Source: Somniosus microcephalus (Eukaryota). Taken from it: a DNA stretch of 64,000 nucleotides. Location: positions 16,678,001 to 16,742,000 of the forward strand of contig CM126212.1 in the NCBI GenBank assembly GCA_052327205.1. The letters are read 5' to 3'. This document shows, in pieces, positions 1 through 64,000 of this stretch (within the stretch, counting starts at the first letter, position 1; every line of letters begins with the position of its first letter). The notes beneath the pieces were generated by a model. That model saw nothing but the letters and a program-made list of their open reading frames with translations. It did not search any database and was not told where the DNA came from. A program made the position numbers and the translations under genes.

Positions 1-634
1 TGTACAGCTAGAGCATCAAGGTGATTGAAACATCAAAACTGGCCCTGTGTAGGTCCTTCCACCATCCTGAAGCCAGATGTTTGCACAGCTGACGAGGAAA
101 CTCTTATGGCTTGGAACAGCTGCTGCTGGAAACCACTGCTAAATGGTTGTCCCCTGCTATAATCAGGAGGGTAGCGGCAATGCCTCACAGATTTTGTGGT
201 AAACTATGTTGCTCAGGAGGAGTTCCTGCTAACTACTTCCCATCTAGCGAGGGCCTAAACTGTCAAGTGAGGTCTTTGCCTCGTGGCCAACGTGTAATTA
301 TCTTCCTTGGGGGAAAAGAGAAGAAAAGCAGGCTCTCTTTTAGATTGCGTTGGCTCCATTACATACACTCCTTTACCATGGCCCAGATTCCTTATATCAT
401 CTAACACTGCTTTCAGAAAAAGTGTAAGGCAAGAAAACCAGAGGGATAACGAGAAGAAAAAAAAGAGGCAACATTTCAATTTTTGTTTTAAGTTTCAAGA
501 AAATGAATTCAAGTCAGTATTTATATGACCAACACAGAATGAGAACAATTAAGTAAAATAAATGGGCAATCTCTCTATCGAAATTAGACAAACAAAATCA
601 AAGCACCAAGTTTTCTCTTCCTTTGACCCTTGAA

Positions 635-1300
635 GCCATGATCAAACTGTACAGTGCTCTGGTCACACCGCACCTTGGGTACTGGGTGCATTTTTGGTCA
701 CCAAGCTACAAGGGAGACTTCAGGTCCTGAAATTCCACTGGGGGAATCTCAGTCTCCTGCTGTAACTCTGGTGGGAGACCGGCAGAACCAGCCCACAAAT
801 GGCAGAAACATGGCATGACCTATTTTTGAGGAGTTCTACCAGTCTCCCACTGGAGTTCAGTGGAAGGCCAGGAAAATCCCTGCGGAATTTGAGGGCCTCA
901 AGCATTGGAAGGCCGCGCAGAGGCTGATCCCCATTATCAGAGTCTGAGTTAGGAGAAAAGATTGAAGACACTTGGGCTGTTCAGCTTTGAAAGGAGACAT
1001 TTAGGATGTGATCTTATATAGGATGGTTAACTGTATGGAAATAGTAAATGTGGAAAATTATCTCAAAGTAAATTGCATGAGTAGGACATGGGGACACAGG
1101 CTCAAACTGACATAAAGCTCATTTAGAACTGATATCAGAAGGTTGTTCTTCACAGAAAGAGTGATTAAAACATGGAATGAACTTCAGGATAGAGTATTAA
1201 AGGCAAAATTCCTGCAATCATTTAAGAACCAATTGGATGCTGCAATGGGGGAATTTTAGGTTATTTTGGAAGGGATGAACTAAGATTGATCTAATGGCCT
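635..1300 (+). mobile_element. Degraded CR1-type LINE 3' fragment, interrupted by a MITE
   Basis: Decayed RT C-terminal motifs (KLYSALVTPHLGYWVHFWSP; later RT(W)GHRLKL and FFTERVIKTWNEL); boundaries approximate. Confidence 0.75.
723..897. mobile_element. Hairpin MITE, PIF/Harbinger-type
   Basis: Imperfect TIR GGTCCTGAAATTCC / GGAATTTGAGGGCC; exact 3-bp TSD TCA (720-722, 898-900); internal inverted arms; sits inside the CR1 fragment. Confidence 0.8.
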
Positions 1301-2217
1301 CCATCACCTGTAATTGAGGGCACTTACAAGAGTGGGGTGGAAAAGCTCATCCTTCAGGTAAGAGAGAAGAGATCTCCTTGGTAACATGTCTGCAATTGGA
1401 AGTGTGAGATAATTAGCTGGTCCAAAGGAGCATCTTGCCAATCTATACCAGTAGTGCACAAACTATCCTCAATTCTTCCCATTGTTTGCAAGTGTTTCCT
1501 CTCCTTTATTAAAATAATAAATGTCCATACTAATGCACTAATCCAAAACCAAGAACATGGACAAATGTTCTACTCACAAAACTCTTGATCTAACCACAGG
1601 GGGAATGGACAAGAGCGCTATGGTTCAATGCACTCTCAAGTTGCCCTTCTTTTCAGGGAAAGGAAGCCTGCTCGGCAGCCTAAGATAATTAAGTCATTCA
1701 CTTGGAGCATCACAAGGGACAAAGGCATGCCCTACAAAGCAACAGTTGCCACTTTTCTCTGGTATCTTTTACAATAAACAAAAAAGAGAAAAACACCTTC
1801 ACTAAAACAACAAACTGATTTGTAGAGCTCGAGTAGTTTCCTCAAAAGGCTCGCTTCCCCTCCCCCAAACCGCCAATGCCCTACCTTCTGTCGCCAAGAG
1901 GAGGGCTGGCAGCCTACCACTGCCAACCACTCTGGTGGCTGACCTGGTGAAGACTCCCCATCAAATCTTTCCTTTGCCCATAATGAGCAAGCGGCCCTCC
2001 ACAACAGCACATCTGAAACTAGAGGCTCGGCGGACTGGGAGGAAAGAGAGTCTCAATGGCTCCGACACACAGCACCACCATGCCACCCACATGACTGTGA
2101 ATCTATCTGATAAAAATACCATGAAATCACGGCCATATTAAAAACAAACAAAAACGCTACCACTACCAATTTATCCCAAAAAATTAAAACCAAAAGAAAA
2201 GCACATCAAAGACACTA

Positions 2218-2461
2218 CCCTGTGTAGCACTAAGTCTTACAGACCAGAAGCCCCCAGCCCAATTCCCAATCTGTGTAGCACTAGCTGACTTCAGTTGAGC
2301 TGCACCAATTAGCTTCAGCATACTTCGGGAGGGGGGGGGGGGGCGGCGGGGGGGGGGGGGGGGGATGAGGCAACAGTAAAGAAAAGCGGTTGTCAGCCAG
2401 TGTTCCAATCCTGGTCACTATCTAGTGACTCCTGCTGGAAGGTGCAAGTGTGTGGCACAGT
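2218..2461 (+). repeat. Ancient SINE-like repeat, 5' part; continues at ~6660-6780 after the Harbinger insertion
   Basis: The two flanks of the Harbinger join into a sequence similar to copies at ~8090-8250, ~14040-14340 and ~46680-46855 (e.g. CTGCCGACA...CACA.ATGAAGAATGG.CAC). Confidence 0.5.
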
Positions 2462-2953
2462 GGGCTGAATTTTGACAGCGGGGCGGTATCCCGCTCGGAA
2501 CCCGCCTCCTTGCGAGTTTCCCTAGTGCCGGCTCTGCCTGCGCTTTGCAGACACGGCACTAAGTGGCGGGTCATTCAATTGTGCTCGTTGAGGGTGTTTA
2601 AACCAATTTACTCACCATTTTAGCAGGCACAAAGTATTTTCCCAAGTTTTCCATGAGGTTCCCATCGCTCAGGGATCATGCCAGGTAAGTATGTTGGGTT
2701 CTGAACAACTCTCCATTTCTTCCAATAGGTGACAGCTGCAAAAGTGGTTTAAAACTTACCATTTTACAGCTGGTCACTTTCCACTCTCAGGAGCATCAGG
2801 CTCGAGTATTTGGAGCAGATTTTTAAGCTTTATGCATTTGGGAAGTGTTTGCAGTAAACTCTCTATTCACGGTCACCTCCTTGCAACATCATATCTAACC
2901 CTCGATAGATTGGTTCTGTCATCTGAACTTCACCTGCCATATGAATCATCAGA

Positions 2954-4219
2954 ATGGGCACGATTTATGCTCTCGTCACCTTGGTCCTCCGAATCTGATG
3001 GACGATCAGCCGCAGCAGAACCAGCCACGCCAGCAGCAACAAGAAGAACGCCAACCTTCTCCTCAGCCTGCTGCATGGTGTTGGGTGATGCAAACCTGCG
3101 TACACGGGTGGCAGCCACATGTATGAACTGCATGAATTTATTGAAATCTGCCATTGATGCTGCACAGGGCATAGGGCATCAGCGCAGGGCTGCACCGCGT
3201 CGGAGGCCATACCCCCAAAACAGGGTACACAGGCAGAGGATGAGCTTCCTCAAACTGACAGAGCAGCAGTGCCAAAGGAGGCTCAGGCTATCGTGCCAGG
3301 TTGTCACCGATATTTGCACTTTACTGGAGCAAGACCTGCAGCCCAGAGGAAGGGGTGGACACTCCTTACCAGTGGCTGTCAAACTCACCCTTGCCCTCAT
3401 CTCCTTCCAGGTATCTGCAGCAGACCTTTGTGGCATCTCAGCTGGCCGCGCACAGCTGCATCACACAGGTCACTGATGCCCTCTTTAACAAGTCCGCAAA
3501 TTATATCCACTTTGCAAGTGATGAAGGCAGCGTCAATGAATGGGTGCTCGGTTTCGCAGCTCTGGCTGGCTTCCCACGGGTGCAGGGAATGATCGACTGC
3601 ACACATGTGGCCATCAGGGCACACCATCACAACACAGTAGCATTTGTTAACCACAAGGACTTCCACTCCCTCAACGTTCAGCTGGTCTGCAACCATAGGA
3701 AGATTATCATCCATGTGTGCGTCAGGTTCTCTGGCAGCTGCCATGACTCGTACATCCTGTGCCAGTCTTGGTGGCTGGCTGCTTGGAGACAAGGGCTATG
3801 CTCTGAAGACGTGGCTCATGACATCTTTGAGGAGGCCAGCAAATAAGCCTGAGGGACATTCTAATCAAAGCCACATCTCCACGAGAAGCGTCATCGAACA
3901 GACAATAGGCTTGCTCAAAATGCGCTTCAGATGCCTCGACAGATCTGGAGGAGCCCTTCAGTACGCCCCAGCTAGGGTCTCGCGAATAGTCATCGTCTGC
4001 TGCGCCCTGCACAACATAGCGCAGCAGCCAGGATTAGTACTGGATGAGGAAGACGGCGCTGAGCGCAGAGCCTCATCGGAGGGCGAGGAGGCTCACCATT
4101 AGTTTGGTTACAAGGAGGAGAAACACCTGGACGAGCCGGCGGTCCCATTGCGACCAGTACGCGAGCAAGTTGCTGCCCATCACACCAGGGATACCTTCAT
4201 CAATGGCAGATTTCAATAA
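2954..4219 (+). pseudogene. Harbinger DDE transposase (HARBI1-like), frameshifted
   Basis: Motifs spread over three frames: [82 protein letters not shown]; ends RDTFINGRFQ*. Confidence 0.92.
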
Positions 4220-4479
4220 CTTCATGGAGTTCATACATGAGGCTGCCACCCGCGTATGCAGGTTTGCATCACCCAACACCATTCAGCAGTCCAACAATGA
4301 TTCGTCCCTTGTTTTGACTCTCACCACCACTGCTGGGTGTAAAATGAGCCCTGACCCTTCACTCTGCTACTTCCATTTCATCACGCAAATTTGCCAACGA
4401 ACTCCAAATGTGACAATTAGATGATTTATTAACAGCACTTTATCAAATACATCGATAAAGAAAGACACACCCGAGTGAC

Positions 4480-6444
4480 TACCCTTGTAACTATTTGTGT
4501 GGGATCTTTCTTTTCCGGGTGCTTCTAATCATGCTAGCCCTGCGGCTTCAGCAGAGGTAGAGGCAGCCTCCTCATCTCCGTGCTGCCCTTGCTTCGACGC
4601 CTTTGGCGGTCGTCCTCTGGGTTTTGGAGCCACTGATGGCTCCGCCAAAGTCTGCTCCTACTGCGACCGTGCATGCGCAGACTCAGCCATCACTGTCCGG
4701 GGAGGCATCTGGGGCTCTGACCGAAGAGTTGGCAAGGGGGTGGAAGTCAGAGCGCTTGGAACGAGCCCCCACTTCCATGCCCCCTCCCACCATCATCCCT
4801 CTCGTGGGTCACCCGCACTTCCCTGCTAGCAAGTAGCTGGAGAGCACCTTGCTGCACTTCAGTGGGGCCATGAGGACCCACCTCTATACTGACATCCCTC
4901 CTACAAAGGACGTCTGAGGCCCTGGTTTCTCTCCTCCATAGATGCCCATCTCTCCTCCATAGAGAGCATCTATTTTGAAGAGAAACCATGTTCTCATGTG
5001 ACTGGCGATGCGTCTCCTCCGTGCAGGTGGCCATCCTATCTATGGAGGAAGCTATAGTTTCCAGTGAGTGCGCCACGGTGTTGCTTATGCTGGAGATGGA
5101 CTCCTCCATTTCCTGCACACTCGCAGTCACTGCCGTCGCAAAACCAGTCAGAGCCACTTGCACTTGTTCCTGCAGCTCCAGGATCGCCCTCTTCCTGGAT
5201 GTCCCCCACGAGGCTCAGCGTCTGCATGCAGCTGAGCCGAGCTAGGAGACTCCTGCGCCCTCCGACGAGGAGTCTCCACTGCTGTCAATGTCTCCACCAT
5301 CTGCTGCTGCTCAGTTGTGATCTGTGAGGCACCAGGTGACAACACTTCTCTATCTCGCGACATACACACCGATGTGTGCAACTCTGCGTTGGTGCTGGGT
5401 TGTGTTGTCTGAGGTGATGCTGCACCCTCAGAGGCAGGAGGTTCATCTGAGGAATCTTCTTGCTGTTGCTCCTGGACATTGGAGGGGGGGGATCTTGATG
5501 GACCCGTGGGAGAGTAAAGACATCAGTTAGATATACAGGATGTCTACTGCAAACACATACCATTATCCACATGATGAGCATTCATCTTGTCTTGACATCA
5601 CACCCCATATGAGGCAATGCTGAAAGGCATGCAATTGTATGGAAATACATTCAGTCACCAGCTTCTTCGACTGAGCCCCTCTCTCCGTCCCCCACTTCCG
5701 GAACGTCCACCACTCCAGCAATCTCCAGTGCTGCCTCCGCTGCACGCGTCAGATATACCATGGTTTGTGGAGGCCCTCCTCCCGTTCTCTCCCTCTCCCT
5801 CTTATTGTGGGCTATCTTTTCCTGCAAGGAGGGAAAGAAGAAGGTTCAGTGAGAGTGATGGTATGAGTGTAAGGAATGGAATGGCATAGAGCTTTACACT
5901 GACAATTTGATGGAGTGGGTTGGCAATTCCAAGTTGCCTCCTTTTGTGTTGTTAGTTGCTGTCATTGCATAACGATGAGGCTCAGTGTGAGGGCTGCATA
6001 GTAAGATGTCGACCTGATAATGTAGATAGAGTTAGAGGGATGGATGAAGGTACAAGGGATGTTGGGCTGTGTAACGCTGTGTAGGAGTAGGGGTGGCAAT
6101 GTAGAGTGGTGTGAATGTGATGAGACTCACAGCAGCATCAAGGAAATTGTGGCTTAATACTCACTTTTCCTGATCTTACTAGATCATTGAATCTCTTGCG
6201 GCACTGCACCCAGATGCGAACCACCACTGACAGCCCTGCTGCCCTTGTCTGCTAGGGAGGCCTCTTCCTGCCATCCGCAGGGAAGAGAACCCGCTCTCAC
6301 TCCCTCCACAAGATGATGGAGGGACTCGTCTGTGAAGCGAGGTGCTGCTCATTGGCGCTGCAAGCTCATAGTCCATAGTCCAGAGACATAAACACGGACA
6401 GCACTGAATGCTATCAATTTGCAACGGACAATAACTGGGGCCAT
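4480..6444 (-). pseudogene. Harbinger Myb/SANT-like (trihelix) DNA-binding protein gene, spliced and decayed
   Basis: Exon ending RIWVQCRKRFNDLVRSGK|gtgagt (6165); next exon after a pyrimidine-rich acceptor starts at 5821 (EKIAHNKRERERTGGGPP); acidic low-complexity middle; C-terminal KPRGRPPK. Start and stop positions approximate. Confidence 0.8.
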
Positions 6445-8616
6445 GGCCCCTTTAAATAAACCAGCAATAATCACGTCATCCAGTGACGTCACCAGACTTG
6501 CACCTTTTAATAGGGCTGGGAAATGCGCATGGCGGGCCTAACGAGGCCCATTAGGACAAGATTCGATTTATCAACGGGATCCATGCAGCAGCGGGGTCGC
6601 CCCCCGCCGCCGATCTCTCCCACCTTGAAGCCGCCCAGGTAGGCGAAGTCGCAGCCAGTATGTGTGAAAATCAGGATCAAATTTGTCTGTGATGCCTTCC
6701 ATTGTGAAATATCCTGCCGACACTCATGGTTCAGGTCACAGATGAAGAATGGTCACCTGGATGAAAGACTGAACCATACCCTCAGTGTCTTCAGGAAGAG
6801 AGAGATGAAGAAAATCAGAGCCCGGGCTCGGGGGGGGGGGGGGGGGGGGGGGGGTGGAGAGATTCCCATCTGATCATAAGGCACTGCTTATAAGTTTCTC
6901 TTTTTAATTTTACACAAGAAATCTACATGCTCTTATGACATCGTTCCATAAAGAGTACATGCTATAGTACAAATTTCACAATACTTGCAGATAATTGCAA
7001 TGAGAGTTACTGTATATAGTTATACAGTTCCATACATCAGGACAAGCTTGGTGACCGGCCCTGGGTCATCCCTAATCAGGGACTGTTGGGGGTTTGCAGG
7101 GAGAGGGGGGCCAATAGTAGATTCAGGGAACAAACCAACCCAATCGTTAAACTTTGAGTCACAAAATACTTTGCAGTTTTCAAAACAATTCTGTCAAATA
7201 ATGGTGAAGCTCATTTTTCATTTACTTGCAATATCTCAGAGCAGAATTTGAGCAATTTGGCACACGTTTGACCATTTCTTCATTCAAAGCATTATGTGAA
7301 TGAAGTATGAAGAAAAAAAACAACCAAGTTATGCTGTTACTTTGCAAGCATGTTCACCACAGTTCTTAAAAGGCTGGCGAGAGTTTCTGGTGACGTTTGA
7401 GAAATGTTTGTGCTACTGAAAGCACAAAAACAGAAAGGCTGACAATGAACGGGGTTTTCTGTTCATTATTGAGAGGAAAAAAAGGTTCTGCTGAGTGAAC
7501 ATTTTCCTTTTGTTATTTTCCTACTTCTTTCGATGCCGACGTACATCTGTGCCATTAATGGCAGAGTTAATTGTTAACATTTTTAAAAGGCTTTGCAAAT
7601 GACTAGACAGACAGGAAGTGACTAGGGTGACCCAAACACCCACACTAATAACCTCGCAGTCAAATTCATCTCCTGCCATGATGCTCGCTGAAAGTCAGTC
7701 TCCATAACAACCAGTGTTCCCACTCACAGATGGCCAGAGTGCCCTGAATCTACACAGGTGGTACTGGACTGGTGTTCCGAAATAACCACAACAATGACCT
7801 CGGTCAATTTTATTGCTGTCAAACAGCCATCTGAGACGTTCTTTCCTTTTGAAGGAAATTAAACCAAGCAACACAGGGCTCTTTAAGGTCAATAGATTCC
7901 GGCGAAGCAACACATTGCTCAAAGGCAATTTAGATGCAGGAGAACTACTCCGTTTTTCAGCTGTTTAAGTTAACCAAGAATTGTCCCTTCCTTCGCCTGC
8001 ACAAGCCGTTTTAGAGAATTGAAATAGTGTCCACACCCACAATTGGAAAGATTTTTTTCACACAGTTAAAACGTTCGAAAATAAACAGTTCCCAATCACC
8101 ATCCGGCAATCCTTGCTAGAAAGTCATGTGGTGATGTTTGCTGGTGTCAATTAAGGACTAGATCAGGTTAGGCTAGAATACCCTACGGCGAACAGGCTGC
8201 CGACAGTCCCAGTCCAGGCTCACACATGAAGAATGGGCACATCGGAAGTATCGGGGAGAACGGTCAGTAGCAGAGTTGGGAAAATTAGTGAAACAGAAAC
8301 ATGTTAGGCTAGAAATTCCTTTCTGTGGAGATGCGGTTGAAGTATGGGCCCGACAGTCAGGGAGGAAATTTAGGCAGTTATTCCTCTGCACCGAACCTCC
8401 ACCCATTTCACGTCCACTGGACATTTGCGATGGGGATGTGCAGACAGGTCCGAGAAGCAGCAGTTTTGCAAAAAGATGTGATTTATATAGTCCAGATCAC
8501 AATGGGATACTACTGTGCCATTCCTTGACTATGCAGTCATGCAAGCAGGTTTAGAGCAGTACAAGGTAACTCCCATAAAAGTAAGGTGCTCAGACTGCTT
8601 CTGGGAGTGACATATT

Positions 8617-9393
8617 GGCCCAGTAATTCCTGTCACAACGTGTGAGTACGGACGGGGTACTCACGCGTGTGACCGGAGGAATTGCCGGTTTTCAGCATGC
8701 ACAGCGCATGCGCTGAAAACCAGCATTTCCTGTCCTCTGACCCAAGGGGTTAAGAGGCAGAACGCATGAGACTGCACAGGCAGCGCGTGCGCAGTGAAAT
8801 TCCTTTTTTCCCCCCGCAGAGTTGCCAGAGTGTAAAGGCCTCCGGTTTTTACGCGTGGAAAAACCAGACGTAAGTACTTAGTTTTACAGGTAAGTGGGCT
8901 TTTAGTACAATTTAGAATTTTTTTATTTTTTTTTCCACAGGTTTATTATTTTTAAAGAATTTACAGTAAGGTAAGTTTAGTTTTAGACCCTATTTATTAA
9001 AAATTTATTTTTTTCAAAAAATTGATTAATTGTTTAAAACATTTAAAAAAACTTATTTATAGTTAATATAATCAGTGGGATTTTTTAACACATTTTATTT
9101 AAAGTTTAAGTAGTGTTTTGGCAGCCCATACTTTTCATGAGTTTGACAGTTCTTACTCTCAAACTCATGAATGAGTTTCCCCTCCCCTGACTGGCTGCAC
9201 AGTGCTCACCTGATCCCAGCCGGCACATCGCACTAACTACGCCGCTGGATCAGGTAAGCACATCGCGCCGACATCGGAACCGGGCCTGTGACAGGAAATG
9301 CAAGCAGGCCCGGGCTTCAGATGTCGGCGCGCAGGGTGAGTGCACATCGGGGGCTTGCACGCACGGCAAGCCCCCGATCCTAATGTCAGGGCC
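8617..9393. mobile_element. Non-autonomous Harbinger-like element (GC-rich ends, very AT-rich core)
   Basis: Ends GGCCCAGTAATT / TAATGTCAGGGCC; flanks ATT/AAT; sharp composition boundaries. Confidence 0.6.
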
Positions 9394-10689
9394 AATACCC
9401 AGAAAGGTATTGAAGCCAGACCCAAATTTATAACCGGTGGGTAACAGAGGTAAAGCTGGGCATCATCAGCACAACATATGGAACCTGACCCTCTCCAGAA
9501 TGAAGTGAGAATGAAATCTGGGATAATTACACCTTATACGGTTTGTTACTTCAGCCGCCACTTGTGCATATACAATCCACTTCTGGTCATTTGAAGAGAT
9601 TTGAATTAATCAATGTGAATTACACAGCTAAGTGTGACTATAATGCAAAAATTTGGAATTATCTGGTATTTTGAATTAAGCAATTCTGAATCGAGTGGAC
9701 TGTTAAGTTTCTTAGAGCTTTCAGTATTATCTCATCGAAAGATTTAACTAGGTGCAGTAGAGTCCATGACGAGATTGTAAATGGAGTACGAGGGCCTGAC
9801 TGACCAAATGGCCTTTCCTCATACCACATGTTGTGTATGAACCCTGGCAGTACAGCAGATGCAATTTGGCATCCACTTCCTCCACATGCACGGGATGAGT
9901 GCATCATAGCAACGGGCTGCTTCAATCTCTCCAAAGGAGGTCAGAGTTCTCATCAGGCAAGGCTAAGCTTGATATAAATACTTACACGCTGCTTTATTCC
10001 ACACTACGGTCAACATACCGAGCAACAATGTTGATCTAGTTCACATTTCAATTTATGCAACTTATCTTCATGTAATGACACAAAATAAAGAACACGCTAA
10101 GCTACCCAACACTAGTGGGTTGCTTTACTTGACTTAAACAAGATGTCTTCTAACAGTATTTCTGACTTTTTAATCTGCCTCAATGAAGGCCCTTGTAGCT
10201 TTTCCTTTTTAAAAAAAAAAAATCTGACCCGTGTGTGTTTTTGTTAACCCTTTTCCTGTCTCCTCAGGAAGTTGGGCTTGGTTCTTGACCCCTGCCTTTG
10301 AAAATAGCTTTATGTAAAGCGCAACAGGAAGGGATATTCTATCCTCCCATGGTGTGAATGCTTGATGGGAGCCTCTGCGATAGGATAACAACTCCCCTAT
10401 TCCTTCCGACTGTCCTGGGTAGCAGTATCAATATCTCGCTTTAATACACGCTCAAAAATACCTAAAGTCTCTAGCCTTTCTTTTTAAACCTGTGCAAATC
10501 CACTTTGTTTTTAAAATCCAACATTAACAAGTTATTTCTTTCCCAAATCCATTCTGTGAAAAAATGGTCATAAAAATCCTGAAACACTACACGGACTGTA
10601 AGGGTCTTGCTATAGTTCCAACTGCATGTCCAACTTCAAAACCTAAATGACGTGAAATCTGCTCCAACTCAACATTGGTAAAAGAAAAT

Positions 10690-11100
10690 AAAGAACTTGA
10701 TTTTGTATAGTACCTTTCACAACCTCAGGATGCCGTAAAGCACTTCACAGCCAATGAATTACTTTTGAAGCGTAGTCATTGTAATATAAGGAAATGAGGC
10801 AGCTAAACTTGCACACAGCAAGATCCCACAAACAGCAGTGAGATAATGAGCAGTTAATCAATTTCAGTGATGCTGATTGGGATTCTGGACAAAATTTCTC
10901 TCAATAAAACTTCCCTGCTCTTCTTCAACTCATGCCATAGGATCTTTTACATACAGATTGTGCCTTGGTTTAACAATTCATCCGAAAGGCGGCACCTCCG
11001 ATAACCCTGTGCTGCCTCAATACTGCAATGAAGTGTCAGTCTACATAATGTGAAGTACCTGGAGTGGAGGCGAGAGTGTTACTGTTGATCCAAGGCTGGC
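10690..11100 (-). mobile_element. SacSINE1-like (Deu-domain) SINE, diverged
   Basis: Similar to the copy at 16262-16678, in the same orientation. Confidence 0.75.
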
Positions 11101-11269
11101 ACCTAAAACCAATGCCATTATCTTCAGCTCCCGCCAGCACCTATGTGCCCCTGGCCTTGCCTGCATCAACCTGCCTGACTGCCACATTAGACTAAATTGA
11201 GCTCGAGGTGGCAGCCACGTTAAGCCCCGAGCAGAGGGGAGGTTTTGTTCCCACATATTATCTGTTGCC

Positions 11270-11600
11270 AAAGAACACTTTCATCCACCTGTGAAACATT
11301 ATCAGTTTGCAACCTCTCTCTCTCTCACTTGACATTGCCTAAAGCCAAATTCCATGCCTTCATCATTTGGAGGCTCAACTTCTCAAATGCTCTCTCTCCT
11401 TGCTAGTCTCCCCCATCCTCTACAAACTACAAATTTTGCACACATCCTGTACTGCACTAAGTCCTGCCCTCCATTCTTGCCACGCCTCACTGCTTCCCTG
11501 TGCCTCAGCAAATTCATTTTAAGATCTTTGTCCATGCTTTTAAGTTCTATCCAAGGCCTTGCTTTACACCGTCAATAATCGTAAACCGATATGCTTGGAT
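11270..11600 (+). mobile_element. Highly degraded L2-type LINE fragment
   Basis: Remnant HAFI..RL.FSNAL and F.FKI..HAFK motifs typical of the L2 ORF2 3' region. Confidence 0.5.
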
Positions 11601-12904
11601 GTTACACCCAAACCGTCAGCCTGTGATGCCCGTCTCCACCAGTTCCAATGAAGGGTTTCACTTACTATTTTGTTTCAGGTGATCAAGCTGCTGTGCATTG
11701 CCAGCATCTTTTTTTTTTTAATTCATGAAATGAAATTTTAGCGGCCCGAGTGTTTGGCCAGATTAGCTGTAAAGCTGTACGCAATGACATCACAAAGTGC
11801 AAAAACTGACATCGGTGTCTAGAAACGGTGTCTAATTAATAAGGACTGAATGAGCACATGTTCTCTCCACAAGTTCACAGTAACATGTTGCATATTCGAG
11901 ACTATTCAAATGTCATATTTTACTAAGATTTTACTATTCAAGGTAACCACTGAAGCAATAACTATGGTTACCATGAATAGTAAAATATGGCATTTGAATA
12001 CCTAATACACAATTTCAGTTTCTTGTAAACGTTTTTGTATTTTCTTTGCAGATACCAGTGCTGAGGAATGGAACACTTTCCGTTTCGGACACTCGGTGTC
12101 ACTATCAAGCACGGCCAGATCAGTTCTATACATTGGAAGGCTCCTTCTACTCTGCTCAATCATGTGTCGCAGCTTCAACCATTCTTCTGCAACACTGTTC
12201 CATTACCCACACCAACCAACCCACGAGCGAAAGTGCTAATGGAGTGCCCTGTGTATTTAGTGAACTATGAATTGGATCGTCTAAAGTAGCACCTTTTAGC
12301 TAGACGGCAGAGGAGACTTTCCTCTCAAGAGTCTGAGTTGCAGCATTTTGCTTGTTTGTAAGATTTGGTCACAAGTACTAAAGAGCCTCCTGGCAGTAAA
12401 GAATGTACCTAATATGCTGTGAATCCATCACTCACCAGAGACGGAGGTATGGTGCAGAGAGTCCGAAAGTACATAAACGAGAGGGGAACTAAATAATAAG
12501 TTCACTTGTACCTGTTATGCTTTTGGGTCCTTTTTAATCGTCCTGTTCTATTATTTCAGCCCTCGTATCTTAGATCACTCTCAGACGAGTCTCGACTCCC
12601 CTGTCCTTCAAGAGGGTATATCCTGGTCTTAAAATTGCTTTTAGTTACTGGACTTATCCTATGCCTTAGTAAGATTTCACTCTAATCTTTGAAAGTGGTA
12701 AAAAATTACATTAAACCAAGTTTAAATGATCAAGTAAATTTATTTTTTTTACAAGAGATGAACAAGTAAATAGGTTACAGTAATCCAACAGTTATATATT
12801 TACAGGAGATAAACTTCCATCTAACCCCTCAAATGGTCCAAATAATAAAAAGATAATAACTGTAGGAACAAAGCTAACTCTTTGCAAATACATTTCAAAA
12901 CACT

Positions 12905-13092
12905 GGGTCAGCCTTGGCTGAGTGGTAGCACTCTCGCCTCTGCATCAGACAGTCATGGGCTCAAACCCCAGCCCAGGACTGGAGTACGTGATCTAGGCTG
13001 GCATTTCACTGCAGTGCCAAGGGTGCCCTGCGCAGTTGGATGTGCCGTCTTTCAGATGAGACATTAAACTGAGGCCCTGTCTGCCCTCTCAG
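12905..13092 (+). mobile_element. SacSINE1-like SINE 5' part (tail remnant at ~13853-13920)
   Basis: tRNA-like head GGCTGAGTGG...GGGCTCAAACCC followed by the Deu-type core GTGCCGTCTTTCAGATGAGACATTAAAC. Confidence 0.8.
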
Positions 13093-13099
13093 ACTTTTT

Positions 13100-13853
13100 T
13101 TAAAAAATTCGTTCATGGGATGTGGGCGTCGCTGGCAAGGCCAGCATTTATTGCCCACCCCAAGTTGCCCTTGAGATGGTGGTGGCGAGCCGCCCTCTTG
13201 AACCGCTGCAGTCCACGTGGTGAAGGTACTCCTACAGTGTTGTTAGGGAGGGAGTTCCAGGATTTTGATCCAACGACCATGAAGGATCAGCGATATATTT
13301 CCAAGTCAGAATGGTGTGTGACTTGGAGGGGAACTTGGAGGTGATGGTGTTCCCATGCGCCTGCTGCCCTTGTCCTTCTAGGTGGTAGAGTTCATGGGTT
13401 TGGGAGGTGCCGTCAAAGAAGCCTTGGCGAGTTGCAATGCATCTTGTAGATGGTACACACTGCAGCCACGGTGTGCCAGTGATGGAGGGAGTGAATGTTT
13501 AAGGTGGTGGATGGGGTGCCAATCAAGCGGGCTGCTTTGTCCTGGATGGTGTCGAGCTTCTTGCGTGTTGTTGGAGCTGCACTCATCCAGGCAAGTGGAG
13601 AGTATTCCATCACACTCCTTACTTGTGCCTTGTAGATGGTGGAAAGGCTTTGGGGAGTCAGGAGGTGAGACACTCACCACAGAATACCCAGCCTCTGACC
13701 TGCTCTTGTAGCCACAGTATTTATGTGGCTGGTCCAGTTAAGTTTCTGGTCAATGGTGACCCCCCAGGATAATGATGTTGGGGGATTCAGCGATGGTAAT
13801 GCCATTGAATGTCAAGGGGCAGTGGTTGGACGCTCTCTTGTTGGAGATGGTCA
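13100..13853 (-). mobile_element. CR1/L2-group LINE 3' fragment
   Basis: ORF 13413-13673 (TIYKAQVRSVMEYSPLAW...IQDKAARLI); 3' tail shared with the SINE at 21612-21996. Confidence 0.85.
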
Positions 13854-15439
13854 CCTCAAAATTAATTATTTGGCTGTAGGAATGCCCTGAAGATGTGAAA
13901 GGCAGTATATAAATACAAATTTTAGTTTTTCTTAAATTCTTAACTCTGCAGGAGCCTAAATTATTCTGTTCTTTGGAAATTCAAATCAATTTTTTCCCCG
14001 AGTTTCAGTCTGATCGGGTCCTTGTCCGAGATTTTCCAAAGTGTCCCAAATTTGACCTTTGTCTGTGCTCAGTTAGCAGATTCTAGTCGGGATGGTTAAG
14101 CAGCCGTACAATTGGTCTCAGTACCTCGGAGAAAAATTAGCCAGGATTCCTGCTGACTGCTATCAAACAACTCCTGTTGGAAACGGGCCTTGGGTGTGGA
14201 CAGGATCAGACTCAACCCGATGGTTAAATATCTTGCCCACATGCACTGCTTGCAAATTAATAATGGTCACACTTGGGGGAGAGACCAGCAGGCACCAGTG
14301 CCCATGGAATCATACCCAAGCAAGGAGTTAATGGCTTCAGGGGAACAGAGCAAGAGAAAGCAAAACACATGCATCTCCCACAAATTGGTCACGTCGATTA
14401 TTATATGGATTTCTCTCATAGTTACACTCCCCTTAATTAATTAGCATTGGAACTGGAGATGTGTTATACAATATCCAAGTCAGGCAACTGAGAAATCTCA
14501 ATAAACTGAATGGGATAATGGTTCCCTTCAAACAAACTGTGTGTTTCTATATTTGAACTATAGTTCAGAAAATTGTCAGGAAAACCACACAAAAGTACTG
14601 AAACAACAAATTTGGTTTGGTTATTGCTTTTTTTGGCACGGATCTCACAAAACTCTGCATTTTCCTATCCTGTCTGCTCAATTGGAAGGGACTTCAATTG
14701 GTCCTGGTTAGATCAAGAGACGGAATTCAAACAAAATATGCTAATAGGCAGATTGGAATCAGTCTTAAAGTCAAAGTTTCACATAAATACAAGATTGCTG
14801 CACTTAAATATATTCAGTCGAGTTCATTACATTTACATAGGAGACCGAGTGAGGAAAAATAGAACTCTTTATGACCCTTCCTTAGGTCTGTACACACTGC
14901 ACACCAACCCGAATTGAGAGGACACATGGGTGATAAATAACTGCACTATACCGGAGCTTACAACCAATATCACCAATGTGCAAGGTCAGGGGACAAACTT
15001 GGCTGTCCAGTACAACAGTGGTCTTAAAATACTACAAAGTGTGAGGACGTATTTTTAACACTCTACTAGTGTATTAGCCGTTTAGACAAACTGAGATTTA
15101 GGATTTCAAATATACAATAAGCAACACCATTTATACTAAATATCAACGTCAGATTTTCTTTCAAATGCAAAAATGCAGGAATAAGTTAGAAGCCTCTGGT
15201 CATATATCCCCGCTAACAGTAACCATAATGTTTAAGCAATTCGCTTCGTCAATCCACCTCCCAATCATAACGACACTAAAGCTACTTTGACAATAGCACT
15301 GTTTTCATTCAGATTCTGGGAGAATGGCTTCAGTGAGCTGGCTCCGAGCATTGCCACTGCTAACTGAGCCTTCCTTGTCCCAGCAGTAAACGTATAGATC
15401 CAATTTTTTGTGGTCTAAGAGTCGGCCACCTGGTTTTTT

Positions 15440-15603
15440 ATCTGGTTTTTCGCCTCTCCCAGGAGATCACATGGGTTCGGGTGGGATGTAGAGTGATAGT
15501 AGATTTGAGGTTAGGATCAGATCAGCCATGATCTTATTGAATGGTGGAGCAGGCTCGAGGGGCCGATTGGCCCACTCCTGCTCCTATTTCTTATGTTCTT
15601 ATG
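15440..15603 (+). mobile_element. CR1 LINE 3' UTR and tail
   Basis: GATCAGCCATGATCTTATTGAATGGTGGAGCAGGCTCGAGGGG...TTCTTATGTTCTTA terminal repeat. Confidence 0.8.
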
Positions 15604-15830
15604 TCAGCGAGCACAAGGGTGATGGGTGAACGGGACTTGATGCGAGTTAGGACACAGGCAGCAGAGTTTTGGAAGACCTCAAGTTTACGGAGGGTAGTAC
15701 GTGGGAGGCCGACCAGGAGTGCATTGGAATAGTCAAGTCGAGAGGTAACAAAGGCATGGATGAGGGTTTCAGGAGCCGAGACAGGAGTCGGGCGATATTA
15801 CAGAGCTGGAAATGGGAAGTATGTGGTGGT
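15604..15830 (-). mobile_element. L2-type LINE ORF2 fragment
   Basis: HFQLCNIARL...ETLIHAFVTSRLDYSNALLVGLP on the minus strand. Confidence 0.8.
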
Positions 15831-16261
15831 TGCGATTGACAGCTACAGAATTGGTTCTGGCAAGGCAATACCTTGTTCACACTTGCTGGATCGGAACTGA
15901 GTTCTCACCTCCAGAAGATAGCTCCCAGTAAATTTTAAATGTTTTGACAGTGCCCACACTTACAAAGCATTAGAAGAAAAATTTGCATGTTTACAAAATG
16001 CCTGGGAAGTTTTAGAGACTCCCCAAGTAGATTATAAACCTGGGCTGACACAACATTATAGTGACAGAATATAGTGTCGACCCCAACTGAGATGAGACAA
16101 TCTCCCTTTGGAGTCAGGTTGACTGTTCTTTTTGTGTCATTGCATCCCAACACTACTCATATCATGGCCACAACACACAGTCTTCGGCAGCTGTGAAGCA
16201 TTCAAGTGGACCTGGAGACCTGGGGAATGAATCATGGATCTGATATGAATATCCCAGTATT

Positions 16262-16678
16262 AAAAGACCGCATTTCTATAGCGTCTTTCACGACTTCAAG
16301 ACGCCCCAAAGTGCTTTACAGCCAATAAAGTACTTTTTGAAGTGTAGTCACTGTTGTAATGTAGGAAACGCGGCAGCCAATTTGCGCACAGCAAGCTCCC
16401 ACAAACAGCAATGTGATAATGACCAGATAATGTGTTTTAGTGATGTTGATTGAGGGATAAATATTGGCCAGGACACAGAGGAATACTCCCCTGCTCTTCT
16501 TCAAAAAAGTACCATGGGATCTTTTATGTCCACCTGAGGGGGCAGATGGGCCCTCCGAAAGACGGCCCCCTCCGACAGTGCAGCCCTCCCTTGTGCTAAA
16601 GTCCCTGGAGTGGGGATTTGAACCCACAACCTTCTGACTCAGAGGTGAGAGAGTGCTACCCACTGAGCCATGGCTGAC
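16262..16678 (-). mobile_element. SacSINE1-like (Deu-domain) SINE, near full length
   Basis: Pol III A/B-box-like head (TGGCTCAGTGG; GGTTCAAATCC), Deu core and 3' tail. Confidence 0.88.
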
Positions 16679-17134
16679 AAATAACCACCCAAGCTGTACA
16701 GACACCAATATGAATAAAACTGTACTTCATTACACTCTCTTTCCATGGGGGCGATTGGTACTCCTTCGCTCGGCTACTCTAAGCAGTAAAGGAGTTTTAC
16801 TTTCAGTTCTAGAACACTCTGACAAGATTGGACGTCTCTTTTTTTTTCCCTAGTTGTTTCGCAAAACAGTACTGACCGACGCACTTGCTAATTTACAAAT
16901 AGGAATACTGATCAAGGGGGGAAAAATACAGAAATTGTGAATGAGAATTATTAAGACTGTTTCAACCACCTAAATATAACCTATGCTTGTTCTAATTTAT
17001 CATTAAGTTAAAAAAATTAGAAGGCTGTGAGCCAAGACCCTCACCAATAAATGCACTTTGTGCAGACTCATTTTATGTAACAAAAGAATCACATTGCATT
17101 GAACAGAATTCTTCCACATTAATTGCTGTGTACA

Positions 17135-17260
17135 TATTACACGGAATTTACAGCATAGAAACAGGCCGTTTGGCCCAACTGGTCTATGCCGGTGTTTAAG
17201 CTCCACACGAGCCTCCTCCCACATCCCTCTTCATCTAAGCCCATCAGCACATCCTTCTAA
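17135..17260 (-). mobile_element. CR1 LINE 3' end
   Basis: Typical CR1 terminal stem GGGCCAAACGGCCTGTTTCTATGCTGTAAATT on the minus strand. Confidence 0.7.
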
Positions 17261-17366
17261 TGCGACATATCGGTCTATTAATGCAGGGAAGTACAGAGTG
17301 CTAGGATAACCATCCCTCGGGAAAGAAGCAAAGAGAGAAAAAAAAAAGAATGCTCTTTCCCACAAC

Positions 17367-17433
17367 TTAGCGTAACGGCAGAGAGGTGGGAGTCGCTTGC
17401 TTGGCCATCCTGTCGGTGAAGGAACGACGCCTG
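17367..17433 (-). other. Candidate exon of an unidentified host gene (possible terminal exon)
   Basis: Strong acceptor ttttcgtcctattctctgttccttttgcag|CAG (NAGNAG); CpG-rich non-repeat sequence; one frame reads RRRSFTDRMAKQATPTSLPLR*. Confidence 0.4.
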
Positions 17434-19318
17434 CTGCAAAAGGAACAGAGAATAGGACGAAAAATAGCTAAATCTGATTTTTTTTTTTTTTTTTTTAAAT
17501 ACACAAAATATTGTCCCAAGTGAAATTGGGATACATACCCCCAAAGTAAAAAAAAAAAGTCAAGATACTGCTGCACCACCAACCCCTACCCACGCCCCCA
17601 CCCCAACCTGTACCTCTCAGGAAAGCACGTGATATTGGAATGACTAATAGTGTTCTTGGATGGGAGCCACTCGACACAGCAGCCCAAAAACTACCCATGA
17701 ACGGCAGGAATTAAAGTGAAGCTCACTTGTTTGAAGCCAATTTTAAATTGATTATTTTGACCACTCGCTCCAGGCATTATTATTCTGTAGTGCAGGGGAT
17801 ATGATTACTCAAAATAATCAAACTGTAGCCAATTCCTTCCACTGGAGCTTCCCGCACGCACAGCCAGTTGCCAACTTGAATAATTGGTCAGTAAAAAGCC
17901 TTCGCCAAATTAAAAGGTTATCAGTGTTTTGTTAATGAACTGGTGACGAAGCCAAAAGTCCAACTGTTGTATATCATAATCAGCCCAGTAAACTGCTGAA
18001 GAAATAAACTGGGCAAGCCTGAAAATTCTGTCATTATCAGGACTACGAGCTTAAATCGTGTGGCTCTGCTTGCATCCTGACTGCAAAAATAAAGAGCAAA
18101 CTCCTGGTCATTGCATCTCAAGAATTCCACCAAAACATCAACATTTCGACAACAGCAGCACACGTCAACCAAAATTCACACGTTTTTCTGTCTTTTCAGC
18201 CGCCCCGCGCTTCAGTTGCCGCTTAAAAGACATGCACAAAGCCTAAAGAAAGCTACTTTGAATGGTACGACATAGGGGCAGAAAGATTATCCACATCATG
18301 AAGGGTGGAAATCAAAATAGAGCTCGCTTGTTTGAAGCAAGATCTTGAAGAGTACAGATTATAAACAGCAGCAGAGGGAATTCAGGCAGTAACCTGGTCT
18401 CTACATTGAGGCTGATGTGCCTCAATAAATCCGAGACTCGATGTTAGCGAAACAAAACAAGGCTTTTATTGACTTAGAAGGTAACACACAGAGGAGAATG
18501 TATCTTCCACCCAGAGGTCTGCCGTACTGGATGTGCTGCAGGCTGGGCCAGCTTACATAGGAGCCAGGTATGGGCAGAGCCCTACACACAGTACAATACA
18601 ATGGAAATGAAACTGAAACCAACCACAGTCACAGGCAGAGAAATACTGATGAGTGATGAATGGAATATTTCATCACAGAGGCAACATTCCTGAACAGCTC
18701 AAACCTTCCCCTCGTAATATATGATGGCAACCGAACCCTCTTGAATAGATTACTGGTTTTCCAGTTCCCTTACATGAATATTTTACTCCCAATATGCTGG
18801 TTACAGTTTGTACCTGCAATCAGTTGCTGATATTTCTCAATAAACAGGCTGTAATAATGTCACAACAGTTAATCCTCTCACGTGAACACCAGCACGGGCA
18901 CAATGAGCCAAGTCACCTTCTCCCGTGCTGAAATTTCTACGACTAATATCATCGTGCATACAGGAGAGTCCAAAATTCACACCCACAGGCAGCCACTGAC
19001 TGTACTAAAAAAAAGCAAAAGCGGAATAAATTTCCCCATGAACAACTGAAACAGTATACATTACAAATAATAGCATATCAGTGGGTGATTTCAAGGTTGC
19101 AATATAATCTGTGTTCAAACAACTTATAAACTGCTCAAGCTTCGTTCTTGTGTTTGTCTTCTGAACCTTTGATTAGATTGCTGCTTTGAAATCACTCTCG
19201 GGTGTCCATTATTCATTACAAATCCCTTGGGAACATTTTTCAGCTATACAAAATGGATTTTCTTTTAAAGTACTTAGCACTGGATGGCTCAAGCAGTGAT
19301 CGCCAAGAAAATCCTTAC

Positions 19319-19364
19319 CAGAGTGCAATTCGACATCCGATTGTCTAAATTTGGTATTTTTCAT
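19319..19364 (-). other. Candidate alternative first coding exon (MKNTKFRQSDVELHS, phase 1)
   Basis: ATG preceded by an in-frame stop; 46 nt to the donor CTG|gtaagg; upstream unique sequence has CpGs and a CCAAT box (~20358). Confidence 0.3.
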
Positions 19365-20665
19365 TCACAGGATCAAAATAAGGACCTCGTGTAGCAGCAA
19401 ATCGCCCCAGGGTTTAGCAGCTAGTATCTGCAGCAAAGACAATCTCGTTTCTTCAACTTTATGGAAAACAAATGGAGTATTTCTTCGTTTCCATCTGCCC
19501 CGGCTTCGCTGCTATCACCACAAACATTAGACAATTTTTAAATTATAGAAAATAATCCTCTGTGGTGCTGCCTATATTAATTTCAGAGGCTAAACACGCT
19601 GGAATGACATAGGCCAAGGGACCATGAAAACATGCCAATGGAAACAACCGATCAAGGATTAATAGAGGAAGTTATGCTGAATCGATATTCTGAAGTCTTG
19701 TTTGATTCACCTTTAAGGCAGAGGATGAATCGTTCCTCCAGAGATGAAGTGGTTTGAACAGAGCTCAATCTAGACGGGGCTGTACGTGCGCCCTGTGACA
19801 AGAGCTGTCTTAAATGGGGCAAAAGGCCTTTACCGATTCTATGTGGGAAAATTTCAATCTCACGCTGGTTTTCACTGGGGGCTGAGATTGGAGTTTCATC
19901 AGTTTTCAGCCAAGTTGCTGAAGGGAGATTTGTGTTCCACCTGTCCGGAGAAGCAAGAATAAACAAACGGTCTGACCCACTGATTAGAAGCATGCCTCAC
20001 AACTTTTGTTAACTTCCTCGGCAACTCTGCGATCTGAACACCCTTGCAAGTTGAAGCAGGCTAGATAGAAGTGAGGGACTTCATGGGTGTGCAATGAGGG
20101 AGAGAAAAATATTTTGGATATAGCAACAATTTCATTAAATTTTTTTTAACAAATTAAACAGGTTAGCAAAGCTAAAAATCTTTGGACTTTGTTGTCAAAG
20201 TTTTCCGAGACCCCGCACCACATTCAGTGGGCAGCTCATTAAGAGCATCAATAGAAGGAAAATAAAAGTTTATGCACCCACAATTTTCTGCTGAGTTGCC
20301 CGCTGTGTGTGATGCCCCATCGATGGTGTAGGGACTCAGAAAATGCTCGTTATTTGTCCAATCAGGCGCGCAAGGCGTTAGTGTCTAGGAAAGGAACGAT
20401 GGGTCTCTGCCGGGACTGTTTTGTGCCAGGTGACATGAACCACCTGTTAGATTAAAATCACTGGGTGGGTCACCACCTGCTTTGCAGTATCTGTTACTCC
20501 TATAGGTGGCACTGTCAGTTATTCTCAACATTAAAACTCAAGGAACATTACAATCCAAAACAGTACCTCGCACTTCACAGCGATGATTCAAGGGTGAATG
20601 TATTTCCGCACCGGTTGAATCTTCAGCCATTTAGGATTCTTACCATAGTGCCTAGCTACTGTGCT

Positions 20666-20945
20666 GGGTCAGTTGTGGCTCAGTTGGTAGTACACTTGCC
20701 TCTGAGTCAGAAGGTTGTGGGGTCAATTCCCACTCCAGGAACTTGAGCACATAAATCTAGGCTGACACTCCAGTGCAGCGCTGAGGGAGTGCGGCACTGT
20801 CGGAGGTGCCGTCTTTCTGAGGAGACCGAGGCCCCGTCTGCCCCCTCAGGTGGATGTAAAAGATCCCACAGCACTATTTTCGAAGAGCAGCGGAGTTATC
20901 CCCGGTGTCCTGGCCAATATTTATCCCTCAGCCAACAAAACAAAA
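20666..20945 (+). mobile_element. SacSINE1-like SINE, 3'-truncated
   Basis: tRNA-like head plus Deu core. Confidence 0.85.
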
Positions 20946-20967
20946 ATAGATTTCCCCCCCCACCCCC

Positions 20968-21606
20968 ATCTTCAGCCAGAAGTGCCAAGTGGATGAATCC
21001 ATATCGGCCTACTCCCGAGGTCCCCACCATCACAGAAGCCATTCTTCAGCCAATTCGATTCACTCCATGTGATATCAAGAAACGGCAGAGTGCACTGAAT
21101 ACAGCAAAGGCTATGGGCCCCAGGAACATCCCGGCTATAAGAACATAAGAAATAAGAGAAGTAGGCCATACGGCCCCTCAAGCCTGCTCCGCAATTCAAT
21201 AAGGTTGATCATCGACCTCAACTCCACTTTCCCGCCCGATCTCCATATCCCTCGATTCCCCTAGAGTCCAAAAACCTATCGATCTCAGCCTTGAATATAC
21301 TCAAAGACTCAGCATGCACAGCCCTCTGGGGCAGAGAATTCCAAAGATTCACAACCCTCTGAGTGAAGAAATTCCTCCTCATCTCAGTCTTAAATGGCCT
21401 ATCGTGCTGAAGCCAAGCCGTTCCAGTACAGCTATAACACTGGCATCTATCCGACAATGTGGAAACCTGCCCAGGTATGTCCTGTCCACAAAAAGCAGGA
21501 CAAATCCAACCCGGCCAATTACCGCCCCATCAGTCTACTCTCAATCATCAGCAAAGTGATGGAAGGTGTCATCGACAGTGCTATCAAGCAGCACTTACTC
21601 ACCAAT
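20968..21606 (+). mobile_element. CR1/L2-group LINE RT N-terminal fragment, split by a CR1 insertion
   Basis: KAMGPRNIPA | FQYSYNTGIYPTMWKPAQVCPVHKKQDKSNPANYRPISLLSIISKVME. Confidence 0.85.
21138..21398 (-). mobile_element. CR1 (HER1-like) LINE 3' end nested in the LINE above
   Basis: RPFKTEMRRNFFTQRVVNLWNSLPQ and terminal repeat. Confidence 0.88.
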
Positions 21607-21611
21607 AGAAT

Positions 21612-21996
21612 ATTGGTTATATTACTGGACTAGTAATCCAGAGGCCTGGGCTAATAATCTGGAGACGCGAGTGCAAATCCCACCACGGCAGCTGGGGAAT
21701 TTAAATTCAGTTAATTAAATAAATCTGGAATAAAAAGCTAGTATCAGTAATGGTAACCATGAAACCGTCGGATTGTGGTAAAAACCCATCTGGTTCACTA
21801 ATATCCTTTAGGGAAAGAAATCTGCTGTCCTTACCCGGTCTGGCCTATATGTGACTCCAGACCCACAGCAATGTGGTTGACTCTTAACTGCCTTCTGAAA
21901 TGGCAGCTCACCGCCACCTTCTCAAGGGCAATTAGGGATGGGCAATAAATGCTGGCCTTGCCAGCGAAGCCCACATCCCATGAACAAATTTTTTAA
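21612..21996 (+). mobile_element. MetaSINE/SlmI-like tRNA SINE
   Basis: Core CACTAATATCCTTTAGGGAAAGAAATCTGCTGTCCTTACCCGGTCTGGCCTATATGTGACTCCAGACC; LINE-derived tail AATAAATGCTGGCCTTGCCAGCG. Confidence 0.75.
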
Positions 21997-22286
21997 AATC
22001 CTAATTTGTGGGTAAAATCACGTTTCTCACTGGAAGGTGAACAAAAGCAGAAACATCTAGCCCATGGCCCTGCGCCCAAGGACAAGACCCCTGATTCTTG
22101 CAGGACTTTAGTAAAAAAGCTATTTTGTGTCCTCAGACAATTTTAAAACCTACTTCAACCTGGTGCGAACCCAACCATGTGGTTTAATACGCAAAATTGG
22201 AAAAGGGTTGTGATGATCAACTAACCTACCCTGATGTCTGCAAAATGGCCATAGCAGTGTCAAAACCCTGTGGGCGTCAAGCAGCA

Positions 22287-22842
22287 GCTTATTGTGTGCA
22301 GTTTTGGTTGCCTTATCTGAGGAAGGATGTTCTTGCCATGGAGAGAGTGCAGCGAAGATTCACCAGGCTGATACCTGGGATGGCAGGAATGACATATGAG
22401 GAGAAATTGGGTCGACTGGGCTTATACTCGCTGGAGTTTAGAAGAATGAGAGGGGATCTCATTGAAACTTATAAAATTTTAACAGGACTAGACAGACTAG
22501 ATGCAGGAAGGATGTTCCCGATGGCGGGGGAGTACAGAACCAGGGGTCACAGTATAAGGATAAGGGGTAAACCATTTAGGACAGAGATGAGGAGGAATTT
22601 CTTCACCCAGAGAGTGGTGAACCTGTGGAATTCTCTACCACAGAAGGCAGTAGAAGCCAATTCATTAAATATATTCAAGAAGGAGTTGGATATATTTCTT
22701 GAGGCTAAAGGGATCAAGGGGTATGGGGAGAAAGCAGGGACAGGGTACTGAATTTGGATGATCAGCCATGATCTCATTGAATGGCGGAGCAGGCTCGAGG
22801 GGCTGAATGGCCTACTCCTGCTCCTATCTATGTTTCTATGTT
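22287..22842 (+). mobile_element. CR1 (HER1-like) LINE 3' fragment
   Basis: Open frame YCVQFWLPYLRKD...RRMRGDLIETYKIL...LWNSLPQ; 3' UTR and TTTCTATG tail. Confidence 0.92.
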
Positions 22843-25800
22843 TCAGCCACGTCCTGTCTGGTGTGAGCGGACCAGTAAGAGAACTGCCGACTTAAAAATC
22901 TGTCCCCAAAAGCCTGCACTTAATCTTGAGCAGTAGCTCAGGAATTGTGTGTTACCGGTGCACCAACAGCAGCTTCTAATGAGCAACAACAGGATCTCAG
23001 TAAAGCCCAGAGTAAATACAGTGTCCCCCAACAAGCTCAACTTTATGACAGTGCAAGAGATCTGTTCATAGAAAAGGCATAATATAGTGGCTAATAAAAT
23101 CTATCGCAGCTTTTACGAACTTAAAAATCCTTTGGATCATAAATTTCTTAAGAACATTTCTGACACCTGGGCAAAAAAGGGGGGAGGTGTGCAAAGCCCA
23201 ATTATTAGTTCCAGCATCAATTAATTGCAGATATCCATGAACTCCATGAAAGGCAAACAACTCAAATACTGCCGCATTTATTCAACCTTTCTAATCCTTT
23301 TATAGATCCTGGCTAAACTTCAACAAACCAATTCAGCAAGTCCAGTAAGAATTTTATGACTTTTTTTTTTAATAGAACAGTCAGTTATGAAAGAAAAGCT
23401 AGAGGAAGGTCCGGCTAATTGCTCTGCACTGCTCACGTGGTTGCAAGCTTTCAAGGCTAGTCTCTGCTGTCCTTTCTGCGCTCCCACCCTTTCCCTCCAT
23501 CCTACCTTCAGATTGGATTATCTTTCCTCTGTCGGAAACATTCATCCCCGTTTTAAATCAAATATGGTCTCTGCCACCATTCCCTGCAAACTAACAGACA
23601 CTTAATTAAGGTATTACAGTGAGTGAGGTTTTAAAAATACAAATACTAATTCAGACAAAAAAATTAGCAACTTTAATGCATTCTTGCTGCATTGCAGTCT
23701 TCAGCCAGAATAAATTCATACAGCCAGCTTGCTCTGGAAACCATTATCTCTTGTAAATACAGGAGTCACAAAGGCAAGTGGCTGCAAAACATGTTCTTTA
23801 GAAATGCCAGAAATGAGATCACAAAACTGCAGAATTACTAGTTGAATCATATCTATCCTGGTGCCTTGTTGACTAATCTAAAGGAAATCACACTTTTACA
23901 ATAGTTCCAGGGTAGATTACTATTCTAAAGGCGACTCATTCCCAAACCAAGCTGGCAAGCAGGCTATTTCAATCCAGTTATGTAACTGGTCACTAGGAAG
24001 TGTACAAGAGCAGTCCGGATTCACGCTCCTTGACTGAGGTATAGAACCTCCCCTCAACTTCTTCCATCTCCCTCTGATGGGGTAACTGATGCTGGAAATT
24101 CATCCTGAAGAGACGCGTAGTGGTAAACAAGCATCCTACCATTCTGTAGCACAAAGTGTTACGGTACCTAACAAACTCTCTTATAACAAACCACACTGAG
24201 GCCAATTGCTGTGCCTCCACCACTGCCAACAAACTCAACACAGTCCAGGGAATGAACGAGGGATCTTCCTAGTCTAGATGGCTCAAATACTCACTGCCTT
24301 AGCCGGCTGAGCCACTGGGATGACTCCTAAACAATCCTCTAAGTCTACTTTATACTATTCGACATGAAATATTTACAAAAAACAATTTGCTTGCATTGCA
24401 GGAGAACAATTATGTGCCAGTTTCAAGAACTGGAAATTACATTCAGTATTCAAGAGGTTGGAGCCAACCATATTACATAACTCGAAGACATCTGACAGGT
24501 TTTGTAAAGGTGGGTATAAAACTCGACCTAAGATCGTGAACTTTTAAGGATGTTGACCGAAAATGCTGACATGGGATTATTGGTTTCTACGGGAGATCAG
24601 TTTTATTTTTCTGACCAACTTCTCAAAAAGTATTAAAAACAGAAACAATCTAATGAAATGTAAAAGAAAAGTTTTGGGTTAGCACATGGACCACAAATAG
24701 GGAGATGTTCTCCCTAACCTGTTGTTTAGGGTAATTCTTAAACAGAACCATCTGGCAAAGATGCCTGACAATGGCACTCCCTTTAGAGCATTGTGTAGAT
24801 TTAGCCTCCAGTTGAGGTTTTGAAGAGATGGTTTTTTAGACTGACGGTCTCTTGTGGTGACATAGCCCCTGCCTGAAGAACCAATTTTCGAAGTCAATTT
24901 CTGTTGGCATTATCATCGCAAGAATGTGAATTCAGTAACCCTAATATCCCTGGTTTAAATAGCAGAAGCTGCAAATTATTTTCAAAATGTAAAAATCTTT
25001 TGCTTCTTTTCAATTTTTTTTTACCCCTTTCTAAGTAAATTTGACTCATTATAGCTTACGGTTTAAAAACAAAATTGGCAGTCTTCCTTTGCGATTGCTT
25101 GAGCTTCATAATTGTTGGGGGGGAAAGTAAGTTTAGCAAAAGCCCCTGAAATGACTGACAAATGGAGCCTAAATTGTTCACATTCCTATTATATCCATAT
25201 CAATTACCCAACAGATTTTACAAAAGTCTTGAGTGAGGTATTACCTCATTGCACAGCTTCTTGTGTTATTTGTATTTTGACTCCTTTTCTTGGTGAGCTA
25301 AACAATGTTTCTTTCAGTATTTGTATTGTATTTGCCTTCATTCCTTTGCCAAGCATAAGGGTGAGACATCAACCATTGGGGACTCTCAACTATCCACCAC
25401 TATGAACTTCCAGTCGGTGCCTCCATTATAGCGGATACGGAACGCCCCACTGTAATAGAGTCCATCATTTGGTCCTGCATCTTACCATATGTGCTGCATT
25501 TCGTGTTCCCTCATCAAAAGATTTAACTGTGCTTTATGACCCTGAAGCAATTAAAACCAGCAGCATGGAGGTCTTGGTGTCATCTGCAGAAATTTACCTA
25601 CTTTAAAACTACTTACAACTTTAAAACCATTAAGAACAGTCCAATATTTCCCAGTGTTATATAGCTAGTACTCCAGGGTAATATGCAAGTATGTTGATCT
25701 GTTACAGATGTATGCTCTTGCAGAGTGCAAATATCAATATATTCCTAACAGATCTTTTCTTTAAATAAAAAGATTTGATTGGTTTCCTAGCTATCGAGAA

Positions 25801-25988
25801 TGCACACAGTTTCTAGTATGATAGCTTATTACAATGAATTTATGCTTTTCTCAAGGTATTGCCTACATTCTTCCAATAACAAGTAACAAGAGAGAGCATA
25901 ATGGCCTTGTAAATACCAATGTGGCTCTCATCTTTGGAAAGACTTCTTTCAATGGAAATGAACAATTTTTATACAGGTGTTCCTCCCA

Positions 25989-26053
25989 TCATGTTATTTG
26001 TACACTATCACTTTGTCCCCCATTGCCATACACCAGTCCATTTCCCCCACATT
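25989..26053 (-). other. Candidate terminal exon of an unidentified host gene
   Basis: Long polypyrimidine tract ...ttcatttatcttctctgtttcag|AATG; all three frames stop within ~65 nt. Confidence 0.3.
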
Positions 26054-27593
26054 CTGAAACAGAGAAGATAAATGAACATGAAGAGAGAGCAAAGAACACA
26101 TCGGTTATGCATGGTGTCGGTGGTGAATGGTTCAAATTGACTGTCAGATTTTCCCTCTCCCCCATGTAAAAGCAGATCATCTTGACAGTGCAATCCTGGA
26201 ATAGTGCAGCTGAGGCCAAGAACTCACCATGTGGCGAATCACATTGGAATCCTGTGCCTGACCACTGCAATACACCTTCACAACAGTTTCTGTTGCAATT
26301 ATGTTCGTTGCATGGCCTGTTACAACACCGTGCTTTCCTAACTAATTTCTTATTTGTAATGTATCCCGTAATCCCAGCACTGCGTTGGTGGATTCCGATT
26401 TGAAATTTCCTGTGTATATAGCACAAACAGTTAAACACATATCTGGAGGGGAGTTTATCAGAGAGGGTGGTTCCTTTTTGTACATTTCATTTTTAATCCC
26501 ACTTTACCATAATAGCCATATGAATGCTCTAAATCCACAAAAAACACCCATAAAGAAACAATTTGTGCCAACTATATATAGATCTTAAAAAGCTTAACAG
26601 TGAAAACTGCACGAGGATTGAATCAAAGGGTGCACCACATTTCTCAGTTGAGAAACATCCCAATTATGCACCTCCAAGCATCCGCTTAATAAAACTAATC
26701 ACACTCCAGAAACAGTCTGACGAGCACCCCCAAGGAGATTTAAAATGGCTCCCAGCAGAGCTATTTATATAAAGCCTTGAGCTATGGGCTTTTTTGTTGC
26801 TGATCATTTTGAATTTGCCACTAAAAATAAGCATCAGGGACTAATGAGGTGGAGATTAGATTGCCCTACTCTGCAAAGTTCCCAAACCTACCCGCATCAC
26901 CACAGAGTTTCCAAGCTCCATTTAGCAGCTCCCCAACAGAACAGAGGGACAACTTTTGCTGGGCTACGATCGCACTTTTCCAAGTGGCATGTGGAAAGCC
27001 AGCATTGGAGGAGGACTGGGAGTAGAGTTACCTGTTCTCCATGCATAGCAGGGCATAAAAGAAAAGACCTGTAATGGTAGAAAAAGGAGAAAACAAAAAC
27101 GGATAGCGGAGCCTCAGAAATAAAAACCCACCAGGCTGGGCCGTTCAGACGTACTTGGTGTTTTGCCTCCAAATTTTGCTTCAGTGAACAATTATCAGCA
27201 AATCTTGAATTTCTCAACCTCTCTACATTGAAGCCAGAGAACCTAATGAACGCCTGCCACAAACAACAAATAAGCCGCTCCCCATCACATCTCAAAATTA
27301 AAGTGAAAGAAAAACAAGTATTGCAAGAGTAAGCAATTTACAAATGTGTGTGAATAAAAGAGCGGCACCTGTAATATTCTAAAGCACACCTGGAAACCTG
27401 GATACATACAATGAAAGATAGGCACCCTTCCAACAAGATTACAAATAGATCTTCCCTTAAAAAAAAATTACAAAATAATGGATGAAAGCTCACCTAATAA
27501 AAAAAGTATATAAGAAACTAAAAACACGTACACACAGACCAGATGCACCTCGTTAACAAACAAGATGAATGCATTTTCCGCGCATTCACTTAC

Positions 27594-27860
27594 AAGTCTA
27601 GCATGGTGCCAAGTAGATTCAGTTTCACACCTGCATGTAAGTTGGAGCATAAATCAGGCATCAAGGCCCTAATTGGCTCCAAAGCAAAGTGGACTGAATC
27701 TTCCTCCTCCTCCAGAGAGTCTCATCCTTGTTGTTCCAGTGTCAGGTTGGGCCCTGACTTAGGAATCAGGCTGCATTTACACTATAGCTGCAGCATCGAT
27801 GGGAATGTACTCTTAGCTCTCCAAAGAGTTCTTGTACTTAAACAATTTCTAGTTAAGGAT
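27594..27860 (-). other. Candidate 267-nt exon with a late start codon (GCACCATG-CTA-GAC-TT|gtaagt)
   Basis: Acceptor tgtttgttgttacag at 27861-27875; consensus donor gtaagt at 27588-27593; Kozak-like ATG at 27602-27604. Confidence 0.4.
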
Positions 27861-27927
27861 CTGTAACAACAAACATTAAAACTATCATAAAATATTCATC
27901 ACGGGACTTATGACCATTCACATACCA

Positions 27928-28490
27928 TGGCCGAGAAATTGGAGCACATGCGGTACACATTTAATGAGGCCAGCGGCAGGACCACAGGAAATTGGACCGC
28001 AAGCATCATTTGGTTATTACCAGTGAGCTGTAGGCACTAATGGCAGCTCGCTGGTCCTGGGAGGCACCAAGATCGGCTGGCTCGGATACCGGCTTAGAGT
28101 GCAAGTAGAGTCGGTGGGGTGGAAGAAAGTCAAATCAGGAGGCGGCGGGTGAGTGGCGGCCGGCAGCAGCCCGCAAATTTAACAAGGAGCCAAGAAGAGT
28201 ACTCCCGCTCCTCCCGGCTCCACAATAAGGCAAAAAAAAATTACGGTTACCTTTCCAGAAGCAGTCTTTAGCGGTCCCTTTAAGGACTGCTGGTTTGGTT
28301 GCCAAGCACATTCGAATATTTACAGCAGCATGCTGGCTTCAGGCACCAGCTCGGGACACCTATGCAGGGGCCTTTACCAACGTGGTGGGCAGCACACTTC
28401 CAGCGCGGAATAACTGCCCACTACACTGGATGCTTAGGTACCCATTTTACACCTGTAAAACGGGTGCATGGCCATCGCATTTCTAGTCCA
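27928..28490. mobile_element. Non-autonomous Harbinger-like element, diverged
   Basis: Ends TGGCCGAGAAATT / ATTTCTAGTCCA resemble the TIR of 61152-61796; flanks CCA/CTA. Confidence 0.55.
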
Positions 28491-28948
28491 CTATGTTTAT
28501 ATCTAAACCAACTTTAAGGTTATGCATTAATACTGAACATCTCGCTTTGTGGAAAGCCTAATGCAGAATGAGAAAATAGATCGCCATCTGAATTCAGCAG
28601 CTTAATTTAAATTAAGTAAAAAGCAAAACAAGTTGAGCGAGTGAGACTGATTTTATGAAATGACTCTCTTGACCAGGACCCTCACCTACTGGGAGAGCAC
28701 ATCAGGAATTCAGGCACGTGCTCTCCAGGATTTTCCAGCCATTAAAATTTTAATGGATAAAAAATTATCAATGTGCCTTCCTGGTGAGGCAGGGCTCCCC
28801 ACCAGGAGCAAGTCATCCACAAGTCAAAAACCATGGGGAAAATTCTACCCGGCACTGAAGTGGAGAACCCAAATTTTCATATTGTGTATGTGGATTTGAT
28901 TCATATTATGTTTGGGCATAAATCATAGTGTCACATTTATTATAGTGT

Positions 28949-29095
28949 GGAGATGCCGGTGTTGGACTGGGGTGGACAAATGTAAGGAGTCACACAACAC
29001 CAGGTTATAGTCCAACAGTTTTATTTGAAATCACTGAAATGATTTCAAATAAAACTGTTGGACTATAACCTGGTGTTGTGTGACTCCTTACATTT
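28949..29095. repeat. Penelope-like terminal remnant forming a perfect 56-bp hairpin
   Basis: 28978-29033 is the exact reverse complement of 29040-29095, with a 6-nt loop; sequence resembles shark Penelope-type termini. Confidence 0.8.
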
Positions 29096-29934
29096 ATTGT
29101 AAACAGTGAGTAACACTATAACTACTCTGTTACACGCAATTAATTTATTTTGTCCACCACAACCTATTGCATACAACAGAATTCCAGGACACACACACAT
29201 TTATTCCATAAATCGTCATTCTCATTGCCGTAGATCAGGAAATATTTGCAAACCAAGTAACTGCAACTTTCACCAACTACAGTATCATTAAATTTTAAAA
29301 TTATACCACTATGAAGAAAAGGTATTCCTGCAATGTGCAGCGACAGTATCCGTTGTACAGAAAATGTAGAAGGCTACATTTCTTGGGCTTTGAGGTAAAA
29401 GATAACAGCTGTTTAAATTTACATTTTGTACAAAATTTCATAATTGTGTGAATGCTAAAACCATATTGAGCGATAAAAGACAAATTTCAACAAGTAGAAT
29501 TACTTCGCTGCCCCTTCCCATAACACATTAGCTTCTTAAAAAAAAAAACCAATTTCTTTGTGTTTGAATTTGTAAACCACACATGGGCCTATAATATTAC
29601 TTTTGGAATTGAATACAAGTTGGAGGAAAAGTTAAACATCATAAGTATACGTAATAATAGCAAACAGATGGCAAAGTACTGCGTGAAGTTAAACACACAG
29701 GAAGTTTGCCAGGAAGATTTAATCCACTCTTACTTATTAACCCTCTAAACACAAGCATGTTTGAGAGTTTTGGCAAGTCTTGACCCTACAGGAATATATT
29801 TATAAAAATATATATCCTTAATGCAACATACTTTTTTTTTAAAGAATGAAGGAATAGGGCTAGCCCCCAGTGAGACCTTTCAATATGAATTTGATTTGAA
29901 GCCGATGCGTTCAAATTACGACCCCCCTGCCCTG

Positions 29935-30145
29935 TGACCTCTACCACTGAGAAGGAGAAGAGCAGCAATGTCGTGGGAACACGATCATCTCCAAGTCACA
30001 CACCATTCCTGACTTGGACATACACCGCCGTTCCTTCATTGTCGCTGGGTCAATATCCTGGAATTCTATACCCAACACCATCACTGGAGCACCATTGGCA
30101 CAAGGGCCTTCACTGGCTCAAGAAGGCGGCCCATTACCATTTTCT
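29935..30145 (+). mobile_element. Diverged LINE 3' fragment (family of 13100-13853)
   Basis: CCAAGTCACACACCATTCCTGACTTGGA...GCTCAAGAAGGCGGCCCA matches the other copy. Confidence 0.65.
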
Positions 30146-30699
30146 AAATATGGCCCACAACCCCGGCCTACCAAGCCCACAAGGTCCCAGCAACTCGGTT
30201 GCTCTTTTGTGCTTGTATTTCTTACACTGCTGGTTAAACTGTTTGACTTTCGTGGGCCTGAAGGTTTGGCGAGCTACTCCTCACTGATTAATAAATCCAA
30301 AATCTGATCTGTAACTCAATGGGAAAGTTTATTTAAACATTATATGTGGCCCAGAGGCTCCTAGTCCTAAGTACCTTACAATAGCATATAAAGCTTGGAT
30401 AACACTGATTTAAAGGAACATTCACTCTGCCTCTCAACGTCTATGCAGTTTTATTTCCATATTTTCAAATGACATTTTCATAATTGCCTTCCAAGGATGC
30501 TGAAACAAAATCTATCCTAACACAATCACACGAGATCACATCAAAAGCTGCTCCTATTCCCACATAGCAACAGCTGCTACTGCTACAGTAGAGGTTTGAC
30601 ACAGAATTAAAACTCTGCTCATCAAATAAAACCACCCAAATAAATTATTTTCATTAGATACTTTGCAATCCAATTTATTATTTAATAGATAAAAAGTTA

Positions 30700-31033
30700 C
30701 AGGAAACTCTCTTTTAACCGGCACCTAAATAACCGGAAACCTCTGTTAACCGGCAAAATTCAGGAGCAGGTTCAGGTAAGTTTTACTTCATACTAGTGAC
30801 AGTTCCTGGATCTGTGGCTGTGTAACTGGGGTTCGTGCACTTGTTGCTAAGCAACAGGGACGCTTGGTCTGTGGCCAGAGTTCCTGCACATGTTGCTAAG
30901 CAACAGGGAAGCCTGGATTTGTTGCTGTGTACGGAGCTCTCGTACCTTTTAAACTATACCTCTCTGCAATCCGGACTTTGATAAACCAGCACCACGCCGG
31001 TTCCGTTGGCACCGGATAATAAAGAGTTTCCTG
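30700..31033. mobile_element. Tc1/mariner (pogo/Tigger-like) MITE
   Basis: TA|CAGGAAACTCT ... AGAGTTTCCTG|TA. Confidence 0.88.
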
Positions 31034-31264
31034 TACCTCGTATTATTGCAGATACAGTGTGTCCCCTTGGGCTGCACTAAATAACTCAGGCAATTCAAGA
31101 GGCAAGTGCACCCCTTAACTGACCAGCCAGTAGCTCATATGTGCAACCAGTCACCCACAAATGTCAATTGAACAAGTTCATTGAGTTCGGTGGATAGAGT
31201 AACACATTAAGACAAGGCATATCAGTGGGACAAAAATCGCATTACTTATCTTGTTCTAGAATAA

Positions 31265-31341
31265 TCACACTTCCTTGCCAGCTGACTGCATAACAGCAAT
31301 GATGTGGTCATACAGAGGTCCATGGGCCAGACCATTCCACC
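31265..31341 (-). other. Candidate terminal exon (WNGLAHGPLYDHIIAVMQSAGKEV* in phase 1)
   Basis: Pyrimidine-rich upstream tract ending ctccttcacggtag|GG; non-repeat sequence. Confidence 0.3.
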
Positions 31342-31810
31342 CTACCGTGAAGGAGAATGCAGTGTGCGAGGGGCCCCGGAGAGGAGAGGAAAAACAGGAA
31401 AAGCTAAGAGGTAAAAAGTGGGGGGTGGAAATCTATTAAAGGGGAAGTAGTGAAAGTAGTGTGCATTAAAGCGCTGAAGTGTCAACAATTGGAAAATAAA
31501 CACTGTAAAAGAATGTCAATGCAATTGCAGTTTCTCATTTTTTGTTAGCACTGGCTTTGGAATCTCCATTGGCCTCGTGTCTCCATTTGACAATTTCACT
31601 GGCTAGTTATGGTCATTTCTGATGAATTTAGTTCTGAATGTTCGTCCTGTTTGTTTATAACTCTTTTTTCTTAGAACAGGATCCAAACAAAATTTGCAGA
31701 ACAGTGAAATTCAAAAAACTGCTAAATACTTGGACAAATAACGTAGCATGCTTTATTTGAATTGTGTGGCTTGGCTCCTCCTCTGACCAAACCTATGTCA
31801 GAACATTGTA

Positions 31811-32139
31811 CAGGAAACTTTGCGCTATCCGGCACCGACGGGACCGAGCTGTTGCCGTTCCCTCAAAACTGCCGGACACACCAGCGTTAATGTTGAAGCA
31901 TACGGAGCTTTTCATCTCCGTATCGAACAAACACTGTTGCTTAGCAACAGCTTCTAAACAGTCGGCCCGTACCTTGGAAGCGTCTCTCTGAAGCTGTTGC
32001 TAAGCTACAGAGACTTTGCAGAGCCTGTTGGAAAAAAAAAGCCACGAGAAGAAAAAAAACCTAACAAAACGGCTCCTGATTTTTGCCGGTGGCTCGAGCT
32101 TGCCGGACATTTAGCCTCCGGATAACACAAAGTTTCCTG
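31811..32139. mobile_element. Tc1/mariner (pogo/Tigger-like) MITE
   Basis: TA|CAGGAAACTTTG ... CAAAGTTTCCTG|TA. Confidence 0.88.
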
Positions 32140-32643
32140 TACCAAGTTAAGCAGAGACATGACTTCTGTCAGTGAAACGGTTTGTAATTAATTCTGTCAT
32201 GGCACATAAGCAAAAAAGCCAACGCTAAAACTTTAACAAAAGTGCTTAATTTTGTCACATAACACACAAACCTAAGATACATTAGCAAATGCTTACAAAT
32301 CCTCAATAGTAAGCAGGGAAATGTTAATAACAAATAATCCAAAAGCAGCACAACCACCTTTAGCCATGACTGATTTAGAAATAAATGTTATTCATTTTCC
32401 AGTGCATGAAATATATTATTTTGTGAAACCCAAATGCAACAGCATGAAATAATTTTAAAGACAAATGAACATTAGCATGTAATTTAGAGTCAAACTCACA
32501 CAGCAAGTTGCCCATAATTTAGGGATTAGCTGTAACTTCTTATAAAAGGTGTCGTTTTGAAAGAATTAAATGAATATATTAAAAAATACTTGATCGTGAT
32601 TTGTCGAAGTGTGATATAGGTAACAAATTCAGACCTAAAAAGA

Positions 32644-34938
32644 GGGGCCTGTAACTTTGTCGGGAACCCCTGAAAGGTGTGGATCTTAAGTGGAGCGAAA
32701 CTTTTACCCGCCCACTTCTGGTGTCCCTGAGCTTGGGGGGTCAGGGTCATTTAAATGTTAAGGGCAGGCGCCTGTGGCATTTCAGGCCTAGCTAGGGCAC
32801 CTGCTTCACTTGGGGAGTGGAGGGGCGGGGGAGGGGGGAAGAATTTAACTCAGGCACTTTGCTGCTGTGTTAGCAGTACTGTGGGGCTCTGGTGGGGTGG
32901 CTGAAAAATTGAACATGCCCGGTGCCGCCTGTAGGGTTCGAAAATCCACAACCACGTTTTACCAAAAATTGGATTGCCCTATACAATTTAAAACCAACAT
33001 TTTCGGCCAAGGCAGGGGTCCCGACAAGCAGGCTGGGATATGCCTGTGACATCCGAATACAGGGGACTGTGGCTCAGAGGCGAGCCATAGATGTCGGCCA
33101 ATCGAAGCAGAGTGCATTCTCAAAGGCCAATCAGGGGACCGAGTCAGACCTGAAGCGAGGAAACCCCTGGCCAATGGGGACCACCCGGTCCGGGTTTGAA
33201 TATGTGACTCACCCCTAATCGGGTTATGAATACAAGCCATCATCACCTTAATCAACTCGGACTAGGGACAATAGTCTTGGGATCACTACAGTTAAGAGGT
33301 GGCCCAAACTAATCAAGTCCCAGGACTGACACAATGGGGCAGCAGACTTGCAGGAGCCGATGTGCACTCAAAACAATACCCCTGTCCTCACACCTACCTG
33401 TATAAATATGGAACACAAGAAGGACCAATGCTGAGAGAGAACTATTACCAGAAGAACGAACAGGAGAGTGAGTTAAGACGCCGAGGGAAAAGACGAGCCC
33501 GGGAGGGACGAGCTGGGGCGAACTAACATCTAAAGAACTCCAACCGCGCTGAGGAGAAGATCCACCATCAGGCCCCAGGCTCAATCGGTATACTGAAGGT
33601 TTACTCCGCTACCAGACGGCGCAACATCGCCGCAAGAAGCCGTACCGTATACCGACTCCCGTTCCGGGGACCTCGACAAGAAGACACCAATGACCGAAGT
33701 GGCTGTGGAAGACGGCATTCACTCATGTCATTTCGGGAACCTTTTCCATCAAGCACAAACCAACCAACGACAACCGACCGAAAGCGCAATCAACAAAACC
33801 AAACTTCAAGAAAACCCGACCAGACGCAGCAAGGTTCTCTCCGAGGTTCGGGGTACGGCGAACCCCGAGGCACAGGTCGAATTCCGACGACGACAGCAAC
33901 AACACAACCGCACTCAAAATTCCATCTGTCAAGGGAGGAGGCTGTGAGTATAATCCAAGGGCCTGTAACGGTCAGTCTAGTTTAGGTAGGAAAGTGGGTT
34001 GGTGGGATTGGACTTGGTAAAGATAAAACTGTGTAAACATTCTCATTGTGTCCGTTCTCTCTCATATTTTATTTATAGTTATAAATGTGTGTGTGTGTGT
34101 TTATTATGTTTGTGGTAGAACTTACCTTGGCAAATAAAATTGGTTGTCACCTGTTCTTTTTCCAAGGACTACTTGTCTCCGAGTGTCTATTTAAAGTGCA
34201 TCGTTCTCCACCCAAATTCTGGAGTTAGAACCAGGTAGGGGCATTAGGGCGCTTCGAACCCGCCAAACAAGGGAACAGCAGGCTAGGGAAAAGAGAGAGG
34301 ACTCCAGGAGCACTTGGGCTCAGGAGTACCCCACAGATTAGGTATAAACTGTGCGGGTCGCCACCGTATTTTAGTCCTCCTCTATAAGCTGTTGTTCTCT
34401 ATCTCCTTAGAGGGTGTTTAGTGACACCCGACCTGCAGGCTAACATAAGCTGCAAGGGTATAAAAGGAGACCGAGGCCCAATACATCAACAGGCACTAAA
34501 GACCCCTGCAATTGGGCAGAGCAGAGCCCCATCCCCCTACACGCCTTCTGCCAGTTTCAGCGATGTAATCGATTGCTCTACACTCGGCTGCATTCCAAAA
34601 TCCAGAACCACCACCACCACCACCACCACCCCTCCACCCCCACCTCACCCCCCAAATCCCCCTTCCCCATGCCCACAGCAGAACTGGACGTCAGGGACTT
34701 GCTGACATCATGGGGAAGGAGCCACTTAGAGATAGATACATCTGTTACTGTATTGTCCAGTGTTTCTCTGGTTTTGACAATGATTTTAAAATTAGAAGAC
34801 TTTGCCACGGTCATAAATGAAAGCGTATCTCACTCATTTATTATCGTAACGCACCCTCAAACCTTCTGGGATTTCCGGCTGTGTCGAAAAGGGGTCAAAC
34901 CCTGATGGATCCCGATTCTGTCCCAATTTATAGGCACC
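32644..34938. mobile_element. Old Harbinger-like non-autonomous element that hosts the solo LTR
   Basis: Degenerate ends GGGGCCTGTAACTT / AATTTATAGGCACC; no clear TSD. Confidence 0.35.
32930..34541 (+). mobile_element. Solo LTR, 1612 bp (Gypsy- or ERV-type)
   Basis: TGTAGGG...CCCTACA termini; exact 4-bp TSD CGCC (32926-32929, 34542-34545); three CCAAT boxes (~33097-33175), TATAAAT (~33401), AATAAA (~34133). Confidence 0.88.
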
Positions 34939-34944
34939 AACAGG

Positions 34945-35207
34945 AAAAAAAATGACCATGAAAGCTGCCACACTGTCATACAAGCCCAACATTGTTCATT
35001 CATGTCCTTCAAGGAACTGGCCCTGCCTGGCCTACATGTGACTCTAGTCCAGACTAGATGGTTGACACTTAATGCCCCCTGAAGTGCCAAGCCATTAAAG
35101 TTATACAAACAGTAGCTTCAGAAATGCAGCCCACCAGTAATTCTCACCGCAACTACAGATGGGCAATAAATTCAGACTTGCCAGCATTGCCCACATCCCA
35201 AGAACAA
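34945..35207 (+). mobile_element. MetaSINE-like SINE, diverged
   Basis: Similar to the core and tail of 21612-21996. Confidence 0.65.
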
Positions 35208-35275
35208 ATGGAGGAGAAAAAGTTACAGTGGATCTGCTACAGATTTTACAGTTACCTAAAATGGAAGATTTAAAA

Positions 35276-35310
<35 letters not shown>

Positions 35311-35344
35311 CGATTATAAGCCGTTCCCGCCTCCAAAAAATTAT

Positions 35345-35785
35345 GGGGCTGATCTTTCTCTGTTTTGCACCCCTGGTGCTCCTATATCCCAGAGTGCAAA
35401 GCAGAGGGGAAAAAAAGCGCAAACCTGTTATGTCAGGTGGAACCCTCCTGCCCAACGCACTTTAGATGCCACGCTAACGAGGTAGGAGTGACGTCAATAG
35501 GCCTCCCACCTTTCCTGGTTCTCCACCTGGCAGAAGCCCAAACACAATGGTGTCCATTGTAGGTGAGCCTTCTAGGCTGCATTCACCCCTTTTCCAGGTT
35601 GCACCCAGCTCCCTTCGATTGAAAGATCTGAAAAGGGCTTCCAGCAATATCCTCTCACCTCCACACAGGTAAGGAGGTCCAGCAAGGAGGATCTTTGGGG
35701 CTTGAGTTTAAAAACAGCAGCCAGAACGCACTGAAACCGGCAGCCATTACCATTGTTCAGACCAATATAGGCGAGTTCAGGTCCC
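35345..35785. mobile_element. Possible Harbinger-like MITE
   Basis: Weakly inverted ends GGGGCTGATCT / AGTTCAGGTCCC; GC-richer than its flanks. Confidence 0.35.
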
Positions 35786-35789
35786 TTTA

Positions 35790-36360
35790 GTTGAAACAGA
35801 CAATACAGCATGGCTGATTACCTGACCATGGTAAAGGATATCAAACTGAGAAAAACCTTGACAATGTACAGACTTAGTGAACATAGCCTGGCGATCGAAA
35901 AAGGTAGACACAGGCAGACCCGGCTACCAAGAGAGGACAGGATATGCTCTCACTGCAGTCAGGGAGTGGTGGAGAGAGAGATGCACTTCCTCACAGCTTG
36001 TAGAAAATATCAGGGCCTAACGGAGAATTTCTACCCAAAATTCACAAAAATATGCCCGGAATTCAGAAATTTGAATGACGACCAAAAACTCCCATACCTA
36101 CTAGGGGAAGAGAGAAATTGTGTAACCTTAGCGGCACACTATGTTACAGCTTGCCATAAACAGGGACAACCACCAAATATAAGAAAAGAGTATATACAAA
36201 TTATATGAATGTATATTTATACACTCAGGGATATATCTGTTTATACACTGTATGGATAGATCTGTGTTTATGTGTTCAACCATAAATGTTTTTCGATGCT
36301 TTGGCAACATAAGATGTACCTTGTCATGCCAATAAAGCGATTTGAATTGAATTGAATTGA
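35790..36360 (+). mobile_element. RTE-X-like LINE 3' fragment with CCHC zinc knuckle
   Basis: Open ORF 35810-36208 (YRLSEHSLAIEKGRHRQ...RICSHC...EMHFLTACRKY); AATAAA followed by a (TTGAA)n tail. Confidence 0.8.
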
Positions 36361-36704
36361 AGCACAACCTCAGGTGTACTCCACAAGACTTGTACTCATG
36401 TGGAGGGTGGTGGTGGTGTGAAGGGGTGGGGGTGCAAGGAAGATCAGCCCTTGACATCAAGTGCAAGTACCAGTACAATACAAACAGTTAAAAAGAAACA
36501 ATTCACTCGCAGCTGGTTTTGTATGCTTTAGAAATCTCTCAGTATATGCATTTATACACTGTGCCTTGTAAGGCAGCCAACAGTCGAGAAACTAGTACCC
36601 GAGAGTATAAAAAGTTGCATTAGAGTTAGTTCAGCAATTCAATTGTGTCATAGACAGGTGGTGAATTCTCAGGGCATAAATGCTGTACATGGGCTGTAGA
36701 AATG

Positions 36705-37394
36705 GCGGTGGTGGTACCTCTCCAGTGCTTTGAGATGCCTGCTGTACATGGTCCATCTCGGAGGCATACAGCAGGGCACGTATCACTGCTGCTCTGTAGA
36801 CCATGAGCTTAGTGCCGGGTTTGAGGTCCTGGTCTTCAAACCGCAAGATCCTGCAAATTCATTAGCAGGATAGGCGCACCAACGTCAGTGTTCTCGCTCA
36901 AGCCAACATCCCCAGCATCGAAGCTTTGACCACACTCGATCAGCTCCGATGGACAGGTCACAGCGTCCACATGCCTGATACGAGACTCCCAAAACAAGCG
37001 CTCTACTCGGCGCTCCGACATGGCAAGAGAGCCCCAGGTGGGCAGAGGAAACGCTTCAAGGGCACCCTCAAAGCCTCCTTGAAAAAGTGTAACATCCCCA
37101 CCGACACCTGGGAATCCCTGGCCCAAGACCGCACAAAGTGGAGGAGAAGCATCCAGGAAGGCGCCGAGCACCTCAAGTCTCTTTGCCGGGAGCAAGCAGA
37201 AGCCAAGCGCAGGCAACGCAAGGAGCGCACGTCAACCCAAGCACCCCACCCACCCACCCGCCCCTTCAACCACCGTCTGCCCCACCTGTGACAGAGACTG
37301 TAGGTCCCACATTGGACTCATCAGTCACCTGCGAACTCATTTTTAATGTGGAAGCAAATCATCCTCGGTTCCGAGGGACTGCCTAAGAAGAAGA
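36705..37394 (+). mobile_element. RTE (BovB/Expander-like) LINE 3' fragment with 5' inversion
   Basis: Sense part 36841-37394 (QLRWTGH..MPDTRLPKQALYS...GGQRKRFK; (AAG)n tail); inverted part 36705-36840 (TKLMVYRAAVIRALLYASE). Confidence 0.9.
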
Positions 37395-38538
37395 ATTGGC
37401 ACACAGTTCTAATAAGATATACATACCATTTTTGGTTTTTATGCAGTGTACTTTTGCCCACTTACTGATAGAAAACACTCATTTTGCGGAAGGCACAAAA
37501 TGTACATAACGTTAATCCTTTTTTTTAAATGATGATCCATGTGCAATTTCATTTAAGCTGAGCCTATTTTATGACAACCTTGATTTGATCATTTTCACAT
37601 TATCTTGAGAAACTTAGAAATCATATACTGAATGGATCATTTTCACATTATTTAGAAATCACATATAGTCTACTTCTGTAAATGTGAAGACTTCTTTATT
37701 TAAAAGGATTCAAGTTATCTAGAAGTTCGAATTAAGCAATTTAAGGTCTATAGGACACATTTTTTGTATGTTTTCAATTCAAGTTAACAAGCAACTTCGA
37801 ATTATCAGTAGATTGCAAGACTACCTGAAAATGTAAGCAATGGCAACAGGACTTTCCAATGACAAAAATACTGTCTATGTTGTCAATTTTTCTTGAAACA
37901 TTTAGAGAGAATACCTGAAGTATTCTCGATAGAAAGCCGTATATTTACCTCTGTTCACAAAAAAATTGACATGCATAAACAGTGGCACACAAACAGTAGA
38001 AAACACCAACAGACATTTCATCCCTGCTTTGTACTACTCTTAATATTCCTACCCCTCCAAAAATAGGTTAACAATTAGTGAAAAGTTCAGAAGAGAACTT
38101 TTGCTTAATAAAGCCGCTGATAAGAACTCGTGCAACATTTTGCAGTTGCAAAGTAAAATTGAAAAATTAATATTTTATTCTTTTTCAACCCGAAATTAGT
38201 GACTGAATTAACGGCAAGATTTGGAGATATAATTCTGGCATTGACAGAAGTGAACAATAGACAATAGGGATTTTTTGGTCAGGGTACGTATGCATAACAA
38301 CAATTGACAGCTATATTATAGTAGGCAGATAAAGTGAGGATAAAGGAGATGCACGAGACGTAGAGCGCCTGACCTCGGGCAGTGGTGTGCTCCAACACAC
38401 ACAGCTCCTTGGCCATGAAGAGACTCAGCTCAACAGGGAGCTTGTGGCTCAAGTGTGCCACCTGATTAATATAGAGCATTATCCCGCTGCATGCGCTACC
38501 AGTGGCAGTGGAGTTCTTGATTGTCCTCGCTACTTTTA

Positions 38539-38862
38539 CATAGAAATGTAGAAGATAGGAGCAGGAGTAGGCCATTCGGCCCCTCGAGCCTGCTCCGCCA
38601 TTCAATGAGATCATGGCTGATCATCCAAATTCAGTACCCTGTCCCTGCCTTCTCCCCATATCCCTTGATCCCTTTAGCCTTAAGAAATATATCTAACTCC
38701 TTCTTGAATATATTTAATGAATTGGCCTCAACTGCCTTCTGTGGTAGAGAATTCCACAGGTTCACCACTCTCTGGGTGAAGAAATTCCTCCTCATCTCTG
38801 TCCTAAATGGCTTACCCCTTATCCTTAGACTGTGACCCCTGGTTCTGGACTCCCCCGCCATC
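38539..38862 (-). mobile_element. CR1 (HER1-like) LINE 3' end
   Basis: SRTRGHSLRIRGKPFRTEMRRNFF...; near-identical to the 22287-22842 and 62070-63102 copies. Confidence 0.92.
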
Positions 38863-41144
38863 CAGGCATCTAAGCACACATCTTAGAAGTCAGCCACTTT
38901 GGCTTTTGGACACTGACACAATAAATTAGAACGACAGCCTCAGGATATAGAAAGTGAATTAATTATATCTTGTGCTTCAGTTTTTGTTATTTGTGTTTAA
39001 TGTATTTTCAATTTATATGCCATAAACTCCTGGTGGTTGCTTGCCGATATGTCCTTTATGCACATGGTGGCGAGGTTGCAGACTCATCCATGGTGCTGCA
39101 GGGAATACAGAAGGCCCACCACATGTACCTGCAACTATCTGTGCCAGTTGTCCTTTGTTGGAGTTACTGCGGGATATTGCTTTCAGGCACAGTATCCATC
39201 ACTTGTGCAGACCAGCACAATGGCACAGCACTGCCACACTGATATTAGTGACAAGTAGTTGCACTTGCACTACTCTAAACATGCAAACGCCAGCAGGCAT
39301 CTCCTCACAATGGTAGTATTCAAGAGATTTGTTCCTACTGTGCCTGTGGCCTTGCCCACAGCAGATGCCACTAATGTTACCATGTGCTTAATGACAGACT
39401 GGAGTACAGATAATCATTCCTTCAGCTTAAATCTGAGTATGGGACTTCTCCACACGACACAGACCAAGGACGAGAACATTTTAAAAATTGTATTTGTACA
39501 GTAATCATGAGCTGGAACCCCAAGCAATTTTCCCTCCTCAATCCAGAGCTGGGGCCAACTGTAACACATCTACCACTTTGCCACTTATATTGGCTAACTC
39601 AACAGAGAATGGGGATCAAACCAAACCTTCCTCATCTACTTGGCTCCAAGAGTAACTTTACCTCTGAGCAATGCTGTATTACCCGTGTGCTCTCTCTTAA
39701 GTCATGCAACATCTCCCTGTTCTCCCATAATGTCCAATCAGTCACTGATAATCTTGACTTCCTGCACACTCGTTGTCTCTTTGCATTGCTGGGTGCAATC
39801 TTCCTCCCCCTCCATCCCTTCAACAACTTGCTCACATCACCCCATTGCAGTTTATCAGCCTTGTTTGTATATCAGGCTTTCCTCTGTTCTCAGAGTTATT
39901 TCACACATAAATTGTGCACTCTAGTTATCTGATGTTTATACTCTTAAGCGGCTCACTAGCTGTTTGAGAAAGGACCATTATCGCAAGTAGATTTTTTTTT
40001 GCTCTTGCTAATAAAAATCGCATTCACGGAAGCCACACACTGCTAAACCATGCATTTCCACAATGTTGTTAGCAGATCGTGGATCACCAATAAAAATGGG
40101 CATTTTTCCCCATTATTTTCTCAAATGCAGCAAATATGGCCGATGATTTTTAATTTCACGGGCATTACTCACACCAAGAAGACAAAACTGAGTTACAGTC
40201 TACCTCACGAGTAGAAATTAAAAACATATTTTACTGGCAGGCACAAGAATGTACATTTATAACGTCAACATTTTTTTTTAAGCTTTAAGGGGGAAAAGAA
40301 CACCTGGGGATAAATACTCCACAGAGCCCGAGAGCGGGAAGAAAGAACAAGCCACCAAATCAGTCTTAAGACAGACTGATTGCACTAACCCCAATGATGA
40401 GAAGCAGATGAACTCCATGTGGATCTCCTTTGCTTGCATCATCACAGCACAACATCTCCAACATTTAGCTGTGAAACTAATATTCAAAGCACCACATAGG
40501 ACCCATGTGAATATATGGAAAACAATTTCAAACCTTAGTACCTGGAACTCATTGAGAGATAAGCAATTACAGTTGGACTTTACTTCTCCCCTTGTTTAAT
40601 TATGTCCTGAATCCTATGCTCATCAATATTAGTCCTGGGGAGAAAAAAAAACACTTTTTGCTGCCAACTTCAGTATCAAGCACTCCCGAATCAGGCAAAG
40701 AGTAAAACTCTCTCTACTCCGCCCCAACAATGTGTGTTAACCATTCCCTCAAAAGGACACCCACTACTGCACCAGGGTAAACGTTTCCATTTTCCATACC
40801 AACCACCCATATGGCCGGAGGAAGATTGCCAGTCTTGTGGTAATTTGTGTTGTACTGTGAGCAGTTCTCTACTGTAGTTTTATACCTACCACAAACTGAG
40901 CTGGAGCTAACCAAATTTATTTTACAGCCAAATAATAGAAAGGACCTTATTCCAAACACCCCAAAGCTAAATTTGAACGTAACCGAAGTAAAAGGTCAGT
41001 ATGTGATTCCACTGCATACATCAATCCCTCCCCTAGCCTCTCCCAAGGGTGTACTTCCCTCTCAACTTTTTTGTTAAAAGTCAGCATACTGTTTTTAAAT
41101 TGAGATTCACGCGTGCAGGGCACCACAAAGGTTGGAAATATTAT

Positions 41145-42794
41145 AGGCTGCATTTTACGAACCACGGTGGGTCGGTGGCGGGTCCCGACACCACTGCTGG
41201 CTCCATCCTGGCCTCTGAAATGAATTTCCCAAGATTGGGTTGTTAAGCCCGCCCAGTGCGTTTCCGAGGCCAATTAGAGGAAGCAGGTCTGATGATGTCA
41301 TTTGAGGATGCGGCATTAGCCGGTTTCCTTAAAAGGGACCACGGCCAAATTTTTTTTGAGATTTGTGCTGTCCATGTTCTACAGCACTGAGGTGCTGCAA
41401 ACACTAACAAGCACTGCACAGAGGTACAGGGCTGCACCCAGACTCTCCTATGACTCCCTCCATATGCTTATGGAGGGAGTCACAGCACGCAGGGAGGTTC
41501 TCTTCCCTTCCCATGGGCAGAAGAGACCTTCTTAGGAGATCTACGCAGCCTGGCTGCACATTGCAGAGAAGGGCACAAGCAGGGATGTGGTCAGGAGGAC
41601 CTGGGTGCAGTGGCAAAAACGTTTAGATGATCTCAGCAGATCACGAAACATTGGTACAAAGCCACATAACTTCATTCTGCTGTGCCTCTCATCACATCCC
41701 CATCACTCTGCCTTCCCTACCCTACTCCTGCACATCCTTACTCACACCAACTTACCTTGCACCTCCACCCATTCCCCTCTATCTACAGTACCACATCCCC
41801 ATATCTCTAGCCACCCCTCACACTCACCCTATTGCAATCATACCAACTAACAACACACAAGGGTAGGCACTTGGATGTTTTATGCAATGTTCATGTAAAC
41901 TTTGTGTTAATGTGGTGTCAAACATTGAAACCTTTATTTTCAACACTTTGCGTTCTTGGTCAGATTTGAGTGCACCTTTGGAAGTGCCTTAGTGGGTTGC
42001 AGTGAATGGCGAGACTTAACGCTACCTCCACAATGGTGATGAGTGTGAAAGGAAGGAATGGCTTGGACATTGTAGGGGTGCTTTATGGTGTTGGTGTGGG
42101 TTGGTGCCAACCTGGCGCATCATGTGGCAGCCAGGGTGTACAGTGTCAAGTGAAGTAAATCTGGCCATGGTGAGGCCATCCCTGGCTTCCCAGGCAGCAA
42201 TGTGGTTGGGGTGCTGATGCCCTCTGTCCTGTACAGCATCAGTTGATTGCAGAGAAGGTTGGTATTGTTATTGGTGCTGCTGGTGATGCTGGTGTTGGGG
42301 CTGATCATGGTGGGATTCTGAGGACCAAGGTGAGAGAGTTTCTAGGGCACCCATGTTGATGGAAAAGATGGCAGGTGAAGTAGAGATGATCTGTCAATGG
42401 TGGGAGAGATAATGAGGTCAGACTGGATGGAGACTTGTGGAAAGACTTGCAGCATCCTGAATCTGTAGTGGAAATGCAGTTTAGAGAAGCTACTGGTATA
42501 GAGAACATTTCGCAATCAGCTGGGAGCTTTGACTTGACATTTGAAGCTGTCAATTCATCAGCTGATGCAATGATCACTGACCTCCCGCCTCAGCTTCACA
42601 GACGAGGTCCAGGCACAACGGGAAACCGGTGGGCAACCTGTCAAATCCAAAAAGCTCAGCGCCGACAGACCCGACATGTGGTAAAAGCGTGTGGTGGCAG
42701 ATACACAACGGGTTCCCGACCCGCTGAGGGAAAAAAACTTTCCCACCCGACCTACCATCGATTGTGACCGCTGACCCATCGCAAAATCCAGCCC
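41145..42794. mobile_element. Internally deleted Harbinger element related to 2462-6656 (opposite orientation)
   Basis: TIR AGGCTGCATTTTACGA / TCGCAAAATCCAGCCC; flanks TAT/TAA; Myb exon remnant on + (~41421-41648, RAAPR...REVLFP...RRTWVQWQKRLDDL); transposase N- and C-terminal remnants fused on - (~42150-42355). Confidence 0.85.
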
Positions 42795-44259
42795 TAAGTA
42801 TTGAGATGAGGCAAATCAAAAAGCAATGAGTAGATAAGAACCTATAGGAGGAAGGGAAAACTGAGGGAGGAAGAGTTAAGATAATGCAATGAGTCTTCAT
42901 TGCAACACAAGTCCCACAGTTGCTAGTCAAAATATTGCAGTATTACTGAAACTTAACAAATTTGCCAAGTGCCATGAAACTTCAGTACTAACTGTACACA
43001 AGCAGAAAGTTTACAGTATGTCACCTCCACAACTAGAACACATTACAGGCCAAGTTTCCTATTCTAGAAAAGCATGTGCCTGCAATGTTTTCAATGGGCA
43101 ATGGTAACAAATGGGGAATGTGCCTACATAAATAAGTGTGGGGGGGGGGGGGGGGGTGGAAAGAGTCCCCTCCTGCACTGAACCAGCAGCTCCCATAGCC
43201 AACCCTCAAGTCAAGATAGAAAGCGTTTTATAAAGTGCTTATACAACATAAAAGAATGTGATTATAGCTACCCCAAGGGGATAAATGACTACTGAGATCA
43301 GAGGCCAGCTGCCTGAATGCAATCCACAGCACACCTCAGAGGCTGTAAACTTCATGGAGTTTACTGATAAACCAATCAGGAGAAGAAACGAGCCAGTAAA
43401 ACAAATAAGCCCACAAATGGTAGCCAGCTGGCTGGACGTCTGCCTCACTTAACCCTGCAACTACTGGCCTTTGCTTGATACATCGGAGTTATGTCATAGG
43501 AATATATTCTCAAATTTTAAAGCAGTGCATCTGAGCTGGTTAACACCATTAATCTTGCACCTATAAAAGGAGACATACCTGTGTGTGTATTCGCTTTCAA
43601 AATGAGAGTTAAAAAAAAATTCTTCTGAAGCAAAACACATTGGAGGATTCCTCTTTCATATACACACACTTAGTCTTTAACTTAAAAAAACTAATCTGCT
43701 TAATATATAGTGGTTGCAGTCTGTTTCATTATTTGACAGCCATGTGCACATGGCTCCAATTAGTCTCAACATAAATACATCTCAACGTACAATATTGTAT
43801 ACTTTGATAGCTACATGATGCAGATTCTCAGCAAAAGTGCACAGGTCAAAGCTGGTTTCTAAATGTCACAGTGTCCTGGTGTACTAGGACAGTGGGCCAA
43901 ATGGAAGGCAGGATGTGGGTTTCCATCCACTATTTCCTCCACAATCAGCTTACTCAAGAATTACAAGTATAGAATCAATATCATCGAGCTCCTGACCAGC
44001 TATTGAAAAGGACTCCCTTCACCGTCGCTACTGAGGTGGACCACTTGGGCTGATTATAAACCATGATTTACAGGCATCTTCATATTTCATAGGCTGCCAA
44101 TGGCGTAGTCTAGTTTTGATATTCATGGGGTAGAATGTTTGTCTCCTTGGCACAGGAGTAATGATGAAGGAAAGTGTTCTCATTTGTGCTCATATGTAAT
44201 AATTGTTTTCAATTTGACAATGGGGAGGCAAAACAAAATATGCAGAAATATATATTTAA

Positions 44260-44385
44260 TTATTTGTTCCTGGGATGTGGGCGGCGCTGGCAAGGCCAGC
44301 ATTTATTGCCCATCCCTAATTGCCCGAGAAGGTGGTGGTGAGCCGCCTTCTTGAATCGCTGCATTCCGTGTGATAACCAGCATTA
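44260..44385 (-). mobile_element. LINE/SINE 3' tail fragment (family of 13100-13853)
   Basis: GGGATGTGGGCGGCGCTGGCAAGGCCAGCATTTATTGCCC. Confidence 0.7.
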
Positions 44386-44403
44386 CTGTGTTGCCCCCAA
44401 GAG

Positions 44404-46366
44404 AAATAGGAACATAAGAAAAAGAGGAGTAGGCCATATGGCCCCTCGAGCCTGCTCCGCCATTCAATAAGATCATGGCTGATCATCGACCTCAAATCTA
44501 CTTTCCCGCCCGATCTCCATATCCCTTGATTCCCCATGAGTCCAAAAATCTATCTATCTCAGCCTTGAATATACTCAAAGACTCAGCATTCACAGCCCTC
44601 TGGGGCAGAGAATTCCAAAGATTCACAACCCACTGAGTGAAGAAATTCCTCCGCATCTCAGTCTTGAATGGCCTATCGCTTATCCTGAGACTATGCCCCC
44701 TAGTTCTAGACACTCCAGCCAGGGGGAAACAACTTCTCAGCATCTACCCTGTCAATCCTCCTCGGAATCTTGTATGTTTCAATGAGATCACCTCTCATTC
44801 TTCTAAAATCCAGAGTAGAGGCCCATTCTACACAATCTCTCATCATAGGCCAGCCCTCTCATCCAAGGAATTAATCTAGTGAACCTTCGTTGCACCGCCT
44901 CCAAGACAAGTATATCCTTCCTTAGATAAGGAGACCAAAACTGTGCACAGTACTCCAGGTGTGGTCTCACCAAGGCCCTGTACAATTGTAGCAAGACTTC
45001 CTTACTCTTATACTCCAACACCCTTGCAACAAAGGCCAACATGCCATTTGCCTTCCTTATTGCTTGCTGTACCTGCATGCTAGCTTTCTGTGTTTCTTGC
45101 ACGAGGACACCCAAATCTCTCTGAACACCAACATTTGAAAGTTTCTCACCATTTAAAAAATATTCTGTTTTTCTATTCTTCTTACCAAAGTGAATAACCT
45201 CACATTTCCCGACATTATACTCCATCTGCCACCTTACTGCCCACTCACTCAGTCTATCGATATCCCTTTGCAGACTCTCTGGGGGAGAAATTGGGTGGAG
45301 TCACAAACGGGGCGCCAAGCTCGCCTGGGCGCTGGTTTTTGCACTGCGATCGGAGCAGCAGCGATCGCCGGAAATTCAGCTCGAGCGCCCCAAGAGGGAC
45401 ACGGGGCGAGGCTCGAGGCGCTCTGCGTCCCTCTTAGGGCACTGAAACTGAATATCGCAGCGCAACGTGCTGCAGCGCCACACGCTGCGCTGCGGTACTG
45501 CAGGCCTTCCTCCCATTCTTAAGGGGGAGGGGCCTGCACCAGCGCGATGAACGATCGCGAGTGCTGGCAACAGAGCCCGGCACCGAGGAGAAGTGCCGGG
45601 CTCTCGGAAAACAGCCGGCAATGCCGCGGGGGGAGAACAGGAGGCCGGGGACGGAGGTGCTGGCAGGCGGCCGCCGAAAAAAACAGCCGCCCCGCACCTC
45701 CACCTTAATTTGCGCCACTGCCGCCACAGGTAGACCCCGTGAACCGGGCGCGATTAGCGAGCGGCGCTACAGAGGCGATCGCTGCCAAATATCGCGATCG
45801 GGGCGGTAGCGGGGCGCTGCGCACACCGATGACGTCATCTGTGGCGGCGCAGCGCAACAGGCTAACGCCGCCATTAGCGCCCCAGCTAAATATCGCGGGA
45901 GGCATGGCCAGTGGCACTAAAGCCACTGAGTGGCCTCTTTAGGCGCTAACTGGTGGCGCAGCCCAGCGAATTTCTCCCCCTTTGTGTCCTCCTCACAGCT
46001 TACTGTCCCACCTAGCTTTGTATCATCAGCAAACTTGGATTCATTACACTCGGTCCCTTCATCTAGGTCATTAATATAGATTGTAAATAGCTGAGGCCGC
46101 AACACTGATCCTTGCGGCACCCTACTAGTTACAGCCTGCCAACCTGAAAAAGATCAATTTATCCTTACTCTCTGTTTTCTGTCCATTAACCAATCCTCTA
46201 TAATACCCCCAACCCCATATCTTGTGTAATAACCTTTTATGTGGCACCTTATCGAAAGCCTTTTGGAAATCCAAATATACTATATCCACTGGTTCCCCTT
46301 TATCTCCCCTGCTAATTACATCCTCAGAAAACTCCAATAAAATTGTCAAACACGATTTCCCTTTCC
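44404..46366 (-). mobile_element. CR1 LINE ORF2 3' portion (RT), interrupted by a MITE
   Basis: [52 protein letters not shown] and 3' tail; contains frameshifts. Confidence 0.93.
45281..45980. mobile_element. CpG-rich Harbinger-type MITE
   Basis: Perfect 12-bp TIR GGGGGAGAAATT / AATTTCTCCCCC; flanks TCT/TTT; removing it restores the CR1 sequence. Confidence 0.9.
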
Positions 46367-47274
46367 AAATAGACTCTCACTCTGCACAAAAGGTAGGGCT
46401 TTAAAAAAAGCTATTTATGGAAAGAGGCTCAGTTTAGAATGTTTTGTGCCCTTAGGGATGGAAAGATGGTTCAGGCAGTTAACAAAAGGAAGTCCCAAAA
46501 GTAGAAATTTCTGATGCCATGGGAGTGTGTTAACAGTACAGAAATTTGGGCAAAGCTCATGAAGGGTGCACAGGAAATATGAAGAAACCTCTACAATTTC
46601 AGGAAATGGATTTAAGTTCTTTTTCAATAAAATGACGGAAAAATAGGTTTTTGGTTCAGTGAATTTCCCAGGTGAGCAGTCGAGCCATATGAGCAAGGTA
46701 TGATCCCATGGCTTGCGTTCAGCACACTGATCTCACCCTAGCCGGTTGTAAAGCTGCCCTTAGCACCCCTGGATTAGGATAGGGGGGCGGGGCAGGCAGA
46801 AATTGGCCAGCGTTCCTACTCCAGATCAGCATTCAGCAGCCCTGCTAGAAGTAGAGAGAGAAAACTGGCAATTATATTTGTTCCACGCAACCAGAGTCAA
46901 CAAAACTTTGGTGGCTCTAAATATTCCCATTTGAAAAGTAGGCTCCACGTACATGAATTATTTCACTCTGGTTAAGCTTTCCATTAAACTGCAAATGACT
47001 TTTTTCCGATATATAGTCAAAGCAAGAGAGGGAAACAATACATTTTCGCCCCCAAAAAATGATAAAAGCTGAAAAAGCCGATGGGTAAAAGCCTCCATGA
47101 GTTGAAGGAGCATCGAGAAGCCTGATCCAACTCCAGAAGCCTTGCAACCATCAGGCAGAACGTCTACAGCCATCAAAAAGCCTGCAGCATGTGGAGCAGT
47201 TTTCTCCAGTTGAGGAACTGTACTCTCAAAACGATGCAAAAGAAAGACACTTACTTATCTGGAGTTGTTTAAGT

Positions 47275-47540
47275 TAGGCTGACCATACGTCCCTGTTTTC
47301 CAGGGACAGTCCCCGGATGAGGTACTGTGTCCCCGGGCAAACAACATCCCCGAGTAGACTAGAGCCATGAGTCATTGGAATATATGCATATCATACTGTT
47401 AGACAGAATCACAGTTTCAGGTCAATGGACTGAAGAGTGTTATTGCATTATTTATAAAACGGTGTCTGAATGCGCTTCAATAGTGTGACGTCACATCCGC
47501 GCCAACTATATGCACATTTGTTTTGCATTTCTAATGTATC

Positions 47541-47576
<36 letters not shown>

Positions 47577-47656
47577 ACATTGCGCAACCTACATTTTCCG
47601 TCCTGGCTACTTTACTGTGCATCTCCAGATTTTGTTTAGAAAATATGGTCACCCTA
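47275..47656. mobile_element. hAT (Blackjack-like) MITE
   Basis: TIR TAGGCTGACCATA / TATGGTCACCCTA; exact 8-bp TSD GTTTAAGT (47267-47274, 47657-47664). Confidence 0.9.
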
Positions 47657-48013
47657 GTTTAAGTGTGCAATGAGACGAGAGTTTTCCAGGCCACATGCTT
47701 CGGTGCATTAGTGCTGAGGATTCGGTTTCCCTTTGGGAGGAGGACTGGTTTTTGGGAAGCAGTATCAGCAGAGAGGGAGAAGTTGAGATTTGGTTAACGC
47801 TAGCCACATACAAATGGCAAACCTAAACCACTTCATTCATTTACAGCACTGCTGCCTAAAAATCAAACAAGAACCAATTTCCTCTTAAGCACCCCAAGAC
47901 AATTTAAGGAGAAATCACATTTTAAGAAAATGGAAATTACTGATTATCCTATCAAAAAAATTATGGGTTTTACAGAACATGTAAATTTACATACTAAATT
48001 CAAAATGTATTTA

Positions 48014-48266
48014 CAGGAAACTCTTCTTTATCTGGCACCGACGGGACCGGCGTGGTGCCAGTTGATCAAAAAGTCCGGATTACAGAGAGGTATACTTACC
48101 AAGGTACGAGAGCCCCGTACACAGCCACAGATCCAGGCGTCCCTGTTGCAGGAACCCCGGTTACACGGCCATTAATATGAAGTAAAACTTACCTGAACCT
48201 ACTCCTGAATTTTGCTGGTTAAGAGAGATTTCCGGTTATTTAGGTGCCAGTAAAGAGAGTTTCCTG
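48014..48266. mobile_element. pogo/Tigger-like MITE, inverted and shorter relative of 30700-31033
   Basis: TA|CAGGAAACTCT ... AGAGTTTCCTG|TA; interior matches the reverse complement of 30700-31033. Confidence 0.88.
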
Positions 48267-49127
48267 TACTTCATCAATAACACTTTTGATAGCATATCTA
48301 TAAAAAGGAAGGACTTGTTTGGGCCTGATGGCCTTTTTGTCATCTAAAAATGTTAATAGCCAATAATATCTTGTTGTAGGCATCACATATTTGTACCCCT
48401 CAGTCTATCGGAACACTTTTTGTGCCTCTGCATTGCACAGTCCAGAATTTTAACAAGGTTCTCTTGAAAACCATTCATCTTCATTCTGTCCCAATCATCA
48501 CCTCCTCCACACACACACACATAACGAAATAACCTAAAGGAAGAATATAAAATAGTGACCTTATTTAAAAAAAAAGGACATTTTACAAAAAGTGCTCAAT
48601 TATCATTGATATTTATATTTAAAAAAAATCAAAAATGCATTAACACGATCCAAGGAAACTAAACTTTAGGTCTTGTTATACTTGGGTCATTATTTTTGAA
48701 TTATTGTTGTCAACAAATCTCGTCCACTAATGCCGGATAAGTAAATGCATGGAAACAATAACCGAACCATTTGAATAAATCAAAAACATACCAAACTTGA
48801 CATGATGACAAATGGGATGCACATTTTATACATTAAACCTGATGGGGTTGACTTTCTCGTGTGTAAATCAACATGTACTAACTAGGACTGGGACAAATCT
48901 GAGCCTCTAAAAAGGAGATTTTATCCAAAACTTACCATCTGCCTTGGGAGGTTCAGGAGTGATACCAGTCAGCAGCAACACACAGACATTATAAATACAA
49001 AATACAAGACGGTATCAATGATTTCATGAGGAATCGCACTCGACTATTGCTCCAGAATAAGTTAGCCTAGATGGCTAGTTAGCATGAAAGTTTTTACAAG
49101 ACTAATTTTGTCACATGCCAACCAGGG

Positions 49128-49385
49128 TGTCCGATAGCCTTGTGATTATGGACTAGGAACCCAAAGGTCATTAGTTCAAATTTCAGCACTGCAAGTCGTG
49201 AAACTGAAATCAATAAATCGGGTAATTTGTGGGCTAGTATCAGAAGGTACCATGAAATCCGCTAATGACTCCTATCTGGTCAGTCTGACACGTTGACTCC
49301 AGTTCCACAATTTCCTCAGGGCAACTCGGGATAATAAATACTGCCTTGGTAGGGTCATCTACATCCCAAGAACACAATAAAAAAG
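49128..49385 (+). mobile_element. MetaSINE-like SINE, highly diverged
   Basis: Colinear similarity to 21612-21996. Confidence 0.55.
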
Positions 49386-50059
49386 ACATGTTGCAGAACA
49401 GGAGGCCAGCATTCCTGTAGTGTACTTGCTATGCAAACCTGGAAATTTCCAACGTAAAAGGTTGCAGTTAGGTCTGCCGTTCCGTATATTCTCGTACGTT
49501 TCCCTTTTGGCTATAGATTACATGAAATTAAATAGTTCCTTATATGCCATGCCAAAATGGCCAGTGCCAAGCTTAAACGTAGCAGCAATTTTCATATTTT
49601 GAGTACAAAATAAACAACTTAAATCTGTCAGATGTGTCAGCAACATAACCATTCAAGGGCAATAGGGTTTATGCACTCCTGAAGTCAGAAGGTACACGAA
49701 CCATATTTTTATTTCCCTCCTCCCCATCAGATATGTTTTTAAATAATATGTGGGGACTATGGCTGGTTTATTTGCAGTGCATTACCTCTGGAACTAATAC
49801 AGTACTTCCAAAATATTATGATGCTCAGTCATGCGTGCCCCAAGAAGGCAGCCTTTTAATCGTCCCTCCTTCCTGCGGTCTTTTAGACGAGTAATTTTTT
49901 TTGCCATATACCATCACTCTATAGCAGGACTGTCCAAAAGTTCTCTTTGGAGGCTGCTTACTTGCCATGGTGCCTCATTTAAAATTTAAATCAATGTCCC
50001 CATTCATTTGCTTGTATTTCACACTGTAGATACCAACAGATTTTGGTGCTCTGATTTAT

Positions 50060-50600
50060 AATTTGCATACCAGTGAGCCAATTGCACCAAGTACAGACCT
50101 TTGCAAACCTCTATGGTAATCAAACTGTTGTCTGACCAAAACAGCTGCAGCATGACATTCTCCGACTTGTACTCTACTCAAAACTGATCTGGCTACATAG
50201 TTCAGCATTCTATGTGCTTTGTTGATTGCTGCATGCTGGATTGACTACATAAATAAAAGGCCGTCTACCAGCACCCCTAGATATCTCTAAACTTCAGCTT
50301 TAACTACATAAAACCATTCTTTCTTCCAATGTGCAGTTTTTTTTTTTACACGTACCCACATTTTGTAGGTTCTTGACTGCCTCTTCAAATCTGACTGCCC
50401 CATGTAGTTTGGTATCTCTGTGAATGTTGCATTGAGCTTCTGAATCCAGGTCACTTGTGTAAATTAAAAACATTGGGTGTACAAACACCAATTTTTGGGG
50501 GCACTCCACTCGGTACTGCCCCCTCCCCTACCACGATATTACTCCTCTAACCAGTACCTGCTGCTTCATACCCTTTAGCCATTTCTTATTGATTCCTCGG
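50060..50600 (-). mobile_element. Highly degraded CR1 RT fragment
   Basis: Remnants of the PQ..V...MFLIY..DLD and DTKL motifs. Confidence 0.55.
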
Positions 50601-52196
50601 ATTTTCTTTGAATTCCCACTACTTTATAAATTGGCAAACGCACAGCATGAAGTACTTATATTACTGAAGGTTTGACAGAAAACCGCCAATGACTGAAAAA
50701 ATACCCTTTTGTGCCAGGTCTATTATTTATTAAGACCAATAATCAGCAAACATAATTTTTAGTCCAACAGTTTCTAGCAGGGACAAACCAATATTAACTG
50801 GCACCAACCTAGTTTGGTTATTGTTCATCAAGAGTGCTGGTTTGGAACTAGAAAAGGTTGCGATTAAACCTGCGGATTGGGTTGCAGTGCTCATGTCTGT
50901 AGCCACGAGTCCTATGTCGAAGCCACAGTTCAACCTCAGTGCATAAAGTGGTGCCAGTCATATCAGTTTGATACTCCAGTTACTAAAACATCGCTGCTCA
51001 ATAGTGCACCTTTGTAGACAGAGTTACTGCAGTGAAAGCCCTGACAGCAGAAAGAAGGTAGTGCAAGAGTTAAACAACCAATCTGGAAACATTTAATGGG
51101 AAGGTCCATTACCTAGGCCAGCACCAAGCTGGGTTTCTTTTAGTAATTGTTTCCTTAAGGCACAACTTTTAGCACTAATAGGTTTTATTAAAACTTCCAA
51201 TTGGGTCAGTAAACCCCTCATTATGCTGTTTTTTCAGCATGAAATTAAAGGAGAAGAAGAGGTGAAAGGTCTAAACTAAAATTTGACACAGAACTATTCT
51301 CCAAAGGTGATGTTATGATTAGAAACACAAGGGTTCAACTGGCCAGGCCACATAAACATCCGACTCCATCACTGCAAGAGCAGGAAAAAAAAGTGACAGC
51401 ATGAAATATTAACCTACGCTTCCTAGTGACATGCTGCTGTAAAAAAAAACACCATGAACTGCTCTTCAAAATGGAAATAAATTGAAAAGAATTAAAGTAA
51501 ATACATCCAGTAAGTTGATTTCAACAAAGTACACTTTTCTTAGAATTTGCAAGCAATATACCTCAACTCTAACACGTTGGTCAACGCACGGACCAATCTT
51601 GGTAACTAGTTAAGTGTAAGAAACAGAGAGTTGGCACAGATCCAGAGAATGTTGAAAATCCAAAACGAGCCAGAGAGAGGTGGGACACAGGGTCATGCCC
51701 ATAATTCCTCAACAGGGTAAGTCATTAATCTCGGCTCTGCCACTGTAAGGTAGCACCATTAGAAGGCAGGCAGGAGATAAAGGGTGTAAGTAAAGGACTG
51801 GAACCAGTGTTTAAAAAAAATACGCACTGTGGTAGCTGGGAAAATACTATCCAATGAAAGTGCTTCAAGAAAATCTACATTCAATGCATAAAACATGTTT
51901 CCTGTCATTTATTTCAACAAAATAATATGAGTACTTGCTTATGCGGGAGTGAAGTTATTTTACTCACTCGTACCAGCGATGCAGTCGGTCATTCATTCTC
52001 TGCAGCCTTATAGGATTGATATAAACCCCTGGTTATTGGGTCGCTTTTCTCGAGGTGCATGAGCAAGAATACTGTGTGTGTCAGGTAGCCAGCCTAAGGT
52101 TTCCAAAGTAATGCAGGCGATAAAAGTCAGAAACAAGATTGAAGATAACTATTTTCCCCATCATCTTTCCCTCAGCTATCTTATCAATTGCTTTGA

Positions 52197-52530
52197 ACAT
52201 AGAAACGTAGGAACTGGAGTAGGCCATTCAGCCCCTCAAGCTTGTTCTGGCATTCAATTAGATAATGGCCGATCTGTATCTCAACTCCATCTATCCACCT
52301 TTGCTCCATATCCCTTGATGCCCTTACCGAACAAAAAACTATCAATTTCAGTCTTGAAAATTTCAATCGATCCGCAGCATCCACAGCCTTCTGGGGGACA
52401 AGAGTTCAGATTTCCACTACCCTTTGTGTGGAAAAACTGCTTCTTGGCCTAGCCTAGCTCTCATTTCAGGATTATGCCCCCTTGTTCTGGATTCCCCCAC
52501 TAAAGGAAATAGTTTCTCGGTATCTACTTG
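52197..52530 (-). mobile_element. CR1 LINE 3' end
   Basis: EKLFPLVGESRTRGH plus 3' UTR and tail. Confidence 0.85.
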
Positions 52531-53123
52531 TGAATCACTTCTGCTGAATTCAGACCTAAAAATCCAATTATAAAGCCTAATTACAGGATTGGAGTAAGCT
52601 ACTATAGTTGGTTGGTGACCTCGATCTATAGCTCCGAACCAAGCATCAGCCTGTTCACACTGACCATATGCGTGTTTATAATATGACAAACTTATAACTG
52701 AGTGCTTGCAGTCATTCAGATTTTAACAACTTCACCGATATGCCTAACAAAACCCCAATCTCAAATGTCACATGAACAAATACAGAAAGCAATTTCAAAA
52801 CATTATGGGCACTTGTATCATGTTTGTATTAATGCAGTGGCCAACTTCAAAATGAGACTGCCACGGCTACCACAGAACAGCACACAACTAGCTAAGCAAT
52901 CATTCTGGAGGTGAACCCTAGTAAAATGAAAATTTTACCACATTATACGCACAGCACTCTTAAACACAATTATTTTGTGTATATCTTACACTGATTATTT
53001 TTCCGCTGTATTACCAACCCAAATTCAAATCAAGATGATCTACCTAGTGCTCTAGAATTAACTACTTTGTATATTTTTATAGGCCCTAAAAGTATCAGTA
53101 GACATGAGTAACCTATTCTTCAA

Positions 53124-53925
53124 AGTAACATTATTGATGTTACAAGTAATAACGTACCTTCTTTAGCGATGTATTTTTTTGATTCCTTCAATAATATGAA
53201 ATCTGTTCTACTTTCTAGCCAATGCCCAATTTCCCCAGGCCACACAGCAGACGAGAAGGTAACCGCTAACTGGCCAGCCTGCTGTGAGGACTCTGCCAGT
53301 GCTGCTTGGAGCCAGATCAGAGGCGCTATTGTCCTGGCCAATATTCAGACCTCAGTCAACATCACTAAAAAGAACAGATGATCTGGTCATTATCACATTG
53401 CTGTTTGTGGGACCTTGCTGTGCACAAATTGGCTGCTGCATTTCCTACATTACAACAGTGACTACACTTCAAAAGTACTTCATTGGCTGTAAAGCGCATT
53501 GGGACATCCTGAGGTCGTGAAAGGTGCTATAGAAATGCAAGTCTTTCGTTCTTCCTTTATTAATATTTTTACTTTACTCAAACTAGTTCTGAATACTGCA
53601 TAGTGGGCCTGCCACATTAGCGCACTAACATGCTGTAGTGGTGGGATGCCGGCTCAAGCTCACACATAGTTGAGTTGTTAATCTCAAGTCAGCTCCCTGT
53701 CCAAGAGAAAGAAAGGGAGAATGGTTCCTCGTCTGCTCTTGTGCGCCACCTCGGATCTGGCTTTGAGCAGCCCTGGCAGAGTCCTCACAGCAGGCTGGCT
53801 GGTTACCCTCTCGTCTGCTGTGTGGCCTATGGAAATCAGGGCCATTGGCTAGAGAATAGAACAGATTTCATATTATTGAAGGAAACCAAAAAATACATTG
53901 CTAAAGGTGGTCAATAATGTCACTG
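53124..53925. repeat. Long imperfect inverted repeat (arms ~53124-53326 and ~53743-53925)
   Basis: GATTCCTTCAATAATATGAAATCTGTTCTA pairs with TAGAACAGATTTCATATTATTGAAGGAAAC; GCCAGCCTGCTGTGAGGACTCTGCCAG pairs with its reverse complement. Confidence 0.85.
53329..53545 (+). mobile_element. SacSINE1-like SINE 3' half
   Basis: TGTCCTGGCCAATATT...CTGGTCATTATCACATTGCTGTTTGTGGG...GTGAAAGGTGCTATAGAAATGCAAG. Confidence 0.85.
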
Positions 53926-53979
53926 TAGCATTGTCACTTCAGTCGAAGAACTTCCAACATCAGAAGAATGAAGGCATTT

Positions 53980-54495
53980 AATATAAAATAAAACAACTGA
54001 AAATACTCAGCAGGTCAGGCAGCATCTGTGGAGCGAGAAACAGAGTTAACGTTTCAGGTCGATGACCCTTCGTCAGAACTGGAAAATGTTGGAGATGGAA
54101 CAGGTTTTTAAGCAAGTGCAGGGGCAGGGAGAGGGGGAGGGGAGGAAAGAACAAAAGGGAAGGTCTGAGATAGGATGGAAGGCAGGAGAGATTAAGAGAC
54201 GAAAGGGATGATGGTGCGAGGCAAAAGGAGATGGTAATGGGACAAGTTAAGAAACAAAAGATGACTCGAGATGAAGTGTAAATGGCAATGGCAGAATGAT
54301 CAACAGCTGCCATGTGAGAGAGAGAGAGAGAGGCCGGAGAGGTCAGAGTGGGAGTGGAGCGGAGAATTAAAATGACAGGCAACCAGAAGCTCGGGGTCAC
54401 CCTTACGGACTGAACTAAGGTGTTCTGCAAAGCGCTCACCCAATCTGCGTTTGGTCTCCCCAATGTAGAGACCGCATTGTGAGCAGCGAATAAGA
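53980..54495 (-). mobile_element. Penelope-like retroelement 3' remnant (GIY-YIG fragment plus pseudo-LTR)
   Basis: IRCSQCGLYIGETKRRLGERFAEHL...VACHFNS at ~54365-54492; pyrimidine-rich UTR; terminal hammerhead motif. Confidence 0.88.
54044..54082 (-). ncRNA. Minimal type I hammerhead ribozyme motif
   Basis: CCAGTT-CTGACGA-AGGGTC-ATC-GACCT-GAAA-CGTTAACT: CUGANGA and GAAA core boxes, stem II, short stem I and palindromic stem III (AACGTT). Confidence 0.75.
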
Positions 54496-55429
54496 GGTCA
54501 AGAGTGTTCATGTGGCATTTAGCGTGGCTCTCAGGATACGGCGAGAGCAGTGGTTCAAGGCATTTAATGGTTTGGTGAACGAAAAGTAAAGAGCAACCTT
54601 AAGTATAGTTTTTTTTAAAAATAAACTAGCTGTTAAAGCCACATCACAGAAGACATTGCAGCATTCAGTCCTCGTGCACAGGATCTGTTCCCAGTACAAA
54701 AGTTACGCCTTGGTTAATGATGTAAATACTGCAAAACACAAATTCATAGCTGTGAAAACAATTAATCTCTTCATCAATTAGTGCTGGTCCTAGTTAAAAT
54801 AACACTGAAGTCTCCTACTTTCTCTGCTATAATCAGAATTGAATAGGAAGTAATAGACATGTTTTCTTTATCCTTTACTTGTAAAAGTAACATTAATATA
54901 TTGTTTCCTGTGGCCTACACACATTAGCCTTGAGTTTGAGTTTTATTCCTCCCAGTACGAATCCCTACTAAAATTAATTATGAACATAAATCGTCTGTTG
55001 GTTCCAAATTACTTGACAATTAGCCCAGCAGTGTTTCGAGCTGTAGGATCCGCCTGGGAACAAGCCTGATTGATTGTGGTGCTGATGGCAAAAATTTGTC
55101 GGAGCCAGCAGAACTAATAATTAGACAGTTATTGATTTCAGAGGTGATGGTAGGAGTGGCGAGCTGATAGTAAACAGAACCAGATAAAAAGCTAAGGACA
55201 AAAATCTCCCCGACAGACTATTCGTCAGCCTCAACAGGGCATAAACCCATTGAACGTGCCTTAATGAGTACAGAATGCAGGTAAAGTTAATTTAATTCCA
55301 AGAAAAGCGCCACGAGTGCATTCTTCTAACCTCTGTTCTTGACAGTTTCAAACATGACTATTTCTTAAGTTCCTTTGTAACTCATATTCTTGACCATGTT
55401 GTCACGCTCTTAACAATCAGCTTTCTTAT

Positions 55430-55690
55430 TATATTTTAATTACCAGATGAGTGTTCTTAACAACAATCTTAAATTGATGACCTATCATCACCGTCTCCCC
55501 AAAGAAAGGAAATAGTTTTCTCCAATTCGGCCTATCAAATCCCATCATAATTTTAAAAACCTTATTAAATTTCTTTAGTCTTCCCTGCTGTTGTGGAAAT
55601 AATCCCAGTATCTCAAGTTTCTCCTCATAATTATAAATTTCCAGCATTATCCTGCTGATTCTACGAAGTACATTCTCTATGGTTTTAATG
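55430..55690 (-). mobile_element. Degraded CR1 3' fragment
   Basis: YEEKLEILGLF...VFKIMMGFDR...KLFP...GHQFKI. Confidence 0.65.
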
Positions 55691-58343
55691 TCCTAGTCAA
55701 ATGGGAACAAATATAATCAATCAACCAGATACAGCCAGACTCCAATGTGAACAATCCATATATTCCAACACATGGGGGTAGAAATTTGACCTCGTAACAT
55801 ACGTTTTACATAAAAATGCAACTATTTTGATGAAGCCCTAGGACCAATCTCTTGAGATCCTTGGACCTCAATCTTCGGGCACAGCGATCATTCCCCACGC
55901 TCATTTGGTGCTTGAAATCTGGCCTAAACAAATCTCTCGGCCATGGATTTAAAAGAAGTCTATACACGTCATCCAGTTATACCAAGAGCCACAGGTATAC
56001 TTTGATTGAGTGAGGCGATTTATTAAATAGGGTAGAAATGGGGATTTGCAACAAGTAGCATCCCAGTGGTATTATTCCACACAGTACTCAGTACCTATTG
56101 CGCTAAAGCAAGCTCATTTTTCATCATTCTAGCATGAGAAATACAAATAGGCTTGAACGACTGTTTTGCGGCAACAGATAAGGCTCGTCAAGGCCAATAT
56201 TTTCTCGCAAGTTGTAGATACCTCAGGAGCAGTCTCCCCTCACCTCCCTCCACTGTTTGCATCTGAAGTCATCGAAACGGGCTCAATTCATTTGAAATTC
56301 AGTTCACCTCACACCCCCTACCGTATACACAATCCTGGTACCTAGTGGAGTCACATCTTGCAGAAAGATTAAATGAGATACGCAATAATCTAGAAATCTC
56401 CTGCTAAAAACAACAAAATGACACACCAGTTTCCTGATCTTTGACAAATGTTGCTGATAAATCAATATACCGCCCTAGCCACTGGCTGCATTCGAGGACT
56501 GGCCAGTTAACTTGGAATTTTCTTGGGAATATGAGAAAGTTTCCTCATGGAGGTGCAAAGCACGGGTCAATTATCTCATCTTGGAGGCAAAGGGGGAGGA
56601 GGGGAGGAGAGGGTGAAGGAAAGAGGAAATCAGAAGTGAGTAGTTTGGAGGCAGAAGACAACACAACGAAGAACATGAAGGAGTTTCAAAATAAAGTTTT
56701 ACATAGCATTTTCTGGTAAAAACAACACAGCACTGTGAAGGAACACTACATAAATCGGGGATCAAAAATAAGTTACTGGTCCAAAAACAGCCTTTAAATA
56801 AACCTCCTGATCCAGATCCTACAATTGCATGAAAATCATTTTTTAGCTATGGTAACCCAGATTATATTAAGAATTCATTTTCCTTATTCTGGTTGTATTT
56901 CATATATTTTGATTGTTTTATATCCCCACTTGCTCTTTATATCAATACAGTACTTGCTAATCTTAGTCACAAATGAATATTTTTGTTTACACTCATCTCT
57001 TTCTATGTATCAACTGGGCAAATGCACTTATAAAGGAATGTAATCTGGAAGTCCAAACCTAAAAATAGCAGGTCCCAGACCTCAGATCTGTGGAAATTCT
57101 TGACCCTTGATAGTGGAGTATTCAGTTCAAGTTGTGTGTTGGTACAGCTGCTCCTCACTTGCAGATAATCAGTCTACCTTTTTTGTTTCAAGTGATTTGA
57201 TTATATAATTATATCCTGATGGACAACTATATTATTCTCTCTGTAGCTTTTTTTTATTCCAACTGTTTCATCAAGACAGAAGATCCAAAACATAAAAAGA
57301 AATTCTGTAAATTACAATATTTACCTATTTTGCTCCAACAGCTTTCAAAGTTCACTTTCAAAATTCCCAGTAAATATCTATAAACATCAGTAATTTAGAG
57401 GTGATCTGTAGCAAAAGATTTTTTTAGGAAGAGAAAGACCACTATGCCCAGCAAGACCATCCTGTCTGGATAGATCTCAACCCCATTCAATTACTTTCTC
57501 ACTATCACTCGAAATCCCTTCTCACTCCAGAAGTACATCGAATTGCCTTTTACACTCAATGGTACTGCCTACTTCATTGACAATTGAGTAAGTTATTTTA
57601 CAAGACTATATCCCGTTGTGTAAAGAAAATTTCTTGCTCCTAACTTACTGATTTTCAACTTTTAACCTGACATTGAATCTTTCAGCATGGTAAATTTAAC
57701 AGATCAATATTGGCAACTAATAAACCATCACAATTCTTGAACATTACCAAAACCAGGTATGACGAGACTCTCTTCATTAATGTAATTGGTGGTAGAATAA
57801 CTAATAAATTTATGGACACATACTAAATAGTAGCATCTTGCGCTAATCCTAGATGCATCAAAGCAGTTTCAGCTGCATTCCTGTAATATGACTAAATGTA
57901 AAGTTGTATTCTCCAAGTAAACAGTGTATGCTGGCAAAGTGAACTGTATGCTGTTAATGATAAAACATAGAACTGACCTTCTGGTAGGCATTTCCACTTT
58001 CTGCCAAAACCTGTGTCTTCAAATTTTCATAATCCAGCCTCAACTTTAGATATTCTTGTGACAGCTATGCTTGGCTCCCAGGGTTTCTCAGGTTAGGTGC
58101 TAATGGCAAGAGCTCAAAGCACATCAGAGTAACTAATTATTACAATACCTTTACAGCCCAATTTGAACCGTAGCTAAATTTAGATTCTCTAAAAGGGAGG
58201 TTTACGAGAGCTGTCACTTCGGACATTGAAGCCTTTAGCTCACAGACTAATTTAAGGTTTAATCCCTAATTCTTTTTTCTTATACGTAACATACCAGAAA
58301 TCTAGATATAGTTTAAAATCCTTCATTTTAAAAAAAAAAATCT

Positions 58344-58500
58344 GTCCCTGGAATTTCCACAGGTGGTTCTCTGGCAGGAGATTGGTGGAACCGCTGGCGG
58401 AATGGTGAAAACGGCTAAAAACATGCCACTTCTCCAGTTATTCTGCTGATTTTCGCTGAATATACAGCGGGGGATTGGGAGAACCCTGTGGAAATTCTTC
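58344..58500. mobile_element. Short hairpin MITE
   Basis: GAATTTCCACAGG / CCTGTGGAAATTC inverted ends; further internal complementarity. Confidence 0.55.
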
Positions 58501-58918
58501 TCAATTGTGTTCATGACTGTGTAGACGTGCAGTATTGTCCTTTCAATCAATCAGATCACAGAACCAGTGAACAGAAATTCTTTGGCAAATTTGGCAGTGT
58601 GCTCTTGCACACACTTGAGGAGCCTTGAGCCTTGGCTCTGTCAATCTGCGTCTAAGCTCCTTGAACTTGGGTAAATGGGATGCATTCCAATGAGGAGCAA
58701 ATATGTATTCCCCATCAGGCAAACAGAAATTCTACCGTGTGGATATCCCAGTAGTTTGGTTTGAAGACGTTGAGGCATGTTGATGGATTTCCCCATGTGC
58801 CACACATCCCGCTGATTAAATAAAATGTTCATATCCCATGGACCTGTATCAACTTGCATGACTTCTATAATTTGAACTGCCTCCCAAATGACAATATGTT
58901 AAGAGCATTAAGGTTTTA

Positions 58919-59450
58919 CAGGAAACTCTTTGGTGTCCGGCACCAACGGGACCGGCGTGTTGCCGGTTGACCAAAAATTCCGGATGACGGAGAGGGTTAT
59001 CTACCGAGGCTATTTTTAACAAAGAAAAGTTAAAAAATCAAGAAATGTGCAGTATACAGTAATTGGGTACTCAGCTACAGAATGTTGTGTTAAATGGATG
59101 GTGGAAGATGCTTGATTAAGTACAGTATTGCCAGTTGAGGGTAATGCAATGCAATGACTACCAGCAGCGTGGGAGACACACAGTACCCCTGTAAAATGGC
59201 GGATCAGAAGAGACTACCGGCAGCGCGGGAGAGTCAGACTCCTGTTATTGAGGTGTTCTGACTTCTGACAGTGCCAAGAAGCCGAGTAGTGGCAGTTTGG
59301 AGAACTACCCCCACTGACTAACTCAACCACCGCGGGAGACTTGGACTCGGCAACACTGCCGGTTATTGAGGTGTTGTTTTCGGAGTGAGAATTTTGCCGG
59401 TTAATAGAGAATTCCGGATATTTAGGTGCCATTTAAACGAGAGTTTCCTG
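58919..59450. mobile_element. pogo/Tigger-like MITE (longer variant)
   Basis: TA|CAGGAAACTC ... GAGTTTCCTG|TA; shares subterminal GGCACC(A/G)ACGGGACCG with the other copies. Confidence 0.88.
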
Positions 59451-60073
59451 TACTTGGAAAATCTCCCATCTCCATTTACAGTACACAGAAAATGTCCATA
59501 AGAAACTAAAGAAAATATTCGATCCCTAATAACGAATAGCGCTGATAAACAAATACCATTTTATGGCAGGCCCCTCAACCCCTAAAGGAATAGACGCTAC
59601 ATAAATCAGGGAAGGCAGATAATGCCCGTTACCAGTGTATCACAATGTCATTCATTCTTTGAACATTCATCATAATTTCCACAGTCTTTAACACAGCTAA
59701 TATACAACAGTTAGAATGCAACTGAAAGGTATACTTATTAATCGAGGTTCCTTTCAGCATCCCAGACTTCAAACACACAAAAGAATTAACAATGTTTTTC
59801 TAAGTGCATTGCACTGTATAGTCTGGTCACTTAGGAAATAGCTCTTTTGTGAATCAGTCAGATTAATTGCAGGGCATTTACATCCACTAAAGAGCCATAG
59901 ATAGAAATCATTAATACGCACGATGGACTATTCCATCATTTACCATTATAGCAACTGATGTACTTTAATGATCTTTATGAAGAATCAGTTATGAATTGTA
60001 AGATAAAATCATACTCTTTCTACTGTATCAGTACCATATGATCTTCAAAATGTCTGAAATTTCATCCACTTAC

Positions 60074-60084
60074 CAAAGGAGTAC
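60074..60084 (-). other. 11-nt microexon GTACTCCTTTG of an unidentified minus-strand host gene
   Basis: Near-consensus acceptor ttttgttgtcttttattttgttttacag directly followed 11 nt later by consensus donor TTG|gtaagt, in repeat-free sequence. Confidence 0.65.
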
Positions 60085-61151
60085 CTGTAAAACAAAATAA
60101 AAGACAACAAAATCATTAAAAAGCACAACATTTATATTTTATGCACTGAGAACTGAATTTAAAGGTTATTATTTGACAAAGGGGCTTCACTGTCCTGGTA
60201 AAATGAAAATAAACAGTGACAGTCAATTACATAATCTCATTGCCAATGGTGTCCATGGTTTGAAAAAAAATATTGATTAGTACCATAGATTGACGAGGTG
60301 AAGGTTCACACCCACAACACAATGGGTTCGCAATCTCCAGTCTGGCACTGTAGGGGTAGGCAGTGAGCAAAGAGGCATTTGCCTAGATATTGGGATGGAA
60401 AATTTGAATGCCATTAACCCCTTTACATCCAAGTGGGCAATGGTAATGCAGTACTAGCAGGGGTCAGGGTGCAAAAGTCGAGCCCACCTTCTGAGTTAAG
60501 GATGTTGTGTGACTACAAGAGGAAACATGCACATTAAAAGTTGCAGTGACATCTGGGGTAAAGGAATGCAGGAGCTTGTGTTCAGAACATCTATAATTCT
60601 GCCACTCAATTACTGCCATGAGGTATTTTGTAGACTAGGCATTAAGAGTAAATCCAATAGTGTAAATGTCACCCTGCACATTCTAACAGAAGTTTAAGAG
60701 AGAGTGATGAATTATTACCACTATCAAAATAAAAAACACATCAATTGAGCCAAATGAAATGTTAGGGGGCAAATCCAATTAAATAAATCAGCTTTAAAAG
60801 TTCTTAAGCCATGAGGACTGTTACAATTTGGAAATGCACTAGATACTTTCACTCTCAGTCCATATCCACAGCTAGTCCATGCTTCCTATGAACTAAGAAG
60901 TGACCTTCTGCACAAAGTTATGTGAGATAGCGAGCCACAGAGTGAACAACAAAACGTTTACTGAATGTTAAATACTGGAAATTGAGCGGGTCACGATTTC
61001 ACTACACGCTCTCCATCTCCACCACTGTTCAACAAATAACACTCTGACAGACCGTATGTCTCAGACTACAACTATGAATCAAATGTGTCAAGTAGAATTA
61101 AAACAGTCGCAAGAGAAAACACTAGATTAGAAAGCTTTACTTAAAGTCCCT

Positions 61152-61796
61152 GGCCTAGAAATTCATTTTGGGGCGCCCAGCTCGCCTGGGCGCCGGAATT
61201 ACCGCTGCGCGCAGATCCACTTGCACAAGCGGCCGCTAAACAGGGGTTTCGGCACCCCGCTTGGGCGCTGAAACTGATTATCGGCGCGCTAGTGGCCGCA
61301 GCGCCACCCGCAGCGGAGCGGCAGGCTGCGGTACTGCAGGCCTTCCTCCCTCTCAAGGGGGAGGTGCCTGCAGCAGCCGGAGCCCCGATCGCGAGTGCCG
61401 GCAAAAGAGCCCGGCAGAACGGAGACGTGCCGGGCTCCCGGAAACCAGCCGGCAATGCCGCGGGGGCGGGGGGTGGAGGAGGCCGGGGAAGGAGGTGCGG
61501 GCAGGCGGCCGCCGAAAAAACGGCCGGCCGCACCTCCACTTTAATTACCGCCACAGGTAGGCCCTGTGTACCGGTCGCTGTTTGCGGCCGGCGCTGAAGA
61601 GGCGGGCGCGACTTAATATGGCGTTCTTCGCGGAAACGGGGCGCTGCGCACACCGATGACGTCATTGGTGGCGGCGCAGCGCTACAGCCTAACACCGCCA
61701 TTAGCGCACCGCTGAATTTCGCCTGAAGTTTGCAGACTGGCGCAAAAGCCCTCTTTGGGCGCAAACTGGTGGCGCAGGCCACTGAATTTCTAGGCC
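61152..61796. mobile_element. CpG-rich Harbinger-type MITE
   Basis: Perfect 14-bp TIR GGCCTAGAAATTCA / TGAATTTCTAGGCC; exact TSD CCT (61149-61151, 61797-61799); interior homologous to 45281-45980. Confidence 0.92.
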
Positions 61797-62069
61797 CCTG
61801 TTTCAAAATAGCAAATGTCTCAAAACTCTAGATGATCTTGGAAGTAATGCTCTTCGTTTAGACCAGGTGCCCACGAGGCGAAGTCCACATGAAATCAAAC
61901 TTGTACATAATGTTCCACAAGCCCCAGCTCATTAGCTACCTGGCAAAGCAGATATGGGAAAATAGTTACGCCTCCTTTTTCCTTTTTAAGTCCAGACTGG
62001 GAAGAAAGAAGGTAACGCAAATATAAACTTTCCAATTACAATAACCCTGATAGCCAAAGCAATGTTCAA

Positions 62070-63102
62070 AACATAGAAACATAGAAGATAGGAGCAGGAG
62101 TAGGCCATTCGGCCCCTCGAGCCTGCTCCGCCATTCAATGAGATCATGGCTGATCATCCAAATTCAGTACCCTGTCCCTGCTTTCTCCCCATATCCCTTG
62201 ATCCCTTTAGCCTTAAGAAATATATCTAACTCCTTGAATATATTTAATGAATTGGCCTCCACTGCCTTCTGTGGTAGAGAATTCCACAAGTTCACCACTC
62301 TCTGGGTGAAGAAATTCCTCATCTCAGTCCTAAATGGCTTACCCCTTATCCTTAGACTATGACCCCTAGTTCTGGACTCCCCGGCCATCGGGAACATCCT
62401 TCCTGCATCTAGTCTGTCCAGGCCTGACAGAATTTTATAGATTTCAATGAGATCCCCTCTCAATCTTCTAAACTCCAGTGAGTACAAGCCCAATCGACCC
62501 AATCTCTCTTCATACGTCATTCCTGCCATCCCAGGTATCAGCCTGGTGAATCTTCGCTGCACTCCCTCCATGGCAAGAACGTCCTTCCTCAGGTAAGGTG
62601 ACCAAAACGGCACACAATACTCAAGGTGCAGTCTCACCAAGGCCCTGTACAACTGCAGCAAGACATCCTTGTTCCTGTACTCGAGCCCTCTTGCTACGAA
62701 GGCCAACATACCATTTGCCTTCTTAACCGCCTGCTGCACCTGCATGCTTACCTTCAGCGACTGGTGCACAAGAACACCCAGGTCTCTTTGCACTTCCCCT
62801 TCTCCCAATCTATTGCCATTCAAATAATAATCTGCCTTCCTGTTTTTGCCACCAAAGTGGATAACCTCACATTTATCCACATTATAGTGCATTTGCCATG
62901 TTTCTGTCCAATCACCCAACCTGTCCAAATCGTACTGGAGTTTCACGACATCCTCCTCACAGCACACACGCCCACCCAGCTTTGTGTCGTCTGCAAATTT
63001 GGAGATACTACATCCAATTCCCTCGTCCAGATCATTAATATGTATTGTGAACAGCTGGGGTCCTAGGACCGATCCTTGCGGTACCCCACTAGTCACTGCC
63101 TG
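62070..63102 (-). mobile_element. Young 5'-truncated CR1 (HER1-like) LINE
   Basis: Uninterrupted 310-aa ORF ([31 protein letters not shown]); 3' UTR and TTTCTATG tail. Confidence 0.95.
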
Positions 63103-64000
63103 GCAGAGGAACTACCTGGCAGGTTTTCTTGTACAACAGCATCTCTGAAACAATGGGTAATAACTTTTCCCCCAGTGGACTGGCCAGCTTGTCAGGATCA
63201 GGCAAGCCCCTTTGAAATGACATCAGCCAATGTATACTTACCCTGAGAGAGAAAGACTGGTAGCCTTCAGAACAGAAGGGAGAATGCTTGTTGCAATACC
63301 AAACGACAAATTCTCCAAAGAAATATTAAAAATGAAGACTTTTATCATTCGAAACAAGCCAAATCTCCAATTCTTTACAAGTCCGGGTTGGGTGTCATTA
63401 TCCCTCATAATACTTCAGGAAATACAGTTGTCTATTTTTGCTGAATGATAACAGGACATAATTTACAATATAAAGCAATTGTTTAAACTTTTATTGGCAT
63501 ATTATGATGCAATACCAATTTCTCTCCCCCCCGCCCACCCCCACTTTGAGCACCAGATCCAATAAACCAACTGGATTATATTACACTGATCCAGACTTCT
63601 CAAAGGACAATTAGGAAAAATTTCCAACTGTATAAAACCTGTTCATGGCAATAATAATTAATATCTTTCAACTGGCAAAAGCCAAGACACCTTCTATGTT
63701 GAAACAGTAACAGAGTCGGGTGCGGAGGTTAAAATAACAGCACATAACAGAAAATTTCAGGAATTTTTACATCTGCTCTAAGGTGGTAGAGACAAGGAGC
63801 CACACGTTTCAAATATATAACTGAATGCAGAGAAGTACTCTCAGAAGAAATAGGGGCACTTGATAAAGATGCGATAATGTTTGCCTGGGGAACAGATGCT
63901 AGTCAGGTTAGCATATTCTGTTCACTCCCCATCTGCCAGCAAATCCATGGGATTATAACTACTTATAAACCTCTCAAGCTTTTATAACTGCCCTCTGATT

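What the first reader, a model, noticed from the sequence alone, without database searches (positions are those of the whole stretch)
3068..4289. Harbinger transposase bracketed by a 92-bp inverted copy of its own 3' end: possible self-silencing ('killer') allele
Seen: 3068-3159 is the reverse complement of 4198-4289, with 6 mismatches in 92 bp by my count. The downstream copy is the natural stop/3' UTR (...INGRFQ*). The related element at 41145-42794 runs straight through the homologous site (CTGATGCTG) without this insert, so the 5' copy is the derived one. Both junctions show microhomology to the donor (CTGCTG and TGATG), as expected for a templated or template-switch insertion. Inference: a transcript from either strand, including the host pre-mRNA, would fold into a ~90-bp duplex looping out the catalytic region. 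That could yield siRNAs or ADAR substrate against the family, analogous to maize Mu killer.
Basis: partly seen in the sequence, partly recalled or inferred. Interest (0 to 1): 0.7.

Follow-up and report, generated by a model that had tools for sequence, protein, structure and literature searches.

The report
Repair scar in dead Harbinger transposon
A broken, old copy of a common jumping gene carries a 92-letter reversed copy of its own far end; this is most likely a one-off DNA-repair scar, and nothing found here shows that it silences the rest of its family.

Summary
The inverted repeat is real: 3068-3159 pairs with 4198-4289, with 6 mismatches in 92 bp. It is single-copy. 0 of 46 paralogs that span the site carry it, and each junction occurs once in the 6.4-Gb genome. 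The 5' arm is the derived one. It shares a 6-bp deletion and a C>T change with this copy's own 3' end, a pair found in none of 48 other loci, so it was most likely copied in cis after the element landed. Microhomology is 5 bp on the right but only 1-3 bp on the left, not 6. The host is a 4.2-kb Harbinger, 5.8% diverged from the family majority, with four other frame-breaking indels and a nonsense codon, in an old star-shaped burst. The silencing ('killer') reading found no support. The arms have decayed without compensation. No RNA read of 42 laid crosses the left junction, single-copy flanks are near zero in two RNA runs, and no host exon was found. Twelve other inverted pairs lie within 164 kb, 9 of them with stronger predicted duplexes. 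Small RNA and raw DNA reads were not testable. Best reading: a microhomology-primed fold-back templated insertion, that is, a neutral repair scar.

The parts
2462..6656 (+). Decayed two-gene PIF/Harbinger DNA transposon copy, about 4.2 kb, with imperfect ~15-bp terminal inverted repeats (GGGCTGAATTTTG... / ...GCGAAGTCGCAGCC); about 58 bp just inside the left end is deleted relative to paralogs
   Evidence: Collinear hits to 20 paralogs run from 2472 to 6656; ends compared across copies; the transposase half is 5.8% from the majority of 19 copies
2459..2461 (.). 3-bp direct repeat AGT at the left end, likely target-site duplication
   Evidence: The same AGT lies at 6657-6659; paralogs L036 and L048 show ATG/ATG and TAA/TAA by the same rule, while L034, L037 and L046 do not match cleanly
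6657..6659 (.). 3-bp direct repeat AGT at the right end, likely target-site duplication
2954..4219 (+). Transposase pseudogene (family majority ORF 418 aa; motifs DCTH at 3595, GDKG at 3785, IEQ at 3893). Broken by +1 at 2974, +1 at 3000, the insert (net +83), -2 at 3438, -35 at 3762 and a TAG at 4100
   Evidence: Pfam PF13359 DDE_Tnp_4 in two frames, E 7.6e-12 and 3.6e-17; indels; nonsense codon and motif positions
3068..3159 (-). Derived arm: inverted templated insertion of 86 new nt (3069-3154), flanked by microhomology C or CTG on the left and TGATG (3155-3159) on the right; 2 changes since copying (3104, 3137)
   Evidence: each junction is found once genome-wide at up to 2 mismatches
4198..4289 (+). 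Donor arm: last 22 nt of the transposase ORF plus 70 nt of 3' UTR. It shares a 6-bp deletion (near 4272) and a C>T with the insert, and has 4 changes of its own since copying
3160..4197 (+). 1038-nt spacer holding the DDE catalytic region, in normal family orientation (not inverted)
   Evidence: Collinear with paralogs from query position 226 to 1521; forms the loop in the fold
4425..6330 (-). Convergent second gene of the element, a likely Myb/SANT-like pseudogene; boundaries approximate; AATAAA on the minus strand at 4425-4430
   Evidence: The homologous frame in paralog L036 gives Myb_DNA-bind_5 at E 0.0018, below Pfam's cut-off; the window's own frame 6182-6451 gives no hit; polyA-like signal
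41145..42794 (-). Internally deleted Harbinger relative, 71-73% identical in the matching stretches, opposite orientation; lacks the insert

Best explanation
The 92-bp inverted repeat is a single-copy insertion in a broken Harbinger transposon, most likely copied from that copy's own 3' end during one microhomology-primed DNA repair or template-switch event, and likely without any function since. SHOWN: the insertion is unique, derived and inverted; it shares derived states with the local donor 1.04 kb away; microhomology is 5 bp on the right and 1-3 bp on the left; the host ORF is broken in five other places; the arms are decaying without compensation. INFERRED: a break near 3068 was resected on its right side past 4289. 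The 3' end ...CATCA of the bottom strand folded back onto TGATG at 4198-4202 of the same strand (loop about 1.04 kb). A polymerase then copied about 87 nt (4203-4289). The new end was released and joined to the left end through 1-3 bp, losing ACC if the two changes were one event. A replication-fork template switch out and back (MMBIR/FoSTeS type) would give the same sequence and cannot be told apart here. The event happened in the germ line after this copy had begun to decay and has drifted since.
For: UNIQUENESS: 0 of 46 site-spanning paralogs carry it; one genome-wide hit per junction. CIS DONOR: the insert and the own 3' arm share a 6-bp deletion and a C>T. Among 48 other loci the deletion is in 9 and the C>T in 3, never both. 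Four deletion carriers (this copy, L003, L010, L061) fall apart in the tree, so the deletion is recurrent and not a subfamily mark. The C that lengthens the right microhomology from 4 to 5 bp is in this copy and in 1 of 48 others. NEUTRAL DECAY: 6 changes in 184 arm bases (3.3%, 95% CI 1.2-7.1%) against 5.8% for the copy overall; 5 of 6 break pairing on either strand and none is compensatory. DEAD HOST AND OLD FAMILY: 19 paralogs are 4.4-7.7% from the majority; terminal branches sum to 1.30 against 0.06 for internal ones; no paralog among 117 protein hits exceeds 84% identity to the query copy. SAME PROCESS ELSEWHERE: paralog L063 has a 32-bp in-place inversion. KNOWN CLASS: germline MMB-TIs in humans, an insertion inverted to a nearby template and flanked by microhomology (PMC8421209, passages and part 1 of section 10); yeast fold-back insertions with 0-5 bp at the captured end (PMC11724301, passages).
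Against: That paper also reports that extensive resection suppresses local fold-backs in yeast, which argues against the resection route specifically. DATING: it rests on 1-3 shared against 6 later changes. The fraction of the copy's life before the event is 0.25-0.5, with 95% limits from 0.007 to 0.82, and an event as old as the copy is not rejected (P = 0.10). RNA: the evidence is two partly read runs (24% and 31%) of unknown tissue from individuals not shown to carry the insert. It cannot see small RNAs or low-level nascent RNA; run X22 had a few flank reads at 1601-2400 and 6801-7600. The longest perfect duplex is still 25 bp, and the predicted duplex is -160 kcal/mol. Independent raw DNA reads across the junctions were not obtained.
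Confidence: 0.85

Rival explanations
1. Mu-killer-like allele: the insertion arose while the family was still active, the locus was transcribed, and the ~90-bp stem fed siRNA, piRNA or ADAR pathways that dampened the family in trans.
For: The arms pair in the MFE and centroid folds, with a duplex of -160 kcal/mol and a 25-bp perfect run. The insert is 96% identical to the family majority over 83 bp, so small RNAs would match. Family RNA with the empty site exists (6 reads in X22). The dating interval reaches back to the time of insertion. Precedent: Mu killer (PMC3440606, passages) and Ac/Ds composite insertions (bioRxiv 10.1101/2020.01.07.897926, abstract and outline only).
Against: No RNA read crosses the left junction: depth 0 at 3072-3083 among 42 laid. 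Single-copy flanks are near 0 in two runs. No host exon was found among the window ORFs scanned. There are no compensatory changes. The stem is about 14 times shorter than Mu killer's ~1300-bp duplication and lies at the 3' end, not over the TIR and 5' region. 12 other inverted pairs (>=60 bp, >=70%, gap <=5 kb) lie in 164 kb, 9 with stronger predicted duplexes; these are mostly other repeats, so they show that duplexes are common, not that this family is targeted. Shared derived changes place the event after the copy began to decay.
Confidence: 0.04
2. Transposition-linked by-product: the same templated insertion, but made during abortive gap repair or aberrant transposition while the family was active, for example after a transposase-made break.
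For: The timing interval includes the start of the copy's life. The copy also has a ~58-bp deletion just inside its left end with TTG at both breakpoints. Abortive gap repair as a source of rearranged Ds and Mu derivatives is recalled; my one search for it gave four listings, none read.
Against: The break is internal, 600 bp from the nearest end, and no element terminus is involved. Both ends and the AGT repeat are in place. The insert was never amplified. A recurrent deletion and a substitution private to this copy predate it.
Confidence: 0.06
3. Trans donor: the patch came from another family copy or its RNA/cDNA (class 2 TSIP type), and the match to the local 3' end reflects family similarity.
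For: The family has very many copies (9991 first-look candidates, 40 scored). Some paralogs differ from the insert by as few or fewer substitutions than the own arm: 4-5 mismatches plus the 6-bp gap, or 6 with no gap. Class 2 TSIPs show microdeletion and microhomology (PMC5110952, passages).
Against: None of 48 other loci carries both derived states shared by the insert and the own arm. In the 27 distinct copies picked without regard to this stretch, each state occurs in 2, so both would be expected together in about 0.5% of random donors. Only a small part of the family was sampled.
Confidence: 0.03
4. Assembly artefact.
For: None of the 24 contig pieces displayed for runs X1, X4 and X9 (of 413 laid) crosses a junction.
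Against: The insert differs from the own arm at 6 sites, keeps the ancestral base at 4 of them and has 2 changes of its own, which a mis-join of local reads would not produce. Logan contigs drop single-copy paths in repeats: X1 holds the element's right flank junction yet shows none of this copy's alleles at 2722, 2871 or 5928.
Confidence: 0.02

Closest known systems
Microhomology-mediated templated insertions (MMB-TI, 'classical' class) as germline variants in humans, PMC8421209 (passages and part 1 of section 10 read)
   Same: The insertion is an inverted copy of a nearby template, flanked by short microhomology, with a return to the original position; it is germline and of no claimed function
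   Different: That search was limited to templates within 100 bp; here the template is 1.04 kb away, and the event is old (6 differences between arms)
Local fold-back inverted insertions at double-strand breaks in yeast, PMC11724301 (passages read)
   Same: One end folds back on its own strand through microhomology and is extended; the copy is captured by the other end with 0-5 bp of microhomology. The asymmetry matches the 5 bp and 1-3 bp seen here
   Different: Those inserts are mostly 5-34 bp with a 41-nt loop and are suppressed by extensive resection; here the insert is 86 nt and the loop 1.04 kb. The enzymes cannot be inferred
Maize Mu killer, PMC3440606 (passages read)
   Same: A rearranged DNA-transposon copy holding an inverted duplication of transposase sequence
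   Different: Mu killer has a ~1300-bp inverted duplication with two copies of TIR-A, is transcribed, and dominantly silences an active family. Here the stem is 92 bp at the 3' end, the transposase is collinear between the arms, no transcript was seen and the family is old. The paper also questions the read-through hairpin model itself
Ac/Ds composite insertions from alternative transposition, bioRxiv 10.1101/2020.01.07.897926 (abstract and outline only)
   Same: An inverted duplication of transposon sequence able in principle to form dsRNA
   Different: Those are made by transposase acting on element termini, with dsRNA, siRNAs and heritable repression shown. No terminus is involved here and nothing functional is shown
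PIF/Harbinger superfamily, PMC9179366 (passages read); Harbinger3_DR named in earlier scan notes and from recall
   Same: DDE_Tnp_4 transposase, a second Myb-like gene, terminal inverted repeats and a 3-bp target duplication
   Different: This copy is a pseudogene; its TIRs are short and imperfect (about 15 bp, against the 25-50 bp the paper gives as usual)

Membership tests
PIF/Harbinger transposon | DDE transposase of the DDE_Tnp_4 (PF13359) type | tested here: met
   Window frames E 7.6e-12 and 3.6e-17; paralog L038 E 9.9e-32
PIF/Harbinger transposon | Second ORF encoding a Myb/SANT-like protein | tested here: inconclusive
   Paralog L036 frame gives PF13873 at E 0.0018, 18.6 bits, under the 21.7 cut-off; the window's own frame gives no hit
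PIF/Harbinger transposon | Terminal inverted repeats | tested here: met
   Imperfect ~15-bp ends shared across copies, GGGCTGAATTTTG... and ...GCGAAATCGCGGCC
PIF/Harbinger transposon | 3-bp target-site duplication | tested here: met
   AGT/AGT here; ATG/ATG in L036 and TAA/TAA in L048; three other copies with both ends in view are not clean
Microhomology-mediated templated inverted insertion (MMB-TI / fold-back) | The insert is an inverted copy of a template on the same molecule | tested here: met
   Two derived states shared only with the local arm among 48 other loci
Microhomology-mediated templated inverted insertion (MMB-TI / fold-back) | Microhomology at the junctions; no target-site duplication of 5 bp or more and no poly(A) | tested here: met
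   5 bp on the right and 1-3 bp on the left against the family's empty site
Microhomology-mediated templated inverted insertion (MMB-TI / fold-back) | Template close to the insertion (within about 100 bp in the published searches) | tested here: not met
   The template is 1038 bp away. The published limit in PMC8421209 is a search setting, so this lowers strict membership of the short-range class, not the mechanistic likeness
Microhomology-mediated templated inverted insertion (MMB-TI / fold-back) | Dependence on a specific polymerase or pathway (Pol theta, Pol delta, NHEJ) | not testable with these tools
   Ancient germline event
Killer alleles (Mu killer, Ac killer type) | Long inverted duplication (about 1 kb) including the terminal or 5' region | tested here: not met
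   92 bp, at the 3' end of the ORF and the UTR; Mu killer is about 1300 bp with two TIR-A copies
Killer alleles (Mu killer, Ac killer type) | Transcription through the inverted repeat | tested here: inconclusive
   No read across the left junction among 42 laid in X22; flanks near 0 in X21 and X22. Tissue unknown, runs read to 24% and 31%, and carriers not verified
Killer alleles (Mu killer, Ac killer type) | Small RNAs from the arms | not testable with these tools
   No small-RNA run was listed
Killer alleles (Mu killer, Ac killer type) | An active target family that is silenced in trans | tested here: inconclusive
   No young cluster was seen among sampled copies apart from three identical twin pairs that include their flanks; only the best-scoring candidates were examined; silencing itself was not testable

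The most novel reading that the evidence does not exclude
A vertebrate counterpart of Mu killer: one Harbinger copy acquired, by fold-back repair near the end of the family's burst, an inverted copy of the transposase 3' end and UTR, and a germline transcript of it supplied the dsRNA that helped shut the family down.
Probability: 0.03. Interest if true: 0.65.

Novelty: new member of a known kind. Interest (0 to 1): 0.12.

Why it matters
As read here it matters little. It is a clean fossil example of a germline templated inverted insertion. Dozens of paralogs give the pre-event state, so the junctions and donor can be read base by base. Its one mildly unusual trait is the 1-kb reach between break and template. 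If small RNAs from this locus were found, it would be a natural hairpin 'killer' allele for an animal DNA transposon, showing how a vertebrate germ line could first recognise a cut-and-paste family. My one search joining Harbinger, inverted duplication, siRNA, silencing and transposase listed a single plant MITE review (listing only), which is too narrow to say that no such case is in print.

Tried and rejected
(1) Family-wide built-in hairpin, with the 5' arm part of the normal element: rejected, 0 of 46 paralogs. (2) Amplified sub-lineage carrying the insert: rejected, one hit per junction. (3) Inversion with duplicated breakpoints: rejected, the spacer is collinear with the family. (4) In-frame N-terminal extension: a 247-aa stop-free frame runs through the insert, but the net change is +83 nt and the frame is broken on both sides. 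(5) The 6-bp deletion as a subfamily marker: rejected, the four carriers in the tree are scattered. (6) L044's 375-bp inverted pair as an analogue: rejected, both arms lie in DNA that does not align to the family. The pairs in L086 and L097 lie outside the matched element. (7) Host gene search: Pfam on 373 window frames, nearly all from the 422 of at least 55 aa (most of those left out lie inside the two Harbingers or GC-rich repeats), gave only the transposase and one reverse-transcriptase fragment above cut-off. This misses short or non-Pfam exons, and the 100 kb of flanks were not scanned, so intronic versus intergenic stays open. Rfam: 0 hits in the window. (8) Sequencing runs: no RNA holder was listed among indexed runs, which is no evidence either way; two raw RNA runs were added by species label and laid. 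(9) Dating by other organisms: contigs of X4 and X9 show the family and its empty site but no displayed piece across a junction. Contigs drop such paths, so this is uninformative. (10) A-to-I editing: the A>G at 3127 in RNA (2 reads, 1 start) is the family allele and is also in DNA contigs, so it is not editing. (11) Earlier findings near this place, and by words: none. (12) timed out and was redone.

Full report
OBSERVATION. The repeat finder gives arms at 3068-3159 and 4198-4289: 92 nt, 93% complementary, 1038 nt apart. Direct comparison shows 6 mismatches, and similarity ends sharply on both sides. The downstream arm holds the transposase stop (ends 4219) and 70 nt of 3' UTR. Folded as RNA, 3060-4300 pairs the arms in both the MFE and the centroid structure (no shuffles are given at this length).

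THE HOST ELEMENT. The window is G000:C11:16678001-16742000 in a 6.4-Gb genome. That it is a shark or ray is taken from earlier scan notes and from my recall of the repeats; I did not test it. The element spans 2462-6656, with imperfect terminal repeats and AGT on both sides. Its transposase matches PF13359. The convergent second gene gives only a sub-threshold Myb/SANT hit, in one paralog. The majority of 19 paralogs reads as an open 418-aa ORF. This copy carries +1 at 2974, +1 at 3000, the insert, -2 at 3438, -35 at 3762 and a TAG at 4100. The copy is 5.8% from the majority and the paralogs are 4.4-7.7% from it. The tree of copies with more than 1500 aligned bases is star-like, with terminal branches of 1.30 against 0.06 internal. 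Among 117 scored protein hits none but the query exceeds 84% identity; some have no stop in the matched part. The only near-identical pairs among fetched loci, other than re-fetches, are three twins that include their flanks. This is an old burst. Only the best-scoring candidates were examined, so young relatives elsewhere are not excluded, and earlier notes report intact-looking Harbingers in this genome (unchecked).

UNIQUE AND DERIVED. In the genome search the paralogs match 1-139 and 226-1521 of the query and skip the insert. Of 59 distinct paralog loci, 46 span the site and none carries the insert (three twins and seven re-fetches were dropped first). Each 26-nt junction is found once in the genome at up to 2 mismatches, with 0 control hits. 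The relative at 41145-42794 also lacks the insert but is only 71-73% identical.

DONOR AND JUNCTIONS. Against the family majority, the insert and this copy's 3' arm share a 6-bp deletion and a C>T. Of 48 other loci, 9 have the deletion and 3 the C>T, and none has both (20 of the 48 were picked for similarity to the insert). The four deletion carriers in the tree do not group, so the deletion recurs by slippage and most likely arose in this copy after it landed. Of the 6 differences, 4 are new in the donor arm and 2 in the insert. The empty site is CCACC-TGATGCTG. The right junction therefore has 5 bp of microhomology (TGATG), whose fifth base depends on a change found in this copy and 1 of 48 others.

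MECHANISM (inferred). The geometry fits a fold-back. The bottom-strand 3' end at the break (...CATCA) anneals to TGATG 1.04 kb along the same strand, about 87 nt are copied, and the extended end is joined to the left end through 1-3 bp. The same asymmetry is described for yeast fold-back insertions, where the captured end shares 0-5 bp (PMC11724301, passages). Those inserts are shorter and nearer, and are suppressed by extensive resection. Human germline MMB-TIs have the same signature (PMC8421209, passages and part 1 of section 10). A replication template switch out and back gives the same product. A second scar of this general type, a 32-bp in-place inversion, lies in paralog L063. It and the window insert are the only opposite-orientation family segments of 25 bp or more in about 174 kb of family DNA from the window and 60 loci, two copies counted twice. 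On timing, 1-3 shared against 6 later changes puts the event 25-50% of the way through the copy's life, with 95% limits of 0.7-82%. An event as old as the copy is not rejected by arm divergence alone (P = 0.10).

TESTING THE KILLER IDEA. (a) Selection: arm divergence is 3.3% per arm (CI 1.2-7.1%). Five of six changes break pairing on either strand, one gives G-U, and none is compensatory. The longest perfect run is 25 bp and the duplex is -160 kcal/mol. There is no sign of constraint, but the power is low. (b) Transcription: in RNA runs X21 and X22 (24% and 31% read) depth is 0 in both at 1-1200, 7601-8400 and 9601-10400. X22 has about 1x at 1601-2400 and 6801-7600, the latter including 5 reads with one start and one end. 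No spliced joint appears in RNA in 1-12000. Reads inside the element carry family alleles, for example G at 3659 in 4 of 4 and 10 of 10 reads. On 3030-3195, X22 laid 42 reads: depth is 0 at 3072-3083, 6 reads show the empty-site joint, and 24 are clipped at 3155 with family sequence upstream. Tissue is unknown, small RNAs are not covered, and these individuals are not shown to carry the insert. (c) Host gene: none was found by Pfam among 373 window frames, nor any Rfam family; short exons would be missed. (d) Background: in 164 kb around the locus there are 13 inverted pairs of at least 60 bp and 70% identity within 5 kb. Nine have stronger predicted duplexes than this one, and at 85% or more there are 4 pairs including this one. 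These are mostly other repeats, so any long transcript here would form duplexes regardless. (e) Comparison: Mu killer has a ~1300-bp inverted duplication with two TIR-A copies and silences an active family (PMC3440606, passages). Ac killers come from alternative transposition, with dsRNA and siRNAs shown (bioRxiv 10.1101/2020.01.07.897926, abstract and outline). Here the stem is 92 bp at the 3' end, and the catalytic region is in the loop.

ARTEFACT CHECK. None of the 24 contig pieces displayed for X1, X4 and X9 (413 laid) crosses a junction. That is uninformative: X1 holds the element's right flank junction yet lacks this copy's alleles at 2722, 2871 and 5928, so single-copy paths are being dropped. 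The ancestral bases kept in the insert at 4 sites, and its 2 private changes, argue for a real and old event.

VERDICT. The feature is real and correctly located. It is a locally templated inverted insertion in a dead Harbinger copy, most likely a neutral repair scar (0.85). The killer reading is unsupported (0.04) but was not tested with small RNA. It is a new member of a known kind; interest 0.12. Other papers seen: PMC9179366 (passages) and PMC5110952 (passages). All other papers were seen as search listings only. No supplements were read.

Noticed in passing
L063:1326-1357 (G000:C9:216285800-216288900): A 32-bp in-place inversion (31 of 32 identical to the family in reverse) next to a 14-bp deletion in another copy of the same family: a short-range template-switch scar
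   Followed up: yes
window 2462-2480: This copy lacks about 58 bp just inside the left end, with TTG at both breakpoints. The deletion removes one arm of a small subterminal hairpin present in most paralogs
   Followed up: partly
L044:1260-1634 and 1800-2174 (G000:C9:94001900-94008100): A 375-bp inverted pair, 96% identical and 165 bp apart, of non-family DNA inserted into a Harbinger copy's second gene; a far longer potential hairpin than the one reported
   Followed up: partly
L010/L011 (C2), L019/L020 (C14), L098/L099 (C1): Pairs 99.9-100% identical over more than 4 kb including flanks, 0.1-1.2 Mb apart on the same contig: recent segmental duplications or assembly duplicates
   Followed up: no
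window 53161-53323 / 53749-53906; L056:1868-2201 / 6109-6437: Inverted repeat pairs with stronger predicted duplexes (-257 and -602 kcal/mol) than the reported one
   Followed up: no
L038:296-730: A fragment of a different, more diverged Harbinger transposase directly upstream of this family's copy; seen in translation only
   Followed up: no
window 45157-45809 and 61141-61827: Two related GC-rich stretches with long overlapping open frames; the frames scanned gave no Pfam hit. Probably a repeat family, not identified
   Followed up: no
PMC9179366 versus this genome: That paper found no Harbinger in elephant shark and asked for other cartilaginous fish to be tested. This genome, if elasmobranch as earlier notes suggest, has very many
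   Followed up: no
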